Assembly: GCF_964059055.1 (NCBI RefSeq)
Contig: NZ_OZ060386.1
Coordinates: 420,001 to 452,000 of the forward strand
DNA: 32,000 bases
Direction of reading: 5' to 3'
From: Buchnera aphidicola (Neophyllaphis podocarpi)
GTDB lineage: Bacteria > Pseudomonadota > Gammaproteobacteria > Enterobacterales > Enterobacteriaceae
Positions 1-32,000 of this stretch are shown here, in pieces. The translations under genes and the position numbers were made by a program. How positions within the stretch are numbered: the stretch's first letter is position 1; every line of letters begins with the position of its first letter. The notes beneath the pieces are model-generated. The model searched no databases, was not told the DNA's origin, and was given only the letters and a program-made list of their open reading frames with translations.

Positions 1-127
1 AAAAGAAGAAATTTATGAAAATTTAAAGAAAACAATAAAAAAAGATGCTATAGAAAAATTAATACAAAAAATTTTAATTGAATATTTAATAAATAAAAAT
101 AATATTCAAAAATGTTATATAAATTAA
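1..127 (+). CDS. leuS: 3' end of a CDS that starts upstream of the window; probably the leucyl-tRNA synthetase C-terminus
   Basis: The frame is open from nt 2 to a TAA at 125-127 (..KKDAIEKLIQKILIEYLINKNNIQKCYIN*). There is weak collinear resemblance to the E. coli LeuS C-terminal end (DATEEQ...AKYLDG..RKVIYV). Its position directly upstream of holA-nadD matches the E. coli leuS-(lptE)-holA-nadD order. Confidence 0.4.
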   Translation, partial: KEEIYENLKKTIKKDAIEKLIQKILIEYLINKNNIQKCYIN

Positions 128-140
128 GGCTTAAAATAAA

Positions 141-1132
141 ATGACAAATTATATAAATAGCATAGAATTTTATAAAAACGCTTTTTTTAAAAAAAATTTT
201 TATTTTTTAATAGGTAATGAAACTAAAGTTACGCAGGAAATCACAGAAAAAATAATTTTAAATTGTAACAAAAAAAATTTTAACAAAATTAAAAACTTCT
301 ATGTAGAAGATCATAAAATTTTTAATAAAATATTTTATAAAATTCATGAACAAGATTTTTTAGAAAAAAAACAAATTATAATAATCAAAACTGATATAAA
401 GTCATTTAGCATAAAGATAAAAAAAAAATTCAACACTTAGTATCAATAAAAAATAAAAACATAATATGTATTATTTTTTTTGAAAAAAATATATTAAATA
501 ATAAAAATTATTTAGAAATGTTAAAAACAAATCAAGACATAGTTTTTATAAAATGCAATAAACCCAAAATAAACGAATTATATGAATGGATTAAATTTAA
601 ATCTAAAAAACTAAAAATAAAAATTAGCAAGATAAATCATGAGTTAATAATAAAAAATTATATAGATAACTTTACAGGTTTAATTAATTTTATAAATATA
701 ATATCTCTTATATGGCCAAATAAAAAAATAAATAGAAAAAAAATTCAACAAATTATAGAATGTGAAAATAGATTTACATACTCACAATGGATTAATTATA
801 TTATTAAAGGAAACCAAGAAAAAACTATAAAAATTCTACAATATTTTAAAATACAAAATTATAGTCCGGTAATATTAATTAGAGTATTACAAAATTTTAT
901 ATTAAATATTATAAATTTAAAAAGAAAAACTAAATATTGTATTTATGAAAATTATTTAAACAAAAATATTTTAACAAAAAATAATAATTTAGAAGAAAAA
1001 TCAAAAAAAATAAATAATAAAAAATTATATAATTCAATAAAATTAATAAGTTTAATAGAATTAAAAATCAAAAGAAATTTTAAGAAAAATGTTTGGTTAG
1101 AACTAATTAATTTATCATTAACATTATGTTAA
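141..1132 (+). pseudogene. holA: DNA polymerase III delta subunit (HolA), interrupted by a single frameshift in an A10 run at 419-428; possibly still expressed through slippage
   Basis: ORF 141-440 (frame 3) matches the HolA N-terminus (FYFLIGNETKVTQE vs E. coli YLLLGNDPLLLQES). ORF 518-1132 (frame 2) matches the C-terminal two thirds (LIWPNKKI / SPVILIRVLQNFILNIINLKRK / VWLELINLSLTLC vs LLWPDGKL / EPVILLRTLQRELLLLVNLKRQ / VWAELEGLSLLLC). I read frame 2 as stop-free from 410, so the two frames overlap across the A10 tract. One added A gives a continuous product of about 330 aa. Confidence 0.85.
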
Positions 1133-1139
1133 TAACTAA

Positions 1140-1793
1140 ATGAAAATTATGAAAAAAAATACTTTAAATATAATTTTAGGAGGAACTTTTGATCCTATTC
1201 ACTATGGTCATTTAAATATATCAAAAACATTAGCAAAAGAACTACAATCAAAGAAAATAACTTTAATACCCAATAAAAAATCATTAAATAAAATTAAGTC
1301 TACTGCATCTATAAAACATAGATTAAAAATGATTAAATTAGCTATAAAAAATAATAAAATGTTTAATTTAAATTATTTAGAAATAAAGTCAAATAATACA
1401 TTTTATACTATAGATACATTAAAAAAAATAAGAAAAGAAATAGGTTATAAAAAATCTTTAGCTTTTATAATTGGAGAAGATAATTTAATTGAATTATATA
1501 AATGGCATAAATGGAAAAAAATATTGAAAATAAGTCATTTAATAGTTTATAGAAGAAAAATTATTAATAAAAAAAATAAAATTTTTTTTGAAAAAAAAAT
1601 AACTCCTTATATAACAAATAAAAAAAATATGCTAACTAATCATGCGTTTGGATTAATATTTATATCTAATGCCCCTTTTATTAATTTATCTTCAACACAA
1701 ATAAGAAAAAATATAAAAGAAGGCATATCATGCAATAACATGCTACCTAAAAAAGTATTAAATTACATTAATAAAAAAAATATATATTTCTAA
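1140..1793 (+). CDS. nadD: Nicotinate-nucleotide adenylyltransferase (NaMN adenylyltransferase)
   Basis: The 217-aa ORF has the N-terminal motif ILGGTFDPIHYGHL (E. coli FGGTFDPVHYGHL) and the C-terminal SSTQIR motif. It lies directly downstream of holA, as in E. coli. The start could instead be the ATG at 1149. Confidence 0.9.
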   Translation: MKIMKKNTLNIILGGTFDPIHYGHLNISKTLAKELQSKKITLIPNKKSLNKIKSTASIKHRLKMIKLAIKNNKMFNLNYLEIKSNNTFYTIDTLKKIRKEIGYKKSLAFIIGEDNLIELYKWHKWKKILKISHLIVYRRKIINKKNKIFFEKKITPYITNKKNMLTNHAFGLIFISNAPFINLSSTQIRKNIKEGISCNNMLPKKVLNYINKKNIYF

Positions 1794-2000
1794 AATATAA
1801 AATTAATATAAAAAATTAAAATATTTAACCTTATAAGACTAAGATATATAGAAATATTAATAATAATTAAAAATATTATAAATATAAACGTTAATTTATT
1901 ATGATAATTACTAATAATTTAATTAATAAAAAGAAATTATATAATTATATAAAATAATTATATTAATATAGGAGTTAAGTTTTATTTTAAATATATTTAA

Positions 2001-3125
2001 TTATTGTTTAATTAATATATTTAACATTCTTCTAATAGGTTCAGCTGCTCCCCATAATAATTGGTCTCCTACAGTAAATGCTGATAAATATTTTTTCCCA
2101 ATATTAAGTTTTCTAATACGACCTATTGGAATATCTAAAGTACCAGAAGTAACAGAAGGATTTAGTTTTGAAATAGTAGATTCTGAATCATTAGGTATAA
2201 TTTTTACCCATTTATTATGATTATATATTATTTGAATAATATCATTAATATGAATATCATGCTTTAATTTTATTGTAAAATATTGACTATGACAACGTAA
2301 AGTACTAATACGTACACATATTCCATCTATTAAAAATAAATTTTCATTATCTATTCCTAAAATTTTATTTGTTTCAAACTGACCTTTCCATTCTTCTTTA
2401 CTAATACCGTAGGAAAAAGTCTTATCAATCCAAGGTATTAAACTACCAACTAAAGGAACTTTAAAATTATTTTTAGGTAATCTATCAGAATTAATTAAAT
2501 TAGTAACTTTACGATCTATACTTAAAATATTTGAAGATAAATCATTTTTTAAGTCTAAATCAATATATTTAGATAAAAAATTCATCTGTTTTAACAATTC
2601 AAACATATGTTTAGATCCTGCTCCAGAAGCAGCTTGATATGTAGCAACAGAAATCCATTCAATTAATTTATCATTAAATAAACCACCTAAAGCTAATAAC
2701 ATCAAACTAACAGTACAATTTCCACCTACAAAAGTTTTAAAACCTTCATTAATTTTATTAATAATTAAATCATAATTAACAGGATCTAAAACAATACAAG
2801 AATCATTACGTGTACGCAAATAAGAAGAAGAATCTATCCAATAACCTTCCCAACCAGAAGATCTAAGTTTATCATATATCTTTTTAGTATAATTAGTTCC
2901 TTGGCAAGTCAAGATAATATCTTGTTCTCGTAATAATGAAATATCGAATGCATCATACAAAACTTTATTTATAAAACTACTATTTATATTAGGAACAGTA
3001 CTTCCAATTTGAGAAGTTGAAAAAAATATAGGAATAATATTATTAAAATCTTTTTCCTCTTTCATTCTATCTAAAAGAACAGAACCAACCATACCTCTCC
3101 AACCAATAAATCCCACAGATTTCAT
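2001..3125 (-). CDS. asd: Aspartate-semialdehyde dehydrogenase
   Basis: The 374-aa ORF begins MKSVGFIGWRGMVGSVLLDRMKEEKDFNNIIPIFFSTSQ, nearly identical in pattern to E. coli Asd (MKNVGFIGWRGMVGSVLMQRMVEERDFDAIRPVFFSTSQ). It contains the active-site region GGNCTVSLMLLALGGLF. Confidence 0.95.
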   Translation of the reverse strand: MKSVGFIGWRGMVGSVLLDRMKEEKDFNNIIPIFFSTSQIGSTVPNINSSFINKVLYDAFDISLLREQDIILTCQGTNYTKKIYDKLRSSGWEGYWIDSSSYLRTRNDSCIVLDPVNYDLIINKINEGFKTFVGGNCTVSLMLLALGGLFNDKLIEWISVATYQAASGAGSKHMFELLKQMNFLSKYIDLDLKNDLSSNILSIDRKVTNLINSDRLPKNNFKVPLVGSLIPWIDKTFSYGISKEEWKGQFETNKILGIDNENLFLIDGICVRISTLRCHSQYFTIKLKHDIHINDIIQIIYNHNKWVKIIPNDSESTISKLNPSVTSGTLDIPIGRIRKLNIGKKYLSAFTVGDQLLWGAAEPIRRMLNILIKQ

Positions 3126-3312
3126 GATAATTTTCTCTTTTTTTGTTATAAAATAATATTTAATATTAAAAATAATAAAAAATAATTATACTATGAATAT
3201 TTTTATTTAAAAAGCAAAAAATAATTTCATAAAAACAAATTTTAATAAAATATTTATAAGTTTATTTATTATAAAAATAGTAAAAGAAAAAATAAAAAAT
3301 AAGGAAAAAAAT

Positions 3313-3906
3313 ATGAATGATATGATATCTTCAATTATATTACTATTATTAATTATGGATCCATTAGGTAATTTACCAATATTTATGTCTGTATTAAAAA
3401 ATTTTACACCTAAAAGAAGAAAGATTGTATTAATTAGAGAAATGATAATAGCGCTAATTATTATGATATTATTTTTATTTGCTGGAGAAAAAATATTATC
3501 TATACTAAATTTAAGAACAGAAACGGTATCTATTTCAGGAGGAATAATATTATTTTTAATAGCTATTAATATGATTTTTCCTACTAAAGAAAACAATAAT
3601 AATGGAATATCAGTTGGAGAAGAACCATTTTTAGTACCATTAGCTATTCCATTAGTTGCTGGTCCTTCATTATTAGCAACTTTAATGCTATTATCACATC
3701 AATATCCTAATCAAATGATTTACTTATCTGTATCATTAATAATAGCATGGATTATCACATTAATTATATTATTATTGTCAGGTGTATTTCTTCGTATTTT
3801 TGGATCTAAAGGAGTAAATGCGTTAGAACGTCTAATGGGATTAATTTTAATAATGTTATCTACACAAATGTTTTTAGACGGAATTAGATCTTGGTTTAAA
3901 ATATAA
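3313..3906 (+). CDS. yhgN: MarC-family (UPF0056) integral membrane protein
   Basis: The 197-aa hydrophobic ORF has the MarC-family N-terminal signature (LLLLIMDPLGNLPIFMSVLK). It is divergent from asd, as yhgN is in E. coli. Confidence 0.8.
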   Translation: MNDMISSIILLLLIMDPLGNLPIFMSVLKNFTPKRRKIVLIREMIIALIIMILFLFAGEKILSILNLRTETVSISGGIILFLIAINMIFPTKENNNNGISVGEEPFLVPLAIPLVAGPSLLATLMLLSHQYPNQMIYLSVSLIIAWIITLIILLLSGVFLRIFGSKGVNALERLMGLILIMLSTQMFLDGIRSWFKI

Positions 3907-3958
3907 CATATAATTGATTCACAATTTAAAAATTTAGTAAATATAAAATAAGAAAAAT

Positions 3959-5119
3959 ATGATTAAAATAACTGATTTAAACATAAATAACAAAAGAGTT
4001 CTCATAAGATCTGATTTAAATGTTCCAATAAAAAATAAAAGAATAAAGTCTTATGCAAGAATTGAAGCATCTTTGCCAACAATAAAATATGCTTTAAGTA
4101 AAAACTCTCAAGTAATACTATTATCTCATTTAGGTAGACCTATAGAAGGTAAATATGATGAAAATTTATCTTTAAAGATAGTAAGTTTATATCTTAAAAA
4201 AATATTAAAAAATATAGAAATTATATTTATTAAAGATCTTCCAGAAAAAATTGAATTTAAGAAAAAAACTTTAATTATTTTAGAAAATGTTCGTTTTAAT
4301 ATAGGAGAAAAAAGTAATAGCTCAGAACTAGCAAAAAAATATGCAAATCTATGTGATGTATTTGTAATGGATGCTTTTGGATGTATACATAGATCCCATG
4401 CTTCAACTCACTCATTAGCTAAACAAGCAAAGAAAACTTGCGCTGGTCTATTATTGACCCAAGAACTAAAATACTTAAAAAAAGCATTGATCAATCCAAT
4501 TCGTCCTATGGTATCAATAGTCGGAGGAGCTAAAATATCTACAAAATTTGGAATATTAGATAAATTATTACAAATTTCAGACTATGTTATCGTAGGAGGA
4601 GGTATAGCAAATACTTTTTTAGCAATAAATAATAATATAGGAAAATCATTACATGAATCAAAGTTTATAGATAAGGCAAGAATATTAAAACAAAAATACA
4701 ATAATCTTATTTTACCACATGACTCAAAAGTAGTAAGTGAATTTAATGAAAACGCTGATTTCATAACAAAAAAAGTTTTTAATATATCCAACAATGAAGA
4801 AATAATAGATTTTGGAAATGATAGTGCTATAAAAATGGCAAAAATAATAAAAAAAGCAAAAACAATAATATGGAATGGGCCTGTTGGTGTTTTTGAATTT
4901 AAAAAATTTAGAGAAGGTACGGAAATTATAGCTAAAGCTATAGCAAAAAATAAAGGTCTATCTATTGCTGGAGGAGGAGATACTTTAGCAGCAATCGAAA
5001 TGTTTAAGATAAAAAATAAATTATCTTATATATCTACAGGAGGAGGGGCATTTTTAAAATTAATAGAAGGTAATACATTACCAATTATAGAAGAACTAGA
5101 AAAAAGAAGTATATTTTAA
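3959..5119 (+). CDS. pgk: Phosphoglycerate kinase
   Basis: The 386-aa ORF starts MIKITDLNINNKRVLIRSDLNVP and has the C-terminal motifs WNGPVGVFEF, GGGDT and STGGGAFL, which are typical of Pgk. Confidence 0.95.
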   Translation: MIKITDLNINNKRVLIRSDLNVPIKNKRIKSYARIEASLPTIKYALSKNSQVILLSHLGRPIEGKYDENLSLKIVSLYLKKILKNIEIIFIKDLPEKIEFKKKTLIILENVRFNIGEKSNSSELAKKYANLCDVFVMDAFGCIHRSHASTHSLAKQAKKTCAGLLLTQELKYLKKALINPIRPMVSIVGGAKISTKFGILDKLLQISDYVIVGGGIANTFLAINNNIGKSLHESKFIDKARILKQKYNNLILPHDSKVVSEFNENADFITKKVFNISNNEEIIDFGNDSAIKMAKIIKKAKTIIWNGPVGVFEFKKFREGTEIIAKAIAKNKGLSIAGGGDTLAAIEMFKIKNKLSYISTGGGAFLKLIEGNTLPIIEELEKRSIF

Positions 5120-5133
5120 AAAAAAGGAATAAA

Positions 5134-6222
5134 ATGCAAAAAATATTTAATATTTTAAAACCTGGGGTTCTTAATGGGTATGAAGCAAATAAATTGTTTA
5201 ATTTTGCAAAAAAAAATAAATTTGCTATACCGGCTGTAAATTGTATAAATACAGATTCAATTAATTCAACTATGGAAGCAGCCAGCAAATCAAATTCTCC
5301 GATAATTATTCAATTTTCTCTAGGAGGATCTGCTTTTATTGCAGGTAAAGGCATAAATAATGCTAACTATAAAAATCATCAAATATCTATTTTAGGAGCA
5401 ATATCAGGTGCATATCATGTACATTTAATGGCTGAACATTATAATATTCCTGTAATTCTTCATACTGATCATTGCAATAAAAAATCACTACCATGGATTG
5501 ATGGATTAATAATTAAAGGAGAAGAATTTTTTTATAAAACTGGTAAACCATTATTTACATCTCATATGTTAGATTTATCTGAAGAAAATATAGAAGAAAA
5601 TTTAAAAATATGTAAAAAATATTTTAAAAATATGAATAAAATTGATATGGCTTTAGAAATGGAATTAGGATGTACTGGAGGAGAAGAAGATGGAATAGAC
5701 AATTCTAAAATTAAAAAATCTTTTTTATATACAAAACCAAAAGATGTAAATTATGCATTTGAAAAGTTAAATGAGATTAGCGAAAATTTCACTATAGCTG
5801 CATCTTTTGGTAATGTTCATGGAGTATATAAACCAGGAAGCATAAATCTTAAACCATCTATTTTAAAAGAATCTCAAATTTATGTAAGTAAAAAACAAAA
5901 AATAAAAGATAACAAACCACTTAAATTTGTATTTCATGGTGGATCAGGATCTAATATAGAAGATATACAAAAATCTATAAAATATGGAGTAATAAAAATA
6001 AATATAGATACAGATATACAATGGGCTACATGGTTAGGAGTATTTAAATATTATAAAAAAAATAAAGAATATTTAAATAAACAAATAGGGAACAAAAAAA
6101 ATAAAAATAGTCCTAACAAAAAATATTATGATCCTAGAAGCTGGATACGTTATGCACAAAAATCTATAATAAATAGATTGAATATTTCATTTGAACAAAC
6201 AAATTCTAAAAATACTTTATAA
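5134..6222 (+). CDS. fbaA: Fructose-bisphosphate aldolase, class II
   Basis: The 362-aa ORF contains ...AIPAVNCINTDSINSTMEAA...PIIIQFS..., the HTDHC metal site, FGNVHGVYKPG and VFHGGSGS. It follows pgk, as in E. coli pgk-fbaA. Confidence 0.95.
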   Translation: MQKIFNILKPGVLNGYEANKLFNFAKKNKFAIPAVNCINTDSINSTMEAASKSNSPIIIQFSLGGSAFIAGKGINNANYKNHQISILGAISGAYHVHLMAEHYNIPVILHTDHCNKKSLPWIDGLIIKGEEFFYKTGKPLFTSHMLDLSEENIEENLKICKKYFKNMNKIDMALEMELGCTGGEEDGIDNSKIKKSFLYTKPKDVNYAFEKLNEISENFTIAASFGNVHGVYKPGSINLKPSILKESQIYVSKKQKIKDNKPLKFVFHGGSGSNIEDIQKSIKYGVIKINIDTDIQWATWLGVFKYYKKNKEYLNKQIGNKKNKNSPNKKYYDPRSWIRYAQKSIINRLNISFEQTNSKNTL

Positions 6223-6271
6223 GAATAAATAAATCAAATTATACAATTGTAAATATTAACTAACATTTTTA

Positions 6272-6315
6272 AAAAAATAACAGAGAGTAATAAAAAAATA
6301 TCTCTGTTATTTTTT
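6272..6315 (+). terminator. Rho-independent terminator candidate downstream of fbaA
   Basis: There is a perfect inverted repeat: aaaaaataacagaga (6272-6286) and tctctgttatttttt (6301-6315), separated by a 14-nt loop. The GC-containing core stem aacagaga/tctctgtt is followed by attttttat. It lies about 50 nt after the fbaA stop and before mscS. Confidence 0.6.
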
Positions 6316-6359
6316 ATAAAAATATATTTTTGTTAGATCTTTAGAGCTATAAAATAAAA

Positions 6360-7199
6360 ATGGAAAAATTTAATTTAATATATGATATTTATCATATAAA
6401 TGATTGGGTAACAATAAATAGAGAATTATTAATACATTATATTATAAATATAATCTGGGCTATAGCCATTTTTATTATTGGTAAATCAATTGCAAAGATT
6501 ATATCTAATGGAATAAATAAAGTGTTAATTTTAAGAAATATTGATATTACTATTTCTAATTTTATATCCTCAATCATGCGTTACAGTATAATTACATTTA
6601 CAGTAATTGCTTCATTAAGCAAAATAGGAGTACAAACAACTTCAATAATTGCGGTATTAGGAACTGCGGGAATGGCAATAGGTTTAGCTTTACAAGGATC
6701 TTTATCTAATTTATCTGCAGGAATTATTCTAGTAACATTAAGAACATTACGTACAGGAGAATATGTTGATTTAGGAGGTATATTAGGCACTATTTTAAAT
6801 GTACATATTTTTTATACTATATTAAAAACAGTAGACGGTAAAATAGCAGTAATACCTAATAGTAAAATAATTAATGGAAGTATTATAAACTATTCAAGAG
6901 AACCTATAAGAAGAAATGAATTTATAATTGTTGTATCATATAATTCAGATATTGATTTAGTAAAAAAAATAATACAAAAAGTGATAAATGAAGAAAATAG
7001 AGTAATAAAAGATAAAGATATAATAATTGGAATAAAAAAAATTGATTTAGAAGCTATATATTTTACTATTAGATGTTGGAGTAAAATAGATGAATATAAT
7101 TCAGTATACTGGGATTTAATGAGCAAATTTAAAAAATCATTAGATAAAAATAACATTAATATTAACTGTAATAAAATAAATATAAACGTATTTTTATAA
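6360..7199 (+). CDS. mscS: Small-conductance mechanosensitive channel
   Basis: The 279-aa ORF is collinear with E. coli MscS/YggB ([58 protein letters not shown] vs [58 protein letters not shown]). Confidence 0.95.
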   Translation: [279 protein letters not shown]

Positions 7200-7238
7200 A
7201 AACATTAATATTTAATATAATTATCTCTGGAAAAAATA

Positions 7239-10200
7239 ATGTTTAATATATATTATTCTAATCAATTAAATATTCTAATTAAAAAAATAGATAAAGTTAT
7301 TAAAAAAACACCAGCAAAAAATTTATTAAAACCTGAAATTATATTAGTTCCTAGTACAAAATTAATACAACCAATACAAATACTAATAACTAAACATATA
7401 GGAATATGCGCTAATATAGAAATTATGTTATTTAAAAATTTTTTGTTAAAATATTTTAACATATTTTTTTTTAAAAGAATATTTTTGGATGATGAATTAC
7501 TAACATGGAAATTGTTTTCTTTAAATAATTTTAAAAAAATAGTAAAAGATAATAAAGAAATAAAAGAAAAAGAAATTATAAATTATGAATTACAAAATTT
7601 TAGCTTAGCAAAATATATAGCAAAATTATTCAAACAATACATGTTATATGATCCTTTATTTTTAGAAAAAATATCAAACAAAAAAAAAATAAATAGTCAA
7701 TATATATGGCAAATAAAATTATGGAAATGTATTTTTAATAAAAAAAATAAAAACAATAAAGAATCATTTAATACATATAATTTTTTTGAAAAAGAGATTT
7801 TAAAGTCTAAAAAAAATAAATTAATTCCTAAAAGATTTTTTTTATGTTGTATAAATTTTTTAGAACCTATTTATATTATAATATTAAAAATTTTAAATAA
7901 GTATAGTGATATTTATATACTAATTAGTAATAGCATTTTTTATAACAAAAAAACTACTAATTTTACAGAAAGTAAGATCAAAGGAAAAATATTTAAAACA
8001 ATTTCATTAGTAGAACAGAACAAAAATATATTTATATCTAAATTAAAATGTAAAAATATAAAAGAAAAGAAATTCTTCATAAGAACAGAAAAAAATATCT
8101 TAAATACAATTAAAAAAGAAATTTTAAATAAAAAATTTAATTCTTTATTTAATGGTAATAACATAAACAAAAAAGAGATAAAAGAAAATAATACTATAGA
8201 ACTTGAAGATAGTTCTTTTTGTGTAAAAGCAACAAATAATATAAGAGAAGAAATAGAAAAATTATATGAAAATATTAAAAAAATTTTAAATAAAAAAAAC
8301 GATATTTTACCACATGAAATTATTGTGATGAGCAATAATATTAAAAAATACTCTCATATTATAAAATCAGTTTTTAAAAAAAACTTTAAAGTTAAAATTA
8401 TAGATGAAAAATTTAGTGATAAAAGTATATTATTTAATAATTTTTATAAGTTAATGAAATTAGGAGATAGTCAACTATCTAATATTCAAATAATTGAGTT
8501 TTTAGAAATGGATAGTATTTCAAAAAAATTTAAAATTAATCAAGAAGAATATAAATTATTATATAAATGGATAAAAGAATTAGGTGTACAATGGGGTTTT
8601 GATCAAAAGCATATAAACAAAAAAATTAATTTAAAAAATATAAATATTAATACATGGAAAGTAGGAATCAAAAAAATTTTATTAGGATATGCTATGGATC
8701 AAGATAATATATTTGATAATATAATACCTTATTATGAACCTAATAATTTGTTTAATAGGTTAATTGAAAAGTTTATAATTTTATTGATAAAATTAAACAA
8801 ATGGCGAAAAATTTTTCAAAAACCCAAAACAATAAAATATTGGATAAAAAAATATCAAAAATTTACTAGTGATTTCTTTGATAAAAAAGAAGATTCAAAA
8901 AAAGAACTAAAACTTATAGAAAAAACTTGGAAAAAAATTTTGTATAATGGACTAAAATCCAAAAATAAAGATAAAATATCAATTAATCTATTAAGAGAAG
9001 AAATATTAAATAATATAAATAAAAAATCAAATAATCATATAATAGATGGTTCAATATGTTTTAGTAATATAAATTATTTAAGCTATTTTCCTTTTAAAGT
9101 TGTTTGTATAATAGGTCTAAATCAAAAATTTTTTATCAAAACAACAATTAAAAATAAATATTATTTTTTAGTAGATTCAATTAAAAAAATAAATAATAAC
9201 TTAAATTATTTAAATTATAATAAAATATTTTTTTTAAATTCATTGATATCTGCACAAAAAATATTTTACATTAGTTACATAAAAAAAAACTCTCAGAATA
9301 TAATAAATACTACTTCAGTATTAAATAAATTAATAAATTATATAAAATATAAATTTTATATAAAGAAAAAATCATTAAAAGAAAATAAAATAAAAAAAAT
9401 TAACACAAAAAAAATAAATAAAATAAGCAAAAAAAATATATGTTATAAAAATAAATATTTAATAGAAAAACAATTCTATAATATAGAACAAATTGAAAAA
9501 AAAATATCTTTTAAAAATCTGTTAAAATTTTGGAAAAATCCAATACGTTTCTTTTTTAATTATAGATTACAAATTAAAAATTTTTATCAAATAGAAAACT
9601 TATATGAAAATGAAATATTTCAACCAAATAATCTAGATATTTATAAAATCAACACAGAGATCTTAGATAAAATTTTATATAAAAAAGATATAAATATACT
9701 TTTTAAAAAATATAAAACAAACAATCAATTACCAATAGGTAAATTTGGTGAAATAATATGGAACAAACAAATAAAAGAAATGGAACAAATAGCACAAAAA
9801 ATAAATAATTATGTAGATATCAATACAGAAAAATACATAAATTCAGAAATTAAGTTACTAAGGATCGAAAATAATTATTTAAAAACATATAAAACAGGAT
9901 TAGTACGCTGGAGACCAGGTATATTAAATATATATGACGGATTATCTTTATGGCTAGAACATCTTGTGTATTGTCTTTCAGGAGGATTAGGAAATAGTAT
10001 TTTTATTGGACAAAAAAATACAAAATGGTATTTTTCAAATATAAATAAAGAAATAGCTTTTAAGAATTTAAAAAAATATATTAAAGGATATAAAGAAGGT
10101 TTAATGACACCAATCCTATTAACAAAATCTGGAGAAAAATGGTTAAGTACTATATATAATACTAAGAATAATAGTTTATCGAAAAATAATCAAGTACATA

Positions 10201-10388
10201 AAAAAGCAGAAAAAAATTTATTAAATACGTGGTTTGGAAATTTTATAATATATGGAGAAAGAGAAGATATATATATTAGTAAAATTATAAATAAAATAGA
10301 TGATTACTATATAAATAAAATATGTAGTGCATCAAAAAAATGGTTAATGCCAATTTTAAAAAATAATACTAACTTAAAAATAAACTAA
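7239..10388 (+). CDS. recC: Exodeoxyribonuclease V gamma subunit (RecC)
   Basis: The ORF is an uninterrupted 1049 aa. Its N-terminus MFNIYYSNQLNIL resembles E. coli MLRVYHSNRLDVL. Its size, and its position directly upstream of recB-recD, fit RecC. It contains an in-frame A10 run at 7680-7689. Confidence 0.85.
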   Translation: MFNIYYSNQLNILIKKIDKVIKKTPAKNLLKPEIILVPSTKLIQPIQILITKHIGICANIEIMLFKNFLLKYFNIFFFKRIFLDDELLTWKLFSLNNFKKIVKDNKEIKEKEIINYELQNFSLAKYIAKLFKQYMLYDPLFLEKISNKKKINSQYIWQIKLWKCIFNKKNKNNKESFNTYNFFEKEILKSKKNKLIPKRFFLCCINFLEPIYIIILKILNKYSDIYILISNSIFYNKKTTNFTESKIKGKIFKTISLVEQNKNIFISKLKCKNIKEKKFFIRTEKNILNTIKKEILNKKFNSLFNGNNINKKEIKENNTIELEDSSFCVKATNNIREEIEKLYENIKKILNKKNDILPHEIIVMSNNIKKYSHIIKSVFKKNFKVKIIDEKFSDKSILFNNFYKLMKLGDSQLSNIQIIEFLEMDSISKKFKINQEEYKLLYKWIKELGVQWGFDQKHINKKINLKNININTWKVGIKKILLGYAMDQDNIFDNIIPYYEPNNLFNRLIEKFIILLIKLNKWRKIFQKPKTIKYWIKKYQKFTSDFFDKKEDSKKELKLIEKTWKKILYNGLKSKNKDKISINLLREEILNNINKKSNNHIIDGSICFSNINYLSYFPFKVVCIIGLNQKFFIKTTIKNKYYFLVDSIKKINNNLNYLNYNKIFFLNSLISAQKIFYISYIKKNSQNIINTTSVLNKLINYIKYKFYIKKKSLKENKIKKINTKKINKISKKNICYKNKYLIEKQFYNIEQIEKKISFKNLLKFWKNPIRFFFNYRLQIKNFYQIENLYENEIFQPNNLDIYKINTEILDKILYKKDINILFKKYKTNNQLPIGKFGEIIWNKQIKEMEQIAQKINNYVDINTEKYINSEIKLLRIENNYLKTYKTGLVRWRPGILNIYDGLSLWLEHLVYCLSGGLGNSIFIGQKNTKWYFSNINKEIAFKNLKKYIKGYKEGLMTPILLTKSGEKWLSTIYNTKNNSLSKNNQVHKKAEKNLLNTWFGNFIIYGEREDIYISKIINKIDDYYINKICSASKKWLMPILKNNTNLKIN

Positions 10389-10391
10389 TAA

Positions 10392-13300
10392 ATGCAAAAG
10401 AAAATAGATATAATAAATATCAATATTAATGAAGATATGATAATTGAATCATCAGCAGGAACAGGTAAAACTCATGCTATATCATTAATATATTTAAAAT
10501 TATTATTAGGTATAGATTATCCTAAAAGTTTACCAGTAGAAAAAATTTTAATTATAACATTTACTAATTTAGCTGTAGATGAGCTAAAAAAAAGAATTAA
10601 AAATAATGTATATGAATTAAAACTAGCTTGCTTTAAAAAAAAAGTAATATTAAAGAAATAAATGAACTATTCAAAAAAATAAAAGATATAAAAAAAGCTA
10701 TATCTTTACTGACAAAAGCAGAAAATACATTAGATAATTCTTCAATATATACAATACATTCATTTTGCAAGAAAATATTAGAAATAGATATATTTCAACA
10801 TGAATATATAACTACTAATAATAGAATTATTTATAATGAAGAAGAGATATATGAAACTGCAACAACAGACTTCTGGAGAGAAAATTTTTATAATTTATCT
10901 ACTTCATTAACTAATATTATACATACAGAAATCAAAAATCCTAAAAAGCTATTAAATAATATAAAACCTTATTTAAATAATACTTATGTAGATATAAAAT
11001 ATCCTAATTATACAAAATATCAAATAAAATATATAAATAAAAAAATATTATCTAATATAAATATTTTTAAAAAATATTGGATAGACAACGAACTAATTTT
11101 AATAAAAAATATAATATCAAAAATAAAAAATAAATTTTATAAAAAAACTATTATAAACTATTCAAAAAAAATCTCTAATTGGGTAAAAAATGATGTTTTA
11201 TATTATAAAATACCTAAAGAATTAGAATATTTCTCAATAAAAGAAATAAGTAAAAAAAATAAAATTATTAATAGTGAAGAATTATTTTTTTTAAAAAATA
11301 TAGAAAATTTTCTAAAAAAACCTATATTTCTAATAGATATTATATATGCTAAATCTATCAAAGAAATAAGGAAAAAAATAAAAGAAATTAAAAAACAAAT
11401 TTCATTAATAGAATTTAGTGACATAGTAAGATTATCAAAATATATATTAAAAAATAAAAATAAATCAAAAAATATCTTAAAATATATAAGAAAAATATAT
11501 CCAATAGCTATAGTTGATGAATTTCAAGATACAGATAATGAACAAAATATAATTTTAAAAGAAATATATATTAATAGTAAAAATGTTATATTAATATTAG
11601 TAGGAGATCCAAAACAATCTATATATAATTTTAGAGGAAGTAATATATTTAATTATTTCAATATAAAATCAAAAATCAAAAACCATTATTATTTAAATAA
11701 TAATTGGAGATCATCAAAAAGCATGATAAGTAGTATAAACTATTTATTTTCAAGAATAAAAAAACCTTTTTTTATAAAAGAATTAGAGTTTATTCCAGTA
11801 AAATATACTAAAAATAGTAATAAAATAAAAATAGAAGTAAATAATAAAGAATATTCTGCTTTAAAAATTTGGATGTATAAAAATTGCAAAACAAATATAA
11901 AAGAATATACTGAATGGTCATCAAAAATATGTGCTAAAGAAATAAATTATTTATTACAAAAAAGTATTGAAGGTAAGGCTATATTAAAAAAAGGAAAAGT
12001 AACAAAAAAAATAAAAGAAAAAGATATAGTTATATTAGTTAGTAACAAAAACGAAGCTTTAAAAATACAACAAGCTATGAATAAATACAATATAAATACA
12101 TTATATTTATCAGAAAAAAATAGCGTATTTTCAACATTAGAAGCAAAAGAAATATTATGGATATTACAAGCTTTAGCTAATCCCCCTTCAAAAAAATTTA
12201 TAAATCAAGTATTACTTTCTAGTATTTTTCAAAATAAAATAAAATCTTTAGACAAATATGATAATAATAAAAAATATAATTATCAGAATTTAGCTAAAAA
12301 GCTTTATAAATATAAAATTATATGGAATACACTAGGAATATTAGAACTAATAAAAAATTTAATAGAGTACATGTTAAAAAATAATTTAAATAAACATTTT
12401 ATATCAAAACAAAAAATAAATAATTTTTTACATTTAGGAGAATTAATTCAAAAAAAATCTGAAAAAATTAAAAATAAAACTTATTTAATATATTGGATTC
12501 AAAGAAAAATAACAAATACAAAAAAAATAAAAGAAGAAGAAATTATAAAAAACAATGATTTAAATTCTGTAGTTATTAATACCATACATAAATCTAAAGG
12601 AATGCAATATCCTATAGTATGGTTTCCTTTTGCTATTAATTTTCTAAAAGTTCAAAATGGAACTTATTATAATCCAAAAACTAAAAAAAATACTTTAAAT
12701 TTCAAAGTTACAAAAAAAAATATCAATAAACATATAAATGAAATGATGTCAGAAAAATTAAGATTAATATATGTAGCATTAACAAGATCAATATGGCACT
12801 GTAGTTTGAGTATATCACAAGAATTAATCAATGATAAAAATATAAAATATTATAAAAAGTACAATATAAAATATTCTAGCCCTATAGGTTATTTGCTAAA
12901 AAATAATAAAGATTTAACAATTAATGAAACAATTAATAAATTAATAAGAAAAAAAAATAGCAATATAGAAATATTAACAAATAATTTATATAAAAAAGAA
13001 AAAATTACAGAAATTAAATCAGATATGATAGATTTTAAAAAAACAAATACTGATATAAATTTAATAAAAAAAGAAAAATGGAGTATTTTAAGCTATTCAA
13101 ATATAAAAAAAAATAATAAATTAGAGTTTAATAATAAAAAATTAAATAAAAATATAAAAAATAAAAATAATTTAACAATTAAAAACTTTCCTCAAGGATT
13201 AAATACTGGTTTATTAATGCATGAAATTCTAAAAAAAATAAACTTTAAACAAAAAATAAAAATAAAACTAATACATCAAATATTAAAAAAATACAATTTT

Positions 13301-13876
13301 AATTATAAATGGTTAAATATAGTTTTACAATGGACTAAATATATTTTAAATAAAAAATTAAATATTAAAAATTTATATCTATGTAAAATTAAAGAAGAAA
13401 ATTTAATAAAAGAATTAAACTTTTATTTGCTTATAAAAAATAGAATAACTGAAATAAAGTTTAATGAAGTAATTAAAAAATTTGATAATATATCAAATGC
13501 TTCTAAAAATATAAAATTTACTGATACAAAAGGAATTTTTTACGGAAAAATTGATCTAATATTTAAGTGGAGTAAAAAATATTATATTCTTGATTACAAA
13601 TCAAACTGGATAGGAGAAAACAATCAAAATTATAAATTTGATTATTTAATTAAAGAGATAAAAAAATATAGATATGATATACAATATCACATATATAGTT
13701 TAGCTCTACATAGATATTTAAAAAGTAAAATAAAAAAATATGATTTCAAAAAATATTTTGGAGGTATATTTTACTTCTTTATAAGAGCAGCTAAAAGTAA
13801 AAATATAAAAGAAGGGATATTCTATAAAATACCTGAAGAAAATTTAATTAAAAGTTTAGATAAATTATTTGATTAA
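10392..13876 (+). pseudogene. recB: Exodeoxyribonuclease V beta subunit (RecB helicase-nuclease), interrupted by a single frameshift in an A9 run at 10635-10643
   Basis: ORF 10392-10661 (frame 3) carries the RecB N-terminus and Walker A motif (ESSAGTGKTHAI; ITFTNLAVDELKKRI). I translated frame 2 by hand from 10637 to the listed ORF 11723-13876 and found no stop. That stretch encodes SSIYTIHSFCKKIL, AIVDEFQDTD, LVGDPKQSIYNFRG and NNWRSS. The downstream ORF has TIHKSKGMQYPIVW, LIYVALTRS and the nuclease motif GKIDLIFKWSKKYYILDYKSN. One added A in the tract gives about 1161 aa. Confidence 0.88.
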
Positions 13877-15672
13877 TGAAAAACACAAAGATAATAAAAT
13901 TATTAAAACAAGCAGCTAAAAAATCAATAATTAATTATATTGATATATATTTTGCCGAATCTATATGTAATATAGAAAATAAAAAAATATTCATATCTAT
14001 AGTATGTTTAAGTCATAATTTTCAAAAAGGAAATAGTTGTTTACCTATTAGTAAAATAAATCCAAAATTATTTAATAATAATAATTTAATAAAAAAAATA
14101 TTTGATATTATAGGAAATAATATAAATTGGAATTTAAAACTGAAAAGCAGCAAAATAATTGGTGATAAAAAAAATTTTCTTAATAAACCAATTATTTTAA
14201 ATAATAAAAAACTATATCTAAATAAAATTTGGAAAGAAGAAGTACAAATTTTTGAATTTATAAAAAAAAATATTAATATAAATACAAAAATAAATAATAA
14301 AAAATATAATAAAATTATATATAAATTATCTAATAATGAAAATTATGATTTAACACAAAAAAAAGCTATTAGCATGGCCTTAAAACGTAAAATAACATTT
14401 ATTATAGGAGGGCCTGGAACAGGAAAAACAACTACTATATTTACAATATTAAAATATTTTATAAAACTATCAAAACCAAATACAAAAATAAAACTATTAG
14501 CTCCAACAGGTAAAGCAACTTTTAGATTAAAAGAATCTATAAAAAATTCTATTAAACTAGATAAATTATTAAATAAACAAATAATAAATTATAAAATAGA
14601 AACTATACATAAATTTTTAGAAAAAAATAAAAAAAATGAAAAAGAAAATATAATAAACAAAAAAAAAGAATTTTTAAATATCATAGATTTAATTATTATA
14701 GATGAATCTTCTATGGTTGATTCATATATAATGAGTAAATTACTAAACATAATAAATAGGGATACTAAAATAATATTTGTTGGAGATCCTAATCAATTAT
14801 ACCCTGTCAAACATGGATCATTTTTAAAAGATGTATCTTATTTTTACAATATAACAAAAAAACAAAATAATAATTTTATAAGAAACAATATATGTAAATT
14901 AAAAGAAAATTATAGATTTTCATCTAAATCTGATATTCACAATTTAGCAGTAGCAATATATAAAAAAGAAATACATAAAATATATAAAATAATAAATAAA
15001 AAAAATAGTAAAATTATTTTTTTTGATGTTAAATCAGATTATGAATATAATAATATGATCATAAAAATAGTAAATAACTATAAATTATACTGGTTATCTG
15101 TAAAAAATGAATTAAATCCAAAAAAAATTATTAAAATATTTAATCAAAACAAAGTATTATGTATGATGAGAATAGGAAAACTAGGAATAAAAAAAATAAA
15201 TAAAAAAATAGAAAAACAAATGATGAATGAAAATATTATTCAATATGACAAAATTAATGATTGGTATATAGGAAAACCTATAATGATAATCAAAAATAAC
15301 AATGAACTAAAATTGTCAAATGGAGATATTGGAATAACAATTAAAGATAAAAACAAAGAAATGAGCGTATGTTTTATTAAAAATAATAATATTAAAAAAG
15401 TAAAAACATATTTAATTAATGAATATGAAACAGCATGGGCTATAACTGTACATAAATCACAAGGTTCTGAATTTGAAAATATATCACTAATTATTCCGGA
15501 AAAATTTTCTAATTTTTTAACAAAAGAATTAATTTTCACAGCAGTAACAAGAGCAAAAAAAACTGTATCGATTTATTCAAGAAAAAAAATATTAAATAAA
15601 ATTATAAACAATGAAGGAAGAAGAGATAGTGGAATGGTGGAAAAATTTTTATATTTAAATAAAAGAAAATAA
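13876..15672 (+). CDS. recD: Exodeoxyribonuclease V alpha subunit (RecD helicase)
   Basis: The 598-aa ORF has Walker A GGPGTGKTTT, motif IIIDESSMVD, VGDPNQL, and C-terminal TVHKSQGSEF...FTAVTRAKK. Its start ATG overlaps the recB stop (TAATG at 13874-13878). Confidence 0.92.
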   Translation: MKNTKIIKLLKQAAKKSIINYIDIYFAESICNIENKKIFISIVCLSHNFQKGNSCLPISKINPKLFNNNNLIKKIFDIIGNNINWNLKLKSSKIIGDKKNFLNKPIILNNKKLYLNKIWKEEVQIFEFIKKNININTKINNKKYNKIIYKLSNNENYDLTQKKAISMALKRKITFIIGGPGTGKTTTIFTILKYFIKLSKPNTKIKLLAPTGKATFRLKESIKNSIKLDKLLNKQIINYKIETIHKFLEKNKKNEKENIINKKKEFLNIIDLIIIDESSMVDSYIMSKLLNIINRDTKIIFVGDPNQLYPVKHGSFLKDVSYFYNITKKQNNNFIRNNICKLKENYRFSSKSDIHNLAVAIYKKEIHKIYKIINKKNSKIIFFDVKSDYEYNNMIIKIVNNYKLYWLSVKNELNPKKIIKIFNQNKVLCMMRIGKLGIKKINKKIEKQMMNENIIQYDKINDWYIGKPIMIIKNNNELKLSNGDIGITIKDKNKEMSVCFIKNNNIKKVKTYLINEYETAWAITVHKSQGSEFENISLIIPEKFSNFLTKELIFTAVTRAKKTVSIYSRKKILNKIINNEGRRDSGMVEKFLYLNKRK

Positions 15673-15701
15673 AAAAATTTTTTGTTGAAAAAAATTATTT
15701 G

Positions 15702-15778
<77 letters not shown>

Positions 15779-15866
15779 ATCAAATTTTAATTTATATTGT
15801 ATACTATACATAAATATACTTATATAATATGTGTATATTATATATAATATAAATTAAAAAATCAAG

Positions 15867-15929
15867 TATATATTTTATAAGTTATATTATATAATTTCAA
15901 ATTATATAATATAACTTATAAAATATATA
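15867..15929. repeat. Perfect 63-bp palindrome (31-bp arms around the central C at 15898) that abuts and includes the first base of the ribH start codon
   Basis: I checked all 31 pairs base by base: 15867-15897 (tatatattttataagttatattatataattt) is the exact reverse complement of 15899-15929. The one G/C pair (15881/15915) is also matched. The right arm ends on the A of the ribH ATG (15929-15931). Confidence 0.9.
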
Positions 15930-16402
15930 TGAAAATAATTCAAAGTGATTTCATTGCGTTAAATGCAAAAATAGCAATTTTGACTACTCATGTAAATAAC
16001 TTTATTAATGAAAATTTGTTAAGAAATAGTATAGATACTTTAATTAGAATAGGAAAAATAAAAAAAGATAACATAACAATCATAAAAGTTCCAGGATCTC
16101 AAGAATTACCTTTGATTACAAATATCATTGTAAAATCAAAAAAATATGATGCAATCATAGTACTAGGAAGTATTATTAAAGGTAAAACAATGCATTTTGA
16201 ATTGTTAGCAACCTCAGTTACAAATGAAATATCTAATATTAGTATTCAAAATAATATACCAATTACTTTAGGTCTTATTACAGCAGAAAATGTTATACAA
16301 GCTATAGATAGATCAGGAACAAAATATGGAAACAAAGGACATGATGCAGCTTTAGCATGTTTAGAATTAATAAACATAATTAATAAAATCAATAAATTAT
16401 AA
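15929..16402 (+). CDS. ribH: 6,7-dimethyl-8-ribityllumazine synthase
   Basis: The 157-aa ORF is collinear with E. coli RibE/RibH ([31 protein letters not shown] vs [51 protein letters not shown] vs [20 protein letters not shown]). Confidence 0.93.
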   Translation: [157 protein letters not shown]

Positions 16403-16487
16403 AATTTAAACCAAGATTTATTTAACAAAAATTTTTACATAAAATGTTTGCATGAAAACTAAATTAAAAAATTTCATAAAATAAATT

Positions 16488-17459
16488 ATGCTATACAATG
16501 AATTTAAAATAATTAAACAATTTTTTAATAAAAAACAAAAAAAAACTAAAAATTTAATTAAAGGCATTGGTGATGACAGTGCATTAATCAATATTCCATC
16601 AAAGTATAACCTAGCAATTAGTACAGATACATTAGTAGAAGGAGTACATTTTTTAAAAAATATAAAACCACAAGACTTAGGATATAAAGTATTAGCTGTA
16701 AATCTAAGTGATATGGCGGCAATGGGAGCAGTTCCTAAATGGATAACTATAGCTATTACAATACCTAAAATAAATTCATATTGGTTAAAAAATTTTACTA
16801 AAGGTCTTTTTTTATTATTAAATAAATACAATATGAAATTAATAGGAGGAGATACCACTAAAGGAAATTTAAGTATTAACATAAGCATTTATGGAATGGT
16901 TCCTAAAAATAATGCTTTATTGAGAAATGGGGCTAATAAAGGAGATTTAATATACGTAACAGGCACATTAGGTGATAGCGCAGCAGGATTATTTTTACTA
17001 AAACAAAATAATAAAAAAAAATATAAAAAAAATAAAGAATTAATTAAACGTCATTTAAACCCGATACCTAGAATTGAACATGGTTTAGCTTTAAGAAATA
17101 TTGCAAGTTCTGCAATTGATATATCTGATGGTTTAATAAAAGACCTATCTCATATTTTGAAATCTAGTAAATGTGGAGCAAATGTATATTTAGAATCATT
17201 ACCTATATCAAAAATGTTACGTAATAATTTTAAAGAAAAAAAGTGGTTAAATTGGGCTTTAAGCGCAGGAGAAGATTATGAAATATGTTTTACTGTACCT
17301 AAAAAAAATAAAACAAAATTAGATATAGCTCTTTATAATTTAAAAGTACCCTATACCTGTATAGGAAAAATTAACAAATCATGTAAAATTAAATTATTTT
17401 ATCAAAAAAAAGAAATTTATATAAAATACAAAGGATTTGATCACTTTCAAAAAAAATAA
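16488..17459 (+). CDS. thiL: Thiamine-monophosphate kinase
   Basis: The 323-aa ORF has GIGDDSALI near the N-terminus, DLGYKVLAVNLSDMAAMGA, GGDTT, and AIDISDGL. This is an AIR-synthase-like fold typical of ThiL. Confidence 0.88.
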   Translation: MLYNEFKIIKQFFNKKQKKTKNLIKGIGDDSALINIPSKYNLAISTDTLVEGVHFLKNIKPQDLGYKVLAVNLSDMAAMGAVPKWITIAITIPKINSYWLKNFTKGLFLLLNKYNMKLIGGDTTKGNLSINISIYGMVPKNNALLRNGANKGDLIYVTGTLGDSAAGLFLLKQNNKKKYKKNKELIKRHLNPIPRIEHGLALRNIASSAIDISDGLIKDLSHILKSSKCGANVYLESLPISKMLRNNFKEKKWLNWALSAGEDYEICFTVPKKNKTKLDIALYNLKVPYTCIGKINKSCKIKLFYQKKEIYIKYKGFDHFQKK

Positions 17460-17506
17460 CAAATAATTATACTATTTTATAAAGAATTAAATAAAGAGAA
17501 TTAAAT

Positions 17507-18664
17507 ATGAACGATATAATTTACATGAAAAAAGCTCTAATGTTAGCAAAAAAAGGGCAGTTTAGTGCTGCACCAAACCCTAATGTCGGATGTGTTATTG
17601 TTAAAAATGGAAAAATAATAGGAGAAGGTTGGCATATTAGACAAGGAGAACCTCATGCAGAAATAAATGCTTTAAAAAAACTAACAGAAAATGCGTATGG
17701 AGCAACAGTTTACATAAACCTAGAACCTTGTTCACATTTTGGATATACTCCTCCTTGTTGTAAATCATTAGTTTTAGCAGGAATTAAAAGAATAGTAATA
17801 GCTATGATAGATCCTAATCCTCTGGTATCAGGAAAAGGAATTAAATACATGAAAAAACATGGAATATCAATTTCTTGCGGTTTGATGAAAAAAGAAGCAG
17901 AATCAATAAATAAAGGATTTAATAAAAGAATGAAAACAGGATTACCATGGATTCAATTAAAAATGGCTTCATCGATAGATGGAAAAATATCAATGTCAGA
18001 TGGAAATAGTAAATGGATTTCTTCTGTAGAATCTAGAAAAGATGTACAATATTTTAGAGCAAAAAATCAAGTGATATTAAGCACAAGTAAAACTATTATA
18101 AAAGATAATCCATCTTTAAATGTAAGATATTCTGATATGAATCAAAAAACACAATCTTATTTTCTTAATGCAAAAATTAAACAACCTATTAGATTAATAA
18201 TAGATAGCAATAATCATATTAAACCTTTCCATAATGTAATTCAAACACAAGGAAAAATATTATTAGCAAGGTTAAAACCTGATAAAGAAAAATGGCCAAA
18301 AAACACGAAACAAATAATAATAGACAAAGATAACAATAATAAAATAGATTTATTATCTTTAATTTATAAATTAGGGAGTAAAAAAATTAATAATGTATGG
18401 GTAGAAGCAGGATCTCAACTAGCTGGATCGTTAATTAATATTAAATTAGTAGATGAGTTAATAATCTATCTATCACCAAAAATACTAGGAGAAAAATCTA
18501 AAGATATATTTACATTAAAAAAAACATTAAAAATATCTGAAACTATAGACTTTAGATTTAAAAAAATAAAAAGAATAGGAAAAGATTTAAGAATAATATT
18601 AAAGCCAAAATTAAAATCAAAATCATATAATAAAGAAACATATTATGAAAAAAAGTTATCGTAG
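17507..18664 (+). CDS. ribD: Bifunctional riboflavin biosynthesis protein RibD (pyrimidine deaminase / uracil reductase)
   Basis: The 385-aa ORF has the CMP/dCMP deaminase zinc motifs HAEINAL and [12 protein letters not shown], followed by a reductase half ([15 protein letters not shown]). The last 20 nt overlap nusB, giving a Lys-rich C-terminal tail. Confidence 0.92.
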
Positions 18665-19073
18665 ACAAGCAAGAGAATTTGCTTTACAAGCAATTTATTC
18701 ATGGCAAATATCTAAAAACAATATTAAAAATATAGAAATAGAATTTATAATAGAAAAAAAAATAAAAAATGCTGATATTGTTTATTTTCGCTGTTTAATA
18801 TTCGGAGTGACATCAAAATATTATAAAATAGACAAAATTATGCAAGATTATTTATCTCGAAAATTAAAAGAAATAGATCAAATAGAAAAAGCAGTTTTAA
18901 GAATTGCTTTTTATGAATTATTATATAGAATAGATATTCCATATAAAGTTTTAATTAATGAAGCAATAGAATTAACTAAAAAATTTGGAGCTAATGCCAG
19001 TCATAAATTTATAAATGGAGTATTAGATAAAGCAGCTTATAAAATAAGGATTAAAAAAGAAGATAAACTATAA
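18645..19073 (+). CDS. nusB: Transcription antitermination factor NusB
   Basis: The 142-aa ORF begins [23 protein letters not shown] (E. coli [23 protein letters not shown]) and has C-terminal KFINGVLDK. Confidence 0.93.
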
Positions 19074-19097
19074 AATCATTACACATATATAAAAAAT

Positions 19098-19129
19098 TAT
19101 AAAATATTATTAGTAAATAATATTTTATA
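19098..19129. terminator. All-A/T hairpin between the convergent nusB and dxs genes; possible weak bidirectional terminator
   Basis: tataaaatattatt (19098-19111) and aataatattttata (19116-19129) are exact reverse complements with a 4-nt loop (agta). The element lies between the nusB stop (19071-19073) and the dxs stop (19130-19132). The stem has no G/C pair, so its function is uncertain. Confidence 0.3.
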
Positions 19130-20932
19130 TTAAGATAACCATATACTAATTTGTTTTAAAATTCCATTTTTATCTAATTTGTAATCTTTTTTAATTTCAT
19201 CCTGTGTTCCATGAGGAATGAATTCATCAGGTAATCCAATATTTAAGACTGAAATATTGATACGACTATACATTAAAAACTCATTTACACTGCTTCCAGC
19301 GCCTCCTGAAATCATACCTTCTTCTATAGTAACAAAATATTTATGATTTTTAGATAATTTTAAAATCATCAAAGTATCAAGTGGTTTTACAAATCTCATG
19401 TCTATTACAGTAGCATTTAAATTTTGAGCAACTAATAAAACTGTAGATAATAAAGAGCCAAAATTTAAAATAGCAATATATTTTCCTGTACGTTTTATTA
19501 AACTCTTACCTATAGGTATAGAAGACATAGGTTCTAATTTAGCGCCTATTCCATGACCTTTAGGATATCGTACTACAGAAGGACCTCTTTTATAAAAATA
19601 TCCTGTATATAACATTTGTCTACATTCATTTTCATCACTTGGAGTCATAATTATTATACCAGGAATACATCTTAAATATGATAAGTCAAAAACTCCCTGA
19701 TGAGTTTGACCATCAGATCCAACAATTCCACCTCGATCTACAGCAAATAATATAGGAATTTTCTGTATAGCAACATCATGAATAACTTGATCATAAGCTC
19801 TTTGTAAAAAAGTTGAATAAATTGCTAAAACTGGTTTATATCCGCCTAAGTAGAGACCAGCAGCAAAAGTTACGGCATGTTGTTCAGCAATTGCAACATC
19901 AAAACATTGATCAGGAAATAATTTAGAAAAATTATTCATACCAGAACCTTCAATCATAGCAGGACTTATAGCAATTAACTTCCTATCATTTTTAGCTATC
20001 TCGCATAACCAATCACCAAAAATACTTGAATAACTAGGAAATTTATCATTTTTGGAATATACTAATTCTTTAGAATTAAGATAATTTTTTGAGACAGAAT
20101 GCCATTTAATGGGATCTTTTTCTGCAGAACTATGACCTTTGCCTTTTTTTGTTATTATGTGCAAAAATTTAGGACCTTTATATTTTTTTATTTTAGTAAA
20201 AACATCTATTAAAACAAAAATATTATGACCATCATAAGGACCAAAACATTTAAAGCCTAAATCTTTAAAAAAATTATAAGAAAATTTTTTATAGGCAAAA
20301 TTATAATTTTTGTTACTTAAATTAATAAAATTATGTATTTTAAATAAATATTTGTTTATAGCACCTAAATTTTTAGAAATAGACATTTGATTATCATTCA
20401 ATATAATTGATAATTCTGATTTTATATCTCCTAAATGATTTATTGCTTCAAAAGACATCCCTGAAGTTATAGCTCCATCTCCAATAACGCATAATGTAAA
20501 TCTATTTTCATTTTTTTTTGCTGCAGCAATAGATAAACCTAGTCCAGCACTAATAGATGTAGAAGAATGACCAACACCAAATACATCATATTTACTTTCT
20601 GTTCTAGACGGGAAAGAATGTAAACCATTTTTTTTTCCAATAGTTTTAATTAAATTTATTCTATTAGTTAAAATTTTATGAGGGTATGCTTGGTGACCAA
20701 TATCCCATATTAAATGATCAAAAGGAGTATTATATACATAATGTAATGCCACTGTTAATTCAATTACCCCTAGCCCAGATGCAAAATGTCCACTAGAACA
20801 ACTCATAATATCAATTAAATATTCACGAAGCTCATTGCATAATTCAGGTAAATTATTTACTGATAACATTCTTAGTTTATTAACAGAATTAGCAAAATAT
20901 AAAGTAGGATACTTTAAAATATTCAAACTCAT
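19130..20932 (-). CDS. dxs: 1-deoxy-D-xylulose-5-phosphate synthase
   Basis: The N-terminus of the 600-aa [20 protein letters not shown]...[46 protein letters not shown], is nearly identical in pattern to E. coli Dxs. It also has the TPP motif [13 protein letters not shown]. Confidence 0.96.
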
Positions 20933-20954
20933 TATAATAGCTCTTTATAAGAAA

Positions 20955-21842
20955 TTATTTATCAAAATTAACCATGTATTTAGTAAAAGATTTTAATAAT
21001 TCTATTTTTAGATAATTTTTTTTTGCAAGTTTTTTTAAAATAAATATTGCTTTATTATATAAATCTAATACTCTAAATTTAGCTCTATCTAAACCTACCA
21101 ATGAAACGTAATTGTATTTTTTATTTTTAAACTTTTTATTAACAATTTTATCATATTTAAAATCAGATATATCATCATTTATTTGATATGCTAAACTTAT
21201 TATAGTAGAATATTTATATAAATCTTTATTGATTTTATGATTTCTAGAAATATTTTTATTTAAACAAACTAATTTAATTGATGTATTAATAAGTAAACAT
21301 GTTTTGTAAAAAAAAACTTTTTCTAAATAGTCTTTAGTAATAACTACATCTTTACTTTTTAAATCTAAATATTGACCCATACATAAACCTGATATACCTA
21401 TAGATTTTGACAATTCATATATCATCTTTAAACGTATACTACTTGAAACTTTAAACATGGATTTGCTTGACAGAATACTAAAAGCAAGACTTTGTAAAGC
21501 ATCTCCGGAAAGAATAGCAGTAAATTCATTAAATTTTGCATGACATGAAGGCTTGCCTCTACGAACCAAACTATTATCCATAGATGGTAAATCATCATGT
21601 ATCAATGAATAAGAATGAATGACTTCAATAGTAGCAGCTATAACATCTAAATTATTAAGATTTACATTTAGAATATCTCCAATAAAATAGATGAGACAAG
21701 GACGAATCCTTTTACCTCCAAGTAAAGTACTATACTTCATAGCATCAAATAATTTAGAATTTTTGAAATCTATGTTATTAAATACACTGATCAAAAAATT
21801 ATTAATTCTTTTATTATAAAAATTTAAGTAATCTATAAACAT
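20955..21842 (-). CDS. ispA: Farnesyl diphosphate synthase (geranyltranstransferase)
   Basis: The 295-aa ORF has the first Asp-rich motif LIHDDLPSMDNSLVRRGKPSCH and a second one, QINDDISD. It lies directly upstream of dxs, as in the E. coli (xseB)-ispA-dxs operon. Confidence 0.92.
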   Translation of the reverse strand: MFIDYLNFYNKRINNFLISVFNNIDFKNSKLFDAMKYSTLLGGKRIRPCLIYFIGDILNVNLNNLDVIAATIEVIHSYSLIHDDLPSMDNSLVRRGKPSCHAKFNEFTAILSGDALQSLAFSILSSKSMFKVSSSIRLKMIYELSKSIGISGLCMGQYLDLKSKDVVITKDYLEKVFFYKTCLLINTSIKLVCLNKNISRNHKINKDLYKYSTIISLAYQINDDISDFKYDKIVNKKFKNKKYNYVSLVGLDRAKFRVLDLYNKAIFILKKLAKKNYLKIELLKSFTKYMVNFDK

Positions 21843-21960
21843 ATAATATACAATAAAAATTATTATTTATAATTTACAATATAATAACACTATTTTAAAT
21901 ATAAAAAATATATTAAATAAATTTTATATATTAATTATTAAAAGGATAAATATAAATTAT

Positions 21961-22239
21961 ATGAAAAAAATAAACAAAATATTAACAGTAACATCTATTC
22001 TTAAAAATGAAATTATTTTAGATATACGATCTGAAGAAGAAAGAGAAAAATTTCCATTAAAAATAAAAAAACAAAAAATAAAATACATGTCTTTTTATAA
22101 TTTACATAAAAATTTTAAAAATTTAGACCAAAAAAAAACATGGTTATTATACTGTAATAGAGGAGTAATGAGTAAAATACAAGCAATATATTTATATGAA
22201 TTAGGTTTTAAAAATATAAAAATATATAAAATTAATTAA
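21961..22239 (+). CDS. thiI: Stand-alone rhodanese domain homologous to the C-terminal domain of tRNA sulfurtransferase ThiI
   Basis: The 92-aa ORF LDIRSEEEREKFPL...LDQKKTWLLYCNRGVMSKIQAIYLYELGFKNIKIY aligns with the E. coli ThiI C-terminus (IDIRSIDEQEDKPL...[35 protein letters not shown]), including the persulfide Cys. It sits divergent from ispA, as thiI does in E. coli. The 118-bp upstream spacer has no room for the THUMP and PP-loop domains. Confidence 0.85.
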   Translation: MKKINKILTVTSILKNEIILDIRSEEEREKFPLKIKKQKIKYMSFYNLHKNFKNLDQKKTWLLYCNRGVMSKIQAIYLYELGFKNIKIYKIN

Positions 22240-22285
22240 ATAAAAATTTAATTAATTTTATATAAAATAAAAAATTTTTATAATC

Positions 22286-23461
22286 TTACTTATAAAATAT
22301 AATTATAAAAAAAAACCATATAAAAGAAATTAATAATGTTAATATAAAAATAAATTTTAATCCTAATAAATTAATAATCAAACCTCCTAAAATACCTCCA
22401 AAAGCAGAGCCAATAAATTGACTAGTAGAAAAAATTCCCATTGTAAGACCTTTATATTTTTTGCAAGAAAGTTGATTAATTAATGAAGGTAATAAAGATT
22501 CTAAAATACTAAAAGAAAAGAAAAATAACTGAATACCAAATATAAAAATTTTTAAATTATTAAAATTAAAAAAAATAAGCTCAGAAATAAAAAATGAAAC
22601 TATAGAACTAATTATAATTGTTTTAGTATATTTTTTTATATCAATAAAATAAATTAAAATAATAACAATTATAGAAGAAATAATAAGCAAATAAAAATAT
22701 AATTTCCAATGATATAATAAATTTAATCCTAAAATCTGTAATTTAATTGGAAGAACTAAAAAATTAAAAGTCAGCAAAAAATGCAACAAAAAAACGCTAA
22801 AATTTATTATGATTATTTTTGTATCATAAAAAACTATTTTAATAAAATTAGAATTAAAAGTATATAGATCTTTTTTTTTAGTATTAGGAAGTAAATAAGC
22901 TACTAAAATAATAGTCACTAGTGATATAATAAATATTAACCAAAATATAAAATTAAATCCAAAATTTAAAAAAATAACTGGGCTTAAAATCATAGCTGAT
23001 ATAAATGATATACCAAAAGTAACACCTACAAAAAACATAACCATAAAATTATGTTTTTTATTTACCAAATCTGACAATAATGTAACAATAATAGAAGAAA
23101 TAGCACCAGAACCTTGTAAAGATCTACCTATTAATAAACTAAAAATAGAATCAGAAAATGCACAAAAAAAACTACCTATAGAAAATAAACATAAACCTAA
23201 AATTATGATTGATTTTCTTCCTACAATATCAGAAATAAACCCTAAAGGAATTTGTAAAATAGATTGAAATAAACTATAAATTCCTAAACATAGACCTATT
23301 AAAAATTTTGTAGAATCTTTTAAAGATAAAACATAAACTGAAACAATAGGAAATAAAAAAAAAGTACAAAAAGATCGCAAAAAGATAATCATAAATAATA
23401 TTAAAATTATTAAAAATCTAAAATTAAAAATATTTTTCATATGAGTAAAAATTCCAAACAT
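22286..23461 (-). CDS. yajR: MFS-family transporter, YajR homologue lacking the C-terminal cytoplasmic domain
   Basis: The 391-aa polytopic ORF has the MFS loop motif ISDIVGRKS. Compare GRSLQGSGAISSIIVTLLSDL and LESLLPSLINQ...YKGLTMGIFSTSQFIGSAFGGILGG with E. coli YajR GRALQGSGAIAAAVMALLSDL and MEALLPSLISK...YKGTAMGVYSTSQFLGVAIGGSLGG. It lies next to cyoE, as in E. coli. Confidence 0.8.
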   Translation of the reverse strand: MFGIFTHMKNIFNFRFLIILILFMIIFLRSFCTFFLFPIVSVYVLSLKDSTKFLIGLCLGIYSLFQSILQIPLGFISDIVGRKSIIILGLCLFSIGSFFCAFSDSIFSLLIGRSLQGSGAISSIIVTLLSDLVNKKHNFMVMFFVGVTFGISFISAMILSPVIFLNFGFNFIFWLIFIISLVTIILVAYLLPNTKKKDLYTFNSNFIKIVFYDTKIIIINFSVFLLHFLLTFNFLVLPIKLQILGLNLLYHWKLYFYLLIISSIIVIILIYFIDIKKYTKTIIISSIVSFFISELIFFNFNNLKIFIFGIQLFFFSFSILESLLPSLINQLSCKKYKGLTMGIFSTSQFIGSAFGGILGGLIINLLGLKFIFILTLLISFIWFFFIIIFYK

Positions 23462-23509
23462 AATAAAAAAATATCAATTAAAATTTGAATTATATATAAA
23501 TATTGTATA

Positions 23510-23857
23510 ATGTATACAAATATATTTATATATAAAATATTTACTAATATGATTCATAAAAATAAAAAAAAATATTTAGATATTTATCTACAATGGAATA
23601 AAAAAAAAGCAATTGATATAGCTAAAAAAGAATTAATATCAATGAATAAAAATCATTGGGAAATAATATTTTTATTAAGAAAATTCTATAAAGAATTTAA
23701 TTTTACACCTAATATTAGAATGTTTATTAATTTCGCAAGAAAAATACTAAAAACAGAAAAAATAAATAGTATATATTTATTTAAATTATTTCCAAAAGGC
23801 CCAATACATCAAGGAAGTAAGATTTCTGGTATTCCAAAACCAAGCAGATGTTTGTAA
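23510..23857 (+). CDS. tusE: Sulfurtransferase TusE (DsrC family); the true start is probably the ATG at 23549
   Basis: The C-terminus NHWEIIFLLRKFYKEFNFTPNIRMFINF...YLFKLFPKGPIHQGSKISGIPKPSRCL matches E. coli TusE/YccK ([28 protein letters not shown]...[27 protein letters not shown]), including the conserved penultimate-region Cys. The first 13 codons of the listed ORF (MYTNIFIYKIFTN) have no counterpart. Starting at 23549 gives about 102 aa. Confidence 0.85.
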   Translation: MYTNIFIYKIFTNMIHKNKKKYLDIYLQWNKKKAIDIAKKELISMNKNHWEIIFLLRKFYKEFNFTPNIRMFINFARKILKTEKINSIYLFKLFPKGPIHQGSKISGIPKPSRCL

Positions 23858-23890
23858 ATAAAATTTATGAATTTTATAGTATAAATATAC

Positions 23891-24745
23891 CTATACATTA
23901 TAGTCTAAGGAAATAATTAAATTAAATATCATTATGATTATTAAAGAAAATAAAAACATATTTTTAGACCAAATCAAAATATTACTATTTAAACAATTAT
24001 TAAAAAATATATATAACCAAATAAAATTACAAATTAACATAATTATCAAATAATAATACCCTGCAAATTTAAAAAGAAATAATAAAAGTGTTAAAAAAAA
24101 GAAAACTAAAATAGATAATAAGATATATTTTTTTGTTACTAAATTACCTTTAATTAGAGGAAGAACAGGTATATTAGCACTATTATAATCATTAGAATAT
24201 AAAATAGCCAAAGAATAGGAATGAGGTATTTGCCAAAAAACAAAAATTAAAAATAAAATTAAAGATTTAAAATCTAGAGAATTACTGAAAGAACAATAAC
24301 CTATTAAAGGAGGCATAGCACCTGCTATACTACCAACTAGTATAGCAAAAATGGAATTTTGTTTCATATATAAACTATATATAATAACATAAATAAAAAA
24401 ACCAAATACAGATAAAAATAAACTTAATAAATTAACAAAAAAATAAAGTAATATACAACCTAAAAAAAACAAAGTTAATGCAAAAAAAACAAAAGTAGAT
24501 AAGTAATTTTGATTATTTACCAAAAATCTATCTTTAGTTCTATTCATTTTTTGGTCTATATCAATATCTATTATATTATTAAATATACAACTAGATGAAA
24601 TTATACAAAAAGTACTCATTAAAGTAAAAATAAGTAAGTGTATATTTAAGTTTCCCTTAGAAGCAAATAAAAAAACACTAATAACTGATATTAAATTGCC
24701 AAAAACTATTCTTGGTTTTAAAACTGTAAAATATTTATTAAACAT
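23891..24745 (-). CDS. cyoE: Protoheme IX farnesyltransferase (heme O synthase)
   Basis: The 284-aa polytopic membrane ORF has the UbiA-family motif NNIIDIDIDQKMNRTKDRFL. It is the last gene of the cyoABCDE cluster. Confidence 0.9.
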   Translation of the reverse strand: MFNKYFTVLKPRIVFGNLISVISVFLFASKGNLNIHLLIFTLMSTFCIISSSCIFNNIIDIDIDQKMNRTKDRFLVNNQNYLSTFVFFALTLFFLGCILLYFFVNLLSLFLSVFGFFIYVIIYSLYMKQNSIFAILVGSIAGAMPPLIGYCSFSNSLDFKSLILFLIFVFWQIPHSYSLAILYSNDYNSANIPVLPLIKGNLVTKKYILLSILVFFFLTLLLFLFKFAGYYYLIIMLICNFIWLYIFFNNCLNSNILIWSKNMFLFSLIIIMIFNLIISLDYNV

Positions 24746-24786
24746 TATTTATGGATTCTCAATTAATATATAATTCTATAGAAAAA

Positions 24787-25104
24787 TTAATTATTACTAT
24801 TTAAATGATACATAATCCATATAGATCCAAAAATAATAATAAAAATTATTAATATCACAAAGAACAAAGAAATATGATATATAAAATCTTTTTTTAAAAT
24901 ATGAATACTAATAAAATATTTAAAATGTAATAAAATTTGTAAAACAGCACATAAAATTATTAATGAGATAACTATTTTTTTTGGATAAAAATGATACTCA
25001 AATAATAAAAAAGGAACTGAAGTTAAAAATACAGAACTAATAAAACCTATTAAATAATATCTAATAATTTTAAAAATATAATTGATATCTAAATTATTAT
25101 TCAT
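24787..25104 (-). CDS. cyoD: Cytochrome bo3 ubiquinol oxidase subunit IV
   Basis: The 105-aa protein has three predicted TM segments and lies between cyoC and cyoE. Its start overlaps the cyoC stop by 4 nt (ATGA). Confidence 0.8.
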   Translation of the reverse strand: MNNNLDINYIFKIIRYYLIGFISSVFLTSVPFLLFEYHFYPKKIVISLIILCAVLQILLHFKYFISIHILKKDFIYHISLFFVILIIFIIIFGSIWIMYHLNSNN

Positions 25105-25736
25105 AACAAAGTTCCGATAAGATAAATGATACTAAATACACATATCCATATAATATCAATAAAGTGCCAAAATATACTTAAACAAAATATTTTATTTATA
25201 ATATTTTTAGAAATTTTTTTAATATACAATAATTCAAATATAATAGAAATTATCCATATAATACCTATTATCACATGTAATCCATGAATTCCTATAATAG
25301 TAAAATATATAGAAAATAAACTATTAAACTGAGGACCATAATGATGAATAATTAAATTATGAAATTCATAACCTTCTATTAAGACAAATAATAAACCTGC
25401 AAATAAAGTTAAAAATAAACTAATTATAATATAATAATATTTGTATAACTTAAGAAATACAACTGCAAAAGAATACATAATAGAACTAAATAAAAGCAAA
25501 AAAGTTTCAAATATTACCAGAGGAATATTAAAAATACTTTTTAATAAAAATAAATCCTTGCTAGTATTAATAATAACTGCATAAGTTGCAAAAAGGACTG
25601 CAAAAACTATACAATCACTCATAAGATAAATCCATAAACCTAAAAATGATTTATTCTCAGATATTGAATGATTTGCAAAATTATATTTTAATTTAGATTT
25701 AATAAAAAAACTTAAATTAGAAATTTTTAATAACAT
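25101..25736 (-). CDS. cyoC: Cytochrome bo3 ubiquinol oxidase subunit III
   Basis: The 211-aa hydrophobic ORF contains FGLWIYLMSDCIVFAVLFATY and IFWHFIDIIWICVF, typical of heme-copper oxidase subunit III. It lies directly after cyoB. Confidence 0.88.
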   Translation of the reverse strand: MLLKISNLSFFIKSKLKYNFANHSISENKSFLGLWIYLMSDCIVFAVLFATYAVIINTSKDLFLLKSIFNIPLVIFETFLLLFSSIMYSFAVVFLKLYKYYYIIISLFLTLFAGLLFVLIEGYEFHNLIIHHYGPQFNSLFSIYFTIIGIHGLHVIIGIIWIISIIFELLYIKKISKNIINKIFCLSIFWHFIDIIWICVFSIIYLIGTLL

Positions 25737-25739
25737 AAT

Positions 25740-27734
25740 TTAAGACCTATTTTTATATGAATTAATATTCAGTTTACTATCTAATTTCTTCATTTCTAAG
25801 GCTGTAATTATATAACTTATATTATTATCTAAACTTTTAAATACTATAAAAACTAAAATAATAAATAAAGAAAATAAAAACAACCATAATATATGCCAAA
25901 CAGCTGAAAAACCTAATAAAGTAGAAAAAATTCCAATAAAAAAACCAGAAACAGTATTTTTTGGCATTTTTATATCAGAAAAAAATGTTTTATTTAATTT
26001 ATCTTTATTTAATTTATCTTTATTTAATTTATTAAACCAAAAATTATCTCTTGATAAAACTTTAGGTATAACAGAAAAATTATAAAAAGGAGGAGGTGAT
26101 GATATAGACCATTCCAAAGTTCTACCATTCCAAGGATCACCACTAATATCTAAATTTAATTTACGATTTTTAAAAGAAACTACAAACTGAATAATCTGAG
26201 AAATTATTCCTAAACCTATTAGAAATACACCAAAAAATGCAATAGTTAACATATCGTGAAATTTATGATCAATATTTTGACTAATACGTCTAGTCATACC
26301 AAGTAATCCTAAATAGTATAAAGGCATAAAAGCAAATAAAAAACCAAAAATCCAAAGATAAAATGATCTTTTTCCCCATTTTTCATCTAAAATAAAACCA
26401 AAAACTTTAGGAAACCAATAATTTATTCCAGCAAAACATCCAAATACAACTCCGCCAATTATTACATTATGAAAATGAGCCACAAGAAATAAACTATTAT
26501 GTAGTAAAAAATCTGCAACTGGTAATGATAACAAGACACCAGTCATACCACCAATAGAAAATGTAATTAGAAAACCAATAGTCCAAAGCATAGAAGAATG
26601 CATATGTATACGTCCTTCATACATAGTAAATAACCAATTAAAAATTTTAACACCTGTAGGAATAGCTATTATCATTGTAGCAATACCAAAAAAAGCATTA
26701 ACATCAGCTCCGGCACCCATAGTAAAAAAATGATGTAGCCAAACTACAAAGGATAGAATAGTTATTGAAAAAGTAGCATATACTAATGATTTATAACCAA
26801 ATATAGCTTTTCTAGAAAATGTAGATACTATTTCAGAAAAAATACCAAATGCAGGTAATACTAATATATAAACTTCTGGATGACCCCATATCCAAATTAA
26901 GTTTACATACATCATAGCATTACCTCCAAAATCATTTGTAAAAAAATGAAAATTAAAATATCTATCTAATGTAAGTAATAATAGAGTTGTACTTAATACT
27001 GGAAATGATGCAACAATTAAAATGTTAGAACAAAATGATGTCCAAACAAATATTGGCATTCTCATTAAATACATACCAGGAGATCTCATTTTTATTATAG
27101 TTACCAAAAAATTTATTCCTGTTAATATAGTTCCTGCTCCAGAGATTTGCAAACTCCATATCCAGTAATCTACACCAACACCAGGATTATATTCAATACC
27201 AGATAATGGAGGATAAGCTAACCAACCTGTTTGTGCAAACTCACCCACTCCTAAAGAAATATTGATTAATAATGCTCCGCTTATTGTTAACCATAAACTT
27301 AAGTTATTTATAAAAGGGAAAGCTACATCTCTAGCTCCAATTTGTAAAGGTAATACAAAATTCATTAATCCAATAATTAAAGGCATAGCAACAAAAAAAA
27401 TCATGATTACCCCATGAGCAGTAAATATTTGATCATAATGATGTTGAGGTAAAAAACCATGACTAAAAACAGAAGAAGATAAGAACTGTTGAGTACGCAT
27501 CATAATAGCATCAACAAATCCTCTAATTAACATCACAAAAGATAGTATAATGTACATTATACCAATTCTTTTATGATCTACTGACGTAACCCAATCATTC
27601 CATATAATTTTCCATTTACGAGAATACGTAATAATAGAAAAAATAATTATCATAAAAGAAATAATAATAAAATATGTAAATACTATAATGGGTTCATGGT
27701 AAGGAATATCATTTAATGATAATTTTCCCAACAT
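25740..27734 (-). CDS. cyoB: Cytochrome bo3 ubiquinol oxidase subunit I
   Basis: The 664-aa ORF has the heme-copper oxidase signatures WFFGHPEVY-like ([16 protein letters not shown]), HHFFTMG, and [12 protein letters not shown] strong SD (AGGAG, complement of 27740-27744) lies 5 nt upstream of the start. Confidence 0.96.
25991..26032 (-). repeat. In-frame 15-bp tandem repeat (about 2.8 copies) inside cyoB
   Basis: On the plus strand, tatttaatttatctt occurs at 25991-26005 and again exactly at 26006-26020. A further 12 of 15 nt match at 26021-26032. On the coding strand this encodes (KLNKD)n: [19 protein letters not shown]. Confidence 0.85.
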
Positions 27735-27797
27735 ACTTTCTCCTTTAAAAAACTAGAATTGCATAAAAAAATGTTTTTATTTAATAAATGTTGAAAA

Positions 27798-28655
27798 TTA
27801 TTTGTTGAATTTATTAACTATTTTATTAAATAATCCAGGTACAACATTAGAAAAATATTTTATGGAGTAATCTTCATTAGGCATAGAAATATTTTTAAAA
27901 AATAAATAATCATTTAAATAGTTATTTTTATGTTGAATATTTTTAATCCATGATAAAAATTTATCATTATCATTTGTTATTTTAACAGCAAAATTCATAT
28001 TTGAAAAACCTCTACCACTATAATTTGCAGAAAAACCATTAAACTTTCCAGGTTTATTTGCAATTAAATGCAAGCAAGTTTTCATTCCAGGCATAGAATA
28101 TATTTGACTACCGAGAGAAGGAATGAAAAAAGAATTCATAACAGAATTAGATGTTATATTAAACTTTATTTCATTATTTACAGGAAAAACTAATTCATTT
28201 ATTGTAGCAATTTTATATTTAGGATATATAAATAACCATCTCCAATCTAATGAAACAACTTCAATTTCTATAGGAGGTTTAGTATTATAAAATAATTCTT
28301 TCCTAGGATCTAGTTTATGAGATGAAAACCAAGATAAACTAGATAAAAACAATACAATTAAAATAGGAATTATCCAAATAATAATTTCTATTTTTGAAGA
28401 AAAGGACCAATTAGGATTATATTTAGCATATATATTTGACTCTCTATATTTAAAAACAAAAAAAAATGTCATAAATATAACTGGTATTACAACTAATAAC
28501 ATGGTTATAAGAGATATTAAAATTAAGTTATTTTCTTCTAAAGCAACATATCCGCTAGAACTTGATGATTTAAAATTATAACCACTAAATATAAAATTAA
28601 TTACTGCTAAAATTAAGTATTTAAATTTATTATTAAATTTCATTTTAAAAATCAC
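27798..28655 (-). CDS. cyoA: Cytochrome bo3 ubiquinol oxidase subunit II
   Basis: The 285-aa ORF is collinear with E. coli CyoA ([59 protein letters not shown] vs [59 protein letters not shown]). Confidence 0.93.
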   Translation of the reverse strand: [285 protein letters not shown]

Positions 28656-28818
28656 AGTTAAACAAGTTAATTAATATAATATAAAAATATTGACAAATTT
28701 GATATAAAAATAATATTTCAACAAAAATAAAATTAGCAAATAAATTAAACTTAGCATAAAATTTAAAATATAATAAGATTTAAGATTAATATTTTATATA
28801 AATTGAGAAAAAAATAAA

Positions 28819-29118
28819 ATGATAGTAAAGATTATAGAAGCAAAATTGAAAAAAAAATTTAATCCATGCAAAATTTTGTTATATAATGAAAATAAAAAAC
28901 ATAGAAAAAATTCAAAAAAAATACACATAAAAATAATAATTATAAGCAATTATTTTTTAGAAAAGTCTATTATAGATAGACATAATGAAGTACATTTAAC
29001 AATTTTTCAAGAAATAAAAAACCATATTAATTCATTAGATATGTATACATATACATACAATGAATGGAAAACAAAACAAAATATATTAACAATAAAAAAA
29101 ACATGTTTAAAAAAATAA
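28819..29118 (+). CDS. bolA: BolA-family protein
   Basis: The 99-aa ORF contains HIKIIIISNYFLEKSIIDRHNEVHLTIFQEI...INSLDMYTYTYNEW, cf. E. coli BolA [31 protein letters not shown]...VHALALHTYTIKEW. It lies upstream of tig, as in E. coli. Confidence 0.85.
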   Translation: MIVKIIEAKLKKKFNPCKILLYNENKKHRKNSKKIHIKIIIISNYFLEKSIIDRHNEVHLTIFQEIKNHINSLDMYTYTYNEWKTKQNILTIKKTCLKK

Positions 29119-29142
29119 TTTTTAATAAAAAATGAATAAATT

Positions 29143-30399
29143 ATGAATAAAATAGAAAAAATTTTTTTAATAAAAATAAAAAAAAACGAAATAAAAAAAG
29201 AAAAAAATAAAATTATAAAAAATAAAAATTCATTTTCAGTAAACGGTTTCAGAAGAGGAAAAATACCTGAAAAAATAATAAAATCAAAATATAAAGATTA
29301 CATAGAAAAATCAGCAATTAAAGAAATTTTAAAAAATAAAATAGCAAAAATTTTATATAAAAAAAATATTAATATAGATACAGAGGTTAGTATATCCGAA
29401 TTACATAATAATACATCTGATGAATTAACATATAAAATTTATGTAAATACTTATCCAAATATAAATTTAAGTAAAATATTAGATTCAATTGAAATAGAAA
29501 AAAATGTTTTAAAAATTACAGATGAGGATATTCAATATACAATAAATTCACTTAGATATTTAAATGCTAAATGGAAAACAAAAGAAAAAACCATACAAAA
29601 ATCAGATAAAATCAAAATAGAATTAAAATGTTACTACAAAAATAAAATACTAAAAAAATTTAGTATTAAAAATTTAGAATTTATAGTAGGAAATAATAAT
29701 CTTATAAAAGAAATAGATAAAATAGTAATTAATAAAAAATTACATGAAGAATTTAAAATTAATAATGAATTTATAAATGAAAAATATAATAATAAATTTA
29801 ATAAAAAAAATTTAAAGATATTTATTAAAATAAACAAAATAAAAGAAATGATATTACCTAAAGTTAATAAAAAATTTATTCAAAAAATTGGAATAAAAAA
29901 ACCATCAATAAAAAATTTTCATGAAGAAATAAAACAAATAATACAAAATGAAACAAAAAAAATTGTACAAAAACAGATAAAATTTAGAATTATTCAAAAA
30001 ATAATAAAATTAAATCCAATAAATTTTCCAGATACAATAATAAAAAAAGAAATAAGCAAAATAAAACATTTAAATATAAAAAATGAAAAACAAAGTATAC
30101 TGACTAGGTTTGTTACAGATAAAGAATATTATGAAACTGCTATATACAACATATACTATAAATTAATTCTAAAAGAAATAAAAGAGCTATATAAAAAAGA
30201 AAATAAAAATTATAAAAGCAAAATATTAAACAAAAAAAATAAAATATTAAATAATAATAAATTTAAAATAGAAGAAAAAACAACCAATACAAAATTAATA
30301 GAAGAATTAATAATAGAAAATCATGCAATTAAAAATTTGCTAAAAAAAATTAAATTTAGAAAAAAAATATGTTCTTTTAAAGAATTAATAAAACAATAA
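29143..30399 (+). CDS. tig: Trigger factor (highly diverged, Lys/Asn/Ile-rich)
   Basis: The 418-aa ORF keeps the ribosome-binding signature VNGFRRGKIPEKIIKSKY (E. coli IDGFRKGKVPMNIVAQRY). Its length and its position between bolA and clpP match tig. An in-frame TAA at 29137-29139 precludes an upstream extension. Confidence 0.85.
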   Translation: MNKIEKIFLIKIKKNEIKKEKNKIIKNKNSFSVNGFRRGKIPEKIIKSKYKDYIEKSAIKEILKNKIAKILYKKNINIDTEVSISELHNNTSDELTYKIYVNTYPNINLSKILDSIEIEKNVLKITDEDIQYTINSLRYLNAKWKTKEKTIQKSDKIKIELKCYYKNKILKKFSIKNLEFIVGNNNLIKEIDKIVINKKLHEEFKINNEFINEKYNNKFNKKNLKIFIKINKIKEMILPKVNKKFIQKIGIKKPSIKNFHEEIKQIIQNETKKIVQKQIKFRIIQKIIKLNPINFPDTIIKKEISKIKHLNIKNEKQSILTRFVTDKEYYETAIYNIYYKLILKEIKELYKKENKNYKSKILNKKNKILNNNKFKIEEKTTNTKLIEELIIENHAIKNLLKKIKFRKKICSFKELIKQ

Positions 30400-30416
30400 A
30401 TAATTTAAAAAATTAA

Positions 30417-30422
30417 AAGGAG
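30417..30422 (+). promoter_or_regulatory. Shine-Dalgarno sequence of clpP
   Basis: AAGGAG lies 7 nt upstream of the clpP ATG (30430). It is one of the few G-rich hexamers in any intergenic spacer here. Confidence 0.6.
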
Positions 30423-30429
30423 TATAAAA

Positions 30430-31041
30430 ATGTTAATCAGAAACAATTCTTTTAATTCAGCTCTAATTCCAATTGTTATAGAAAAAAATAATCAAGGAGA
30501 GCGTTCTTATGATATATATTCTCGTTTATTAAAGGAACGTATAATATTTATCACTGGAATAATTGAAGACAAATTATCTGAATTAGTAATCGCTCAACTG
30601 CTATTCTTAGAATCTGAAAATCCAAAAAAAGATATAAGTTTATATATAAACTCACCAGGAGGTGTAATTACTGCAGGTCTTTCTATTTACGATACCATGA
30701 AATTTATAAAACCAGATATTAGCACTATATGTATAGGACAAGCATGTTCTATGGGAGCACTTATTTTGTCATCAGGAACAAAAAATAAAAGATTCTGTTT
30801 ACCTAATTCTAGAATTATGATCCATCAACCAATAGGTGGTTATAAAGGTCAAGCAAGTGATATAGAAATTCATGCAAATGAGATTATTAAAGTTAAGAAA
30901 CAAATTAATCAAATTATATCAAATAATAGCGGTAAATCACTAAAAAAAATAAAAAAAGATACAGAAAGAGATTACTTCATGTCACCAGAAGAAGCATTAA
31001 AATATGGTTTAATAGATTCAATACTATTGAATAGAATATAA
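30430..31041 (+). CDS. clpP: ATP-dependent Clp protease proteolytic subunit
   Basis: The 203-aa ORF contains [46 protein letters not shown], the catalytic Ser context [11 protein letters not shown], and MIHQP. Confidence 0.97.
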
Positions 31042-31077
31042 TTCTAATTAAATTAAAATATAAAGTTTGAGGTAATA

Positions 31078-32000
31078 ATGAAAAATAAAGGATTAGGAGA
31101 AAAAGAAAAAAAAACATATTGTTCTTTTTGCGGAAAATCTCAAAAAGAAATCCAAAAATTAATAGCTGGACCATCAGTTTTTATATGTAATGAGTGTGTA
31201 TATTTGTGTAATGAAATTATAAATAAACAAATAAACAAAAAAGAAAAAATAAAAGAAAAATATTTATTAAAACCTCATGAAATTAAAAAAAATTTAGATG
31301 ATTATGTCATTGGACAAGAAAATACAAAAAAAATATTATCTGTTGCTGTGTATAATCATTATAAAAAGTTAAATTATATAAAAGATAAAAAAGAAAAAAT
31401 TAAATTAGGTAAAAGCAATGTTTTATTGATTGGATCTCCCGGAAGTGGTAAAACATTATTAGCAGAAACTCTAGCTAACATATTAAACATACCTTTTACA
31501 ATATCAGATGCGACAACTTTAACAGAAGCAGGATATGTAGGTGAAGATGTAGAAAATATTATTCAAAGATTATTGCAAAAATGTAATTATGATATAGAAA
31601 AAGCAGAAAGAGGAATAATTTATATAGATGAAATTGATAAAATATCTAGAAAATCTGACAATACTTCAATTACTAGAGATGTATCTGGAGAAGGAGTACA
31701 GCAAGCTTTATTAAAAATAATTGAAGGAACAGTTGCTTTAATTCCTCCAAAAGGAGGAAGAAAACATCCAAACCAAGAATTTTTAAGAGTTGATACATCT
31801 AATATTTTATTTATATGTGGTGGTGCATTTACAGGATTAGATCAAATTATATCTCAAAGAACAGAAAGTTTAAATAGTATAGGTTTTAGAGCAAAATCAA
31901 TAGAAAAGAATAAAAAAATTATAAATAATAATTTATTTAAAAAAATAACACCAAAAGATCTAATTAAATTTGGTTTAATTCCAGAATTTGTAGGAAGATT
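31078..32000 (+). CDS. clpX: ATP-dependent Clp protease ATP-binding subunit ClpX (5' portion; continues beyond the window)
   Basis: This ORF is not in the supplied track because it has no stop within the window. The ATG at 31078 is preceded by GAGG (31069-31072). The translation [48 protein letters not shown] is the ClpX zinc-finger domain. It is followed by Walker [19 protein letters not shown], Walker [11 protein letters not shown], and GLIPEFVGR at the window edge. Confidence 0.95.

Follow-up and report, generated by a model that had tools for sequence, protein, structure and literature searches.

The holA gene of Buchnera aphidicola (Neophyllaphis podocarpi), which encodes the delta subunit of DNA polymerase III, is interrupted by a frameshift at a run of ten A residues. 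Based on sequence comparisons, we consider it probable (a probability of about 0.7) that this is a genuine, fixed frameshift in a gene that is still functional, and that full-length delta is obtained by slippage on the tract, mainly by RNA polymerase. The DNA that was analyzed, referred to here as the window, is a stretch of 32,000 nucleotides with a G+C content of 20% (positions 420,001–452,000 of contig NZ_OZ060386.1), and all coordinates are those of the window. The features of the holA region are listed below.

2–130, forward strand: 3' end of lptE, the upstream neighbor; a frame-2 open reading frame (ORF) that continues past the window start.
141–440, forward strand: 5' segment of holA; a frame-3 ORF of 99 aa, from the ATG at 141 to the TAG at 438–440; within the restored protein it aligns with the N-terminal part of E. 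coli delta and with TIGR01128.
410–437, forward strand: the 28 nt in which both frames (3 upstream, 2 downstream) are open, bounded by the TAG at 407–409 and the TAG at 438–440.
419–428, forward strand: A10 slippery tract, inside the 28-nt overlap; identical in five sequences from three genomes.
428–1132, forward strand: 3' segment of holA in frame 2, encoding delta residues 97–330 and then TAA; PF14840 lies over residues 216–330.
1140–1793, forward strand: nadD, the downstream neighbor, used as a synteny marker and rate control; NF000839 at 200 bits.

Read directly from the sequence, the tract is a run of AAAAAAAAAA at 419–428 with a T on either side. In the 99-aa ORF, residues 1–96 are those of delta and the final three (FNT) are out of frame. 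Frame 2 is closed by the TAG at 407–409 and is then open from 410 to the TAA at 1130–1132. Because the region 410–437 is the only stretch in which both frames are open, the change of frame must occur there. The preliminary description of this DNA had placed the A10 at 419–428, the stop at 438–440 and the open part of frame 2 at 410–1132, all of which agree with our reading, but its statement that the two frames overlap only across the A10 was wrong, because the overlap is the whole of the 28 nt and the A10 lies inside it. The zero-frame codons across the tract are ATA AAA AAA AAA TTC, with A-AAA-AAA heptamers at 419–425 and 422–428. When one A was added, the sequence became ...IKIKKKIQHLVSIK... 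and encoded a 330-aa protein (...SIKIKKK-IQHLVSIK...). The same A11 reconstruction had been proposed beforehand, and it held up, being collinear both with the equivalog model for holA and with the E. coli protein. Apart from this change of frame, holA is uninterrupted from 141 to 1132. The frameshift is genuine and consists of a single indel in an uninterrupted tract of at least 9 nt, in a gene that is otherwise in frame.

The A10 at 419–428 shares the rank of longest homopolymer in the window with one other tract, an A10 in recC. An A/T run of at least 9 nt is present in only 1.9% of the 28-nt windows (the length of the holA overlap) that can be drawn from the window, so the coincidence of tract and overlap is not a by-product of AT-richness. 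The recB gene is split in the same pattern, as follows.

10392–10661, forward strand: 5' segment of recB, frame 3, 89 aa.
10635–10643, forward strand: A9 tract, in the 10637–10658 overlap of frames 3 and 2, followed by G.
10637–13876, forward strand: 3' segment of recB, frame 2.

With one A added, recB encodes a 1161-aa RecB that matches TIGR00609 in a single stretch (858.5 bits against a cutoff of 696; residues 6–1160 to profile positions 2–1175 of 1175). The joint chance of finding such a tract in the overlaps of both holA and recB was about 5e-4, the share for recB being 2.8%.

The identification of the gene as holA, which had been made from the sequence alone, is right. The restored 330-aa protein scored 90.9 bits against the holA model TIGR01128, whose cutoff is 80, with residues 20–327 matching profile positions 1–314 of 316 in a single stretch, and PF14840, the delta C-terminal domain, was found in it with E=3.5e-16. 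A phmmer search against the PDB returned the E. coli delta entries 1JQJ, 1JR3 and 8VAM with E values of about 9e-31, aligning residues 20–330 to 20–332. This alignment runs unbroken through residues 96/97, and the pairing of VFIKCNKPKI with VQVTCQTPEQ that had been pointed out earlier was found within it. K96 and I97, on either side of the junction, are invariant among the aligned Buchnera deltas. The gene order in E. coli, conserved among gammaproteobacteria, is leuS–lptE–holA–nadD, and in the gene lists of the relatives' loci leuS is followed by a gene of 161–180 aa in the lptE position, the holA pieces and nadD.

The public annotations of the locus disagree, and give it as a 330-aa delta, a 219-aa delta or a 204-aa hypothetical protein. 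A protein of 330 aa, CAL4324504.1 (DNA polymerase III subunit delta [Buchnera aphidicola (Neophyllaphis podocarpi)]), is 100% identical to our reconstruction. It sits on a 559,180-bp ENA genome whose submitter had annotated across the frameshift, which shows that the holA frameshift had previously been noticed. On the same contig, RefSeq has only a 204-aa "hypothetical protein" identical to the window ORF at 518–1129, and the annotations of two relatives, CP135042 and CP135039, carry 219-aa or 204-aa fragments. Such conflicts mean that comparisons of gene content in Buchnera could wrongly score holA and recB as lost. The 330-aa product is absent as an ordinary ORF from the gene-position index, as expected for a hand-joined coding sequence. 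Exact-protein look-ups of the window NadD and the RecB N-fragment returned no match, and scans of the genome-contig collection with an alignment and with a single protein found no holA relatives. In the literature searched, we found no paper that describes holA in a frameshifted state.

We compared three genomes: that of the window, CP135042 (host N. varicolor, 559,524 bp) and CP135039 (host N. podocarpi, 559,476 bp). The last two are Illumina NovaSeq 2x150 assemblies from a different group (PMC11193766), and Logan re-assemblies of SRR29340286 and SRR29340287 provided an independent reproduction of the locus. The comparison of tract length and frame among sister strains, which the preliminary description had recommended, gave the same result throughout: the A10 and the same two stop positions were present in 5/5 sequences (the window genome, CP135042, CP135039 and the two Logan re-assemblies), with both stops retained as TAA in CP135039. 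The window genome and CP135042 were 99.4% identical over 20.5 kb, and all 23 of the A/T tracts of at least 9 nt in 5929–26410 had equal lengths in the two genomes, although one of the 23 was broken by a substitution. The A9 and the split of recB were likewise identical in CP135042 and CP135039. These results bear on the suggestion that the frameshift is an assembly or sequencing artefact, an intact holA with A11 being the true genomic state. Length miscalls typically arise at homopolymers, and a single additional A would suffice. However, the A10 is found in all five sequences, which come from three genomes and two laboratories and from no fewer than two assembly pipelines, Illumina 2x150 data among them; all 23 long tracts are concordant in length between two genomes; the A10 of recC leaves the frame unbroken; and recB shows the same pattern. 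The homopolymer error that the preliminary description had kept as its alternative is now very unlikely.

The window and CP135039 had 95.1% identity over 11.1 kb, and the frameshift, being common to lineages about 5% apart at the nucleotide level, predates their divergence. Between these two genomes, 10 indel events were found in 737 bp of spacers, three in 10,446 bp of coding sequence and none in the 992 bp of holA; at the spacer rate about 13 would be expected in holA, a figure that presumes spacers and holA to be equally indel-prone, although spacers may be more so. The 53 substitutions in holA created no new stop, whereas 4.6 premature stops arose on average when the same base changes were re-placed at random (P(none)=0.005). 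When only the part downstream of the frameshift was taken, which had no indels or stops relative to CP135039, the same permutation gave P(no stop)=0.013. The dN/dS of holA (Nei–Gojobori, against CP135039) was 0.39, with 0.23 for the N part and 0.47 for the C part, and was the highest (most relaxed) among the genes compared (nadD, 0.30; asd, 0.19; yhgN, 0.10). These constraint statistics draw mostly on one pairwise comparison, that of the window with CP135039, and within it they indicate that both sides of the frameshift have been under constraint since the lineages split, which is not easily accounted for if the downstream frame goes untranslated.

Of the five in-frame A tracts of at least 9 nt, three are broken by substitutions in CP135039 (at 1591, at 5208 and at the A10 in recC at 7680), whereas the two frameshifted tracts (holA A10 and recB A9) are intact in all strains; with so few tracts, the difference is only suggestive. 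In the distant Buchnera of Phyllaphis fagi, holA is intact and the homologous site reads TCA AAA ATT, so the A tract in holA is lineage-specific.

With these results we can weigh the possibility that holA is a pseudogene, its function lost or dispensable, which looks intact because too little time has passed for it to decay. The ORF is formally interrupted, RefSeq calls its pieces hypothetical, the dN/dS of 0.39 is the highest of the local genes, and the comparison with CP135042 gave eight non-synonymous and three synonymous differences, all in the downstream part. Moreover, holA, holB and dnaX have been lost in some endosymbionts. The preliminary description had relied on the essentiality of holA, and while its identification of the gene stands, this argument must be softened: holA has been entirely lost in some Portiera and is thus dispensable in some extremely reduced symbionts, so that essentiality in symbionts cannot be assumed. 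Against loss of function, lineages 5% apart have the frameshift in common and show no indels where about 13 were expected and no stops where 4.6 were expected (P=0.005), dN/dS is well under 1 and near that of nadD, and the tract is uninterrupted in all strains while three of the five in-frame A tracts are broken. In addition, homology searches recovered no second holA from the Neophyllaphis Buchnera genomes, another copy elsewhere in the genome having been named beforehand as one sign of a dead gene. A pseudogene is improbable on this evidence. The well-supported persistence of a core replication gene, that for delta, and of recB in a frameshifted state for a long time in an obligate symbiont bears on how far errors at the level of expression can buffer genome decay.

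Since both parts appear constrained, we also considered whether the two ORFs could be translated separately, from an internal start such as the ATG at 518 or by reinitiation after the TAG at 438–440, with the two polypeptides assembling into delta. Gene callers do report a 204-aa ORF from the ATG at 518 and a 219-aa ORF that begins further upstream. No Shine–Dalgarno sequence precedes the ATG at 518, which is no objection and is not decisive, given that most genes here are also without one. The structure is less favorable. An AF2 model built from a three-sequence alignment had a mean pLDDT of 58; residues 20–200 (domains I–II) reached 65–87 and showed the expected alpha/beta pattern, while domain III was below 50. 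In this model the junction is placed, with medium confidence, in a helix at 91–102 between strands 78–84 and 108–114, so that the break would split the alpha/beta domain I midway and separate pieces would be unlikely to work. A start at the ATG at 518 would drop residues 97–126, including a core strand, although this segment is free of indels and stops between the strains and includes residues I97, K106, I111, N120 and K122, which do not vary among the aligned Buchnera deltas. The homology search revealed no split delta, and we regard a two-piece delta as hardly probable.

Buchnera is polyploid, with many chromosome copies per cell. This raises the question of whether replication slippage keeps a minority of A11 chromosome copies that supply an intact holA, and long A tracts are indeed hypermutable by replication slippage (PMC1088944; PMC3017870). 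Yet no A11 allele is present in any of the assemblies, something would have to maintain a minority allele nonetheless, and such copies would add to slippage during expression rather than replace it. We consider that heteroplasmy is highly improbable as the source of delta.

The reading that we prefer is a fixed A10 that is decoded, in part, as if it were A11. An ancestral in-frame A11 (ATA AAA AAA AAA ATT) would have lost one base through replication slippage to give the A10. During transcription, RNA polymerase would re-transcribe one A on the A10:T10 hybrid and so produce A11 mRNAs, which seems the likeliest route; a smaller or comparable share may be due to tRNA-Lys slipping by –1 on A-AAA-AAA in the ribosome. 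Either route would lead to the same protein (...IKIKKK-IQHL...). The 330-aa delta would then arise when the tract is read one base longer, in a minority of expression events; the truncated 99-aa peptide would make up most of the product, and the output of delta would be a fraction of transcription. We infer the slippage step, its level and its yield.

Tamas and colleagues, in PNAS in 2008, reportedly sequenced the transcripts of such genes, and the preliminary description had referred to their work correctly. According to PMC3017870, genes of Buchnera and Blochmannia, dnaX and dnaG among them, carry poly-A frameshifts that are conserved without decay and are attributed to transcriptional slippage; dnaX and dnaG are the affected replication genes in Blochmannia vafer (Williams and Wernegreen, 2010; PMC3017870). 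The studies of Tamas (2008) and Wernegreen (2010) are cited here through PMC3017870 and PMC6260861. holA resembles this class in that the host is an AT-rich obligate insect endosymbiont, the change is a 1-nt indel in an A tract of at least 9 nt in an otherwise intact gene, the state is conserved between diverged lineages, and replication genes are among those hit. By sequence-level and evolutionary criteria, holA is a further example of the class: its frameshift is shared by diverged lineages, with no sign of further decay and with purifying selection on the gene. It differs in that neither holA nor the Neophyllaphis lineage was found in the literature searched for that class, and in that holA is known here from DNA, whereas the cases of Tamas are known with transcripts. 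Frameshifts of this kind have been in the literature since 2008, and this one had been bridged before by the submitter, so holA opens no new question and should not surprise a specialist.

Further precedents give an idea of the yield. In enterobacterial tssM genes, frameshifting was about 20–25% at A11 and 15–25% at A9 (PMC4256274). As in holA, a stop lies just after the poly-A in tssM1 of Citrobacter rodentium (A11) and tssM3 of Yersinia pseudotuberculosis (A9), and added A residues restore the full length in about 15–25% (PMC4256274). These hosts are free-living enterobacteria that need both the shortened form and the full-length one, whereas no function is suggested for the 99-aa holA stub. 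The earlier proposal that slippage throttles the dose of delta is a reasonable inference from the yields of 15–25% in these other enterobacteria. In Thermus thermophilus, dnaX, also a clamp-loader gene, uses an A9 for transcriptional slippage, so that its products are set by polymerase slippage on an A run (PMC1088944). There the genomic frame encodes full-length tau and slippage yields the shorter gamma, giving two useful products, whereas the genomic frame of holA encodes a 99-aa stub and slippage would be needed for its only recognizable product. For Buchnera itself, insertions during transcription cluster in A/T runs and increase exponentially as the runs lengthen, although the same transcriptome-wide error survey saw no restored reading frame (PMC5574713), which cuts against rescue by slippage.

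The same frameshift could instead be decoded mainly by –1 ribosomal frameshifting on unedited A10 mRNA. Two overlapping X-XXY-YYZ heptamers lie in the zero frame, and the resulting protein would not differ from that of an A11 mRNA. According to PMC1851650, C-AAA-AAA alone gave 25–60% –1 frameshifting in E. coli, and its authors hold that this frameshifting, observed in E. coli overexpression constructs, is ribosomal and not transcriptional slippage. The slippery sites of E. coli dnaX (A-AAA-AAG), another clamp-loader gene, and of pDEST17 (C-AAA-AAA) are heptamers of lysine codons like that of holA, and the shift at them is –1 (PMC1851650). However, E. coli dnaX has an upstream Shine–Dalgarno-like element and a downstream hairpin as stimulators, neither of which is detectable at holA. 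In the 20 nt upstream of the holA tract there is no Shine–Dalgarno-like, GG-containing motif, and the 92 nt downstream fold at –9.3 kcal/mol, no better than shuffled sequences (z=–1.23). Judged as a dnaX-type site, holA has the slippery X-XXY-YYZ heptamer and lacks the stimulatory element. Further points on the transcriptional side are that at least nine A residues fill the RNA:DNA hybrid, a condition for efficient transcriptional slippage, and that the A9 of recB, followed by G, is a classical transcriptional slippage site. RNA-polymerase slippage would be the likelier of the two, and ribosomal frameshifting as the main route is possible but rather unlikely. A search of the region for internal promoters and terminators found promoter-like matches at no more than the shuffled expectation and no terminators, and was uninformative at 20% GC.

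It is also conceivable that selection holds the A10 state, either because it gives a low set-point for delta (and for RecB at the A9) in a symbiont that is polyploid and replicates slowly, or because the 99-aa fragment has a role of its own. A hint in this direction is that a hypermutable tract, which a single step could revert, is uninterrupted and unchanged in length over about 5% divergence, while substitutions broke three of five in-frame long A tracts. A 99-aa fragment that is a product in its own right would be comparable to one of the two forms of tssM1. We regard such selection as doubtful.

If polymerase slippage restores holA, recB would work in the same way at its A9 tract. The other gene-sized ORFs in the window match family models without a comparable split, with the exception of thiI, of which only the C-terminal domain remains.

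The holA frameshift is not the only one of its kind in the window, as recB carries a second poly-A frameshift in the same direction. The features concerned are as follows.

Window 10392-13876: recB, split by a poly-A frameshift at A9 (10635-10643)
Window 7680-7689: A10, in frame inside recC, the sole A10 of the window besides the holA tract
Window 21961-22239: thiI remnant, a 92-aa ORF matching TIGR04271

When one A was added to the recB tract, a RecB of 1161 aa was regained, and TIGR00609 was matched in a single stretch. Both the A9 and the split are kept in CP135042 and CP135039, the Buchnera genomes from Neophyllaphis varicolor and N. podocarpi, respectively. The in-frame A10 of recC is the same in CP135042 and is broken in CP135039 (AAAAAGAAAA), as are the long in-frame tracts at 1591 and 5208. 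Across the whole window, the + strand had 61 A8 runs versus 7 T8 runs, and 23 A9 runs versus 5 T9 runs. Because the T9 runs lie mostly in the region of − strand genes (about 19–28 kb), the long runs are lysine-codon tracts of the sense strand.

Buchnera from Phyllaphis fagi (OZ060370.1) has an intact holA (1501-2487 of the extracted locus), which reads TCA AAA ATT at the site homologous to the holA A10 of the window and contains a separate in-frame A10 at nt 226-235. The gene order is leuS-holA-tusA-asd, and lptE and nadD are absent from this locus.

For the holA locus of the window (141-1132), three public annotations are in conflict.

ENA CAL4324504.1: 330-aa delta
GenBank XAJ85062.1: 219-aa delta
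RefSeq WP_367676071.1 / WP_343188518.1: 204-aa hypothetical protein

With such conflicting records, holA could be scored as missing in gene-content tables.

Indels relative to CP135042 lie at ~25989 (cyoB), ~1934, 3286, 6291, and 22242. Apart from cyoB, which has a 15-bp in-frame indel, coding DNA contained none; the spacer between nadD and asd has one of 16 bp, and those of 1 bp were restricted to spacers. Within nadD, the Logan re-assembly of SRR29340286 and CP135042 mismatch at two positions (window-equivalent 1501 and 1619); at both, CP135042 matches the window and the independent read assembly deviates. These differences may reflect polymorphism within the sample or an assembly difference.

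The 92-aa ORF is all that is left of thiI and corresponds to the C-terminal rhodanese-type domain. Since the upstream spacer to ispA is just ~118 bp, the remainder of the gene is gone.

Follow-up and report, generated by a model that had tools for sequence, protein, structure and literature searches.

A conserved one-base deletion in a poly(A) tract of recB, probably bridged by slippage, in Buchnera aphidicola of Neophyllaphis aphids

The recB gene of Buchnera aphidicola from Neophyllaphis podocarpi is interrupted by a frameshift in a run of nine adenines (A9), and both sides of the run are under purifying selection like the intact neighbouring genes; recB is not a decaying pseudogene. The interruption was characterized in a window of 32,000 nucleotides (NZ_OZ060386.1:420001-452000) and by comparison with the genomes CP135039.1 (N. 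podocarpi, L001) and CP135042.1 (N. varicolor, L002). The reading that we favour, with a probability of roughly 70%, is a tolerated, ancestral A10-to-A9 deletion whose frame is restored in some of the products, mainly by +1 transcriptional slippage. As such, recB is a new instance of a phenomenon that is well known from the endosymbionts Buchnera and Blochmannia.

The A9 run, read directly from the sequence, lies at 10635-10643 (plus strand, as for all features of the recB locus given here), and the coordinates and readings with which the preliminary description had placed the split in this run all hold. Around the tract, frame 3 reads GCT TGC TTT AAA AAA AAA GTA ATA TTA AAG AAA TAA. Translation agreed that the frame-3 open reading frame (10392..10661), which encodes 89 amino acids and includes Walker A (GTGKT, 10458-10472), stops at the TAA at 10659-10661. 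Its first part (10392..10643) comprises RecB codons 1-84 and matches the Pfam UvrD-helicase profile at positions 11-72; the remainder (10644..10661) is an out-of-frame tail, VILKK, and the stop codon that ends the truncated peptide. Frame 2 has a TAA at 10634-10636, opens immediately behind it at 10637 and, as previously claimed, stays open until the stop at 13874-13876, a stretch of 1079 codons. Translation, Pfam matches, alignment and motifs assign RecB codons 85-1161 to 10643..13876 in this frame. The remaining two frames contain 157 and 156 stops over the same span, and their longest open stretches are 32 and 26 codons. The first 362 codons of frame 2 contain no ATG, GTG or TTG, which is why a standard listing of open reading frames shows just 11723..13876.

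The non-random feature of the locus is the collinear, 1079-codon open frame, not the A9 run. By itself the A9 run in recB is not beyond chance: the window contained 32 A9 matches vs. 62 +/- 12.5 in dinucleotide-preserving shuffles, and no run was longer than 10. The G+C content of the window is roughly 14-26%.

Insertion of one A produced a protein of 1161 amino acids with the junction ...ELKLACFKKKSNIKEINELFKK... and no further stop in the 1161-codon frame. The repaired RecB aligned with E. coli RecB (1w36_B) over residues 5-1160 vs. 8-1172 (E 6e-191) and without a gap at the junction, in agreement with the collinearity that had been proposed. It matched the recB equivalog model TIGR00609 with 858.5 bits (cutoff 696) over profile positions 2-1175 of 1175, and it scored under the stricter cutoff of PRK10876 (913.7 vs. 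1697). All SF1 helicase motifs aligned with those of E. coli. The preservation of helicase and nuclease motifs reported from the first inspection was confirmed: helicase motifs are present as TIHSFC (10751), DEFQDTD (11516), GDPKQSIYNFRG (11603), TIHKSKG (12581) and VALTRS (12773), and the nuclease motifs GKIDL (13544) and LDYKSN (13589) are contained in 13544-13606. Pfam profiles detected in the 3' piece of recB were UvrD-helicase (profile positions 61-270), UvrD_C and, weakly, a PD-(D/E)XK domain; the nuclease match to PF12705 (E 4.3e-4, 20.7 bits) was slightly under the gathering score of 22.

The gene order is recC-recB-recD, with recC and recD flanking recB directly, and both were intact as had been stated. 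The recC gene (7239..10388; exodeoxyribonuclease V gamma subunit, 1049 amino acids) matched Pfam RecC_C and Exonuc_V_gamma and the NCBIfam models PRK11069 (E 5.7e-175) and TIGR01450 (E 1.1e-132). The recD gene (13876..15672; exodeoxyribonuclease V alpha subunit, 598 amino acids), whose start overlaps the recB stop, matched Pfam RecD_N and AAA_19/AAA_30 and the recD model TIGR01447 (491.7 bits vs. a cutoff of 310). The locus resembles that of E. coli RecBCD (PDB 1W36): the repaired RecB is collinear, no helicase or nuclease motif is missing and the genes follow in the order recC-recB-recD. It differs in that identity is only about 30-40%, the Buchnera protein has an extreme Lys/Asn/Ile bias and recB does not form a single uninterrupted reading frame, the frame changing at the tract.

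The existing annotations of recB diverge. The 89-amino-acid open reading frame is recorded as WP_367676077.1 (559,180-bp Buchnera aphidicola genome, Neophyllaphis podocarpi). The depositor's CAL4324663.1, "RecBCD enzyme subunit RecB" (1161 amino acids), is identical at each residue to the +1A repair, so the frameshift had already been recognized and bridged in the public record. RefSeq lists recB as two coding sequences, one of 89 amino acids ("UvrD-helicase domain protein") and one of 1055 amino acids that begins at a CTG (10709..10711). No Shine-Dalgarno-like sequence was found upstream of this CTG, and the start is therefore probably an annotation expedient rather than a genuine one. A literature search detected no paper on a recB frameshift in Buchnera or on the rule by which the depositor annotated frameshifts. 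The practical value of the case is in annotation, since the depositor joins recB and RefSeq splits it; gene content and pseudogene counts for Buchnera hinge on which convention is applied.

The recB junction was identical at every base in the window, L001 and L002, with A9 in three of three genomes and a recB length of 3485 nt in each. At the nucleotide level the recB of the window is 95.75% identical to that of L001 and 99.3% identical to that of L002, and dS reached about 0.14. An identical lesion in three genomes that have diverged to this extent shows that the recB frameshift is not recent. The preliminary description had called the lesion recent or tolerated; the first of these has to be given up and the second is upheld by the selection analysis below. 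By parsimony, the ancestor shared by these three Neophyllaphis strains would already have carried the A10-to-A9 deletion. A10 may instead have been lost independently twice among the strains, which would shorten the time for which recB has been frameshifted.

The in-frame state can be read from related proteins. Most Buchnera RecB proteins have C-[IF]-[NK]-K-K-[SN] at the position of the tract. In Taiwanaphis Buchnera, whose recB is intact, the site is TGT TTT TAT AAA AAA AGT AAT AAC AAA GAA ATA AAT, which encodes CFYKKSNNKEIN, and the +1A product of the Neophyllaphis gene matches this segment of the intact orthologue. An in-frame Neophyllaphis version would read TTT AAA AAA AAA AGT (A10), and the present tract is this sequence with one A less. 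A truncated RecB from another Buchnera (P0043, 1068 amino acids) was considered as a recurrence at the same tract and was rejected; its DNA site differs and lies about 15 codons downstream.

Homopolymers are the classic place for length miscalls, and the full-length protein record of the depositor would fit a true tract of A10 in an intact recB that was misread in sequencing or assembly. However, at least two groups produced the three assemblies that share this A9, and an artefact would need to have arisen in the same form in three data sets. Two of the assemblies are documented as Illumina NovaSeq 2x150 (CP135039 and CP135042; PMC11193766). Twenty-one other A9 and one A10 coding tracts (A in the mRNA) in the window were all in frame, so there is no general undercalling, and holA provides a second conserved case. 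An artefact is very unlikely on this evidence.

Another way for an intact allele to be present is length heteroplasmy of the tract, in which a minority of genome copies with A10, arising by replication slippage, supplies RecB while the consensus stays at A9. Buchnera is polyploid, with many genome copies per cell. Changes of homopolymer length were the dominant type of indel among the three genomes, and replication slippage in long tracts is an accepted source of such frameshifts (PMC3017870; PMC5574713). Against this, A9 was the consensus in three independent assemblies, and a stable minority allele over a dS of about 0.14 would require recurrent mutation. Pattern scans of genome and metagenome contig collections for the junction with tract lengths of 7-12 detected no further copy, nor did a search of the genome contigs with the repaired protein detect a related locus, but the Neophyllaphis genomes are evidently absent from these collections. 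Heteroplasmy as the source of RecB is therefore quite improbable.

Selection on the two parts of recB was evaluated as dN/dS by the Nei-Gojobori method, with Fisher tests of dN = dS and 15 other genes of the window pooled as reference. In comparison with L001, dN/dS was 0.165 upstream of the tract (p = 0.003) and 0.169 downstream of it (p = 7e-23), vs. 0.178 for the pooled genes; recC had a value of 0.247 in this comparison. For recD, dN/dS was 0.159. The purifying selection downstream of the tract that the preliminary description had proposed to look for was thus detected, and at nearly the same level upstream. The window and L002 are separated by a short branch; both carry the frameshift, and parsimony assigns it to their ancestor as well. 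Over this branch dN/dS downstream of the tract was 0.128 (p = 6e-6), vs. 0.164 for the pooled genes. The 360 codons from the tract to the first ATG, GTG or TTG had a dN/dS of 0.234 (p = 6.5e-5), which argues that this start-less stretch is translated and that frame 2 is entered at or near the tract.

Signs of decay in the form of extra stops, indels or a dN/dS near 1 were absent from recB in the three genomes. The three-way alignment of window positions 744-23873 contained 28 indel events, 25 of which were in about 1.3-1.6 kb of intergenic spacers. Only three were in coding sequence, at the extreme 3' ends of pgk, recC and thiL (roughly the final 15 nt), and there were none in the 3485 nt of recB. 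Single-base changes that create a stop make up 706 of the 9693 possible in the 1077 codons downstream of the tract. When the 136 observed substitutions were placed randomly with the observed spectrum kept (5000 runs), a mean of 9.2 stops arose and no run was free of stops, vs. none observed. The further disruptions or relaxed selection in sister strains that had been named as marks of genuine decay were found in neither L001 nor L002. Because both halves of recB are under selection as in intact genes, the full-length, 1161-amino-acid RecB is probably still made, and this pattern of selection suggests that slippage provides it.

The same data bear on whether recB has recently become a pseudogene or is split into the 89-amino-acid N-fragment and a C-fragment with a non-canonical start (e.g., CTG 10709), which would act separately or not at all. 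The two coding sequences of RefSeq conform to this reading, and in another Buchnera (CP032759.1) recB is independently frameshifted close to this site, which suggests that recB may be dispensable in some lineages. Yet both fragments are selected like intact genes, even on the short branch between the window and L002, and neither stops nor indels have accumulated. A separate C-fragment would have to begin in a frame whose first 362 codons offer no common start and at a CTG without a Shine-Dalgarno sequence, and it would be without Walker A. A functional C-fragment alone would also leave unexplained the dN/dS of 0.165 on the 84 upstream codons. We consider a pseudogene or split gene highly improbable.

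To restore its frame, recB requires either an mRNA with one additional A or a -1 slip of the ribosome, and both give FKKKS. According to the reading that we favour, a one-base loss in the genome shortened the lysine-coding poly(A) tract of recB from A10 to A9, and RNA polymerase would slip backwards on the A9/T9 template and add one A in a fraction of the transcripts. Normal translation of these A10 transcripts would yield ...CFKKKSNIKE..., and the junction peptide predicted for full-length RecB is the Lys-rich LKLACFKKKSNIKE. Uncorrected transcripts would yield the 89-amino-acid peptide as a dead end, and nothing suggests a role for it. A -1 slip of the ribosome on A_AAA_AAA would produce the identical protein and may contribute.

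We infer from selection that correction occurs, and its mechanism and efficiency are likewise inferred. In published work, frameshifted genes of Buchnera and Blochmannia are corrected by slippage on long poly(A) tracts in 12-50% of transcripts (Tamas 2008, via PMC5009743), and another summary gives about 30% and states that such frameshifts are kept between species without degradation (PMC3017870). Genome-wide CirSeq data from Buchnera placed 151 of 157 transcription insertions, mostly of single bases, in homopolymers, and insertions became exponentially more frequent as runs lengthened to 11 nt (PMC5574713). With 9 nt, the recB tract is among the shorter ones for which high slippage has been reported. 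Slippage rates per site may be well under the earlier 12-50%, and caution on the efficiency is warranted.

Restoration of the frame mainly in translation would involve tRNA-Lys in both the P and A sites, a -1 slip on A_AAA_AAA and continuation at AGT, again giving FKKKS. Ribosomal frameshifting on A runs has long been known. The heptamer at 10637-10643 has the form X_XXY_YYZ in phase with frame 3, a slip on it would give the same protein as the +1A repair, and the literature discusses "corrective" frameshifting in endosymbionts (PMC5009743). In these features the tract is like the -1 frameshift of the E. coli dnaX type (A_AAA_AAG), with an in-phase lysine slippery heptamer and an identical product; it differs in that the heptamer ends in A rather than G and that neither a rightly spaced stem-loop nor a Shine-Dalgarno-like stimulator accompanies it. 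A search for stimulators of -1 frameshifting (a structure about 5-9 nt downstream, an upstream Shine-Dalgarno-like element) detected none that was convincing. The sole downstream structure is a weak, 9-bp AU hairpin 39 nt past the tract (-7.4 kcal/mol, z -2.1), and the upstream GCTTGCTTT has no Shine-Dalgarno-like element. Published experiments on Buchnera and Blochmannia tracts credit transcription (PMC5009743; PMC3017870). Transcriptional and ribosomal slippage are not separable from sequence alone. Transcriptional slippage is favoured because published work credits it and a ribosomal stimulator is absent at the recB tract, and a mainly ribosomal correction is unlikely.

A second gene of the window, holA, is also frameshifted in a poly(A) tract. 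It is split at an A10 run (419-428) and needs an additional A, in the same direction as recB; the +1A repair is the depositor's CAL4324504.1 (330 amino acids). The 99-amino-acid N-fragment is called in both other genomes as well, and holA is split in three of three. The gene is essential in E. coli, and a conserved frameshift in it speaks for some form of correction in this Buchnera.

A further reading is that the frameshift is not merely tolerated and is selectively kept as a throttle, with recB and holA expressed solely via rare slippage. The doses of RecBCD and of the clamp loader would then be very low and noise-driven relative to their partners, and A9 would be maintained for a purpose rather than awaiting reversion to A10. 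Conservation of the A9 tract was tested as a sign of selection on the tract itself and was uninformative: among 25 tracts with a length of 9 nt or more, 16 were uninterrupted in L001, and the result was not significant. We hold such a throttle to be very unlikely.

Tolerated deletion with transcriptional correction has counterparts in free-living bacteria. Transcriptional frameshifting reportedly rescues Shigella mxiE and Thermus dnaX (A9), with realignment of the polymerase on 9-11 A. In the A11 tract of Citrobacter rodentium tssM, polymerase realignment on the A run likewise gives a mixture of truncated and full-length products, with an efficiency of about 20-25% for tssM (PMC4256274). These cases differ from recB in that rescue is experimentally demonstrated and that some of them use both products.

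The closest likeness is to the poly(A) frameshifts of endosymbionts (Tamas 2008; Wernegreen 2010; Blochmannia vafer, PMC3017870). The recB tract differs from these in being only 9 nt long, and neither recB nor the Buchnera of Neophyllaphis was among the described cases that we found. The recB case opens no new question; it adds a cleanly documented example, with three genomes, purifying selection after the frameshift and the same lesion in holA in the same window. As with recB, the genes in those accounts belong to AT-rich, reduced genomes and are intact except for a single-base indel inside a long A tract. There too the frameshifts are kept between diverged lineages without further degradation, the genes evolve at normal rates and the correction is by +1 A. 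Genes of this kind are listed as intact by curators, and the depositor treated recB in the same way.

The frameshift in recB was accompanied by a second one in holA, an essential replication gene that encodes the delta subunit of DNA polymerase III (window 141-1132). The gene is split at an A10 run (419-428), where the reading frame changes from that of position 141 to that of position 143. As in recB, one additional A is needed, and with it the product is the depositor's 330-aa protein (CAL4324504.1). A 99-aa N-terminal holA fragment is also called in the Buchnera genomes of Neophyllaphis varicolor (CP135042) and of another N. podocarpi sample (CP135039), so the holA frameshift is common to all three genomes.

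Frame 2 of recB contains 362 consecutive codons (10637-11722) without ATG, GTG or TTG, a consequence of the extremely AT-biased codon use. Mechanical ORF lists therefore miss the initial third of the segment downstream of the tract, and the lack of these start codons explains why RefSeq fell back on a CTG start at 10709.

Long A runs were depleted and capped in length over the whole window: it has 32 A9 matches, whereas dinucleotide shuffles gave 62 +/- 12.5, and beyond the two A10 runs no longer A run was present. Substitutions interrupt nine of the 25 window tracts of at least 9 nt in CP135039, and tract turnover is therefore fast. Coding indels among the three genomes were confined to the final 15 nt or so of genes, namely the ends of pgk (5114), recC (10375) and thiL (17449), and at least that in thiL is a change in homopolymer length (A8 vs. 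A7). These indels alter the C-terminal tails of the products (e.g., 386 vs. 390 aa for Pgk and 323 vs. 325 aa for ThiL).

A stand-alone, plus-strand ORF of 92 aa (21961-22239) matched ThiI in the C-terminal rhodanese domain alone (TIGR04271, 106 bits). The ORF is kept in all three genomes with a dN/dS of 0.13 and looks like a domain retained from an otherwise deleted thiI.

Similarity to the two related genomes was considered over the whole 23-kb overlap with the window; identities are given for recB. Although the window genome is labeled N. podocarpi, its recB was 99.3% identical to that of the N. varicolor strain (CP135042) and only 95.8% identical to that of the other N. podocarpi strain (CP135039), which suggests that one of the data sets involves a misidentified host or a cryptic species.

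In a further Buchnera, with a genome of 642,929 bp (CP032759.1), recB is independently frameshifted at about 1519-1530 of its locus (ATAAAAATTTTGAC), about 15 codons downstream of the site homologous to that in the window, and the gene is read as two CDSs (110 and 1068 aa). The N-terminal Lys-rich linker of recB seems to be a repeated target of frameshifts.
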